In this document: piece by piece, positions 1-64,000 of the stretch
Numbering within the stretch: the first letter of the stretch is position 1
Layout: every line of letters starts with the position of its first letter
Program-made: the position numbers and the translations under genes
The notes under the pieces: generated by a model
What the model was told of the DNA's origin: nothing
Database searches by the model: none
The model's input: only the letters and a program-made list of their open reading frames with translations
DNA from: the human T2T-CHM13v2.0 reference genome, Homo sapiens
Reading direction: 5' to 3' (one strand)
NCBI RefSeq assembly: GCF_009914755.1
Contig: NC_060931.1
DNA: 64,000 nt

Positions 1-113
1 GGGTCTTGCCATATTGCCCAGGCTGGTCTCTAACTCCTGGGCTCAAGTGATCCTCCTGCCTTGGCCTCCCAAAGTGCTCCCAAATTACAGGCATGAGGTA
101 CCGTGTCTGGCCA
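1..113 (-). mobile_element. Alu left-arm fragment (AluJ/FLAM-like), truncated by window edge
   Basis: cccaggctggtctc...ctcaagtgatcctcctgccttggcctcccaaagtgct. Confidence 0.85.
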
Positions 114-830
114 AATGCATTTTCAATAGTGCAACCAGACAGGTCTTTCTTCCCTCAAATGAGATCTTATCTCTCCCTTCTTAAAACAATCACAAGCTTC
201 AAAATGTCCTCAAAACAAAGTCTACACTCATTCATACAGCCTTAAACTCTATATTCTATCAAATGATCAACAACTATTTCTTGAATGCCTGCTATGTGCT
301 AGGAATGGTCTGGAATCTAAGGATACAGCAGTGAGCCAGACAAAGCTTCAGATATCAAGGAGCTTATGGCCCAGTGGGATATATACATAAACTGGGAAAT
401 ACACATAAACAAATAAACAAAAATATTCCAGATTCCAATAAGTATTATAAAGGTGGGGTAGAGAGTGTGCTGTGTCAGTCGGGGCATTCAGGTGATATTT
501 TAATAGAGAGGTCTGAATGTTCCAGCCAAATATATATCTAGCACACTCCTACTAACCTCAGTTCTCAGCTGAGACCTCCCCTGGGAAGTTTTCCTGTTGC
601 CTTGAGTCTGGGTTGGCAGCACCTCCCACACGCTCCATAGCATCGCGTGCTTACCCTGAACATTCACCACTCAGGGTGCTCATGCCCATTATTTGCCTGA
701 TTACTCCCCTACAGGAACAGGGTATCTTGTGCCTGGTTACATCCCTAGTGCGTGGTGCACAGTGCTTGCCATGCTTGAGTTGCTCAATATCCACTTCCTG
801 AATGGCAGATGAAGTAATTAATATTATTAA

Positions 831-1144
<314 letters not shown>

Positions 1145-1583
1145 GCCTCAGTAATTTTAAAGAGGGTAATATAATTGTCCTTGGAAGAGGTGTATTGGCT
1201 GACTGAAATGAGAAAAGTCCACATAAAACATTTTATTCATTATTTCCATTTGTTTTATTACTGCTAACATGAATACCAAAGCATAAAACTCAACACCTGG
1301 ATAATTAGTCATGTCTTTCAGTTTATGCTTCTCTGCTATTTTTTAATTCCCAGGCTCCATAAAAATATGTACGCTTTTCCTATGGGAAATTTTCAAATAT
1401 GAAGTCATAGACTTCTTAAGTAAAACCTAATGATTCTTTAACTGTGTTAAGAATACAGCTTCTAACGAAAGTTAATAAATGCACAGTTCTCTTCCTTTTG
1501 ACATTATGGGTTTTTGTACTCAGAGTGGGTAAGTCCTAAGGCCTTTTATCCATTTTTAATTCTAAATTCAAGATTGAATGTAA

Positions 1584-1882
1584 GGCCAGGCATGGTGGCT
1601 CATGCCTGTAATCTGAGTACTTTAGGAGGCTGAGATGGGAGGATTTCTTTAGGCCAGGAGTTTGAGACCAGCCTGGGCAACATAGTGAGACCCTGCCTCT
1701 ACAAAAAAATTTTAAAAATTAGCTAAGTGTGGTAGCATGTGCCTGTAGTCACAGCTACTTGGGAAGCAGAGGCAGGAGGATTGTCTGAGCCTAGGAGTTT
1801 CAGGATGCAGTGAGCCATGATTGTACTACTGCACTCCAGCCTGAGTAACAGTAAAACCCTGCCTCAAAAAAAAAAAGAAAAA
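1584..1882 (+). mobile_element. Alu (AluJ-like)
   Basis: ggccaggcatggtggctca...poly-A, with TSD aagatt(g/c)aatgtaa. Confidence 0.95.
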
Positions 1883-2911
1883 AGATTCAATGTAAGAATG
1901 AAAAACATGATGCCATATGCCAAATGACTGACTGCTGAGGGATTAAATCTGCCAAAAATGATTCTTTGTTTTATATGACTCAGCTTTTCAAGTTCTCTAA
2001 GGTAACAACAGGAAGATTTTTCTGAGATCATACAATATTTTCCAGTTAAAGTCAAAGATAAGTGACCCCTATGTACTATCTATATTAAAAAATCAACAAT
2101 TTCTTCCCCTAAGGCACTGGGAAGGCTTCCAATCAAGCAAATGTCATAGCAGAACTGTACTTTTGGTCCTATAATTCTCCACCACCCAGCTTAAAAGCAA
2201 CAATTCTAATATGATGGTTTCCATATGAAATTTGTCCAGAAAACTGAAGAGATGGAAGAGAAATAAAAGTAAATAAGGAAGATGACAGATCATATCATTC
2301 CTCCAACTAAGAATAATCAAGCATTTAGTGAAACCATGAAGGATGCATTACAGTTCTGTGAATCTCAGCAAATACTGGATTTTTATAAACCTGGCATCCT
2401 TATTTCCTATTTAATGTCAGCTTGTCAGAGTAGCACAGCATATTGATTAGACTATAGCTGATAGAGAATATCAAATACAACTCTGTATCCCTAGTCAAAA
2501 AGTTGTAGCCAGAACTTCTCATTATGGTTTTAGTGAGATGAAATGAGTGAACATATTTACATATTCTCTTTTATCTTCTATTAAGGCAATGTTTCTAGGT
2601 TCACGTAGTTAATCTATTTGTTTTTATCTCTTCAGTTCTGTTATTCTGCTTCTAGTTTATTGAACTTTGATGACAGGTACTTCACATCCTATATCCTTCT
2701 CTGAAATGAGAGTTAATAGCTTTGCTTGAGTAATAGAAATCTTTAAAAGCCAATATAGATGAGCAGATCTGTGGATGAGGCTGAGAAAAACAGCTTAGAA
2801 CTTAATGGAAACAGGTAAAGCAATTGTCTAGGATTTATCTCAACAGTGATGAATAAAAACAAGATAAACCCAAAAGATATGTTAAAGAAAACATTTTAAA
2901 ATGTCACTTAC

Positions 2912-3010
2912 CCTTAGTTCTTCCTTTGTATTAAAACTATCAAGAAGCTGTTGATAATGTCTATCTGTCATTTGTCGTAATAGGGACAGGAGACAAGCAA
3001 CAAACTCCCC
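2912..3010 (-). CDS. DOCK4: DOCK4 coding exon ~26 (99 nt), GEFVACLLSLLRQMTDRHYQQLLDSFNTKEELR
   Basis: Poly-T tract, then acttag|GGG; donor AGG|gtaagt. 33 codons. Confidence 0.96.
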
Positions 3011-4469
3011 CTAAGTTAAAAAAAAAAAAAGCATACATTTTATTTTTAGTAAGGACGTAAAAGAACATCAGTAACTTACACTGAACTGTCCTCAAAGAGA
3101 ATAGGTTAAAATGAAATCACGATGATCCAAACTTGCCCTGTGAAGTCTTCTTAATATAAATTATCCAAAATGTCACAGCCAAAACTCCCTATGATGATTA
3201 CCATTTATTTACTTGGTATTCACAAATTTATAATTTTAGGGAGGATTTTTTTTTTTAACTTGAGTGGAAGCTTTTCACTTGGGAACTAACTTCACACATT
3301 TAAAGAAGGTAAGGCACCGAGGGTTTATGATCATTTACTGAGCATTTAACATGTCTGTAATAATTCTAACATTTAAGCTTCATATCAACACTATGAGGTA
3401 GGGGGTATAATACCTTTTTGAAGAAGGTAAAATGTAGTTTCTGATGTGCTAAATGACTTGCCCCAAGTCACTCAGCTAGAAAGTAGCAGAGCTGGCATTA
3501 TCCCCAGTCTTTCTGCCTCCAAAGCCCTTCCTGTAGCTTCATGCTCCATTTTTGAATTCAAATGACCTCCTCCAACTCATCAGAGAGTTGATCTGCTGAC
3601 TCACAGGGTATAATGAATGCCATATGTTGCATAATGTTCATTTCAATCTCCTTTTAAAAAATAGTTTTATTCAGATGTCTTGGAAGATTGAAAACAATTT
3701 TTTTAATTGGCCATTCTTTTTGTGCTTGGGCTCTATGTGATTTGTAACCATAAATTCTAATTCTTAAAAATTAACAATAAAAAAGTAAACATAGCATCTA
3801 TGGATTTGAAGACCTACATAAAATTGCTATCACTTGCATTTTTGAATGAACTTCTAATTTAAAATGCTTGCATTTTCAATGCAACCTTTTGTGCTCAGCA
3901 AAGAATTTATCTACTTTTAAACAGAGTAATAACATTTAAAACAAAACAAATACAATAGGAGAGGCAATCACTGGTAACTAACTGTATATTTACAGAAGTG
4001 CAATTTAATTGGGAACTGGTTTCTTAGATTTTACATGGAAAGAGACTACAGACTTTATAAGTAGAGACTAAAAGCCCTGAGAAGGGAATTTTTCAACAGA
4101 AGCAGCTGGGTGAGGAAAATTCAATGTATCCTCGCCCACTGCCATGGGAGACCCAAGGATGCTATAATACTTAAAGACCATGTCAAGGCAACCAGGTACT
4201 CAGGCTAGATCTCTGTTTGCAGATAATCATTTGCAACACACAGGTATGACAAATAATTATCTATATACATTTTTTAGGGTAAATATTCAAGAAACTAACC
4301 AGTGTGGGCCAGAAGAAACATCCTTCAAGCTCAACATATACTTTGTTAATGAACATGGGAATCCTTGATATTTAACAAAAGAAATAAAAAGTTTAAAGGC
4401 AATATTATTAATATTTTTGTATATGTGTGTAAGGTAGTAACCCAACCCAACACTAGGAAAAGAATGATC

Positions 4470-7212
<2,743 letters not shown>

Positions 7213-8134
7213 AAAAGACATATGACAACACTATGATTTATGGAATGGCACTATGTGTAAATTACCATACTTTGACTATGCTATTGAGTTCATTCCTTGT
7301 TTGGGCCTTGTTGGGTAGACACAATCAATTTCACTTTAAAGAAAAGATAATTATCTCTTAAGGTTCAGAAATTTACCCCAGGTTCCACAGCTTGAGAATT
7401 GTGAGACTGGGATGTGAACCCAGGTATCCCTGGTTCTAGAAGTCTGTACTCAGTGACTCATCTTCCTTCTGCTCAGACTATTTGATTGTATAGAGAAAAT
7501 ACACCTGAGGTTTTTGGTTATAATTACAATATCAGTAAGTATACTTGAATTCATCAGTTGATAACTAAGGTTCATACTTTTTTACCTTTCTCTTAACTAT
7601 GCCTTGACTTAAAAATGCAAATCTAGTTAGTAGAAATCCATTCATCTCTTTTCCATCTCTTAGTTTTTCCATATCATATTCACATTGTCTCCATTACAGC
7701 TACTAGATTAATTTTCCTAAGACATTTACTTCAACACACAATCCTGTGAATAGTGAAATATGCTGAAGTGGGAAAAATGACATATTATTTGCAAATTTAG
7801 TAGTAACAAGAAATATTATGCAATAAGGAATAGACTTTCATCTTAAGCCTTTACAGTCAATATACATAGGGGAACAACCTGTTTGAATCCAGATTTATGA
7901 TTTTGTCATATCTGACTTATGCCCATTGCAATAACTTATAATCATGACATATAATCCCTTGGGCATTTATGATGATTATTGTCAATCCCAACATCTACTC
8001 TACAATGTCATTTATTCACTTATGCTGTTTAGGAACTCCAACCACATTCAACTCTGTTAGGAGGCCTAGATGTCCAATTACTAATGTATATTTTATCCAT
8101 AATGTAATTTTTTTGCTCTATTTCTTAAACTTAA

Positions 8135-8226
8135 ATTTTAATTAATTTTTTAAATTTTTTATTTCCATAGGTTTTTGGGGAAACAGGTGGTATTTGGTTA
8201 CATGAGTAAGTCTTTTAGCGGTGACT
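8135..8226 (-). mobile_element. Very short L1 3'-end fragment (L1PB-like)
   Basis: atttccataggtttttggggaaacaggtggtatttggttacatgagtaag, flanked by a 39-bp direct repeat. Confidence 0.75.
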
Positions 8227-9085
8227 TCCAATTACTAATGTATATTTTATCCATAATGTAATTTTCTTTGTTTTTAAGATATTTTAAGAATGTATCTGTA
8301 TGAAAATCCTAGACTCATAATTTATTAAAAAGAAATAAAAAGCCATCAGTGGCCAAGATGTACTTAGCTGCAGTGTGAAACTTTCTTTTGTATAAATCAC
8401 CTTGAAAACTCTGTAGTCTTCAGTGGCCATTTTATGTATAGATTGAGTATAATGGGAATTTCTACAAATGACTGTGTATAGCAAGGGTATTGGATGGCTA
8501 CAACTGTCTTCACGAAACCTATTATACACATACATTATTTTTTTCCACATATTTCTTACAGAATTAACCCAGGCCCATTTCCATACCCCACCACAAACCG
8601 ACATCACATGAAAATTTTAGATAAACACATCAGAGTAGCTGTCTTAGACCTGGCCTATGCCCAGAAGAATCACATGCTCCGTAAATGTTATTTAACAGAG
8701 TTACGAACGAGTAAGCATTTATAAATTGTAAGGAACTCTGGAGCTCCATTAGTCGAGAATGCAAGGCAAGTGGTCATTCATACTGCTTTATAAAATCTGC
8801 TTCTACCTATAATTAGACTTTTGAAAGGAACTGATCACAATGGTGCTTTTTTGTTTTTTTTTTCTAGCTAGGGAAAGCATTTTAAAGTTCAAAAAACAGT
8901 CGGTGGAAAAACAAAAAGTACAATCCTTTTAAATTTTAAAAATAAGGCCTCTGTTATCTGGAACTATGATACAGCAGACGCCAGTGCTCATGCTGGTGTG
9001 GCTGGGAGGCTGGGTAACAATCATGGTGCTTACAGAGCACTGGAAGAATTCACAATGGCACATTGTGGGATCTGCGTTTACTCAC

Positions 9086-9193
9086 AGTGTGTCTACTTGT
9101 CATGGGCACTTTTCCATATGTGTCTGCACAGACTGAAAAGGTGCTCAATGTAGTACTGCCATGTGAAGACTCCCTATTCAGAAAGCCTGTTCT
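9086..9193 (-). CDS. DOCK4: Candidate in-frame alternative cassette exon of DOCK4 (108 nt), RTGFLNRESSHGSTTLSTFSVCADTYGKVPMTSRHT
   Basis: Acceptor atttctttatcattttctcacag|AGA, donor ACT|gtgagt. 36 stop-free codons in phase 0, matching both flanking exons. No repeat recognised here. No transcript evidence is available. Confidence 0.5.
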
Positions 9194-9474
9194 CTGTGAG
9201 AAAATGATAAAGAAATTCAACAGATCTTCAGTCTCCAGAGAATGGATTTTGTGAAAGACAAGACCAGGGCATATTTCTCGCCATAGAATTATTATAACAA
9301 CAACAATACCTGAAGCACGTCTGCAACAATCATGATATGACTGTGACTTCTGCTGCTACCACAATGACTAACGGTCAGCATTTATTGAGTATCAGACCAG
9401 ATACTGTTTAAACACCTTTACAGATTTGATGAAATCCTCACACTAACTTTGAGATAAGTACAACTATTTTCTCT

Positions 9475-9783
9475 GATTTATTTATTTATTTATTTATTTA
9501 TTTATGAGACAGGGTCTCACTCTGTCACCTAGGCTGGAGTGCAGTGGTATGATCTCGGCTCACTGCAACCTCCATCTCCTGGGTTCAAGCCATTTTTGGG
9601 CCTCAGTCTCCTGAGTAGCTGGGGTTACAGGTACCCACCAACAGGCCTGGCTAATTTTTTTGTATTTTTAGTGGGGGTTTCAAGATGTTGGCCAGGCTGG
9701 TCTCAAACCTCTGCCTCAAGCAATACGCCCGCCTTGGCCTCCCAAAATGCTGGGATTACAGGCATAAGACACCGCGCCTGGCC
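9475..9783 (-). mobile_element. Alu with (TTTA)n tail, inserted in a MIR
   Basis: Antisense dimer with flanking tattttctctg TSD; MIR core aaacagaggcttagaga follows. Confidence 0.93.
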
Positions 9784-10389
9784 TATTTTCTCTGTTTTAA
9801 AGAAACAGAGGCTTAGAGACATTAGTAACTTGACCAACATCACAGAGTCAGTGCAATGACAGAGAAGGAATCAAGCTAGGTCTGTCTGAGTACTCTTAAA
9901 AAAAAAAGTCTTAAAGCATAAAAGCAAAGATGTCAAATAATTTATGTGTGTGTTTCATGGAAAATTTCACCCCACACACCTGGACAGTCTGGTTTCTCAC
10001 ACAGCAAGGGGTACCACAGAGCTATGCAGGAAGGATTCTCTTCATGTGATTTTCTTATAATTTAGTACACAGGACAATCACTCTGCCTGCCCTACCCCAC
10101 CTCCACCCACAGACCTGATTCACTGACTTCCTGAAGTCTCGTAATTGGCATTACTTATTACACTGTATGGCCTGAAGACCACATGTATCCCATAGAGATT
10201 TGGTGCACAACAACCTTGTACGCTCTGCACGTCGATAGAAAGCAGTTTAAAAAGTGTTTTAGCTTCTGATCTCAGGCAATCTTTAACTATGCCCAGCATT
10301 TGCTATGACTTTGTTTGCTTGCCATTATAACTTTCAAACTATGTAAGTTATATTGCCAGGAAGCAATTAAAATGTCACCATCAAAACCA

Positions 10390-11991
10390 CAGTGAAGGAG
10401 ACATCCTTCCTCTTCCACGTTGAAAGTGTAGCCATACTTCTCCCCTATTCCTCCTGCTAAGTACAACTAAAAACCTGAACATCAAATATAAAACAAACAG
10501 AAAAAGACTCTGACAGGAGGGGAGAGAGGGCAGACTGGCCAAGAACCTCCTTGGGACCTGAGCAAGGGCACGGTGTAGATTTCTTTGGATTTTCTTTTTT
10601 GCCTCGTATATTTCAAAGATGGGGCTGAAGAGGCCAGCAACTGTGAAAGACCAATAGTTGGTAGACAAAAGAAAAAGTCCCAAAAAACCTTATTTCTCCA
10701 GCCAAAGGACTAGGAAAGGGCAGCCCTGCAGGGCAATGCTTTTAGCCGCAGTTGCTCTATTCTAGCTGAACACCACAGAAAACTTTGTCCTCAGTCACCT
10801 GTTCACTGCAAAGGCTGAGTGAGGAGCCTAGACTTCCACCCTCATGAGGATGTAGTGAGGTGTCCCAACATCTCTCCTAGAGTGGAGCCAGAGAAGGTCA
10901 AACAGGGAGCAGGTACTTTCATACCCACGAGTCAGTGTTGGTGAAAACAATGGGAGGAGCCTGGGCTTCCACCCACAACTGGCAGTAACAAGTCACATTT
11001 TTTCCCTCCCCACTGGGGTGGTGTCAAAGAGGCCTAGTAGAGAGTCAGGACGGTCACCATGGCCCAGCAGTAACAAAGCCACTCCCACCACACTGGCAGT
11101 AGAGACCACATGCAGAGCCAGAACTTCCACCTCACCCAGCAGTAACAAGAAGCCCTCTTGCCTCAGCTGTCAAAGGAAACCAAGTGGCGAACCTGGATTT
11201 CTATCACTGTCTCACCATAACATGTAGGCACTGTTCCCCTGATGAGTGGTATCACACAAAGCCAGCTAAAACAGAAGGTTTATGTAAGATCCAGAGCTTT
11301 ATAATATAGAAATGTCTTGGTCATAAGAGAAAATAACACATCCTATCAAGAACTAAGAAAACCTCAAATTGAATGAAAAAGACAATCAATAGATGTCCAC
11401 ACTGCAACGTCAGATTGTTAGAATTATCTGACACATACAAAATGGTTAAGGGACTTACATGTAAAATATAAAACTATACTACTTTTAGGAAAGAAACTAG
11501 GAGATAACATTTAAGATACAGGGCTAGGCAAAAAGAGTCAAAAGCTTGAACTATAAAAGGAAATTAATAAACTGGACTTAAATGAAATTAAAAATTTTTG
11601 CTCTGCAAAGCTTGTTAAGAGGATGAAAAAACAAGCTACAGAGTAGGAGAAGATACCTGCAAACCACATATTATAAAAAGAAATAAAAACTCAACAGTGA
11701 AAAAACAATCCAGTGTAAAAAATGGCAAAAAGACATGAAAAGACATTTCACTGAAGAGGATATATAGATGGCAAATAAGTATGTGAAAAGTTGCTCAGCA
11801 TCATTAGTCATTAGGGACATGCAAATTAAAACTACAATAAGATATCACTACATAGCTATCAGAATGCTCTCCACTCCAAAAAAACGGGTAACACCAAATG
11901 ATGATGAGAGTATTGAGAAAGTGGACGATTCATAACTTGTATATATAGTAGAGCTACTATTTTCCATAGTGGCTATACCATTTTATATTCC
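10390..11991 (+). mobile_element. Old L1M (5' region plus ORF2 3' fragment) ending in a micro-inversion
   Basis: L1 ORF2 motifs agacatttcactgaagaggatata and atgcaaattaaaactacaataagatatcac. 5' boundary approximate. Confidence 0.75.
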
Positions 11992-12104
11992 TGTATATAT
12001 ATAAATAGATACACATATATAAACTGCCAGATGTATTATTTCTTAATATTATTTTCTTAATGTTTTACATGAATATAAAATACAGATATAATATTAGACT
12101 CAAA

Positions 12105-13043
12105 ATGCTTCAGTCACGTTGCAGGTGGCTTGATGTTATAATCTGGAAAATCTGGCCTTAGGAGAGTAACCCATCAGCATTTCAAAATCATATGAGGTTA
12201 CCTTAATTTTACAAGGAAACCAAGATATAAAACATGTTTGTTAAAGGAACTTGGAATAAGCAGTTTTTAATTGCAGAAAGCCAGCTTCAAAGCACTTTAA
12301 AATTTGCCAATTCCAGGCTAGGCATGGTGGTTCACACCTGTAATCCCAATACTTTGGGAGGCCAAGGCAAGTGGATCATCTGAGGTCAGGAGCTCGAGAT
12401 CAGCCTGACCAACATGGTGAAACTCTGTCTGTATTAAAAATACAAAAATTAGCCGGGTGTGGTGGCGGGCATCTGTAATCCCAGCTACTCAAGAGGCTGA
12501 GGCACGGAGAATTACTTGAACCCGGGAGATGGAGGTTGTAGTAAGCCAAGATCACACACTCGCACTCCAACCTGGGAGACAGAGCGAGACTCCGTCTCAA
12601 AAAAAGAAAAAAAACTTTGCCAATTCCAACCTTCTCATTTCCTAGCTAAGAAAACTGAGGCCTAGAAAAGTTACGATTCTGACTAGTCAGAGTGAAAAAT
12701 TTGGAATGAAAACTCAGGGCCCTGACTCCTATTACTCTGTTTCACTCTTCTCGTTTCCTCAAGCAATTTGATGGATGATAAGAGAATAAAAAGTCATCAA
12801 GTTGACTTGGAATATAAAATCTTGGGTTAATTTAAACCGGGCATGGTATGACTAATATCAAAGCTGGCTTTCTGCAATTAAAAACTGCTTATTCCAAGTT
12901 CCTTTAACAAACATGTTTTATATCTTGGTTTCCTTGTAAAATTAAGGTAACCTCATATGATTTTGAAATGCTGATGGGTTACTCTCCTAAGGCCACATTT
13001 TCCAGATTATAACATCAAGCCACCTGCAACGTGACTGAAGCAT
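12105..13043. repeat. 183-bp inverted repeat (arms 12105-12287 and 12861-13043; 573-bp spacer)
   Basis: The arms are reverse complements base for base, except one mismatch (C12152/C12996). Confidence 0.98.
12316..12614 (+). mobile_element. AluS-like in the spacer of the inverted repeat
   Basis: Full dimer with TSD tttgccaattcca. Confidence 0.95.
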
Positions 13044-13085
13044 AACCAGGCCCTGTTCCACGTGCCATCTGCTCTATGATCTTAC

Positions 13086-13220
13086 AGTGACATCCTGGAA
13101 CTGGAACCGCATTGCTGAGCTGGATGGCTGAGGTCGGCTGGTGATCTCCAATATGGTCCTCAGCAGAATATCCAGCAAGCTGGCCACTATCACATCTATT
13201 TCCTCCAGCACAGATTTTTC
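13086..13220 (-). CDS. DOCK4: DOCK4 coding exon ~25 (135 nt), EKSVLEEIDVIVASLLD...MRFQFQDVT
   Basis: Acceptor ctcttaag|GAA, donor ACT|gtaaga. 45 codons. Confidence 0.96.
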
Positions 13221-15321
13221 CTTAAGAGAAAAAAAATAATATGTTCAGGAAACTGGGGTTTAACATGCATTTCAATCTAACAGAAAAGGGGAAATCAAAG
13301 AGTCAGAGAACTTGAGGCATGGATTTCACCTAAGTGAATGATCTCCTTTTACAGTAAACAAAGGCACAGAGAAGTTAATGGCTTACCCAAGAGTACACAA
13401 CTCAGTGGTGCAATGGATACCTGAGATACAAGTAAAAAGGTGGGTGATATCATGAAGGCACACCAGACTAACTCAGAACACCAGCGAGGCTCCCAACAGG
13501 GTGTGTGACCTCAGGCAAGTCAGTCTGCCTCTCTGAGCCTGAATCTTCACTGAGAGTCCATCCTTGTTCTTGGTCTATGATTCCTTGGTTCCAGACTGTG
13601 CTTATATTTACTTTTCTCAATATTAGAGTTACATCAGTCATTTTCCGAAACTTTAAGTACAAATGACTATTCCTATAAAAAATGATTTTTAAAAATCTTT
13701 GCATGTAAATATTAGGAAATGGTGTTTGGCCCAGACAAATACCCTTAGCTACAGAGTGGATCTAAGGTCAGTGGCCATGTGGAAACTGCTTTCCTGATGC
13801 AAAGTTAATAGTATCCACGCCCCAGGACTTGCAAGAGAAACCCAAATTGCTCTGCACTGACTGTATGTGGAGTTGGGTTCTTATTACACCTGCACAAAAC
13901 AAAACTCTATGTACAAATGCTTCTAACCAAGGAGATCACTCTTTGTAAAAAATACTTTTAGAAAGTACGAGTTTGAAAGAGCTTTTTGGCTAGGATTTTA
14001 TGATAAATTTTCTTACACTTGCAAGAAAACTACCAAGATTTTCCCTCCAGTGACTTGGTTTCTGCTCTGAATGTCTTACAGAGCAGAAGTTGTGGAGGTG
14101 ATTTCTTTTTATTTCTCTTCTGCTGTTTTTGGTTCTGTGCAGTGAACTATCTAACTTACATTTTACTCTCAGCAATTATAATTTGGAAAACGATTCTAAC
14201 TAGGCATAGCATAGTTATTCTTTATATAATTTTATAGAGGCGGGTTTAAAACTGAATTCATGCCTTCTGTCACCACTGTTCTATTCAGTTCCAGATCACC
14301 TTTGGGGCCTGGATCATGGGGGTGGGAAAAAGTCAACTGCTTTGTTCCATGCAGGTTCCTCTTATTACACTTCCAGAGGCAGAATTTCTAGCTTTTTTCT
14401 CTCAACTGCCAACTCTGTTCCCACGCTACTGGGGCTCTATCTCCAACAACTCCACTGAGGTCCCATCCCACCTCACTGATCTTCAGAAGCTGATCGTAAG
14501 TGACAAATTGGGGAAACTGTAGCATAAAGGTAATAGGGAAGCAGAGGAACAGGATTCTTGGCACTCATTGCCAAACTCCGCTCCATAAAACCTGTTACCG
14601 ATGAGCAAAATGGTTAACAGTTGCATATTGGCAGAAGTGGAACAGGATATTCTCCATATGTGGATTTCACACCAGACCCCTGAGCCATGAACACAAATAC
14701 TCTGAGTTGTCCCATTTATAAGCAAGCATGTGATTCTTCTCATTTTGCAGTGCATTCTCTAATGCAATTGCATTGCATCAAGAGTCAGGCACGTTGATAG
14801 GAATCCCCAAATCCATAACAATTTGGAGATCACTGGTGGGGCCAAGTAATGGTTATACTGTAAGATACCCCTAATCTCCTGGGGCTGTCCTTTGCTTCTG
14901 CAATTTCCAGGGGACCCGGCCCAAGGACCACAGCCAAGTTCTGAGTATCATGAAGTAGCCTTTCACAGAATGGATCAAAAACGACTTCATGTTGCAAGCA
15001 GTAATTTATTCTTGCCACAGAGCAGTCATCATATCAAGATTAAAGACACACGTGGGAGGCTTTGAGATTTCTCATTTTTCTCACTCAGTATGCAGTTCTT
15101 CCTTGAAATACAAGTTTGGGGAACCCAGGTTATTTGGGGTTACAGAATCCCACAAGGTTAAAAAAATTCCTTCCAAAGAGAAGCAAAAAGTCCAGCCCAG
15201 CTGGAAATAAAAGTGGGTCTCAGAGGCTTCCTCTTTAGTGCGGTTTCTTTGTAGACTATTACAAGTTTATTTCCAGAAGCCATTTGAAGGGAGCTATATA
15301 CTATGACCTGTATTTACTTAC

Positions 15322-15449
15322 TGAGCTATTTTTCTTGATAAGACAAAATACGTTGCTAAGGATACGTGCACACATGATCAGGTCCTTCTGTTCTTGCAAG
15401 TGAATGTGGAGGTGATGTAACACGACAGGCAGAAGAATGTATCGGGAAT
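15322..15449 (-). CDS. DOCK4: DOCK4 coding exon ~24 (128 nt), (D)SRYILLPVVLHHLH...LIKKNSS
   Basis: Lies within ORF 15301..15498. Acceptor tcttcag|AT, donor TCA|gtaagt. Phase 1 to 0. Confidence 0.96.
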
Positions 15450-15814
15450 CTGAAGAGAGAAGAGTCATTAGTGTCACATCTGTTGGAGTCCCACGCAATA
15501 CCTAGGGCAAATCCTTATCTACTTTTAATTCAATTTTGGTTGCTAAATTATTAACACATGTAGTTACAAAGGTATTAGTTCTACAAGGTTTATATTGAAA
15601 AACAGCAGTTCCTTTCCCTAATGCACAATTCCTACCTCAGGAGGCCTTTGACACTTTTAGGTGAAATAGATATCTTTCTAAAATTATTTGTTTTACCTCT
15701 AAATTTCTAAATTACATGCTTCTCTTGCTGTTTCCTGAATTTTCGTTAAGATAGATCGCCTACTGACTTTCTACTACGGTAGAAGAGGACTTGGTTGTTT
15801 TTTTTTTTCCCCCT

Positions 15815-16175
15815 TGATATAGTTTGGCTGTGTCCCCACCCAAATTTCATCTTGAATTGTTCCCATCATTCCCATAACTCCCTGTGGGAGGGACTTGGTG
15901 GGAGATAATTGAATCATGGGGGTAGTTCCCCCTATACTGTCCTTGTGGTAGTGAATATGTCTCACAAGATCTGATGGTTTTTTAAGGGGTTTCCCTTTTC
16001 ACTTGGCTTCATTCTCTCTTCTCTGCCACCATGTAAGATGTGCCTTTCACCTTCCGCCATGATTGTGAGGCCTTCTCATCCACATGGAACTGTGAGTCCA
16101 TTAAACCACTTTTTCTTTATAACTTACCCAGTCTTCAGTATGTCTTTATCAGCAGCACGAAAATGGACTAATACA
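15815..16175 (+). mobile_element. THE1-family (MaLR) solo LTR
   Basis: Starts tgatatagtttggctgtgtccccacccaaat and ends aaatggactaataca. Confidence 0.92.
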
Positions 16176-16631
16176 CTCCCTTTTCTCCCCAAGCCTCTCA
16201 AAATGGTTATATCACAATTTCTGGCTAAGTTAACATTATGTTTTTGCTGCTGTTCTGATTTCCAAACCTTTGTACATGAATGGATTTTTGCTTGGTTTTT
16301 TCTCTCTTTGAAAGCTTTTGGGAAATTATCCCTGGTAATTCAAAATTTCATGATTATGTAACTCGCCTTGACCCTTTCAATCTATACACTTGTGTTCTTC
16401 AGATCTGGGAATTTGCCTTGAATTATTTCTAGGATTATTTTCTTCTATCCTTTGTCTGTAAATTCAACTACATTTACATTGAATCTCTTGAGCTATCTTC
16501 TGCTTTTCTAGGATGTTTCCCCTCTTTTTGTTCAACTTCCTGGTAATTCCCATACCTTATCTTCCAAATCATGTATTCAGTTTTATTATTTATGCTATCA
16601 GATATTTTATTTCCAAGAGCTTTCTCCCTCC

Positions 16632-16775
16632 CAGGGCCAGTGTTGTGGCTGTGTAACCTGAGAAGCCACACAGGTCCCTGTGCTCAGAAGGACCCCACGC
16701 TTGGTGAAAGCGATGCTACTGCCACCTTGAAATTCTTAACTTTTGAACAACAGGTCTTGTATTTTCATTATGCAG
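16632..16775 (+). mobile_element. MER91A-like hAT DNA transposon remnant
   Basis: cagggcc...gctcagaaggaccccacgcttggt...ttgaaattcttaac. Confidence 0.7.
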
Positions 16776-16886
16776 CCATTCCTGTTTATTTCTCTGAATG
16801 TTCTCTTTTCAGAGCTTCCCACTCTTGTTTCACAGATGCATTCTCTTCTCTCCCTGAGGAAATCAGATATTTTTTAAAATTTGTTT

Positions 16887-17548
16887 TGAGGCAGGAAAAT
16901 AGGGTCTGGAAGCAGGAAATCTAAGGCCAATTTGTGCTGACTTCCTAAAGCTGAATCGATGAAAAACACCATGGTCTGGGGCGGGGACTCTAAGGCCAAT
17001 TCATGCTGACTTCCCAAAGCTGGATAAAAAGGGAAAACACCTGAGTCTGGGGGCAGGGAACTTAAGGCCTATTAATGCAAACTTCCAAAAGCTGAACCAA
17101 AAGGAAAAACCCCCCTCTCCCAAAGTCTGAGTAACAAGTATCAAAGGCTCCTCTCCCTACAACCCTCCCCTTCCACCACCTCTTAGATGGAAAGGTAAAG
17201 TGCTCTGGATTGGCCACAGGCCAACCAGGGACCATTGACCATCCCTTTATCTGCACAGGGCACCAATTCACCTCAGCCTTTAATTAGCCACAGATCAAAT
17301 CCTTCATCCAGATAAAGGACTTCAAAAGAAGTACTTCAAACCCAGAAGACTTTGTAACCGGGCCCTAGAGCTGCTTGCCTGGGCTGACTCCCATCCTGTG
17401 GAGTGCTTTCTCGCTTTAATAAATTCCCATTTTTGCTGCTTGGTTCTTGTGTTTCATTCCTTTGTTACTTTGTGAGTTTTGCCGAATTCTTTGTTCAGAA
17501 TGCCAAGGACCTGAACATCTCACACTCAAGACCCTTATTCTGGTAACA
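16887..17548 (+). mobile_element. MER51-family ERV1 solo LTR
   Basis: TG...CA ends (tgaggcaggaaaatagggtctgga...ctggtaaca), 4-bp TSD gttt, AATAAA, and three ~70-bp internal repeats. Confidence 0.85.
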
Positions 17549-17562
17549 GTTTTGCTCCCTGA

Positions 17563-17919
<357 letters not shown>

Positions 17920-18504
17920 TGATGATCCTTCATTGTCCATTCATCTTCACAAGTAAGGCACCAAAATGCTAACTGGAAATCACAAAATCTCTGTATGCCT
18001 AGGCAAGCTTGTGAACTAATGAAGCATCACTGCAGGATGGGGAAGCTAGGTGTTCCACTGGAGCAGGGGTCCCCAGAGTTCAGTATCTGAGATGGTTTCT
18101 CTTGGGCTGATCAGTTTCTCTGAAGATGAAGGGTGCAACACATATGAAAATGAATCAATTTCATCTTCAGAGCTACCTGATATTTTCGATTCCTGATCCT
18201 TTCTGAAGCCTACCTGAGTCTTCTGAGGTTCTGTGGAATAAATTAGTTTGCTCCTTGGCCCTACCCTAACTCCACACACACCGTGCCCACATTTCAGCTT
18301 TCTCTTGTCTGCAAGTCAACTGCCACCCAGCCTTGTAAAAATTGCTGCTATTTCTTATGCATTGTATCTCTTCTTCCATTCTCTTAAACCTGTGAGCTTA
18401 TACGTTAAAAAAATTTCTTTTTGTATCTGTAAGTACAGATACAAAAACCCTTTTCAAAACTTTAGCAAGTCAATTCCAACAATATATTAATATAAAGTTG
18501 ATAA

Positions 18505-19298
18505 CACCCTTGATATCTGATTGGGTTCCTCATCCTCCACCATCCCCAGGTGATGTCTGATCACCTTGCCCTGTCCTCAGCGAGAATCCTGTTAGGTCAC
18601 TTTAACCAGAATCTGCACACTCCCTGCCCCCACCTCCCACCCTTATCTTTGATGTTTCCTGTCTACCCACCCGACTCTGTTCCTTGGCTATGAAGTCCCA
18701 CTTACCCATGCTACATTAGAAATTCAGCCCAATCTTTCTCCCTTATTGCAAAATCCTTTTGCAGCCACCCCCACACCTATCACCATGACCCTCACCTTGA
18801 AAAAAGCCTGACGTACTGTCCTCAGAGCCCAAGCTAACCCATCATACCCCCTGTGACCTGCACATATATAAACAGATGGCCTGAAGCAACTGAAGAACCA
18901 CAAAATAAGTGAAATTAGTCAGTTCCTGCCTTAACTGATGACATTCCACCACTGTGATTTGTTCCTGCCCCACCCTAACTGATCAATTGACCTTGTGACA
19001 TTCCTTCTCCTGGACAATGAGTCTCAGAAGCTTCCCACCCAGCACCTTGTGACCCCCACCCCTGCCCTCAAGAGAACAACCCCCTTTAACTGTAATTTTC
19101 CATTATCTACCCAAATCCCATAAAACTGCCCCACCCATCTCCCTTTGCTGACTCCTTTTTCGGACTCAGTCCACCTACACCGAAGTGATTAAAAAGCTTT
19201 ATTGCTCACACAAAGCCTGTTTGGTGGTCTCTTCACACGGACGCGTGTAACACTTACCATCCTCAGCAAATGTCATTAATTATTTTTTACTTTAACAG
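18505..19298 (+). mobile_element. MER31-like ERV1 LTR (3' part), interrupted by LTR7-family LTR
   Basis: agaatcctgttaggtca, ccttggctatgaagtcccact, ending ctttaaca. Confidence 0.65.
18817..19252 (+). mobile_element. HERV-H solo LTR (LTR7 family, LTR7C-like)
   Basis: gagcccaagctaa...ctgccttaactgatgacattccacc...attgctcacacaaagcctgtttggtggtctcttcacacggacgcg. TG...CA ends; 5-bp TSD cgtac/cttac (1 mismatch). Confidence 0.9.
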
Positions 19299-19915
<617 letters not shown>

Positions 19916-20281
19916 CTACTTGACTTGCACCACTGACCCTGTTTAAGATCCCTATTTGTTGCCTTCTTTCTACTTGAGGACCCAAGAATTAGACTGCTTA
20001 GATTAGAGTTCCAGTTCCGTGAAATACTAGCCTCAGTCTTTTCATCTGTAAAACGAGGCTAGCAATGGTAACTCCTCCTGGGATTGTTTTACGGATCATA
20101 TTAGCTAGCAGTGCTTGGAATGCAATGAGTGCTATGTAAGTGTTATTCTCCTTTCTTCCTCTTTCAATTTTATCCTATATCTATAGATAAAAGTGATTCT
20201 GTATGCTACTAAAAGTGATAAGGAGTGCAAATAAAGCATCCACAACTGTGAAAGTGCCTCTCTCTCTCTCTCTCTCCTTCC

Positions 20282-20587
20282 TTTTTTTTTTTTTTTTTTT
20301 TCTTGAGACAGAGTCTCACTCTGTCATCCAGGCTGGAGTGCAATGGCACGATCTCGGCTCACTGCAACTTCCGCCTCCTGGGTTCAGTGATTCTCCTGTC
20401 TCAGCCTCCTGAGTAGCTGGGATTACAGGCATTCGCCGCCATGCCCGGCTAATGTTTTGTATTTTTAGTAGAGACGGGGTTTCACCATATTCCCCAGGCT
20501 GGTCTTGAACTCCTCCGCTCAGGCAATTCATCCTTCTTGGCCTTCCAAAGTGCTAGGATTACAGGCGTGAGCCACCATACTCAGCCG
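20282..20587 (-). mobile_element. AluS-like, next to a short (CT)n run
   Basis: Poly-T followed by an antisense dimer. Confidence 0.93.
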
Positions 20588-22236
20588 GAGTCTCCTATTT
20601 CTTTTGATGCCTGCCACTGGGTTACCAAAATAACCAGGTCTGGCCTCAGGTTTAGCATCAAAACAGACAACATAAGGCACAGGCATTCTATACATTAAGA
20701 AAACAAATACAGAATATTCAAATCCAAACTTGTAAAATAATTCATTGCAAGCCTTCTTTAAACAGTAAGCCTCACCAGGGAACTTAAATACTTATTTACA
20801 AATCAATTACTTAACAAAAAGAACCAGAAAAAAAAAAAAAAACCCTGAAAATTTAAGTGCCAGTAGTCATTGCCTAGTAATGTTTAATTAGAAAGGAAGA
20901 TAAAGCTTATCTGATATGTTCCTTCAGCTAGGGGGATTTGATTTCTAAAAATTCAATTTGCAGCCAATTGTTAAGAAAATATCAACTGCAAAAAAGTAAG
21001 TAAGGTGGACAAATAATTTGTGTGTGGCATGTATACAAAGAAATACATAACAACCCAGCTTGCAGATTTGCTTTTTCTCCATTACTTGGGCAATGCCAGC
21101 CAGTGCAATTGATAGACTGGGTGGGTAAATGCCAAACAAGCTGACTGGTTGATATGCTAATTCTTACCTTTAAAAGAAAACAACCAGGCCCATCAAATAA
21201 GACCCCCCATAAAACAATCCAAGTTGAACATTCACTAACTTTCCATGCATTTAACAACAGAATCTGCCGTGCAGGTTCTCTCCTTGAGAGGGCCGATACA
21301 CTCATATTCCACATCTCAGATAAAGCTCACTGTGTTGTATGTCTCCTTGAGTGTATAAGGAGTGACTCTCATTTACTTTTTTGGTCTACACTTGAGTGGA
21401 TATACAGCCAGCTCCCATCAGTAATCCCCACTGGACACGGGACTAGGAAGGAACAAGGGAAGCTGGGTAGATTTCCTCCTTTAGGTTAATTTTGAGGAGT
21501 CATACTTTTGCCTCCTCTATCAACAAGCTTTAGACAGGGATCCTTGAAGTCAGCATCAGTCACCAAGAGCGCGAGGTCTGTGAGTTCCATGGCAGCACAC
21601 AAGGGTTGGCCGTTACATTCCACAAACTGGGCTCTAGCATGGGCTGGACGTGGGCACTGCTGAGGGGCGGCCTCAGTACGGGGAGATTGTAAACAAGGGA
21701 GGCAGAAGGACATGTGGCAGCACAGCTTTGCATGTAGCAGAGCTGCTGACTACAGAAAGCCTGACATCAGAGCTGGGATGGGCCTCTGTGATCAAAGCCA
21801 CCAGGAATTGAACTGCCAAAGTCAGAGCCAGTCGCAAAACCTGCAAACAAGCCTTTCAGACACTGGAATACAGACAACAAGAACTCAGAGAGGAAAGGAC
21901 TGCAGATTCAGTGGGCTACGTTCTCATGCAGACAATGTCAGGATCACAGAGGAAAGCAACAGTGGAGGGCTACGGATGATCCCTGTATTAAGCTCCCAGA
22001 TCCCACCCACTGGCTTTAATCCCACCCTGAATGCCTCCACCTCAGGCATCCTTCCTAAAGCAAGACACATGTACTGTGTACATCTTACTTTTGGTAGTTA
22101 CGCCACCTCCTGGCCTGGGACTCCTACATAGCCACCCTGCCACACACTGTTTTATTGTCATATTCATGCTCATCCTGAGCTCAAAAAGTTGCTTTTCCAA
22201 TAAGATTTTTTTAAATACACATCATTTATTCAGTAG

Positions 22237-23003
<767 letters not shown>

Positions 23004-23059
23004 TATTCAGTAGCTTTTGCTACTGTATCCCGATCCCTAACCCATGATTCAGTCAGTAC

Positions 23060-23990
23060 CTAGTGTTCATGAAACATCTATTAAGCACCTACTTTGCACC
23101 AGGCACTATTAGGGAAGCTAAAGATATCATTGTGATCAAGGCAAATAAAGTCCCTGGCCTCTGGGGTTTCCCTTCTGGGGTGGAGGAGGGAAACAGACGT
23201 TAATCAATGAAATACCCAATTCTCTATTTCATTATAATTGTGCTAGGTGATTCAAGAAGCAAAACACAGTGTACTATAAAAGTGATAATTGAGTGGGTGG
23301 GGCACCAAAATTTCTTGAGAAAATGAGAGACTAAACCATGAAGGATAAATGGGAATTAACTCTGTTGGGCAGGAGCTGAAGAAAGTGGATTCCAAACAGA
23401 GAAAAGTAGCAAGGAGATGAGATGAGGCAGGTGGACGGGGCCACATCACAGGGCATGGAAGATCAATTCTGGAGAGTGCCCCCCAATAAAACAGAACTGG
23501 GATGTGAGTAGGAGCTGGGAGTGACATCATCTGGTATGTTTCTGAAGGTAACTTTGGCTAATAGATGGGTGGTGAAAGGAAATACAGGAAACAAGGAGAG
23601 AAAAGACAGAGGCAGCTCAGAGCAAGTGCAGCTGGACTAGAGAGGAGGCAGTGGGGGTGTGGAGAAGCTACAGAGGCACGTGAGGTTTCTTGGCCACAGA
23701 CAGAGACAAAGGGCAAAAGGGAGAAGGAATGACTCTGAGGCTTCTAGGTGGATGGTGCTGCCACCTACTGAGCCAGGAAAGACTAAGCTCAGAGAGAAAA
23801 AAGTTGAGATTTTCATTTTAGACATGCTGAGTTTAAGGAGCCTGTGAGATATCCACCAGAGATGTTAAGAGCACAGTTGGATACTCAAGTTTGGAGCTCC
23901 GAGGAGAGATCTGGCCTAGAAATATAAATGTGAGAGTTAGGTCAGCACATGGATGGCACTAACTGAGGCTAAGCAGGTGGAATGAGCCCC
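23060..23990 (-). mobile_element. L2 fragments
   Basis: tattaagcacctactttgcaccaggcact; tttagacatgctgagtttaag...gagatgttaag...ggatactcaagtttggagctc. Confidence 0.7.
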
Positions 23991-26645
23991 AAGATTTGCT
24001 CAGATTTCCCTGCTACATGGCACCCTGGAAACTTGCCCCATCACATACGCTGCTGTACTTTATCATATTATAATTATTTGTTCGACATCTACTTTTGTGC
24101 TTTACTGTAAACAGACAGAGAGCAGGGACTCTATTGGTTCAATTTGTTATAGTATTTCCATCCTAATATATTTCTAATATAATACTGTGGAGTCTGTCCA
24201 TAATAAATATTTGTTGAATGAATGGACTCCATCATGAGTTCTACTGGATATTACAGGCTACTCAAATAGAGCCTGGCATTTCTGTCTTCAGGTTTAAACA
24301 CAGCTTAAACAGGAAGAGTGAGGAGGCCCGTTATCAGTCTGGTTTACAATGACTCCATCTGCTGGTGCTTGCTCTGAGCACGGGGAGACAGCAATTCCCA
24401 CTACCTTGCAAGCCACGGCAGCTGCCTGTGACACACATGCTCCCCATCCCTCTGAAAATCTGTGCAAATGTGGATGAGTGACGTGTAAGAAATGAAATGA
24501 TACAGGTGTCACCCTTTCCCCAGTAATGTGCTTGTTATACTGTCAATCCGCATTGAGAAGTTCAGAAACATAGTAAGAGAACTAAGTTGAAAGGGAGTCT
24601 TGTGACTCCCAAAATATGTGAGTTTACATTTGTTTTCAAAACCCACAGTTAAAACCTAGGGGCAACTATGATTTCAGTGAGGTATATTTTTCATCTTAAG
24701 TTCTATGTGCAGGGTGAGGTGTTACCTAAAACTATTAATTTTATCTTTGCCCTGTCTAGAGACAGATGTAGAAACTGTTTTTCAAAGATACATCTTTCTA
24801 GGTTCTTGGTTAAGAACATCCACTTAAACATGGTTATAGCTGTTTAGCCTTTAACAACAACAACAAAAACAGAAAACCCAAAATCATTATGTGGGCAAAT
24901 CTTTCATAAAATCCAAGAAAAGAGCCTGAAAAACTGTGGAAACTGTTAAACTTTCAGCAAGTGCTTTCAGAGCTCCCTGATGGTGAACACCTGGAAAGGG
25001 CTTCACCCTAGAGTTTTTTCCCTTTGGAAAAGCCTGGGGAGAGGGAACCAGAGGGGAATACGGGTAAGCGGGAAGAGGAGGGGTGAGATAAAGGGATTGA
25101 GACTGAAGGAACAAAACACTAATGATTTTTAGCCAAAGGCTTTCTTGAGGTCCCAGGTAGTTTTTGAAAATATACTTTTACATTAGATCATCATCACAAA
25201 TTCCATATTTAAAAAAACTAAGGTCTGTACATTTTTTGCAATGGTCCTGCATTATTACTCTGCTTCTAGAGAAAAAAGAAGCCCTTATTTCTGCAACTTT
25301 ATTCTTTCTAAGGACTCTCTATTTTGCAAGCCCTGGCTAGCAGAAAAGTTCTAAACAAATGTCATTTTTAAGAATAAAAGAAATGTAATCACTTGCAATG
25401 CAATAAAACCCAACACTAAACTACACTTTATAGTTCTAAGAAATAAAAGCTACTAGGCACTCATCAACTGTAGTAAGATTTTATTCCTGAAGTTATCAAA
25501 TTAATAGAAAAACCTATCAAACATCCTTTCTTTATATTATGGCCTAAAATGTTGGAGAGCATTAATTCTTAGAGTATACTTTAAAAATAGTCTAATAGTC
25601 TACCTTTCTCTATCTTTCCATTAATTTTTTATTGCAGTTTTGTATAAAATCCACAAAATCCTTAATGGGGACTGGGGAGTTTCTGCCAAAAAGAAAAACA
25701 ATTACTCTTGACTACTTAAAAAAATTCCTACCCTAAAACACTTGATTTTTTAGTCTGTAGGCAAAAGCAAGTCGTACCAGCAAGCTTCTCACCAGTGGTA
25801 CATGATCAGTGCCTTTAGGTCTTTATATTTACTTCTATTATCTGTGCTGGGATTTGCCTGATAAACTGTTCAATTCTTCCAAAGTAGAAACATATATAGC
25901 TATTTTTTAGCAAGAAAATAGCTCAGCATTAACTCCAGCCATCTGTTAAACAAATCATCAAGTACCAAGCAATGGTGACAAACGCAAAGTGAATGTAAAA
26001 CCCACAGCTCTAGCAGATCTGACCTCGCGAAGTCCGGCAGACCCTGTTCCTGACCTCTCGCTATCACGCCCTAAACTATGTCTCTGCTACCCGCTACACT
26101 TCCTCCTTCCCCAACAACCTCTCTGCATCAAATCTACCCTTTTGTCATTGCCAAAGCTGTCTTCTCCAAAACCATTTAGACTCTTCTATTCATGGCCTTC
26201 AGCAAATAGGAAGAATAAAATCTGGGGGAGAAAGGGAAAAATGAGTTGCTGATTTTTAATGCTTTAAATAAGTCCACCTGGATCCCAGATTATTTAGACA
26301 TTAAATACCAATCTATTTAGATTCCAAAAGTTATCTGTGTCCTTTAGGTTTGGTCAGATGTTCTAGAATTTGACCTTGGGGGTGTGACTAAGGGGGTGAT
26401 TCAGTCCTCCTGCCTGCTCTGTCCAGCTGTGAGGCTGCCCAGAGACCCTTAATGCAACCTGGCTTGAATCTTCCCATGACAACATTTCAGACAACATTTC
26501 ATTCCCTTCTTTGGTGCTGACATTCACATATGTCCTTCTTTCTGTCTTCTCTATGTGTTAATTTCTACTCTAAGCTCAACCATGACTATTCTGCAGCCAT
26601 GCTTCTTCCTTTGCATGCCTCCTCTGCTTTTTTCTCCTTGGGATT

Positions 26646-27223
26646 TGTGATGGTTAATTTTAATGTGTCAACTTGTCTGGGCCATGGGGTGTCCAGAGAG
26701 TTGGTTAAACATTTTTCTGGGTGTGTCTGTGAGGAAGTTTCTGCAGGAGAATAACCCTGGAATTGCTAGACAGAGTTAAGTAAACTGTCCTCCCCAATGT
26801 GGTGAGCCTCATCCACTCTGTTGAAGGCCTGAATAGAAGAAAACGCTGAGTAATGGAGAATATGCTCCCTCTTCCTGATGGTCTTCGAGCTAGGACAATG
26901 GTCTTCTCTTGCATTTGGACTTGGACTTGAACTGTAACTTATACCATTGTCTCTCCTGCTTCTCAGGCCTTTGGTCTCAGACTGAAACTATATCATCAGT
27001 TCTTATGGGTCTCCAGCGTACTGACTGCAGATATGAGATTTCTCAGCCTCTATAATCACGTAAACCATTTCCTTATGACTCCTTTCCTTCCGTCTTTCCT
27101 CCTTCCTTCCCTTCCTTTCCTTCCTTCCCTCCCTTCCTTCCTTCCCTCCCTTCCTTCCTTCCTCCATGTATAGACACATACACCCTATTGGTTCTGTTTC
27201 TCTGGAGAAATCTGACTAATACA
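26646..27223 (+). mobile_element. MLT2-family (ERVL) solo LTR
   Basis: tgtgatggttaattttaatgtgtcaactt...ttctctggagaaatctgactaataca, with 5-bp TSD ggatt. Confidence 0.9.
27080..27165. repeat. Imperfect (CCTT)n microsatellite inside MLT2
   Basis: Nearly pure pyrimidine CCTT/CCCT run. Confidence 0.9.
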
Positions 27224-27351
27224 GGATTCTAATAAAATGTCAACTTTTAGAACTTCCCAGATGTCTTGATGGGCTTGTAACATCTAAGGTCTGAAAAGGT
27301 TTTGAAATTCATCTTCTTAAAATGTGAGCCAACTGTACTCTTTGCTCCCCC

Positions 27352-27533
27352 CTTTTTTTGAGACAGGGTCTCCATCTGTCAGACAGGTGGGAGTGCAGTG
27401 GTGCGATCATGGCTTACTGTATTCTCAACCCCCTGGGCTCAAGTGATCCTCCCACCTCAGCCTGCTGAGTAGCGGGGACCACAGGTATGCACCACCACAC
27501 CTGACTATTTTTTGTTTATTTTTTGTAGAGATG
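27352..27533 (-). mobile_element. AluJ right-arm fragment
   Basis: gagacagggtctc...ctcaagtgatcctcccacctcagcc...tgtagagat. Confidence 0.85.
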
Positions 27534-27863
27534 CTGGTAATACCTTAATTTCAGCCCATTGAGAACAATTTTGGACTTCCACCCTGTGGACCAGTAGGAT
27601 AAGAAGTTTGTGTTGTTTTAAGCCACTAAGTTTGCGATTACTGTCACAGCAGCAATGGGAAATGACTCCATCATAACTGTATCTAAAATGAGTCTTATTT
27701 CCATATTTTGGTGATGCTATTGTTTTATGTTTATAATAAAAGAATTTTTTTTTACCCATCCCTTGTCATTTGGATACAGTTATCTCTGGGAAAATAAGAT
27801 ATAAAACTAGGGCATTCAATTCCAAGTTCCCCATCCCCTCAAAAAATCCTTTTGCTGTTGTAA

Positions 27864-28189
<326 letters not shown>

Positions 28190-29787
28190 GTGTGTTAATT
28201 TTTTAAATGAAAGGTCAGAAGTGTTAGGCTTAACCCTTTTACCTTTTGTTTTGAGTGGACAACTGGGCCCTCTTTTATTATAGATCTTTAGTTATACAGT
28301 TTTATATTGTCCCTCTTCTTTCCCCTCCAGTCAGACAGAATCAGCCTATTTTTGTGAGATGTACCAAGGCCCTTGTGAGGATCACACTCTCCAGTTAACC
28401 ACAACTCAAGATATCACGTCCTGTTCTCTGACACTGTCTGTGGAGCCTGCTGTTTGCATTTCACATCTTCTTTTCCTTCCGACATCTCCTCTTTCAACTA
28501 GACAACATAAATATGCCCATCAGTCCCCTAAGTCCACAGTTTCTGATTTAGAATGCCAAAGTCACTAGAAGCACTTTCCACGTTTCCCTAGCAGTATTGT
28601 GTAGTCACATGTAATTTAAACAGAAGGTACTCTGAGCCCTGGAAGGCTCTCAGGGACACTTCCTAGTTTTCCCCATGAAGATGGGCTCCTTCTTGATGTG
28701 TTCTGCCCAGCCCATCTTATACATCACAGTCTCTGTTTTCTTCAATGACGAGTTAGGAAGCAGCAAGCCACATCCTGCTGCGGCAGTGACAGAAGCCTTT
28801 TCTCTGTTGAACATCTGCACGTGCTAAGGATTCTGTTGATCGTGAGCCACTGTTGCTTCTCCATAATCATTCTCCATGTGTGGGACCTTCCCACACAACA
28901 TGAGCAGACAGGGTTTCCTCTTCTTCTCTTCCTTTTCCACGCCACCATATTCACAATTACCAGCTTCCCTACGCTGGCCCTGAGCCTCTCTTCCAGGGCA
29001 CTGGCACAGACCCTGCAGGGTCAACATTTCTTGGGTCTCATGAGTCCTTCCATCCCTTACCATAGTACATACTCTCATCAATTCCCACGGGACCCAACAT
29101 TCTTTATCCCGCATCACAGCAGGTTCTTCTCTGTGTATCTTTCTAGTCCTGATTTCTCTATTATCTATGGAGCATCAGGAACCAACAAGGAACTGGGCCC
29201 AAGGACAGATTACATTGCTCAGAGGCAATGAACACAAACCCCTATAATATTTTCCTTACATTTGAAAACAATTTTGATGACTGTCTTGCTCTTTTAGTGC
29301 AAGACTTTAACTTAACAAAGAATTATCTGGTCAGTGTGGGAGAAATATGGCAGAAATCAGCAATTCCTCTGAGACAGGAGTGAACTTTTCCTAGTGTGGT
29401 GAAAGCAGGGTTGGTGTTTGAGTTAAAGCAGGGTGCTCCGTTGGGACCTACATCTCCTGCACAGTACCTGTTCCCAACCCCGGAGAGATTCCTGAGTCAC
29501 TGCACAGAACCCTTAGGACTGAGCAGCAGAGTTGGAAAACCACTACAAGAAATATCTTTTCTCCAGGATATGTTTTTATTGGGAGAAATCGGAAGGTTGA
29601 ACTTTCTTTTACATTGTTTGAAGTGCTATTTCAGAAAAAAAAATAAGAAATATCTCAAAAGTCCTTCAACAGGAGAAAAAATAAATTAACTGTGATATGT
29701 TCATACAGTGGAATATCATACAACAGTAAAAAATAATGAAGTAGAGCTATATCTAGTGGCATGGAAAAATATAAAAGTATAATATTA

Positions 29788-30082
29788 GGCCGGGTGTGGT
29801 GGCTCACGCCTGTAATCCTAGCCCTTTGGGAGGCTGAGGTGGGTGGATCACCTGAGGTCAGAAGTTCAAGACCAGCCTGGCCAACATGGTGAAACCCCAT
29901 CTCTACCAAAATACAAAAATTAGCCAGGCATGATGGTGGGTGCCTATAATCCCAGCTACTCAGGAGGCTGAGACGGGAGAATCATCTGAACCCAGGAGAC
30001 GGTAGTTGCAGTGAGCTAAGATCATGCCACTGCACTCCAGCCTGGGTGGCTGAGCAAGACTCAGTCTCAAAAAAAAAAAAAA
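29788..30082 (+). mobile_element. AluSx-like
   Basis: Full dimer with TSD ataatatta. Confidence 0.95.
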
Positions 30083-30341
30083 ATAATAATAATAATATTA
30101 ATAAAAAAAACACTCCAAAGAGTGACATACAATGTACTGTTATCATTTAAAGATGAAATGATTTAAAAATTTGTAAAGAAGAAAAAACCATACTATATAT
30201 TTTTAAAGCTATGTAATAAAGGAATAGAAAATAGGAACCATAATCTCTGATAGTGGAAATTTCTATGAAGGAAATGGGAGCCTAGACAGGAGGACCTTGA
30301 GTATATCTGTGATGAATTTCTTATTAAAAAATCTAAAGCAA

Positions 30342-30651
<310 letters not shown>

Positions 30652-30752
30652 TTAAGATTTGTTAATGATTTGCCATTATTATGCTCTATCCTTAAATGTA
30701 TGTATAAAATATTTTACAAGAAAATATGTAAAAAATTGTTTACTATATATAA

Positions 30753-31114
<362 letters not shown>

Positions 31115-31695
31115 AGGGAAAATAATTATTAATGGAATCTATTTTAAGAACTTTTTTACTTGGGAGGCTGATTAAAATTTCTTAAAATAAGCTTTAAGAT
31201 AAGGTTAGTACTCACTCTGTTATTTATTCGGGAAAAAAAAACAGAAGAAAACAAGAGGCAATGGAACTTACTAACAGTTATTATAACAAAATTAATTTGA
31301 GTCACTGACCACTTGCTCTTGGGGTAAAGTAAAAAACAACAATAATGCAAAGTTTCATATAGCTTCAGAACATAAATTGATGAAAAACTTTTAAAAACAA
31401 AAGAGAAAAATAAGGATCCTATCAGGTACCTGTAAGCATCTCTGAAGGAGTGTTAAATCCCATTAAACATAAAAAACAATAATGTAATCATTAGTTTTCA
31501 TTCTTTCCAGAAATAAAGTTTTAATTGCCATACTTTTGTATTTGACTACTAAATACATTTACCATCCAAATAAACAATGGTTTTGAGAAAATGCCTTTTA
31601 GTGTTTTGTTTTTAATTGCATCTGCTGACCAATGGCTACAAAATATACAAAATGGCTTTTCAGAGGCACAATTTCCTCCAAGAGACTCACCCTAC

Positions 31696-31888
31696 CTGGG
31701 TTGGTATAAAGCTGGCTTTCCACGGTTTTGCCAATGCACTGCAGTTTGATGGCCTGCAGGGAATCATCCACATGCAGGATGGTCGGCAGACTGCCCAGGG
31801 TGTCCTGGACCAAGTTGGCTACTTCCCGGACATCAAAGAGCTTCAACAGTTCTGAGTACACGGCAGGGAAAGAGCTCAGAAACACAGC
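31696..31888 (-). CDS. DOCK4: DOCK4 coding exon ~23 (193 nt), AVFLSSFPAVYSELLKLF...VESQLYTNP(D)
   Basis: Overlaps ORF 31598..31885. Acceptor tttttaag|GCT, donor CAG|gtaggg. 64 codons +1 nt, matching the phase of the next exon. Confidence 0.96.
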
Positions 31889-33868
31889 CTTAAAAAGAAG
31901 AAGACATTTAAATCAACTCCCAGATACGCCATGAGAAATATGCTGCAAAACGTCAGTGAGTTTAAGGACCGTGGCAAGTGTTTTTGAATGGTAGGAATAG
32001 AAGTATGAAATGTTTCTGTTACCTAAAGCTAAAAGGTAAATTTTTAAAAAGTGCAGCAGAATAGGACAGTTTTTGAAAAGTACGAAGCAGCAGCATAATA
32101 AAAACTGGGAAATTTTGGAAAATCACTGACATTAGCAAAAGGATTGACAAAAACCTCACAGAATCAGTGAAGTGCATCAAAACTGAATAGAAAGAATGCT
32201 CAACCAAGACCTGGATTGTAGTCAGTTATATTCATTCCTTTTGGAAGAAGCTTTCTGAAATGCTCACTTAAATCTCATTCACATTTAAGAAACCAAACAC
32301 ATTAATTCCTCCAAAGCACTCCATTTCTGATTTAAGAAAAAACACAGGACAGGGCATCAGAAGATCTAAGTTACACATAGTATTAGCTTTGCTTCCAATA
32401 ACTCTGTGACTTTGGAAAGTTATTTGAGCACCCTTTAGTTTCATCATTTAGGCTTTAGTTTCATCTCCTGTAAAACAAAAAGATCATTACAAGAACCCTC
32501 TGGGTTGCTTCAAGATCTATTTTAAACCAAGAACTGTGTGTACAGACTAAGAACAATATTTTTATGTAAAAAAAAAAAAAACCCGATCATCATTTTTTAT
32601 GGGGAAAAAAGATGCTCACATCAAATCTCAAAGGGCATACTTAAAAAATTGGGCTAGGATTGTACACCAAAACAAACCAAATCAGCCTTTTAAAATTCCA
32701 TAAAAGGAGGGCAATGGAAGAAGAGTCGACTAGCTTCAACTGTACCTAGTCAGGGAAGGAGGCACGAGTTTCTAACATGCTAAAATTCAAGTGCTAGTTG
32801 GCGTACCAATGAGATCTGACTCCATCAGAAAATAGGTCGCGTCTACATGTGCTGATGATTCAAACACAGACTCACTCAAACTCAAATTTAAGAATTTTAG
32901 TATTTATTTATACAGCAGCAGCAAAAATATCTAGAAGAGCCAAGATCTGTTTTTGATGCCAGCGCCATCAAAATACTCCAGATGCTATAAGTCAACAGCA
33001 ATGGCCCTTGGCTCTTAAAAATTATAGATTTACTTGAATATATTTAAAGTTAATAACTTGATATTCTCCGTTACAGCCTGCATTTATATAACCTTCACGT
33101 CACCCTGCAGAGCTGAGTCATACTGATGAAGTTAAATAAAATGAGCCCAGCTTTCTGATTACTGAAAAGTCAACTAAGTTGATTTTCCTCAGGTATCCCT
33201 TAATTTATCCATTATTTCTTTATTTATATGTCTTGACTTCAAAAAGGCATCTGAATGTGCCTACAGTGTAAGATACACATATAATAGGATGATTAAAAAG
33301 GATAAAGAACAAGTATCTTGTGATGAGGGGAGGAAGACGGCTGTGCCAGGGCAAGCTGAGAGTTTTTACTGCAAGTGAAAATAAAAGTACAATTTAGTTT
33401 TGACCTTCCTAGTAGCCAGGACACACAGGGAAAGATAACTATTGGGAATTGTCTAGCAGGGTTTGGGGCCTCTATTCCTTCTGACATTCTTCTTCTTTTA
33501 GGGATCATGGGTTAGCAGGTGTGTGTCCATGAAATAGAAAGCTAAGAACCACTGCTGTACCAGGTGGGTTAGCCCTTAGTCCTTCCAGGACAGGGCTAAC
33601 AAGAACAGTCATTAGCAAGTTGCATTTGGGGCAGGAGGACTAAATGAACCTACCCAGTAGGACCAGGATGCATACATCTGTGGGGCAGCTTCCCATCAAT
33701 CCAACCCAAAGGACTGTGGTGATGGCCTCTAGAAGACAGGGTTTGCCCTGAGTTGTAGCCCACATGGAAAAAATGCAAAATGGAGCAAGAAAACCAGGTT
33801 TCTGCCTATAAGGCAGCCTAATAGTAAAGCTTGGACAAATTCAGAGCCAAATTTTATTTGGCTGTAAA

Positions 33869-34479
33869 TGTGGCAGGCAGGACTCTAAGACGACTCCCAT
33901 GACCCTGTTCCCTGGTGGTGTTCCTGTGATTACATAATGTCACATGACAAAAGAGATTTTGCAGATGTAATTAAGATTACTCATCAGTTGACCTTAAAAT
34001 ATGGAGATTTATCCAGGTGGGCCTCACCCAATCACATGAGCTCTTAAAACAGTTTTCTCTGGCTGGTAGCAGGAGAAGTAGTCAGAGAGATTCAAAGCAT
34101 GAGGAGGATCTGACATATTGTTGCTGGATTTGAGGAAGGAGCAGCCATGTGCCAAGGACTGCAAGTGGCCTCTGGCAGCTGACAGCACCTCCCCCCACCG
34201 GCTGACTGCCATCAAGGAAATGCAGACATTAGTCTTCTGAAAACAAAGAAACATTTCTGCCAATAGCATTAAAAGATCATGAAAGCAAATTCATTTCCAG
34301 ACCTCCAGATAACACATGAAAGCTTACACTTTGATTTTGGCTTTAGGAGATCCTAAGGAAAGGACCCAACCAAGCCTGCCTGGAATTCTGACCTATAGAA
34401 CTGTGGGCTAATAAATGAGTGTTGTTTAAAGCCATTAAGCTTATGGTCATTTGTTACACAGCAATAGAAAACTAACACA
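33869..34479 (+). mobile_element. MLT1-family (MaLR) LTR
   Basis: tgtggcaggcaggactctaaga...tttgcagatgtaattaag...gcaatagaaaactaacaca. Confidence 0.88.
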
Positions 34480-36307
34480 TCGGATCCATTGAATTAGTGG
34501 TACTGCCTCTGCAAAGAGAGCATGGGATCAAAAGGGAACCTGGTACAGGCAGAGGTGTGTGGCATTTCTTGTCTTCCCCAAATACACAGAGGCAAAGTTC
34601 TCATTGCTTAATAAAGAAAACTAACCATTTTATCATTTTATATGGATTTTTTCTTAGCATCAAAAGAAACATCAATTATCACATCAAAATATATAGGTAA
34701 GTGATACTGCACAAAATAACAGAATGACTTCAGTAGAGTTTACAAAGATATTCAGAAACCTTATGGACACATTTACATATTATCTCTTGATTAAAAGCTG
34801 AGAGCAAAAAATATCAAATATGATTCTTTGAAGGTGCTAAAGTTGTTTCTAAAATTTGCTGTGGGATAGAGCTCAGAGAATCAAGAGCAGTGGGAGTCAG
34901 TGTGTTGAAGAGGTGAGAGCAGAGCTGCTCCACTCTGCTGTACCCCGGTGGCCCAAGCCACCTTAGGGGGACCTCCAGGATCCAGTGGTACAACTAAGGT
35001 AAAAAAAAAAGTCTCCTGAATCCCTAAGAAGAAACCATGCCTTACGGTTACTCTTAAGAGTAAGAAAATATTTTTCAGGTGTGAATTAGGCAAGTTTCAT
35101 CTCTGTAACTGATAAAGGGTAAAAAGAAAAATCTCAGGACGAAAACTCAAATTCTGAATTACTTTTGTAGAGACAGTAAACTTCTAAGAACTCTGATCTG
35201 AAGGAATGCATGGTTAGCCTGGTGGATTATCCTGCTCAAATATCAAGTGCTGTCAGCAGGGTTTAGCTAGTAGTGGGCAACTTGACACTGAGGTCTCTGG
35301 CAAGTTCCCATAGTGCAGTGATTGTACTCTTGACTGCAAAGGCCAAAATGACATTTAAAAGAGCCTGAGTTATATCCTTGCCCAGATGGAAGATGAGTCC
35401 ACCTCTATAAAGAAGAGAGGAACAAGAATAGACCTCTCAACAGTCAGAAAAAATACAGCACATTATCAGAGGGCTGGTGCATTCCCGGTGTTTTGCTTTC
35501 TGAACATCACATAGTACCAAATCATAACAATACTGTTAAGGATCTAATTTTGTCTCCTAATCTCCCTTTTTATGTCCCAGTTCTCAATGATTACAAGTTT
35601 CTCTAACCTCTAGGGCATGGTAAGAGGCTGCTTCTCCTTCTGACAGGTTTTTAACCAAGTCATTAGAATTAAAAGTATACAAGAAGAATCAAGAAAGTAT
35701 AGGGAAAATATTCAGAATTACCTCATGGAACATATTCAAGGCCATGCTATTTGGGAAGTAGATGGATCCTGTTCTTAAAAAAAACATGTGGGGCTACTTC
35801 CGGTAATGGAGTTTGGCGGCAGCAGCAGCTCTGCACTGGTCTTAAAAGATCAGTCCCAGGATGATTAGGGTCAAGTTCAATAAAACAAAACAACATGCAG
35901 CTTAGCTGAGTCCAATATAATGATTCTCAAGTTGACAGATTAAAATGCAGTGAGAAGCTTGGGGAAAAGAACTGCAAGAGATTGGCCCTAGTGAAATTCC
36001 TTCCCCAGGGCTGGTGGTGACAGCATGTCCAGTCGTCAGTATGTGTTCTGGTAACCGGAAATGAAGCTGATGCAAACCAATAGCCTCTCCATGCAGAGAG
36101 AGAAGGGAAAGGCAACCCACTTCTGCTCAGCTGGTACACAGAAGGTAGGGGAATTTTAAAAGTCTACTCATAAAGTTGGTTAAGCTACAAATATAAACTG
36201 GAGCAATTGACTTCTGATGGAGAAAACATTTGATTACGCTGCTGTGTAAAAATAAATAAACTGCACTTATCGTTTTCTTCTATTCAGCATAGATGAAAAG
36301 AAATTAC

Positions 36308-36478
36308 CTGTGACTGAGATAATGCTCCAGACCCTTTGCTCTCTTGCGAAAGAAAGAAACGGACTGACATGAGAAGCTCCTGAATGCAGCAGCGGAACTC
36401 CTCTTCGTTTTGCCCACCAGTGGCAAGGGAAAACAGCCTTCGAGATTGAACTATATACTTAAAAATGTATTCTTGTGC
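36308..36478 (-). CDS. DOCK4: DOCK4 coding exon ~22 (171 nt), AQEYIFKYIVQSRR...SGALSQSQ
   Basis: Lies within ORF 36284..36568. Acceptor ttttaag|GCA, donor CAG|gtaatt. 57 codons. Confidence 0.97.
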
Positions 36479-36742
36479 CTTAAAAATACAATTTTTAAAA
36501 GTTAGCTTCAAAGGAGACAAAGAGTATTTATTTAGCAATGACACGGCATAAAAACCATGGTATGGCATTAAACTTTTACATTATTCATGTAGACACCAAG
36601 GCCTTGTGAGGCTTTTTTGAACAGTATTTACTTTAAGGGGGAACAGCCACTTTTCTCTGATGCCTAATGAGAGAAAAAAAATTTAAAAACACTTTAAATT
36701 TAAAAGAAATTTAAAAGAAATAGAATTTTAATAGAAAATTTA

Positions 36743-37113
<371 letters not shown>

Positions 37114-37897
37114 TTAAATTTAGTCAACAAAAAGATAACTGTTTTTTAAAAAATAATTTTGTTTTGACAGGTAGTACTCTTGCCACTTAGCATTTTACCT
37201 TCAATCAGCCCAAATTACAAATGAATAATTCACAAAATGCTATTTTATAAAATGTATACATTGTCTACTTAAAGCTACTGACACCAAATAGGATGGTCCT
37301 CAACAACAGGAATCAGAAGACTACCAGGGCTGTTACTGGACAATTCCTTTAAGAATTTGTACTCTTTTTCAACATGTTTGCAAGTAAGGGATTAGTATCT
37401 CCACAGACAACTGAGCATATGGTGCCCAGCGATGTGGGCAGCGTTAAGCCACAAGACCCGGTAAAGCCTCAGGTTTCCTCATTATAATCCCCGCTAAGCC
37501 ACCCTATTTGCTCTTAAAATTTAACATAAATGGTTCTCCGATGGTCTCTGTCAGGTTGGTGGAAGCAAGAGCCAGGAACTTCTAAGCTTAACTGCCCCAT
37601 ATAGACTTCTCTCATAAACCCTCCCTCTCTCCTGCTCATCTTAGACTTCACTTCAAGTACTCTCCAGCCCAGAGGAACAAGGATTCAATCCTGAACAGTT
37701 TCCAGTAGACTACCCTGGCAAAGTCCCCTTCAAATTTCATCAGCTCTCAAGCAGTCACAAACTGATTAAGATCCTTGAATTGGAATGTCAGTAATACATC
37801 ATCACCCATTACTGTCTGTGTAGAGGAACCAATTAGTTTAAGCATCAGCATGCAACAGCTTTGTTAGACTCTGCTGTTATCAACAGCATGTTATCAC

Positions 37898-37979
37898 CTT
37901 CAGCACCTCCTGGATATGCTCTTGCCGCTCTGCTTCTGTGATCCGGTCCACGTACCATTTGAGCACTTTGATGAGATCT
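37898..37979 (-). CDS. DOCK4: DOCK4 coding exon ~21 (82 nt), (R)DLIKVLKWYVDRITEAERQEHIQEVLK
   Basis: Acceptor attttag|AGA, donor AAG|gtgata. Phase 2 to 0. Confidence 0.96.
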
Positions 37980-38625
37980 CTAAAATACAGGGGAAAATGT
38001 GCAGAATGTAAAATTGGTCTAATTCTCAATTAAATGCCAACAAATCCAACTCTTAACTATATCATGAGGAGGTTTCTTTTCCCATCAGTTCTCACATTTT
38101 CCTGTCAATCTGCTGTATAATAATTTTACTAAATCTGCAGATCAACACTGCCACCCTTTTCAAAGCTTAAGGGAGAAACAACACTCAATCTGGACATATT
38201 CCATAGCCCTGCTGTTTCTGGTAATGCCTCCAAATGGGTGAACACAAATATTGGAGAAAAGGACTGTGCCCAACCAAGTGCCTGGCAGTGTGAGTGCCAT
38301 GGTCAATACTGTAAAACTGCTCATTGGGATTTCTTTCCCAGTGACCACGTAAACAGCTGGATGCAATATCATTAGGCTGCAGGCAAAACGGGGTGGGAAG
38401 GAGGGATGGAGACAATGCCTCCCCACTGCTATGCACACCTTATGGATTTATCAAGCCAATTTTCTGACCCATGAGAAGAACCTGGCTTATGTCAATATGT
38501 GCCTTAGGAGAATTTCTAGAAAGGCCAAGGTAATTTTTTTTCCTGTTTTGAAAAAATGTAAAAACAACAGCCCACAACTCTCAAGATGACAGTCTTACAC
38601 CTTGAACTTTGGTCAGTTCTTGGTT

Positions 38626-38945
38626 TCTCTTTTTTCTTTTTCTTTTCTTTTTTTTTTTTTTTTTTGAGACAGAGTCTTGCTTTGTCACCCAGGCTGGTGT
38701 GCAGTGGCTTGGCTCACCGCAACCTCTGCCGCCCTCCTGGGTTCAAGCAGATTCTTCTGCCTCAGCCTCCCAAGCAGCTGGGATTCAAGTATGCACCACC
38801 ACGCCCAGCTAATTTTTGTATTTTTAGTAGAGGCCCGGTTTCACCATGTTGGTCAGGCTGGTCTTGAACTCCTGACCTCAAATGATCTGTCCACCTTGGC
38901 CTCCCAAAGTGCTGGGATTACAGGCATGAGCCACTGTGCCCAGCC
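38626..38945 (-). mobile_element. AluS-like
   Basis: T-rich tail followed by an antisense dimer; TSD agttcttggtttct. Confidence 0.94.
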
Positions 38946-40313
38946 AGTTCTTGGTTTCTAGGAAACAGTTTACCCAGCAATGTTTCTCTGGGTCAGGGGA
39001 GAATACTTGGATGTGCCAGTAGGTAGATGTTGGTGGAGTGCTATTTTTTAAGATAACATGCTAGTGAGTTTCTGATCACCCCCAGCCTAAGAGGATTCCA
39101 CAAGCCTTATTTGTCTTTTTAAGATCCTGCTTTCCTGGCCAACCGGAAGTGTGAGAAATTATACTCTTGTTTTCTAGCTTCCAAAGACAATTTAACTTGG
39201 AAGCAGTAACCTCCTCACACTAGGGCCCAAATTGTTAGGCTGAGTGGGCCGATGTTTCAAAACTATTCCTGCGGTTGCATTTCACTCTCAGCAAAAAATC
39301 ACACTGATGAAGTGTCAAGTCTAACAAAAATACCTTCATTCATTTCGATGTTGGAGACGTCGATCTTAACCTGTCATGGCTGGGAATATCCAAGTAAACA
39401 GGATCAAATGCTTATCTGATAACCTATTAACCTTTATATATTACATAGATGGGGGAAGGATATCAACCTGATTTCATGCTTTTTAAACTCACCTCAGGGA
39501 ACAGTCAGGCATGTGCATGCCCACAGGTGCTTAAGGTATAAGGTAGAAATATGGGAGAACAGCAAGGACCATATTGGACTGGGAGACAGACGATGGGGTA
39601 CACTCCAAGGCTATTTAAGCAGTTATTTGTCGAACTAAAAGAGAGAAGCTGTGGCCTCTGGCAATTATCAACTATGTTGAGAGGAGGCAGGCACTAGCCA
39701 AAGCATAATATTATTCATAACTTTTCAGCACCACCTGAGCCAGTAGAAAAGGAGGAGCAGTTAAAATAGCAGCTCCTATCAAAGAGTAGATCCCAATGAC
39801 TAAATTGCCTGAGGCCAGGGACCAGGTCTTCACATCATCAGCATAAAGTACAGTGCCTGGCAAGCAGCTGGCACTCAGTAAATCCTAACATAAATGAATG
39901 GATGACTTTCAGCAGGTGTGAAGGAAAAGGTTGTTTTCCATTCATATTTCTTTCTTATGAACATTTATAATCATCAGGGAGTACAGTGATGAAGTGGGAC
40001 TCTTAACAGCCGAAGTGAGATAACCAGACATTTTAGACCAAAGAATATCCAGTGAAACAGAGACAAGAAGGAAAGACTTTATATTTTAGGGCTCAGGAAT
40101 AGAATTCAGGAGGTTTTTTTCCCTTTTTAATCAAAATAAGTTCTACCCATTTAAAAAGGGTGTGTTAGCAGGGAAGAGACTATCTCAAGAGACACTTCAG
40201 TAGTGCTCCATTTCTTCCTACACTCCCTTTTAAATTTTCCTATATCGCCTCTTCTGCTGAGAAAAGCTTGAAAGGAACCACTTCTAAACTAATTACAAGA
40301 TACAGGGCCTTAC

Positions 40314-40414
40314 CTGTATGCAAGTGCCCCAGCAAAATGACTCTCAATGTAAGTGTCCATTACAGGTTTAAAATGATGAAATTTGCTATCTTGCAGCAAA
40401 TTTATTATGTGAAC
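40314..40414 (-). CDS. DOCK4: DOCK4 coding exon ~20 (101 nt), VHIINLLQDSKFHHFKPVMDTYIESHFAGALAY(R)
   Basis: Acceptor ttttttag|GTT, donor CAG|gtaagg. Phase 0 to 2. Confidence 0.96.
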
Positions 40415-40592
40415 CTAAAAAAAGAAAATTGAGCTTTATAAAACTAAATGCAAATCAAGGTTTTCCTTTTTTTTTTGCTTCTTTTTAAAATGAACTCTTA
40501 CATTATTAAGCACATGTTTCTGAACCAGCCTCATGAAAGTCAAGATTGAGAGACAAAACAGTTAAAATACAATTAAGGGAATTTGAACTTAC

Positions 40593-40676
40593 CAAAGAAT
40601 CAAACACTTTAGACCCATATTTTTGGGAATTTTCATCTAAAATTCCAAATAAGGTATCCAGTGTATCCTGCAGAAA
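40593..40676 (-). CDS. DOCK4: DOCK4 coding exon ~19 (84 nt), FLQDTLDTLFGILDENSQKYGSKVFDSL
   Basis: Acceptor ctaacag|TTT, donor TTG|gtaagt. 28 codons, with the conserved DOCK-family FLQDTLD motif. Confidence 0.96.
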
Positions 40677-40790
40677 CTGTTAGATAAAGAAGTAGCAAAT
40701 GAGTAAATAAGATACTATCTGTCTTTTTCCTCCAAATGTTCTTTATTCTATGAATCTCTGCAAGGAAAATAGTAATGAAATACTATATAC

Positions 40791-40888
40791 CTTTACTATC
40801 TCTGAGCCATCAATTTCTTTTAATTTAGAGAGACAGCCAGTGATCTTGTCTGGGTGGGTTCTCCATTTCAAAAGATCAAGCATATCAC
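40791..40888 (-). CDS. DOCK4: DOCK4 coding exon ~18 (98 nt), (G)DMLDLLKWRTHPDK...DGSEIVK
   Basis: Acceptor ttttgaaag|GT, donor AAG|gtatat. Phase 1 to 0. Confidence 0.96.
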
Positions 40889-43772
40889 CTTTCAAAATAG
40901 AAAAGGAAGATTAATTGCCTTAATAGAGAACAGGTCCTCACATGAAAGCGTTCTGCTAGTAAAAGTAAAATTCTTAACACATGTGGCTCCCCTCTCCTAG
41001 CCACTCAAGTTGCAGGCTCCCACAAACTATGACTAGCCCTCTCTAGGATGGCATTTATTTCACTGTATTCTGTTTCCTCTCCACTGCTCTTGACTTACAA
41101 ACTCCTACCCATCCTTTAGTCCTCAGATCGGATGTTGCTTCATTTTGGAAGCCTTTCCTGAAATCTCGAGCTAACTGTCCCTTCTACATGCTTCCACATC
41201 ACAGTAGCACTTACAAATCCTTACAAATCAGGCAGGTGACAAATATTTGTTGATTAATTTTTCTGCCTCCTCCTGGAAAGATGAGAGTTTCTTGAGGGCT
41301 GGGAACCTGCTTTATTCCCGTTTGGGTGCCCAGCACATAGCACTCTGCCTAGCAACCAACTCCACCCAGGAACAAAGGTCTTCTTGGCAATGTGACCCAA
41401 ATCTTGCAGACTAAAAGAATGGTAACAGGCCCAGTGATTTCTTAGATCATCCAGGGAGCTCTCAACCTGAGAAGAGCAGCTCCTGGACTCCACAGGCCAT
41501 CTTTCATCCCAGAGTCCAGATAAGCACAGGGCCCAGCTCTTTAACCCTTTCCTAAACAGACATGAGGGCTTTGGTCCAGCAGGTCCTTAGAGAACCTCTT
41601 CACCTGGGGAGGGAATAAATTTATCTTTCTTGGGCAGAAGTTACAAAGGCTGTGGGAGATGGTCTCCATGCATTATTAGTCTCCAACGCATGCAGGGAGA
41701 GGTGGCATCTGGAGGCCAATGAATGCAGTGAGAACTGAAGGCTCGCGTGTGCCGAGCACGCGCAGGGCAGCGGGACCTGGTAGAACTGGCCTCAGGGCTC
41801 AGTGGAGTTGCCAGACTAGACTGGCCGAGAGAGGAGCCAGGACAGAATTTCCAGGCAGGGAAGCAGGAAATTTACTTCAAATCACTTGTTTTAGCAGAAA
41901 CCCAAAAGGGACTTTCTGAGAAACAGAAAGATGATGAGGGAACAAAAACTCCAAACCCCCCAAACCAAGGAAGTAGGTAAGATGAGAAAGAAAAAGAGAA
42001 TATAGAGAACACCAGTGAGAAAAAGCATTAAGAATCTCAAGGAGAAAGAGAAGCAAGCTCCACCAAAGCCAGATTCAAGAGAAAAACCTCACAAAGGATT
42101 TACTATTAATAGTAAGGAATTCAGTACCAAACAGGAATGTTTATCTGCAACAAACACGGGTAAGAGGAGGAGGAGGAATTAGAATGAGAAAAATAAAGTG
42201 ATTTTAAAAATACTGACTTTGAAAAAGAGATTTATGATGTTTTCATAACCAAAAACCCTGAAAATGTTGACTATTCAGATGTAATTCAGACATCCTGGGG
42301 TATGACTGAAACCTTTTAAAACTGATTGGTTATATTTGGCATATCAGATATTTCCACAGAGTGAGACTCAGGGCGACAAAGGCAAAGCTCTATTGTTCTC
42401 CCCAGTTTGCTGCTTCCCTCCTACCTACTTCCTACTTCCTGCATCTCACTTCAGGAGGCCTCCCCTCCCTGGCATCTTCTCTTTCATAATCCCTCGTGCA
42501 TTTCCCCTGCCATTCACTCCTCACTTCCCACTCCACCCCCATCCCAGCTCTCACTCCTCCTTTGTGTTCTCTTTCCCTTCCTTTAAAGTGAGGCAGTTGC
42601 AGGGGCCATCAGGACCCTGCTCAATGTGAGGAGTGTGGGGAGGAAGGAGGTGGCTATGCTGGCTACCAAGTGGCAGCAGTGGAGAATGAGGACTAGGGCC
42701 CATTTAAGTAGGGCTGGAAAACAGATTACAGGGGTCCAGAAAATGAGTCAGGATGAGCCTGCCCATCCTCCCTGCAAGAAGGCTGATGAATCTCTACACT
42801 GCTCATGATGGAGCATGTGGAAAAGCCCAGTAGTTATGTCCATCTGGATGTAATTAATCATGTATGCAAAATACTTCAAGTTCAGGCAAAATTGCTGTAT
42901 CCTAGCTTTTTACTTTTGCCATCTGAGGATGTTAGTTGCAAATTAGGAGCTATAACCTATCACAGAAAATACCAATTTCTACATTCCATTCAACAGGCAT
43001 TTACTAGGTGTATATTATGTACCTAACCTATCAAGAGCTATAAAATAGGAGGATGCCATGACCCCTAATCCTCTGAACCTTAAAATCTCTACCTGTTCTG
43101 GCAGTCACAGGTGCCCAGCATAGTGCTCTGACCTTGGTACACTGTCCATGTTGGACAACGCAAAGCGTGTGCAGACAGACACACTTTGGGAATTCTGAAA
43201 TGCAAATTTGCTCTATGAAACTGCTCCTAGAGACCATATCACTTAGTAAATGCTGAATTGTAGTAGAAATAAGATTTGTATATTTTCCACGTCAAGAAAA
43301 ATGAATACATAGCAATTTAATTCCAATTTGGAACTAGATTACTTCGACACAAAGATGTGTGTTTAGCATGTAAATTTCAGAAAGACCAACTAACTTCCTT
43401 CCTCCTTCCCATCTCTTGAAACATGCATTTCCTGGCTCATTTGAGCCAATTCTCATTGACAAGGTTAATCAAAGCCAAAATAATAATGAAACACTTATCC
43501 GTCTCCAAAGATGAGCCAATCATTGCATGGAATTCCGATCCCACTTTCCACATAGTGAGATGTTTAATATAATTATTTCATAAGTTGTTTTTTACTCATA
43601 TTTACCTGAAAATGTTCTCTACTTTTAAAAAGTAGCAACTTCTAATTTTCAGGATTTGTTTCTGTCTTATTTTCATAATTGTGTCTAACATCCTAAACTC
43701 TACAACTAGCACAAATTCAGTACATAGGACCAAATATTTTGATGGAAGAGAATCTATTGTTAGGTTTACCTG

Positions 43773-44226
43773 TGTGGTAGGCAGAATAATGGCCTCAAGA
43801 ACCTGTTCCAAGAATTAGGAGGGATTATGTTTCCCTCACACAGCAAAAGAAGACTGTACAGATCTGATTAAAGATCTTAAAATAGGGAGATTACACTGGA
43901 TTATCCAGCTCAATGTAATCACAAGCATCCTTAAAAGATGTAAGATGGTCATAGTCAGAGAGATGTGAAGATGCTATGCTTCTGACTTTGAAGATGGAGG
44001 AAGGGGCCATAGGCCAAGGAATGCAGGTGGCTTCTAAAGCTAGGAAGGGTAAGAAAATGGATTCTCTCCATTCCAGGGGGAATGCAGCCCTGCTGGCACC
44101 TTGATTTTAGCCCAGTGGAACTGATTTTGTATATTTGACCTCCAGAACTGCAATATAATAAATCTGTATTGTTTTAAGCCAGTAAGTTTGTGGTAGCTGT
44201 TACAGCTGCAATAAATAAGTAATACA
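43773..44226 (+). mobile_element. MLT1D-like LTR
   Basis: tgtggtaggcagaataatggcc...tttgaagatggaggaaggggcca...taataca. Confidence 0.88.
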
Positions 44227-45353
44227 ACCCCAAAATATTCTATTGGGGAAATTCAGTTAAACATGAATGCAAACTCTACTACCCACATACACCTAATCCA
44301 CATAGAATAAATAAAAATTTCTGTTTAAGGATCTCAATAAGAGGTTGATTTTATTATCTTCATAACTTCTATGGGGGTAAACTGGCCCCATAAAAAAATA
44401 CTTGAGGTTTGGTAAATGCTTTATAATCATTTATTGAGTTATGCCAATGGAGGTTTTATTTAAGTAAAATTAACTACTGAATGCTGATAAAACCTGGTAT
44501 AACATATCTTAACTTGGTGTCCTATATAAATACAGTAGCAATGCATGTTGAAATTGAGAGGTGTTTTAAAAGTGGTCAAAATTTTGATGTTACATTTTCT
44601 TTTTTTCTGAGACTATGATCTAAAAGAAGAAATATTTCCTTCTACAAATGCTGTTCTCTGACACAGAAGAAGGAACTAAGAAAGAACGAATAACAAGCAC
44701 ACCTGTTTAGGCACAGGTTTTTATGAGACACAATACCTCATTATAAAGTGATTCTTCTCAACATAATGAATATAACTTATTTAATATAGCATTCGGGGTG
44801 CTAGCCAGAAGTCTTATATGACAACGATAAAAAACTCAAAAATGTTTAATTTACTTCCTTCATTACAGAAGATGTTTTCATAGCAATTTGCCAAGGAGAA
44901 GAGCTTGCTTTATTAATCATAACTTGCTAAACAATCACTGACATAAAAAGTAATGCTAGAACTGAAAAGCAATATGCATCTAATTAAACAAAAAACAGCC
45001 TTTATTCTAAAGCCTGCAATTAGCACTGTTTATGGAGCTATAAAACACGAGATTAAGGTGTTGGTATTTTCGTTTTTTTTTTTTTTTTCAAAGCATCTGG
45101 GTTTTGATGGTTTATTTAAAAAGTTGTGTACTTGTTTTTCAATACTGGGATAATTCTGAAGTCCTTCTTAAATGACATGCATTCAACAGGTCACTGGGTC
45201 ACATTTGCTTCCATTTTACTAGAAATCACAAATGGAAGGATCAATAATTTTTCTAAAGTTCTTAACTATCACTTTGGTGTTTACTGAATATGCTTACCAA
45301 AATATACATGATTATTAGGTACTAGGGCTTTCAAATAAAACATTATACATTAC

Positions 45354-45510
45354 CATTTTGTGTGAGTTTTGTGGAACAGAGAAAAGATGTAATACAAAAG
45401 GACTCCTTTGTGGCCTTCATGGCTTGATTATTATTCCCAAGGAAAATGCCCTTGGAAAAGGGAAGTTTGAGGTAGCGGGTAGTATCCTGAAGATTTGTGT
45501 TTTCTTCACA
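45354..45510 (-). CDS. DOCK4: DOCK4 coding exon ~17 (157 nt), CEENTNLQDTTRYLKLPFSK...LCSTKLTQN
   Basis: Acceptor tttttaacag|TGT, donor ATG|gtaatg. 52 codons +1 nt, continuing the frame from HK. Confidence 0.96.
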
Positions 45511-46699
45511 CTGTTAAAAATATTTAAAAAAACATAAGGGAAGGGGAAGAGATCTCATAAGAATTATTAAGCATAATTTATATTACTAGTGTTTATAAAC
45601 TGGGAAACATTCCAAACAGTATTACAAGTAGAATTTGGTTTTTAAATAAAATGCAAAAAAACTGTATAAAATAATTAAGCATAGATTTTTGGACTAAGAT
45701 TAATTTGAGTTTGCATCCCAGCTTTGTAACTTCCCATGTGAGTGACCATATCAAATCAAATTATTTAACTACACACTGTTTCCGTTATCTTCTCTAAAAT
45801 CTCATTGTGTTGTCATAAGAATTAGGTTATATAAAGCCTTTAACACAGTCCTGATACCTTGAAAATGATCAATAAATCATATTTGCAGTGACCATAGTAT
45901 TTTTTTCAAAAACACTTAAATTCTTCCAACATCTCATCTGAGGCAGCTGTTAAACACTCCCTTACTTTGAAAACTGGCAATTAAAAGAGAAGATATTTCA
46001 GGTATTATAATTTGAGAGTCCTACTATGTGAGGGAAATCTCTACTTTCATAGAAAACGCCAGCTAACACATGTAAAAGCAATTACAGACTTAGAAAATAT
46101 AATTTCATATCCCTACTGTAATTATTTTAGTCAAGGATTGTTGCTTAGTGCTAAAACCAGCAGAATTGTTGAAGAGGAATCGGATGTTCATATGATGCCA
46201 ATGTAGCGACATACAGATTACTTCCTACTGGCAAGAAGACAAATATAACTGCATGTGGGGGAATCGAGCTGTCATTACACCAATGCAGGGCAATGCAAAG
46301 ACACGTATCATCATCTACAATGCATTCTTACCAAAAGTGCTGAACCCCAGTCCATCACATCTAGATTCAACTTCCATATCACAGGAAACACAAGAGATAG
46401 AGCAACATGTTGAGCAACACTACAGGGAAGAAACCAGAGAATCCAAAAGATGGGGGTTTGCTGTAAGATGCCTGGTCTTATCTCTTTAAGTCAGTGTTGC
46501 CAAAAAAGGGATTGTTCTAGATTAAACAACACTTAAGAAATAGATAGCCAGATGCAACATATGGTCCCAGATTTGAACAAACCTGCTGATGTGTCCGACT
46601 TTTTAAAAATCTGTACATTGACTAAATTCCACATGAGATAAAAAACGTAGTGATCAGAAAATCATTAACTGAAAATTGGTGGATTAAAAATAAATATGA

Positions 46700-49600
46700 A
46701 GCAGACCAAGATGATGGAATAGAAGCCTACACTGCTCATTCTCCTGCGCCAACCCCAGAACACCAAATTTTCACAACAATCTGCACAAAGAAAAGCACTA
46801 TCACAAGAACCAAAAATCAGGTGAGCAATCACAGTACCTGGTTTTAACTTCATATCCCTGAAAAAGGTATTGAGGAGGGCAGAAGAGACAGTTCTGAATC
46901 TCCAACGTCCTCTCCCATCTCCCACCCCTCCCCCATCCCCCGGCAGTAGCTATGCAGCATGGAGAAAGAATCTGTGCAAGTTTGTAGGATAATGCAGTGA
47001 CTTGGGGACTTTACATTGAACTCACTGCTGCCCTGCCATTGAGTAGAAAATAAAGCTGTTCTGGGCTCACAGTGGCCATGCAAGGAGGGAGCATTGAGAC
47101 CAGCCCTAGCCAGAAGAGACTCACCATCTCAGCAGCTGGAACTTGAGTTTCTTGGCAAGCCTTGCTACCATGGGCTGAAGTGCTCTGGGTCCTAGGTAAA
47201 CTTAAAAGGCAGTCTAGGAGACAAGGACAGTAATTCCTAGACAACTCCTAGTGCTAGGCTGGGCTTAGAGTCCATGGACAAGGGTAGCATGTGACCTAGG
47301 GAGACACCTGCTGGGGTGAGTAAGGGAATAGTAAATCTGGCACAATCCCTCCCCCAACCCCAGGCAGTGCAGCTTGCAGCAACAAAAGTGACTCCTTCTT
47401 TCTGCTTGAGGAGAGAAGAGTGAAAAGTAAAGAGGACTTTGTTTTGCATCCTGGTTACCAGCTCAGCCACAGTAAGATAGGGCACTGGGCAGAGTCATGA
47501 GGCCTCCATTCTAGGCTTAGATGACATTTCTACACCCATCCTGGGCCAAAAGGGAGCCAACTTCCTTGAAGGGAAGGACTCAATCCTGGCAGGATTCATC
47601 CCTTGCTAACTAAAGACCCCTTGGGCCCTAAATAACCAGCAGTGTTACCCAGGGAGTATGCTGCAGGGCTTGGGCTCTGAGACGTCCTGGCTTCATGTGT
47701 GACCCAGCACATTCCCAGCTGTGATGATTACAGTGAAAGACTCCTTCTGTTTGAGAGAAGCAGAGGGAAAAGCAAAGGGGGCTTTGCCTTGTACCTTAGG
47801 TACCAGCTCAGTCACAGTGGGGTAGAGCACCAAGTAGGCTCTTGGGGTCCCCCAGTACAGGCCTAGGCTCTTGGACAGCATTTCTGGACCTGCCCTGGAT
47901 GAGAGGGGAGCAGGGTAAGTCCCAGGTCTGGCAGCATTCACCACAAGCTCAAACAGATAATTCAAAATAGCTGTTTTGAGGAAACTCCGAGAAATTCAAG
48001 ATAATACAGAGAAGGAATTCAGAATTCTATGAGATAAATTTAACAAAGAGATTGAAATAATTAAAAAGAAGCAGAAATTCTAGAGTTGAAAAATGCAACT
48101 GACATGCTGACGAATGCATCAGAGTCTCTTAATAGCAGAATTGATAAAGCAGAAGAAAGAATTGGGAAGCTTGAAGACAGGCTATTTGAAAATACACAGT
48201 CAGAGGAGACAAAAGAAAAAAGAATAGAAAACAATGACGCACTTCTACAATATCTAGAAAATAGCTTCAAAAGTGCAAATCTAAGAGTTATTGGTCTTAA
48301 AGAGGAGGTAGAGAAAGAGATAGTGCTAGAAAGTTTCTTTGAAGGGATAATAACAGAGAAATTCCCAAACCTAGAGAAAGATATCAGCATTCAAGTACAA
48401 GAAGGTTACAGAACACCAAGCAGATTTAACCCAAAGAAGACTACCTCAAAGCATTTAATAATCAAACTCCGAAAGGTCAAGGATGAAGAAAGGATCCTAA
48501 AAGCAGCAAAAGAAAAGAAACAAGTAACACAATGGAGCTCCAATACATCTGGCAGCAGACTATTCGGTGGAAATCTTACAGGCAAAGAGAGTGTGGCATG
48601 ACACCTTTAAAGTGCTAAAGGGGAAAGAAAAACAAACAAAACAAAACCTTTACCCTAGAATAGTATATCCAGGGGAAAAATATCCTTCAGGCATGAAGGA
48701 GAAATAAAAATCTTCTCAGACTAACAAAAGCTGAGGGATTTCATCAACACCAGACTTGTCCTTCAAGAAATGCTAAAGGGAGCTCTTCAATCCGAAAGAA
48801 AAGGATGCTAATGAGGAAGAAGAAATCATCTGAAGGTACAAAACTCACTGGTAATAGTAAACACACAGAAAAACACAGAATAGTATAATGCCGTAATTGT
48901 GGTGTGTAAAATACTCTTTACTTAAGCAGAAAGACTAAATGATGAACCAATCAAAAAGAACAAAACTGGAGGAATCACATTACGTTACTTTGAATTCTAC
49001 TACAGAGCTATAGTAACCAAAACAGCATGGTACTGAAATAAAAGCAGACACAAAGACCAATGGAACAGAACAGAGAACCCAGAAACAAATCCACACACCT
49101 CCAGTGAACTCTTTTTCGACAAAGGTGCCAAGAATATACATTGAGGAAAAGAGTCTCTTCAATAAACGGTGCTGGGAAAACTGGATATCCATATGCAGAA
49201 GAATGAAACTTGCTAACTTGCTCCTATCTCTCACTATATACAAAAATCAAATCAAAATGGATTAAAAATTAAATCTAAGACCTCAAACTATGAAACTACT
49301 GTAAGAAAACATCAGAGAAACTCTCCAGGACAGCGGTCTGGGCAAAAATTTCTTGAGCATCCCCACGAGCAGAGGCAACAAAGGCAAAAATGGATAAATG
49401 GGATCACATCAAGTCAAAAAGCTGCACAGCAAAGGAAATAATCACCAAAGTGAAGAGACAACCCACATAATGGGAGAAAATACTTGCAAACTACCTATTT
49501 GATGAGGGATTAATAACAGAATATATAAAGAGCTCAAACAACTCTCTAGGGAAAAATCTAATAATCCGATTGAGAAATGGACAAAATATTTGAATAGACA

Positions 49601-50556
49601 TTTCTCAAAAGGAGATACACACATGGCAAACAGGCATATAAAAAGGTGCTCAACATCACTGATCATCAGAGAAATGCAAATCAAAACTACAACGAGATAT
49701 CATCTCACCCCAGGTAAAATGGCTTTTATCCAAAAGACAGGCAGTAACAAATGCTGGTGAAGATGTGGAGAAAAGGGAACCCTCATACACTTTTGATGGG
49801 AATGTCAATTAGTATAACCACTATGGAGAAGAGTTTGGAGGTTCCTCAAACAACTATAAAGAGAGCTACCATGTGATTTGGCCATCCCCCTACTGGATAT
49901 ATATTGAAAAGAAAGGAAATCAATATATCAAAGAGACATCTGCACTTCCATGTTTGTTGTGTAGCACTGTTCACAATAGCTAAGACTTGGAAGCAACCTA
50001 AGTGTCCATCAACAGATGAATGGATAAAGAAAATGTGGTACATGGATACAGTGGAGTACTATTCAGCCATAAAAAAGAATGAGATCCTGTCATTTGCAAC
50101 AACATGAATGGAACTGGAGGTCATTATGTTAAGTGAAATAAGCCAGGCACCAAAAGACAAACATTGCATGTTCTCACTTTTTTTGTGGGATCTAAAAACC
50201 AAAACAACTGAACTCATGGAGATGGAGAGTAGGGGATGGTTACCAGTGGCTGGGAAGGGTAGTGGGAGATGACAGGGAGGTGGGGATGGTTAATGGGTAC
50301 AAAGAAGACAGAAAGAGTAAGACCTAGTATTTGATAACACAACAGGGTGACTATAGTTAACAATAATTTAATTGTACATTTAAAAATAACTAAAATGTAT
50401 AATTGGATTGTTTGTAATACAAGGGATAAATGCTTGAGGAGATGGATACCCAATTTTCCATGATGTGATTATTATGCATTGCATGCTTATACCAAAATAT
50501 CTCATATACCCCATAAATATAATCACCTACTATGTACCCACAAAAATTAAAAATGA
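46700..50556 (+). mobile_element. L1MA-type element: 5'UTR, ORF1 remnant, large internal ORF2 deletion, ORF2 3' part and 3'UTR
   Basis: ORF 48086..48601 is ORF1p-like (NLRVIG, ITEKFPNL, RTPSRFNPKK, HLIIKL). The sequence jumps to late ORF2 at ~48957. 3' end tactatgtacccacaaaaattaaaaat. Confidence 0.92.
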
Positions 50557-50906
50557 GAAAAATTGTATAGTGTATTATAATATCATTTGGGTAAAAAAAT
50601 CCACACAGAATATCTGGATGATATACACTAAGGAGCTAATAGTTAACATCACCTGGGTAATGAGAATATGGCATTTTATTTTATTTTGGTTTATCTGTAT
50701 ACTGATTTTAATGCTGTAATAATAAAGGTGATTTTAAATTAAAATTTTGAGGAAAAAATTGTAACAGATATACAGCTGGTACGCTCAGATGATTCTGATT
50801 ATACATTTAAAAACCTGTATTAACTTTATTCTTTCGAATTTGTTCAAATATTTTCAAGGCTACTGCCCTAGTAACAGGTAGGAGTTTAAGCATAGAATCC
50901 CTTTAG

Positions 50907-51239
<333 letters not shown>

Positions 51240-52559
51240 TAATAATAAATATTTAGGAAAGACCTCTCTAACAAGTTTAGAGAAACAGAATCAGAATATG
51301 ACAAGATGTTCTAATACACCTGTCCAGTAACAGAAACACCAATACAAACATAATAAACAGCCTCTATACTTCTCTTTTAATATTACAACTCCAAATCATT
51401 GCTTTTACTACTGCAAAGTAATTCATATAGACAGAAGAATGCATAAAACATACATATATGGTTTAAAGAATAATTATAAAGTGAATACTTCAAATGCTTT
51501 CTTCAGGAAAAGTGTTTAGGCAAAGTAATGTTCTGGAACCCTAGATCACTGACCCCCTCCCCTCAATCTCATCCCTGGCAAGTCAAAGCATGAGGGCAGC
51601 ACCCCACATTCACCCTATCTGGTCTATAGTGTTGGAAACATCCTTTGATCTCTCATCTCTATCCTGATTTGGGTTCCATATGTCTAACCACCACTTCCTA
51701 GTGTGACTAAGTCTCATGCCAAACCCAGCCCAGACACTCTGTCCTGCTATTTCCAGGCCTCCTCCTCAGGATTTGGAGCCTGCCCTGGTCTAGTATGATC
51801 CATCTGTTCACAGAAATTCTGCCCCTGTAAACATATCTCTTATTAACTCTCCTCCCCCTAACTGCCTGCCATCTCTGCAGCACTTCTGCAGCCTCTTGGA
51901 ATTCCTGCTTGATATCCCATGTAGCTCAACTGGTTGCCATGGGATGGACCACTTGTATGAGTGAGGGTGTGATGGCTGTGCTGTATCCTTAGTGTGTATC
52001 TATGAATAGAAGACTTGGCTGCTTTTCCATGGGCCAGGAAAAGGTGATGTGGTCAGGTCAGTTCCACCAAGCCTTCATTCTCACTTCTCCCCCAGCCTGG
52101 AGGGTCCAAGACCTCAGCATCTGAGTCTGTCTGAGTTATGACATCTTGATAGCTTCTTACAGCTAAACTCTATCACCCTTGCTCAAGTATAAAATATAAT
52201 AAATATGAACAATACTCTGGACATAAAAGTTATTTCAAGAGCTTTCAGCAAGAACACTGGGGTGTGTGTAAGAGAGATGGGGGTAGCAGGAGAGAATTCC
52301 GCCCATCAATTCAGTGAAGAAAAACATGTAACTACTCTTTGGTCTCTATGAACCCTTTTATATATTTACCAGAGGTTCAAATCTGATTTTTTTATCCAGT
52401 AGGATTACACTAGATAGGGGGTTAGGTTTTAATCTATTTCTGAAAAACTTAAGCTATCACACAGAAAATATAGCATATCTTTTATTGTTCCTTGAGGTTT
52501 TCAGCACGCACCCTTAATATACCATACAAATACTGGAGATTTTTAAGGCAATCCAAGCA

Positions 52560-52760
52560 ACTACCTTTTATGAGTGCTTACTGTGTGACAGGCACTGCTC
52601 TGCACTGCGTGTATATTCTCTTCTCACACAATCCTTGAGGCAAGATATTGTAACGTAAGGAGCTTATGTGATTTGCCCAATGTCACAATATTAGAAAGTA
52701 TCACAGTCAGAATTTGAACCAAAATTTGTATTCACAACTACCATATAACATTGCCTCCCT
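52560..52760. mobile_element. MIR fragment (other MIR remnants near 3330-3520, 13340-13545, 20030-20150, 45680-45880)
   Basis: gagtgcttactgtgtgacaggcact; gatttgcccaatgtcaca...gaatttgaacc. Confidence 0.65.
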
Positions 52761-55700
52761 CTACTGTTGTTTTAGCCAAGTTTTGAATTCAAGTAATTAA
52801 TTCAAACATTTTTAATTTATAGATAAAATACTGCATGGTAGGTATCGCTAGGAAAGACCAAAAATGGTTAGCTTTTCAAAAGAAAGGTATCTTTGTGGGA
52901 GACACCCTGAGAGAGGGCTCAGAGTGGTATATGGAGCTGAAATAATTTCAAATGCAATAAGCTCACGAATCTTATAATGAAATGGCTAGTTTATGTCTTC
53001 AAATCATGCAGGGAGCAAAAGGGATCATGCAACCTGGATAAGGTAGGGAGGAAGGGCAGGTGGGAGCAGATGGGGCATAACACAGGAGCTTAGGAACACA
53101 ACAAATGTGCTAGAAATCATTCACTCTTTCATTCAACGACAAGGGATAGGGAAGAAATGGGTTCAAGAGCAGTGAATAATACAAATGAGGTTCTAGAAGG
53201 TAGACTTGTAAGGCAGAAACAGCTGTTGCCTAGAGTTTAAGCCAAAAGGTTATCCAGTTTCCTAATACTAGAACCAGCCAGGGAGTCAGTAAATTCCCCA
53301 GGTGGGAAAAGGGTCTACTGTGAGTGAGATTTTGAACTAGAGTATGGACTGGAGAAAACAAATGGGAATAAACAGTCTTCCCATTAGGTGAAAGGCTAAG
53401 AGTCAATGAAGTCATAGAAATGAGGCTGGAAAAGTATGGTTTGGCACTGCCTGTGCTTTAATTGGAAATATTAAGTGCAACAGAATAGTGGTTGGGTGCT
53501 TAAATGCCTAAAAATCTGAGCAATACAGGCTCAACAGCACCAAACTGCAGATGTGAGATTCTTGTGCTGCATGTAATTGAGAGATGGCTTTGTTACCATG
53601 GTAAAATCCAGCTATACTCCTAACCTGGATGGGGTGGTTAAATACGGATCATTTGCATTCTGAGGAATACTTGTAAAACCACAGTTTAGGCTTTCACATA
53701 GAGAATATTTTTTCTACCAAACCCAGTGAAGGCATGGAGCATGGCAATGTGGATATGAGAGTAAGAAGACACTGTCTTCTCTACTAGAGAACTCGTTTTC
53801 TTGTGGAAGACACAAGCACAGCTAAAGTGTTACCAGTGTTATGGCAGATGTATGCTGGCAGATGGATGAGGGAAGAATTAATGAAGCCATTTGTTTTTTC
53901 CAGGGGAAACAAGGCAATGTGACCCCGGCTTCTTGAAGCTGCTACTGGACTGGGGGAACAAAACGATGTCACTGTAATAGTGAAGGATAGTTCTCTGCAT
54001 TTGCTATGTTGGAATCTGTGCAAGTTATCTTAAAATGGCATGGAGATAATTTACAAATTAGAGAGGAGAGAGATGAGAACCATCCTTGCTTTACTATACT
54101 TGGAGTCTGAAATCAGATCTGGCCAGAGAGATGTGCTCCCTCAGACTCTTACAGAATTATTAAAATGCAGGCTTTGCAGCAGCAGCAGCAGCAGTAGTAG
54201 TCTCATCTTCTTTGAGATCATATAGTTTGGCTCACAGTGTATTTCTTTCTCTGGAATAAAAATCAGTTGGTACAGCAATGAATACTGCATTATGTTCTAG
54301 GCTACTTTTTGACTACTGTCTTAGATATGTGAAAGAGAATGTCAGTGGTCAGTCCCGGACAGTGTTCCAGAAGTGTGATATTTGAGTTATACAAGATATA
54401 TGATTGAGAGATCCACATCTACAATTTACTAATTTAAAAACTGGCACAGGAATTCATGGAATTAGTCAAATTAAGGGGTCTGTAACTTGTGAAAAGTAGG
54501 TAATCACATTAAAAAAATACAGTATGGTAGACAATCCAGTTGAAACTCTGTATTACCAGTTAATAAAAACCAGATTTAAATAGTTTTTGGAGGAAAATAC
54601 CTTTCTTTGGGGAACTTTTTCAAAATGAGTAGTCATCCTTTATGTCATTATTAAAAATTTATTAAATTCCAAATATTTGTCAGCCTTCCAGTTTAGCATT
54701 AAGAATGTAACAAGGAAATGAACACAGTCTCTGCCCTTGAGGGCACTGCATGTCTGATCTCCACACTTATCTGTTAATACCGATTACAACACTGGGATAA
54801 AGACCACTAGAAACCAGTTCTGCTGGGGAAGGGAAGGAAGACCTTATCGAAAAGGATGGTCTTTGATCTGAGGTCAAAGGACTATTTGACCTCAGTTGTA
54901 AAGGATAAAAGGGTCATCAAGCAGGCAAGGGAGGAAAAGTCAAGGGAGGGAAGAAACAATACACTTAAAGGCACCGGGGAATAAAAACACACGTATGAGA
55001 CTATGGGGACACGACCATTCAACGCAATGTGGGATCTTGGAATGGATCCTGGAACAGAAAAAATGACATTCGTGGGAAAAGTTATTGTGAAATCCAAATA
55101 AATTCCATGTTAACAGAATTGTACCCAGATTAATTTAGTTTTGATAAATATACTATAGCTTATATAAGAGGTTAACATAAGGAGAAGTTGGATGAAGGTT
55201 ATATGGGAATTTCCTGTACTATTTTTGCAACTCTTCTATAAATTTAAAATATCTTTAAAATAACTGCTAAAAAAAAGTACGGGCATATTGAGGCAACTAT
55301 ACATAGTTAAGTATGTCTGGAGTAGGGAATTTTTCAATACATAAAAGCCTTGGGATTACCCCCAAATCTCTTGAATAAGAAAAATCTCAGGTGGTTCTAA
55401 TACTCACCTCTGGTTTAAATTCCTTGGATTAAAGTATTATCGAGGAGGTGGAACTGACCAGTCATGCAACCAACTATTTAGACATGGTGGGTAAATGTGA
55501 CAAGAGAAGCCTGTGACAAGGTTTCTCTTCATGGCAGGAGTGGATGGAGACAAGACAAAATGCTCAGTTTTGGATATGCTGAGTGTGCAGTGTCTTTGGG
55601 AAGACCAACTGAAGATGTTCAGTAGGCTGGTAAAAGTTTTGCACTAGAAAAACATATCTGGCAGTTAACAGCATAGCTTACCTGCCCAAATGGATGAGAT

Positions 55701-57690
55701 GGATCTAGAGAGTATAAGACACAGATGGTAGCCAAGGGCTAAACCCCTGGTAACATCAACATTTAAGGTATCCATAAAGAGAAATGAGTCCTCAAAGAGG
55801 AGGAAGGATGAAACTCAGGAGCACATCGTCAGGCCAAGGAGTGTGGGATTTTCAAGAAGTGTTATTAATAGTGCTCTATGCTATAGGGCAGTCAAGTATG
55901 GAAAGGTTTTTAAAATGTCTAGTGGCTTTAGCCCCTGGCTGGGCACTAGTGACCTAAAGGGGAAAAACTTCAGTTGAGCAATGAGGATGTGAGGAAGCAG
56001 AGGCAATGAGGGAAGACAGACATTTCACGCAGGCTGCATGTCATGACGGGAAGGGAAGAAGGAACATGGTGCCTATTTAAAAAAAATTATTAAAAAAAAA
56101 AGGCTTGAGCATGTTTATGATCTGTGTGAATACTGCTGGAAGAGATGCAGGAGGAAGAGAGAGGACATTGGGAGGGGCAGGGTCCCAGAAGAGTCAGGAG
56201 GGAGGGAGATCCTGAAGGAAGTAGGTGGAAGAACTAGTCTTGAAGCAAAGGAATCCTGCCCAATCCCCTGAGACAGGAAGCCGGAAGGAAAGGAAGGATG
56301 CAGATAAGTTTGCAGGTGGCAAGGAGAGAGCACAAGAAGTTAAGGAAGTTCCTGTCTGATGGCATCTGTTTTCTCTGTTAAGTAGCTGGGAAGTGGTGGG
56401 GTAGGGAGAATGGTAAGCTCTTGTAAATAGCTCTTGTGAGGACTAGTTTGCCTGCAATGTTGATGGACCCACATCTATACCCAGGTAGATGCTAACCTAT
56501 AGCAACTGTATAATTTCTTCTAGCAATGCCCTAATCTGTCAGCATTGCCCTCTCCTATCCCCAGCCCTAATTTCTTCTAGGGCTGGGGATAGGAGAGGGC
56601 AATGCTTACAGATTCATCTAGGACTATTTTTTATTTCCTATGCAGGCACAGTAGAACTAAGGATTAAGAGATACCTTAGATAACAATGGGAAGAAAATAG
56701 AGTGGTCTAGTGGAGGAGAAAAAGACTGAAAAATAGGCATAGTTAGAAAATCAGAAGGTTGAAAGGCTGTGGTCAGAATATTGGGAGTTTATGATTTTTG
56801 ATATGAAGTGCTTCTGGATGATTTCATCCACCCATCTATCTAATCAGTGGGAGATTCTGATGGGTAGAGAGGCAATACAGCCTAGGGTGTGGCCATAGTG
56901 AAGTAGAAGGCAAATGGAGGTAGCTAGAGTTGAAGTGGCCAAGAAAACAAGAGGACAGGAAGTTGGACAGTCAACCAGAAGGAGAAGACTCTGAACTAGG
57001 AACTAGACTGATTGTGGAAAACTAATCAGCTACTTACCACACCACTCCATCTTCCCCCCTCTTCCTCACTGGCCCTCAAAATACAAGTTGGTGGAAGACA
57101 GTAACTAGGACACATGGAAAATTGCAGCGCTGTATGGAATGAGCCTTATAGAGGATAGGGGAGCTCTTCACAAGAGGGTGGCGAAAGAGTATCTCTGGAA
57201 AGCGTTAGGGTATTTGGAGACAGCTGACCACCAGACACTAGACACCTGGCTTAGGAAGAGGGGCTCTCTACTCCAGCAGCTATACAGGAAGCCCTCTCAG
57301 CAGAAGCAAGTCAGGTCTCACTTAAGGCAGAACATTTTGGGAGAGCTGAAGATGTAGCAGTATGAACTGGTTAGCATTGAAGGGGCTTTCTGCAGGTCAC
57401 TTAACTATCCCTAAGTGCTAGGACTAAGTCTACCTATTAAGATAGCTTAGTGTTTTCCCCCCACTGTTCAGCTTATGTGTTCAGCTTGATATGTTTTTAT
57501 ACTAAACTTACCAGGTTATTTATTTTAAAATGTTGCAGATGTTTTTTAATTTCTCTCACAGCATGTAATGAATGAAGTATCAGTCAAGTGATCAATTCTT
57601 CTATACCAAAGCCTGGGGAAGACAGATATGTTCCTGGCTTGTCTAAGATTTATAGATTATGGTTATAGGGTAAGTCTTTTAGAAGAGTTG

Positions 57691-57735
57691 GGGGAGCATA
57701 TGGGGTTCACTGGGGAGCATATGGGGTTCACTGGG
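57691..57735 (+). repeat. 21-bp tandem duplication (ggggagcatatggggttcact x2)
   Basis: Two exact adjacent copies followed by ggg. Confidence 0.95.
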
Positions 57736-58591
57736 CAGCAGGCTAGATTGCAATCCTGTCAGTCTACCTAAATTTTCAGATTCCCCTCATCTTTTCATTT
57801 TACTTATGAATGCAAACATACTACAGGAAAAGGCTACACTGAAGTTTGAGATAAGCAGAGAACAGTAGCTTCTACCTGGATTTGAGAAGTCCATCTCAAA
57901 GGTAGTGGCCAGTGAAGTGTATTTGTTGGACTACTATGGACCAAGTTAGGGACTAGGATATAGCATAAGAACCTGAAAACTTGTAGAGAAAAATGTGGGC
58001 CACAAAGGGTTTATGGACAAATTTTTAGGTAACAAAGGTGAAATAAGTTACTCCACAATAGACTTTTACTGTCTATGTCATCATATTAAATTAATCCCTC
58101 TCCAACCAGGAAACAGCATCACCTTCTATTTGGCTGACTTTGTACCTGGCTCTTTTCCTTCTTGAATGCCTTGGATTAGGAAGCCAATAAACCCCGCTAC
58201 AGGAAGCAGATTCTCTACTAAGCAAAACTCTAGCTTGTTTGAGTTGGGCACTTCTGCCATGGTGGTTCTTGACAATCAACAGTGATGAATTTACAAAACC
58301 CCAACTTCTCCAAGGCAGACGGTATTATTACTATTTTCTTACTGGACCTGAGGGTGTTTCCGAATGTACTTCCAGTGACTAAAACTCCTCCATTACAGTG
58401 AGTCAGAATGAATGGGGACTTGAGCACATAGTTACTGTCTTCCTAGGCCCCTCTTTTTGGATTCTCTCATCAATCTCCTCAAGAGATTTGACTTTTGGAG
58501 AACAAATTTGCTTCTACTCATTCTTTTTTATTTTATTTTTTGCTTCATTCTCTTTTCTTAACTTTTTCTTAATTCTTTTTTCTTAACTTAC

Positions 58592-58631
58592 TTTCCAGCA
58601 GGTAGCTGAAGAAGCTTAGCCAAATACATTC
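58592..58631 (-). other. Candidate 40-nt frameshifting (poison) cryptic exon
   Basis: Acceptor ttgtcttccttaactttgtag|GAA, donor AAA|gtaagt. Confidence 0.25.
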
Positions 58632-59559
58632 CTACAAAGTTAAGGAAGACAATAATTCTAATAGAATGAAATACCAAAACTTAAGATTAAATATGGTTAT
58701 TAGCGAACTAGCAATTCCAAAGGGAATTTTTAGGCTTATCTGTCAGCCATTTGGAGATATCACTGATGTTCTGGGGGCTCTGGAAGGACAAAATCTCTAA
58801 TGATAACTAAGTTATTTTACTTATTCTCCTAGAGCTAATGATATGCAAATTTTTATAGATTTCAGAGTTTATTTACATTGGAAACCACTCTAAATATGTA
58901 ATCAATCAAGTGATGTTGAAAATGACCTTTTCCCTTAGGATTCCTTAGACCCTGCCTAAAAGGTGAGTCCAGGTCCTTGACAAAGTATTTACTATAACAG
59001 CTCGGTAAGAACGGTTTCTTTAGAACACATTGAGAAGTGAAGTCCAGCCATTGCTACAAAGGGAAACTACCTCACAAATTTAAGGCCTAAATTAGGATAC
59101 TAATAGCCTTCAACACAGCAGATTTCTTCTTAGCTCACTGCAGGATTGAGTCTTTTAAACTAATACTTTACATGAAGAGCAAGTAGGTTTTAACCAATAC
59201 TCTACTACAAACCAGAGCTATTCTCTGTATCATATCTCCAAGACAGATTTAAAGACACATTTTTAACGCAGTTTTTTTTCATCTCTCATCAACCTTTGAC
59301 ATCATGGGCAGTACCTGCCAATGAATGACACAGAACATGGTTTATAAAAATCCAAGACAATTAATGTTCCTTCAAAACCTTACCATAAACATTACTGTCA
59401 AGATTATATGACAGAAGAATGGTCTTCACTTACATAAAAGTCCAGAATTAAATAGTATAAAACAAGGCTAAGTTTAAATTTCTGTCTCTTCCTATTTTTG
59501 TTTGGTCAAAATGAAAAAAAAATTATTAATATTATAAAATAACACTTGTCCACTAACAA

Positions 59560-60980
<1,421 letters not shown>

Positions 60981-62265
60981 TCTCTCTCCACGTTTCTTTT
61001 TAAATACTGAATTCAAGGCCGCACAATGATCAGCAGGCTGTGTGCTTTCCTGTCGTGGCAGAAGAAGGATTATGTATTATGCTGGTAATATGGTTTCATA
61101 ATCATAAACTACAAGTGGCCATAAGCTGAAACTGAATTTGTTGGCTCAGTAGTATGAGAAATAAAAATAAAAGTTGTTATACTTGGCAAGTATTTCACAA
61201 CTCTGTAAATAAGAAATACTAAATAACCCTATTCATAAGAAAACTCAGCTACTTGGGGTTTTTTCTGTGGAGCAAATGCTTCCTGATGGAGCTATACAAT
61301 GTAGGTCTGCCCCAAATTAGACAGCCTACACATACCATACTGAGTTTCTCTTGTGGTTGAGGTCACAATTTTCATGCTCAAATAAATTTCCCTTTATGGA
61401 TTAGGATTCTTAGTACTAAGTCAATCTTTGTGGAAGAGCTACAACTGAGTCAAAGTCCTATTTTTGAGAAAAGTTTTGGCCCTGACGACAGGCACCTGGA
61501 CAGGACTCTGTCTAGGAATTAATACCTGTTTGACTCCTAAATGTTCACATGGAGAAGCGAGCTCTGCTACCTGTCCTCTGGCATTTTAAGCATATGCATG
61601 TTTCTAATCAGCAACTGAGAATCTTGGTATGGTTCACGCTCACGAAGAGAAGTCAACCAGGACTTGACTGGAAAGCTAGCACTGCCAAAGACACACCCTC
61701 AGACCCATAGGTGACAGGGTCCAGATGGGATATACTATGTAGAAGTGATTCATTCTTTTACATATCATGAGGAAACGGGGAGCCCAGTCTTAGTTATCTC
61801 AGCCTTATCTTTTCTGAGCTAAGATTTAATGTTACAAAGACATTTATATGAAGTACCATTTATGTTTTCGAAAATTGAAGCTCAAGACATTGCCTGTTAT
61901 ATTATATATCTTATCGGGCAGCCTCAGACCTAAAGCTGAGATAAATAGATCATCCCCGCAGTCTAGTATATGTAGTTCCTCTGTTTGCTTTTCTGGTTAC
62001 TATGCTTTAAAATATTTTTGTTTCTTTCTATTTTAACACCTTTAGCTTTGTTAGCTCTTTTAGATTACTTTATGAAGAGAGAACGTAAAGGCCAGAAACA
62101 GAAGGATTTGGCTGTTTTGTTTGCCACTATTTTCCCAGCACCTAGAACAGTACCTGGCTGTAGTCTGTGGTCAATAAACATGTTGAACAAATAATGAGAA
62201 AATGAATGATTAAAGAAATAGACAATGAAATATACATTCTATAAAAATAGAAAATACCAGGTGTG

Positions 62266-62570
62266 GGCTGGGCGCAGTGGCCCACGCCTGTAATCCCAGC
62301 ACTTTGGGAGGCTGAGGTGGGCGGATCACGAGGTCAGGAGATAGAGACCATCCTGGCTGACACGGTGAAACCCCGTCTCTACTAAAAATACAAAAATTAG
62401 CCGGGCATGGTGGCGGGTGCCTGGTGTCCCAGCTAGTCAGGAGGCTGAGGCAGGAGAATGGTGTGAACCCGGGAGGCAGAGCTTGCAGTGAGTCAAGATT
62501 GTGCCGCTGCACTCCAGCCTGGGCGACAGAGCAAGACTCCATCTCAAAAAAAAAAAGAAAAAAGAAAAAA
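62266..62570 (+). mobile_element. AluY-like
   Basis: ggatcacgaggtcaggagat, ggagaatggtgtgaacccggga, gagcttgcagtgag; TSD agaaaataccaggtgtg. Confidence 0.94.
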
Positions 62571-62639
62571 AGAAAATACCAGGTGTGTTATATGTTGCCT
62601 CTCATTTAACTAGCAATCCAAAGAAAGTTTTTGCTTGTA

Positions 62640-63300
62640 ATCTCTTATTCATTCAATAATCTTCACTGAACATCTATCACAGGCCAGAATCCCTTTACAT
62701 AGCTGTTGTTCTCGAGGGGCTCATAAATCTAATGGGGCAAGCTGAGGGATCAACAGATAGTTCTGGGACAGTGTGATGAGAACAATGGTAAGAGATGTGT
62801 GCAGATACCAGGGAGCTCAGGGAAGGGCAACTGGCCAGCTGAGAATATGAATTGGGCCAGGAAGCAGGGGACAGTTTCTGAGGGAGGTTATGGCCCAGGT
62901 GAGCCTCCAGGGATGAGCAGAAGACACTCAGAGGGAGAGGCAGGGGAAGGCTGACTCCAGGAGCCACAAGGCAAGGGAAGAGCAGAAAGAGCCAGCAGCA
63001 GAGGGTGAAGAACCAGAATGTGCTGGATGTGGTTGTAGCATCAAGAGGCCGGAAGTGGTGAGGAGTGAGGCAGTAGGGAGGTAGAAGGCTGGCATGCCCT
63101 GAGATGCCTGGGATTTATTCTCTCAGCAAGAAGCTTTTGAATGGGTCTTAAGCTGGGAAGTGACATGGCTGGATCTGCTCCTTAGATGAGTGACCCTAAT
63201 GTCTGGGCTAGAGGGAGACAAGACCCAGGTCAGCAGGACCAGTTATCATAGGTGAGAGTTGATAAGGGCCTCACTATTACACAGTTATAGAAATGGAGAA
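62640..63300 (-). mobile_element. L2 fragment
   Basis: attcattcaataa...tgaacatcta; tttgaatgggtcttaagctgggaagtgacatg. Confidence 0.55.
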
Positions 63301-63935
63301 ATGCAAAGGAGGAATATTTTGGAGAAAATTGCCTGTGCACTTAAAAATACATTTTTTACCCTATAGTTCATTATTACTAGTATTCTCAGATAATTACAAG
63401 GGGTTCTCCTTTGCAAGCTTTCTTTTGTTGCCTACTACAATACACTTTGTTCCAAATGTTTTTTATGACAATTCTTGATTTATAAGAACTGCTAAAGTTG
63501 TCATGATGAAATACAGCCACTTCTCTGCCTGCTTAGTAACAATAGCAGACAAAAAAAAGCAATGCTGACCTTGCTAAATTTACTTCTGGGGATACACAGA
63601 CCTAGATAAGAAAGCGCGTAATGTAGTATTTAAAAAGTTATTTGTAAGGTTTACTTAACCCTATCACAGCAATGGAAAGAACTTTAAGAACAATACACAG
63701 GTTTACCCAAACATCCACCCCTAAATTAGGATGAAAACATAAATCATCTCTAAAATATGTTCTAAAATATAACCCAATATAGAAACAATACTTTGAAAAA
63801 GACATTCTCCCTGACAGCAATCTTACAAGAATATTCATTTCAGTCATTTTTTTCTCTTTTCAAAATGATAAGATAGTGAGGTGTTATTTCAGCACTGTTT
63901 TTTACTGCCCATCGCCACCATCTGACTGATGTTAC

Positions 63936-64000
63936 CTTATGCACGATGAGCTCATGAGTGCCATCTGGAAGAGTCCTACCATCTTCTTGCATCAGAGGGA
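63936..64000 (-). CDS. DOCK4: DOCK4 coding exon ~16 (3' part, truncated by window edge), ...PLMQEDGRTLPDGTHELIVHK
   Basis: Reverse complement translates to the recognised DOCK4 DHR-1 peptide. Donor AAG|GTAACA, phase 0. Confidence 0.96.

What the first reader, a model, noticed from the sequence alone, without database searches (positions are those of the whole stretch)
9086..9193. Candidate 108-nt in-frame cassette exon in intron 25, not in the DOCK4 protein as I recall it
Seen: a pyrimidine tract and CAG acceptor (atttctttatcattttctcacag), a consensus donor (ACT|GTGAGT), and exactly 36 stop-free codons in phase 0, the phase of both neighbours (QDVT|GEFV). It would insert the Ser/Thr-rich peptide RTGFLNRESSHGSTTLSTFSVCADTYGKVPMTSRHT just after the Ser/Pro-rich stretch SRPQPSSS. 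GCATG motifs lie downstream on the transcribed strand (8989-8993, 8673-8677). Known: RBFOX binding to GCAUG downstream of an exon promotes inclusion. Inference: a tissue-regulated DOCK4 isoform with a phosphorylatable loop. It may already be annotated in minor transcripts; I cannot check.
Basis: partly seen in the sequence, partly recalled or inferred. Interest (0 to 1): 0.7.

Follow-up and report, generated by a model that had tools for sequence, protein, structure and literature searches.

The report
Minor in-frame DOCK4 exon, already modelled
A 108-base stretch inside a DOCK4 intron has splice signals and an open reading frame and already appears in one computer-predicted human DOCK4 protein; it is likely a rarely used, poorly conserved optional exon of an ordinary kind rather than a new regulated isoform.

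Summary
In detail: 9086-9193 (minus strand) has 36 open codons in phase 0, a CAG acceptor and an ACT|GTGAGT donor. The exact exon25-insert-exon26 join already exists in a public record, Celera 'DOCK4 isoform CRA_d'. That record looks like an ab initio model, with 9 of 30 mapped pieces non-canonical, so it is weak evidence. None of 119 other vertebrate DOCK4 cluster representatives carries the peptide. Eight have unrelated inserts at exactly this junction. Together these resemble the human peptide but not one another. That pattern suggests homology-built gene models forced by a template protein that has the insert, so the exon is probably already in a reference protein set (inference). Segments this exon-like arise by chance at about 0.1 to 1.6 per 64 kb, depending on the donor rule. 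The two GCATG motifs are at chance level (5.9% of windows). The insert falls inside a predicted helix, not in the Ser/Pro loop. Splicing itself could not be tested. Verdict: likely a minor, lineage-restricted alternative exon; RBFOX control and phospho-loop are unsupported.

The parts
9086..9193 (-). Candidate 108-nt phase-0 cassette exon, 36 open codons, 13 of 36 Ser/Thr
   Evidence: identical peptide at residues 1161-1196 of P0004
9194..9216 (-). Pyrimidine tract and CAG acceptor; 30-nt AG-free zone; scores above 22 of 38 real DOCK4 acceptors
9080..9085 (-). Donor GTGAGT after exonic ACT; scores above only 2 of 38 real DOCK4 donors (3 of 38 when G at +3 is not penalised)
8989..8993 (-). GCATG (context AGCATG), starting 93 nt downstream of the exon; chance-level
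8673..8677 (-). Second GCATG (context AGCATG); chance-level
13086..13220 (-). Upstream exon 25, ends ...QDVT in phase 0; 3,892-nt intron to the candidate
   Evidence: hub annotation
2912..3010 (-). Downstream exon 26, begins GEFV...; 6,075-nt intron from the candidate
   Evidence: hub annotation

Best explanation
The 108 nt are an open, phase-0, splice-site-flanked segment of DOCK4 intron 25 that is likely a rarely included, poorly conserved alternative exon, probably already held in a reference protein set. Inferred mechanism: the acceptor is as good as an average DOCK4 acceptor, but U1 would pair almost only with the intronic half of the donor, so exon definition across 3.9-kb and 6.1-kb introns would be weak and skipping the default. 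When included, the exon adds no stop codon, so the mRNA would escape nonsense-mediated decay. It would give DOCK4 plus 36 residues, predicted to split a helix of the helical-repeat region, and is most likely near-neutral. Shown: the sequence features, one public protein with the join, and absence from 119 other representatives. Inferred: splicing, inclusion level, prior annotation, effect on the protein.
For: (1) The exact join is in P0004. (2) 8 of 119 other DOCK4 proteins have inserts at this junction, all of different length (6-39 aa); no other site has more than 3 inserts of mixed lengths outside conserved clade-specific ones. (3) The human peptide matches these 8 jointly: sum of z 12.7-14.3, reached by 0 of 3,034 other open intronic 36-mers and by 0-1 of 4,000 shuffles. 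None of the 8 matches the others (centre-test p 0.05-0.96). The two turtle inserts score 13 against each other although their flanks are 42/44 and 40/43 identical. (4) z >= 3 for 3 of 8 inserts at the junction against 1 of 77 elsewhere, Fisher p = 0.002. Other models of the same species lack the insert (P0083/P0090, P0036, P0080, P0067). (5) P0006 has no other indel against the reference, so its template was not the junk-laden P0004. (6) Ensembl's similarity pipeline aligns other species' UniProt proteins with GeneWise, and distant templates can give poorly supported splice structures (PMC4919035, passages and section 11). (7) Acceptor average, donor weak.
Against: No RNA, EST or peptide evidence could be consulted. 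The template protein was not found: searches returned only P0004 and only two unrelated repeat proteins. The databases are clustered at 90% and 50%, which would hide a near-full-length isoform, but that is an excuse and not evidence. 5 of the 8 inserts are not individually significant in local alignment. That the models come from homology pipelines is inferred from their UniRef-only source and from recalled accession patterns. Both structure models are low-confidence (mean pLDDT 48 and 50). Under the strictest splice rule the candidate is unique in 253 kb per strand, and its Ser/Thr count is in the top 1% of open intronic frames; both fit a more purposeful exon.
Confidence: 0.55

Rival explanations
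1. A pseudo-exon that is essentially never spliced and exists only in computational gene models.
For: Chance rate of about 1.4-1.6 per 64 kb under the matrix rule; 14% of intronic 108-mers are open in a given frame. The only direct record, P0004, also uses RPL7AP42 pseudogene sequence and other intronic pieces and skips 3 canonical exons. No paper describing it turned up.
Against: The star pattern points to a near-canonical template protein with only this insert; such an entry usually rests on a cDNA or EST (own knowledge). It is the only segment passing the strict rule.
Confidence: 0.25
2. A tissue-regulated, functional exon (RBFOX-enhanced) kept in primates or part of the mammals, adding a phosphorylatable disordered segment.
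For: Frame-preserving; intronic donor half perfect; GCAUG 93 nt downstream (only 8.9% of 100-nt windows have one). 13 of 36 residues are Ser/Thr. In the model with the insert, its last four residues take over the first helical turn, so the fold may be rescued (low confidence). Clustering at 90% hides close mammalian isoforms, so primate conservation is untested.
Against: GCATG count at chance level. No matching peptide in 119 representatives, including three colobine-monkey proteins, nor in a targeted search. The bat model's insert is a poor match, which argues against an intact bat orthologue. The junction is inside a predicted helix, with no insert in 111 of 119 representatives.
Confidence: 0.15
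3. An old, fast-evolving exon shared by amniotes, of which the lizard, wombat, bat and turtle inserts are true orthologues.
For: Inserts at the same junction in 8 species, jointly similar to the human peptide; the lizard insert is 35 aa with a similar spacing of SS-G, TF, C and GK.
Against: True orthologues should resemble each other, above all two turtles or two lizards; they do not. Lengths run from 6 to 39 aa. Four of 8 start with Val, as read-through of a GT donor would give.
Confidence: 0.05

Closest known systems
DOCK4 isoform CRA_d, partial [Homo sapiens] (NCBI record, P0004)
   Same: Contains the identical 36 residues between exon 25 and exon 26.
   Different: Looks like an ab initio model: 9 of 30 mapped pieces are not in the canonical map and 3 canonical exons are skipped; not evidence of expression.
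Species- and lineage-specific new internal exons (Merkin et al., bioRxiv 10.1101/009282; abstract and outline read)
   Same: Thousands exist, mostly from unique intronic sequence and alternatively spliced; this segment is unique in the genome search and absent from other species' representatives.
   Different: The abstract says most lie in 5' UTRs; this one is coding and frame-preserving. Its age and inclusion were not measured.
Known DOCK4 alternative exons: exon 49 isoform (PMC8292242, passage) and a neural microexon in DHR-2 (bioRxiv 10.64898/2026.09.05.749416, passage)
   Same: In-frame alternative splicing of DOCK4 is established.
   Different: Those lie in other parts of the protein and have experimental support; neither passage concerns intron 25.
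RBFOX-enhanced cassette exons
   Same: GCAUG downstream of the exon (RBFOX binding to GCAUG: search listing and abstract starts).
   Different: Motif count at chance level, no UGCAUG hexamer, conservation and binding untested.

Membership tests
In-frame cassette exon | Canonical AG/GT with pyrimidine tract | tested here: met
   acceptor average, donor weak among DOCK4 sites
In-frame cassette exon | Length a multiple of 3, open in the neighbours' phase | tested here: met
In-frame cassette exon | Junction reads or cDNA including and skipping it | not testable with these tools
   No human RNA data available; only indirect evidence
Conserved alternative exon | Orthologous peptide in other vertebrates | tested here: not met
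   0 of 119 representatives (best 120 of 289 hits listed); close mammalian isoforms may be hidden by 90% clustering
Conserved alternative exon | Nucleotide conservation of exon and flanks (phyloP/PhyloCSF) | not testable with these tools
   No vertebrate genomes other than the window's own
RBFOX-regulated exon | GCAUG downstream above background | tested here: inconclusive
   2 motifs in 420 nt; 5.9% of windows have as many
RBFOX-regulated exon | CLIP binding and inclusion change on knockdown | not testable with these tools
   none
Transposon-derived exon | Exon overlaps a repeat family | tested here: inconclusive
   Single genomic match, no SRP/Alu-like or other Rfam hit over the exon; old repeats would be missed and no repeat library was available

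The most novel reading that the evidence does not exclude
A primate- or human-lineage exon that is switched on in one tissue, swaps the first turn of a solenoid helix in DOCK4 and loops out about 50 Ser/Thr-rich residues as a new phospho-regulated surface, with no description found in the papers searched.
Probability: 0.1. Interest if true: 0.55.

Novelty: already known. Interest (0 to 1): 0.18.

Why it matters
Minor in-frame alternative exons are common, so on the best reading this adds little biology. If it were highly included in one tissue it would give a Rac activator linked to neuronal and vascular biology an isoform that I found no paper on. A side result is useful for annotation: inserts at this junction in several reptile, marsupial and bat models look like artefacts copied from a human-like template and should not be read as conservation.

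Tried and rejected
Intronic structured RNA: Rfam over intron 25 gave 14 matches at E <= 1, all below gathering score and none over the exon; the region folds no better than shuffles (z -0.81). Solved structures: no relevant match for the peptide (one chance hit at E 0.78); no DOCK4 chain among the 20 matches to the DOCK4 profile; the model's best fold matches are DOCK5 and DOCK2. The 50%-cluster library gave 2 repeat proteins with 5-10 matched stretches, judged chance. P0004 as proof of expression was rejected. The inserts in 8 species as conservation were rejected. Repeat origin: no second copy found. Literature: nine searches on DOCK4 splicing or this exon listed nothing on it. I read passages in PMC4844685, 10.64898/2026.09.05.749416, 10.1101/2025.01.04.631330, PMC12425497, PMC6440020 and PMC8292242; none concerns this exon. 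Six supplements of PMC12425497 had no DOCK4 row and one PDF was unreadable. Supplements of other papers and of bioRxiv preprints were not seen and could list the exon. Four Ensembl/UniProt identifiers recalled from memory as possible DOCK4 isoforms gave 0 papers and remain unverified. The first donor matrix penalised G at +3 unfairly and was redone. The Atlas search and earlier findings were not available, and about 200 kb of the gene's 5' introns were not in the background set.

Full report
Observation. Exon 25 ends in QDVT and exon 26 begins with GEFV, both in phase 0. The numbering fits a 53-exon gene counted from the 3' end. The insert lies 10 residues after SRPQPSSS, not directly after it.

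Is it more than chance? I trained splice-site matrices on 38 acceptors and 38 donors of DOCK4 itself (6 junctions could not be placed and 1 odd intron was dropped). The acceptor beats 22 of 38 real ones; the donor beats 2 of 38, or 3 of 38 when G at +3 is not penalised. In 252,766 intronic bases per strand, 9 sense segments (candidate included) and 6 antisense segments were at least as good, a multiple of 3 and open in phase 0: about 1.4-1.6 per 64 kb averaged over frames. With a strict GTRAGT donor only 2 sense and 0 antisense remained, and with an AG-free zone of 20 or more only the candidate. So it is among the best-looking intronic segments of the gene under a rule chosen after seeing it, and ordinary under a general matrix. 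A 108-nt intronic frame is open 14% of the time; 13 Ser/Thr in 36 is reached by about 1% of 2,816 overlapping open frames. Both GCATG read AGCATG; 5.9% of 420-nt windows hold two or more and 8.9% of 100-nt windows hold one.

Database record. A search of 5.8 billion clustered proteins found the peptide once, in 'DOCK4 isoform CRA_d, partial [Homo sapiens]', joined exactly exon 25-insert-exon 26. Mapped back on the 290 kb held, 9 of its 30 pieces are absent from the canonical map, two of them in the RPL7AP42 pseudogene, and it skips 3 canonical exons. It shows that a gene finder picked the same exon, not that cells do.

Other species. Of the best 120 of 289 relatives listed, the 119 besides CRA_d have a 21-residue linker in 103 cases, a shorter one in 8 and a longer one in 8, from sharks to monkeys. 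None carries the human peptide. Clustering at 90% would hide close isoforms, so primates and most mammals are not excluded.

The 8 longer ones (bat, wombat, two lizards, two turtles, a frog, a chimaera) all insert 6-39 residues at exactly QDVT|GEF. They are unlike each other: the two turtle inserts score 13 while their flanks are 42/44 and 40/43 identical, and none works as a centre (p 0.05-0.96). The human peptide does work as a centre: sum of z 12.7-14.3, matched by 0 of 3,034 other open intronic peptides and 0-1 of 4,000 shuffles. Three of 8 have z >= 3, against 1 of 77 inserts elsewhere (p = 0.002); 5 of 8 are not significant alone. Different species match different pieces of the human peptide. 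Real orthologues would resemble each other. A star centred on the human sequence is what I would expect if annotation pipelines aligned a template bearing the insert and filled it with the best intronic look-alike. Ensembl describes such a pipeline and its failure with distant templates (PMC4919035, passages and section 11). The lizard model P0006 has no other indel, so the template was a near-canonical DOCK4 with this one insert, not CRA_d. Inference: the exon is already in a reference protein set, and no intact orthologue was available to the aligner in those species. I did not see the template itself.

Protein context. In a model of a monkey DOCK4 without the insert (P0007, mean pLDDT 48, local 67-85), the junction after residue 867 lies inside helix 857-880; the Ser/Pro loop is 851-856. 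In a 158-residue model with the insert (mean pLDDT 50), residues 73-124 are low-confidence and without secondary structure up to 121, and the last four insert residues start the helix. The insert is therefore predicted to displace about three helical turns rather than lengthen the loop. Both models rest on 20-21 sequences and are weak. The fold matches DOCK5 and DOCK2; no DOCK4 structure was among the matches.

Other readings tested. No Rfam family lies over the exon, it has no unusual structure and no second genomic copy was found.

How it most likely works. Average acceptor, donor pairing with U1 almost only through +1 to +6, long flanking introns: mostly skipped, occasionally included. Inclusion keeps the frame, so the message would survive and give a longer protein with a disturbed helix. 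Shown: sequence features, database record, absence in representatives. Inferred: everything about splicing and function.

Known kinds and novelty. It meets the sequence criteria of an in-frame cassette exon, fails the test for a conserved exon among the proteins seen, and cannot be filed as an RBFOX target. It resembles lineage-specific new exons (10.1101/009282, abstract). Described DOCK4 variants concern exon 49 (PMC8292242, passage) and a microexon in DHR-2 (10.64898/2026.09.05.749416, passage). Nine searches listed no paper on this exon; the library lacks most subscription papers and does not search supplements. 'Already known' here means present in a public sequence record and probably in annotation, not functionally described.

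Verdict. Real feature, ordinary kind. Odds: minor annotated exon 0.55, unspliced pseudo-exon 0.25, regulated functional exon 0.15, ancient exon 0.05. Interest 0.18.

Noticed in passing
window 9500-9784 (-): Alu-like element (two SRP-like arms at 9504-9651 and 9667-9782) about 300 nt upstream of the acceptor, with a TAAA-repeat tail and an 11-nt target-site duplication CAGAGAAAATA on both sides.
   Followed up: partly
window 9370-9470 (-): Looks like the 3' part of a MIR repeat into which the Alu inserted; the name is recalled, and searches found no second copy.
   Followed up: partly
window 9051-9067 (-): Perfect 7-bp inverted repeat with a 3-nt loop just downstream of the donor; the region as a whole folds no better than shuffles.
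   Followed up: partly
window 10799-10876 (-): A second exon-like segment in intron 25: 78 nt, open in phase 0, donor CAG|GTGACT.
   Followed up: no
window 31047-31109 and 6218-6403 (-): Further open exon-like segments whose peptides look Alu-derived (likeness recalled).
   Followed up: no
window about 28962-29165 and 654-815 (-): Other intronic pieces used as exons by the CRA_d model; probably gene-finder artefacts.
   Followed up: no
L006 (G000:C7:113070001-113080000), intron after reference residue 1443: Unusual donor GTATCCGC; possibly misplaced by my script or minor-spliceosome-like; dropped from training.
   Followed up: no
L009, G000:C7:113102418-113102444 (-): 27-nt in-frame microexon (exon 33 by count), present in some orthologue models and absent in others.
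   Followed up: partly

What the first reader, a model, noticed from the sequence alone, without database searches (positions are those of the whole stretch)
12105..13043. Near-perfect 183-bp non-transposon inverted repeat beginning at position +43 of DOCK4 intron 25
Seen: 12105-12287 is the reverse complement of 12861-13043 at 182/183 positions, around a 573-bp spacer containing an intact AluS and a MIR remnant. I do not recognise the arms as any repeat family. In the pre-mRNA the first arm follows only 42 nt after the exon-25 donor. Known: long near-perfect intronic duplexes are prime ADAR substrates and can alter splicing, and close inverted repeats mediate inversions and instability. Inference: 99.5% identity, far above that of any Alu pair here, implies a very recent (possibly human- or hominid-specific) inverted duplication or ongoing arm-to-arm gene conversion. 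Either way a ~180-bp dsRNA stem could form beside a splice donor.
Basis: partly seen in the sequence, partly recalled or inferred. Interest (0 to 1): 0.85.

Follow-up and report, generated by a model that had tools for sequence, protein, structure and literature searches.

The report
Young single-copy inverted duplication, DOCK4 intron
A 183-base stretch of ordinary intron sequence beside a DOCK4 exon has been copied once, backwards, about 570 bases away, so the pre-mRNA can fold into a long near-perfect hairpin; it is real and locally exceptional, but it belongs to a catalogued kind and no function is shown.

Summary
Arms 12105-12287 and 12861-13043 are reverse complements at 182 of 183 positions, with a 573-nt spacer. 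Homology stops abruptly at all four edges. The arms occur only at these two places in the window's own T2T genome. The next most similar repeat pair in the window is 91% identical. Of 69 close inverted pairs in 264 kb of DOCK4, this is the only one at 95% or above. The exon-proximal arm starts at intron position +43, after a GTAAGA donor.

The minus-strand RNA folds into the full stem: MFE -487 kcal/mol, z = -27.6.

Best reading: a young local inverted duplication, a neutral by-product of DNA repair or replication. The exon-distal arm is probably the inserted copy, because it alone is flanked by a flush 4-bp direct repeat (chance about 0.008-0.01 per arm).

One difference in 183 bp fits any age from recent back to about the orangutan split. 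Human specificity is not shown. An older repeat kept alike by gene conversion is not excluded. No primate or pangenome sequence was available.

ADAR editing, splicing effects and spacer inversion remain untested. The class is already catalogued. Interest is modest.

The parts
12861..13043 (-). Exon-proximal arm. It is transcribed first, at intron positions +43 to +225, and is probably the parental copy.
   Evidence: It has only a 1-bp flush direct repeat at its flanks.
12105..12287 (-). Exon-distal arm, the 3' arm of the RNA hairpin. It is probably the inserted inverted copy.
   Evidence: It is flanked by the flush direct repeat CAAA at 12101-12104 and 12288-12291, or TCAAA if shifted by one base.
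12288..12860 (.). 573-nt spacer, the hairpin loop. It would have been 260 nt before the Alu insertion.
12316..12615 (+). Full-length old Alu with A-tail, antisense to DOCK4. It carries a 13-nt target-site duplication at 12303-12315 and 12616-12628.
   Evidence: Rfam SRP-model hits at 12317-12433 and 12452-12600. The duplication is identical at both sites. 8 CpG remain in 284 nt.
12152..12152 (.). The only arm-to-arm mismatch, paired with 12996. It lies at arm position 48 of 183, leaving perfect runs of 47 and 135 bp.
13044..13085 (-). The 42 nt between the exon donor (GTAAGA, read downward from 13085) and the first arm.
13086..13220 (-). DOCK4 coding exon whose donor precedes the hairpin.
   Evidence: Hub annotation table. 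The junction was read.
11960..12104 (.). AT-rich flank (79% A+T, with a TA-rich low-complexity run near 11990-12025) directly outside the exon-distal arm. It is a possible fragile target site.

Best explanation
This is a young inverted duplication found at a single locus. About 183 bp of unique intron sequence lying 43 nt after a DOCK4 donor site was copied in reverse orientation into an AT-rich site further down the same intron. The source is the arm at 12861-13043. The copy is the arm at 12105-12287, bounded by a 4-5 bp duplication of the target.

The event is a by-product of double-strand-break repair or a replication template switch. It is not a transposon and not a selected element.

Shown: the structure, its uniqueness in this genome, its sharp edges and the predicted RNA fold.

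Inferred: which arm is the copy, the age (from recent back to about the great-ape ancestor), and neutrality.

The consequence is that every DOCK4 pre-mRNA carries a 183-bp stem with one G.G mismatch and a 573-nt loop at the 5' end of a 10,075-nt intron. Such a stem should be promiscuously edited by ADAR in the nucleus and then removed with the intron. The donor itself is left unpaired.
For: - Arms match at 182 of 183, and pairing outside all four edges is at random level.
- There are only two genomic copies, both here.
- No Rfam family hit falls in the arms. All 3 repeat-type hits lie in the spacer Alu.
- The unit as a whole has only a 2-bp 'AA' flanking repeat, so it carries no transposon-type target duplication.
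- The exon-distal arm has a flush 4-bp direct repeat. Chance is 0.0080 over 300,000 random placements in the window and 0.0098 in AT-rich context. The other arm has 1 bp.
- The single mismatch is internal, and both arm ends are perfect for 47 and 135 bp.
- Arm GC is 36.1%, against 36.4% for the intron and 36.3% for the non-Alu spacer. There is no GC enrichment of the kind expected from long-running biased conversion.
- Both arms keep their one CpG.
- Locally it is an outlier: 1 of 69 close inverted pairs in 264 kb reaches 95% or more, and the rest are 91.3% or lower.
- RNA fold: the full stem forms, MFE -487.4 kcal/mol against a shuffle mean of -238.3 (sd 9.0), z = -27.6, with 0 of 20 shuffles as stable. 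The duplex alone is -328.4 kcal/mol.
- Template switching is documented to create perfect nearby inverted repeats in great-ape genomes, including events where the return point precedes the departure point and leaves a direct repeat (PMC7954356, passages).
Against: - No outgroup or population sequence could be examined, so polarity and age rest on internal evidence alone.
- The 4-bp repeat is only modest evidence, about 0.02 after testing two arms.
- I found no microhomology at the switch points that a simple template-switch model needs. This was judged by eye from the junction sequences printed and was not tested statistically.
- One mismatch cannot separate a recent event from an older repeat homogenised by gene conversion. 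The Poisson 95% range is 0.03-5.6 differences, or 0.07 to 15-30 My depending on the rate used.
- The genome search also failed to find other copies of the putative MIR in the spacer. It is therefore blind to old diverged repeats, and the arms could derive from an ancient family. That would not change the local-duplication reading.
- An unexplained 7-mer, TCAAAGC, sits at both inner junctions in direct orientation, at 12287 and 12858.
Confidence: 0.58

Rival explanations
1. The inverted repeat is older, possibly older than the spacer Alu. Its arms are kept nearly identical by recurrent arm-to-arm gene conversion, perhaps with occasional flipping of the spacer by recombination between the arms.
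For: - 99.5% identity next to an old Alu, which keeps 8 CpG in 284 nt and is 76-86% identical to other Alus in the window.
- It meets the Lirex criterion for a 'recombinogenic' long inverted repeat: arm/spacer 0.32 against a mismatch rate of 0.0055 (arithmetic).
- Without conversion, an age at or beyond the orangutan split has P<=0.023. An old repeat would therefore need conversion.
Against: - The arm ends are perfect to the last base, whereas conversion tracts should reach the ends least often.
- There is no GC enrichment of the arms.
- 183 bp is near or below the homology length usually needed for efficient mammalian recombination. This is a recalled figure, not tested.
- The flush 4-bp repeat around one arm survives intact, which fits a young insertion.
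Confidence: 0.22
2. The pair is the footprint of a small inversion made by staggered breaks. The staggered stretch is filled in on both ends and ends up as inverted duplications flanking the inverted segment.
For: The architecture is compatible: a unique-sequence inverted duplication with sharp ends. The model is established for Drosophila inversions (PMC1885836; seen only in the search listing).
Against: - The model predicts no direct repeat around one arm, yet one is present.
- A second, short inverted duplication expected at the other breakpoint is not convincing. By eye, 10 of 16 positions match in register, far below the 182 of 183 of the arms. This is my own reading, not tested statistically.
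Confidence: 0.08
3. The hairpin is a selected functional RNA element. Candidates are a regulator of splicing at the adjacent donor, an ADAR-recruiting structure, or a precursor of small RNAs.
For: - It lies 42 nt from a donor and forms an extremely stable predicted stem.
- The stem carries 62 and 55 adenosines on the two RNA arms, of which 51 and 47 are not preceded by G.
- DOCK4 is heavily edited overall in one study, with 202 events (PMC11934315, passages).
Against: - No Rfam family matches the arms.
- The donor and the first 42 nt are left unpaired.
- The only DOCK4 editing site listed in that paper's held supplements is in intron 1.
- No paper links DOCK4 to an inverted repeat, an inversion or a palindrome.
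- A structure this young has had little time for selection.
Confidence: 0.06
4. The unit is a non-autonomous DNA transposon with long terminal inverted repeats, or the second arm is an assembly artefact.
For: The gross shape, two long inverted ends around an internal segment, resembles such an element.
Against: - There are only two arm copies in 3.1 Gb.
- No transposon-type target duplication flanks the unit; only 'AA' is shared.
- The internal segment holds an independent Alu with its own target duplication.
- For the artefact reading, nothing could be tested here. A 939-bp structure is well within single long reads (general knowledge).
Confidence: 0.04

Closest known systems
Long inverted repeats (LIRs) of the human genome as catalogued by Wang & Leung / Lirex, including primate-specific intronic LIRs such as the inverted GSTM exons in a GSTM5 intron
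   Same: It meets the Lirex definition: arms of 30 bp or more, more than 85% identity, GC above 20%, within 2 kb. It is intronic and made of non-transposon sequence. It also passes their 'recombinogenic' ratio test (PMC5414712, passages).
   Different: No exon is included in the arms. Whether this locus is in their lists could not be checked, because the 2009 FEBS J paper is not held.
Inverted-repeat Alu (IRAlu) hairpins, the main ADAR substrates in human introns
   Same: It is an intramolecular intronic dsRNA of a few hundred bp with a loop of hundreds of nt, and is expected to be edited and spliced out.
   Different: The arms are not Alu. Pairing is 99.5%, against 72-89% for close inverted Alu pairs in this window.
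Short-range template-switch mutations in great apes (four-point model)
   Same: They create a perfect inverted copy of nearby sequence and sometimes an accompanying short direct repeat (PMC7954356, passages).
   Different: In my recollection the events described there are short. 183 bp copied across 260-573 bp is larger. The passages I read gave no length distribution.
Non-repetitive, highly paired predicted dsRNAs of the human 'dsRNAome' (dsRNAscan)
   Same: It falls in the class paired at more than 96%, which holds 31,017 of 5,134,754 predictions. It also falls in the sparse non-repetitive class, of which only 4,597 are edited (PMC11838218, passages and section 10).
   Different: At 183 bp it is below their 300-bp cut-off for putative MDA5 ligands (2,018 predictions).
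Microinversions between human and chimpanzee flanked by inverted repeats
   Same: Inverted repeats bracket a segment that could flip.
   Different: Those events are 17-33 nt with short flanking repeats (PMC8755829, abstract and passages). Here no inversion has been shown.

Membership tests
Long inverted repeat (Lirex definition) | Arms of at least 30 bp, more than 85% identity, GC above 20%, both arms within a 2-kb window | tested here: met
   183 bp, 99.5% identity, GC 36.1%, total span 939 bp. Criteria taken from PMC5414712.
Long inverted repeat (Lirex definition) | 'Recombinogenic': arm/spacer ratio at or above the mismatch rate | tested here: met
   183/573 = 0.32, against 0.0055. However, the experimental basis quoted there (labile when the spacer is under 20 bp) is not met with a 573-nt spacer.
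Inverted-repeat Alu dsRNA | Both arms are Alu elements | tested here: not met
   SRP/Alu-type Rfam hits occur only at 12317-12600 in the spacer. The arms match no Alu in the window.
DNA transposon / MITE with terminal inverted repeats | Multiple dispersed copies in the genome | tested here: not met
   2 of 2 matches are the two arms themselves, at E<=0.001 and at E<=10. Caveat: the same tool found no other copy of the putative MIR, so very old copies could be missed.
DNA transposon / MITE with terminal inverted repeats | Target-site duplication flanking the whole element | tested here: not met
   Only a 2-bp 'AA' is shared by the outer flanks.
Template-switch / templated inverted insertion | Inserted segment is an exact reverse complement of nearby sequence | tested here: met
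   182 of 183, with the donor 573 nt away.
Template-switch / templated inverted insertion | Ancestral (outgroup) sequence lacks the copy and shows the intact target | not testable with these tools
   No primate or pangenome sequence is held. The own-genome search states that it has no relatives.
Template-switch / templated inverted insertion | Microhomology or short duplication at the junctions | tested here: inconclusive
   A flush CAAA repeat flanks the exon-distal arm (P about 0.008-0.01). No complementarity was seen by eye at the inferred switch points.
miRNA / hairpin-RNA precursor | Match to a curated RNA family, or small-RNA reads from the stem | tested here: not met
   No Rfam hit in either arm at E<=1. 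Small-RNA data are not available here.
ADAR substrate | Long, mostly paired intramolecular dsRNA in a transcribed region | tested here: met
   Predicted 183-bp stem on the DOCK4 sense strand. This is a prediction only.
ADAR substrate | Observed clustered A-to-I changes on both arms | not testable with these tools
   No editing database is held. The one DOCK4 site found in a supplement lies in intron 1.
Putative MDA5-class dsRNA (dsRNAscan) | More than 300 bp and more than 96% paired | tested here: not met
   99.5% paired but only 183 bp (criteria). It is also intronic.

The most novel reading that the evidence does not exclude
The second arm arose on the human or African-ape lineage. The resulting 183-bp perfect hairpin, 42 nt from a donor of the neurodevelopmental gene DOCK4, would then act in cis. 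It could change use of the adjacent exon or the kinetics of intron removal. Alternatively it could serve as a strong nuclear ADAR/dsRNA-binding-protein sink or a source of small RNAs, giving a lineage-specific regulatory difference.
Probability: 0.05. Interest if true: 0.6.

Novelty: new member of a known kind. Interest (0 to 1): 0.3.

Why it matters
If the polarity and youth are confirmed, the locus is a clean natural example of a templated inverted insertion large enough to create a long perfect dsRNA inside a brain-expressed gene. Both junctions are intact and the target-site footprint survives. That would make it useful for three things:
- studying how such duplications form;
- use as a non-Alu positive control for editing and dsRNA mapping;
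- use as a candidate marker for small inversion or gene-conversion dynamics.

As it stands it is a well-defined structural curiosity, with no evidence of an effect on DOCK4.

Tried and rejected
- **Transposon origin.** Rejected, with only two copies and no target duplication around the unit.
- **Known RNA family.** None in the arms. The mir-1268 and SRP hits are the Alu, and the HOTAIR_2 hit (E 0.12) lies in the exon and is chance.
- **Verifying the MIR remnant.** The genome search and a sensitive window BLAST found only the query itself, so it is unverified. This also shows that the copy-number test is blind to old repeats.
- **Arm against the rest of the window.** There was one weak 53-nt, 73.6% hit at 5758-5808 (E 2e-4). 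It was not followed up.
- **Staggered-break inversion.** A second short inverted duplication in register reached only 10 of 16 by eye. Not accepted.
- **Microhomology at template-switch points.** None was seen by eye on either polarity or either replication direction.
- **Literature on this locus.**
  - 'DOCK4' with 'inverted repeat' gave 2 papers, both irrelevant.
  - 'DOCK4' with 'inversion polymorphism' gave 2 papers, both irrelevant.
  - 'DOCK4' with 'A-to-I' gave 2 papers with no site in this intron.
  - 'DOCK4' with 'palindrom' gave 20 papers. The 10 listed titles and abstract openings do not concern a genomic palindrome in DOCK4; none was opened.
- **Supplement of PMC11097622.** It gave the hg38 DOCK4 span, from which the locus maps to about chr7:111,843,800-111,844,745. 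It has no chr7 entry there. This is uninformative, because the file was cut when stored and it does not list the spacer Alu either.
- **Wang & Leung 2009.** Not held.

Full report
**Observation.** The repeat finder gives arms 12105-12287 and 12861-13043, 183 nt, with 573 nt between them. A base-by-base count gives 182 of 183. The one mismatch is at 12152/12996. Both positions are C on the + strand, which makes G opposite G in the minus-strand transcript.

Homology ends abruptly on all four sides. Only 9 of 40 positions pair outward of the arms and 14 of 40 inward, which is background level. DOCK4 is on the minus strand. The exon at 13086-13220 (hub table) is followed by GTAAGA, so the nearer arm begins at intron position +43. 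The intron is 10,075 nt long. I could not check that it is 'intron 25', because the table gives no exon numbers.

**Is it exceptional?** Yes.
- In a self-BLAST of the window (208 repeat pairs), the next best pair of 100 nt or more is 91.0% identical.
- The best Alu-length pair is 89.5%.
- I added 200 kb of the adjacent part of the gene. In the resulting 264 kb there are 69 inverted pairs with arms of 80 nt or more and spacers under 5 kb. One is 98% or above (this one), none lies between 95 and 98%, one is 91.3%, and 67 are below 90%.

**What the arms are.** The arm sequence occurs at only two places in the 3.1-Gb T2T genome that holds the window, namely the two arms. This holds at E<=0.001 and at E<=10.
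- Rfam finds nothing in the arms. Its three repeat-type hits (two SRP-model halves and mir-1268, all below gathering score) lie at 12317-12600, which is the Alu in the spacer.
- The Alu has a perfect 13-nt target-site duplication at 12303-12315 and 12616-12628. It keeps only 8 CpG in 284 nt, so it is old. I could not determine its subfamily.
- The unit as a whole has no transposon-type target duplication; its outer flanks share only 'AA'.
- One caveat applies. The copy-number test therefore cannot see ancient, diverged families.
- That caveat does not affect the main inference. Whatever the deep origin of the sequence, two copies 99.5% alike and 573 nt apart are a local duplication.

**Which arm is the copy, and how did it arise?** The exon-distal arm (12105-12287) is bracketed by a flush direct repeat, CAAA, at 12101-12104 and 12288-12291. 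It reads TCAAA if the boundary is shifted by one base.
- For random 183-bp segments of this window, a flush repeat of 4 bp or more occurs with probability 0.0080. In AT-rich context it is 0.0098. The exon-proximal arm has only 1 bp.
- After testing both arms this is modest evidence, about 0.02, that the distal arm was inserted with a 4-5-bp duplication of its target.
- The target lies at the edge of a 79% A+T stretch containing a TA-rich run. It is only 11-15 nt from the site later or earlier used by the Alu. That fits a break-prone spot, but this is inference.
- Template switching during replication or repair is documented to create perfect nearby inverted copies in great-ape genomes. Some of those events leave a direct repeat where the return point precedes the departure point (PMC7954356, passages).
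- I saw no complementarity at the switch points that a simple version of that model requires, so the precise mechanism stays open.
- An origin by staggered-break inversion (PMC1885836, search listing only) predicts no direct repeat around one arm. It also predicts a second inverted duplication, which I could not find convincingly. I rate it lower.
- A 7-mer, TCAAAGC, sits in direct orientation at both inner junctions, at 12287 and 12858. It remains unexplained.

**Age.** One difference in 183 bp gives K = 0.0055. That corresponds to 2.7 or 5.5 My at 1e-9 or 0.5e-9 per site per year. The Poisson 95% range is 0.07 to 15-30 My. The probability of one or fewer differences depends on the assumed age (the divergence values are recalled):

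| Age expressed as species divergence | P(one or fewer differences) |
|---|---|
| human-chimp | 0.36 |
| human-gorilla | 0.21 |
| human-orangutan | 0.023 |
| human-macaque | 9e-5 |

Without gene conversion the duplication is therefore younger than about the orangutan split. 'Human-specific' does not follow.

Three weak observations argue against long-term conversion. The arms are perfect to their very ends, with runs of 47 and 135 bp. Their GC (36.1%) equals that of the intron (36.4%) and of the spacer (36.3%). The short target duplication is intact. None of these is decisive, and I keep an older, conversion-maintained repeat at about 0.2.

**RNA consequence.** On the DOCK4 sense strand, the 939-nt unit folds with all 183 stem positions paired except the one G.G.
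- MFE is -487.4 kcal/mol. Twenty dinucleotide shuffles average -238.3 (sd 9.0), so z = -27.6, and none of the 20 is as stable.
- The same stem forms with 45 nt of flank on either side, and the donor and the first 42 nt stay unpaired.
- The duplex alone is -328.4 kcal/mol.
- It presents 62 and 55 adenosines on the two arms, of which 51 and 47 are not preceded by G.
- From established ADAR biology, a duplex this long and perfect should be heavily and non-selectively edited in the nucleus and then discarded with the intron.
- At 183 bp and intronic, it does not meet the criterion of more than 300 bp used for putative MDA5 ligands (PMC11838218, section 10).

**DNA consequence.** The Lirex ratio test labels it 'recombinogenic'. 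The experimental basis quoted in the same paper is lability at spacers under 20 bp (PMC5414712). With 573 nt between the arms, hairpin- or cruciform-driven breakage is unlikely. Recombination between the arms, giving spacer inversion or conversion, remains possible but untested.

**What is known.** I found no paper dealing with this structure.
- 'DOCK4' combined with 'inverted repeat', 'inversion polymorphism', 'A-to-I' or 'palindrom' gave 2, 2, 2 and 20 papers. The papers opened do not concern this intron. For 'palindrom', the 10 listed titles and abstract openings do not concern a genomic palindrome in DOCK4; none was opened.
- One study counts 202 A-to-I events in DOCK4. The only site in its held supplements is in intron 1.
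- The class itself is catalogued. Long inverted repeats in human introns are described, including primate-specific ones (PMC5414712).
- A genome-wide dsRNA prediction reports 5,134,754 structures. Of these, 31,017 are more than 96% paired. Non-repetitive structures are sparse, and only 4,597 of them are edited (PMC11838218).

**Verdict.** This is a real, sharply bounded, single-copy inverted duplication. It is probably a young templated insertion and almost certainly forms a long dsRNA in DOCK4 pre-mRNA. It is a new member of a known kind. Its date, its polymorphism, its editing and any effect on splicing all await data that these tools do not hold.

Noticed in passing
window 56533-56614: A single-copy hairpin palindrome of about 82 nt in another DOCK4 intron, with arms of about 37 nt, a loop of about 8 nt, and 88% self-complementarity. 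Rfam gives 25 sub-threshold hits to assorted miRNA-precursor models on both strands, none reaching its gathering score. This indicates a generic hairpin shape rather than family membership. It could be a small template-switch product.
   Followed up: partly
window 30351-31106: A head-to-head inverted Alu pair with a short gap. The region is its own reverse complement at 74% over 780 nt, and the hub's masked blocks are 30313-30632 and 30689-30965. It is an ordinary IRAlu dsRNA candidate.
   Followed up: no
L004 (G000:C7:113223001-113233000) 4234-4325 and 4791-4882: The second-best close inverted pair in the 264-kb sample: 92-nt arms, 91.3% identity, 465-nt spacer. Its nature was not examined.
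   Followed up: no
window 12287-12293 and 12858-12864: The same 7-mer, TCAAAGC, lies in direct orientation across both inner junctions of the inverted repeat. No role could be assigned to it in any formation model that I tried.
   Followed up: partly
window 12288-12315: The inferred insertion site of the inverted copy and the target site of the spacer Alu are only 11-15 nt apart, next to a 79% A+T stretch. This suggests a locally break-prone spot.
   Followed up: no
window 11800-11938 vs 49655-49792: A weak direct similarity (66% over 140 nt, E 2e-11) between the region left of the repeat and a masked repeat block elsewhere in the window. It is presumably an old interspersed repeat.
   Followed up: no
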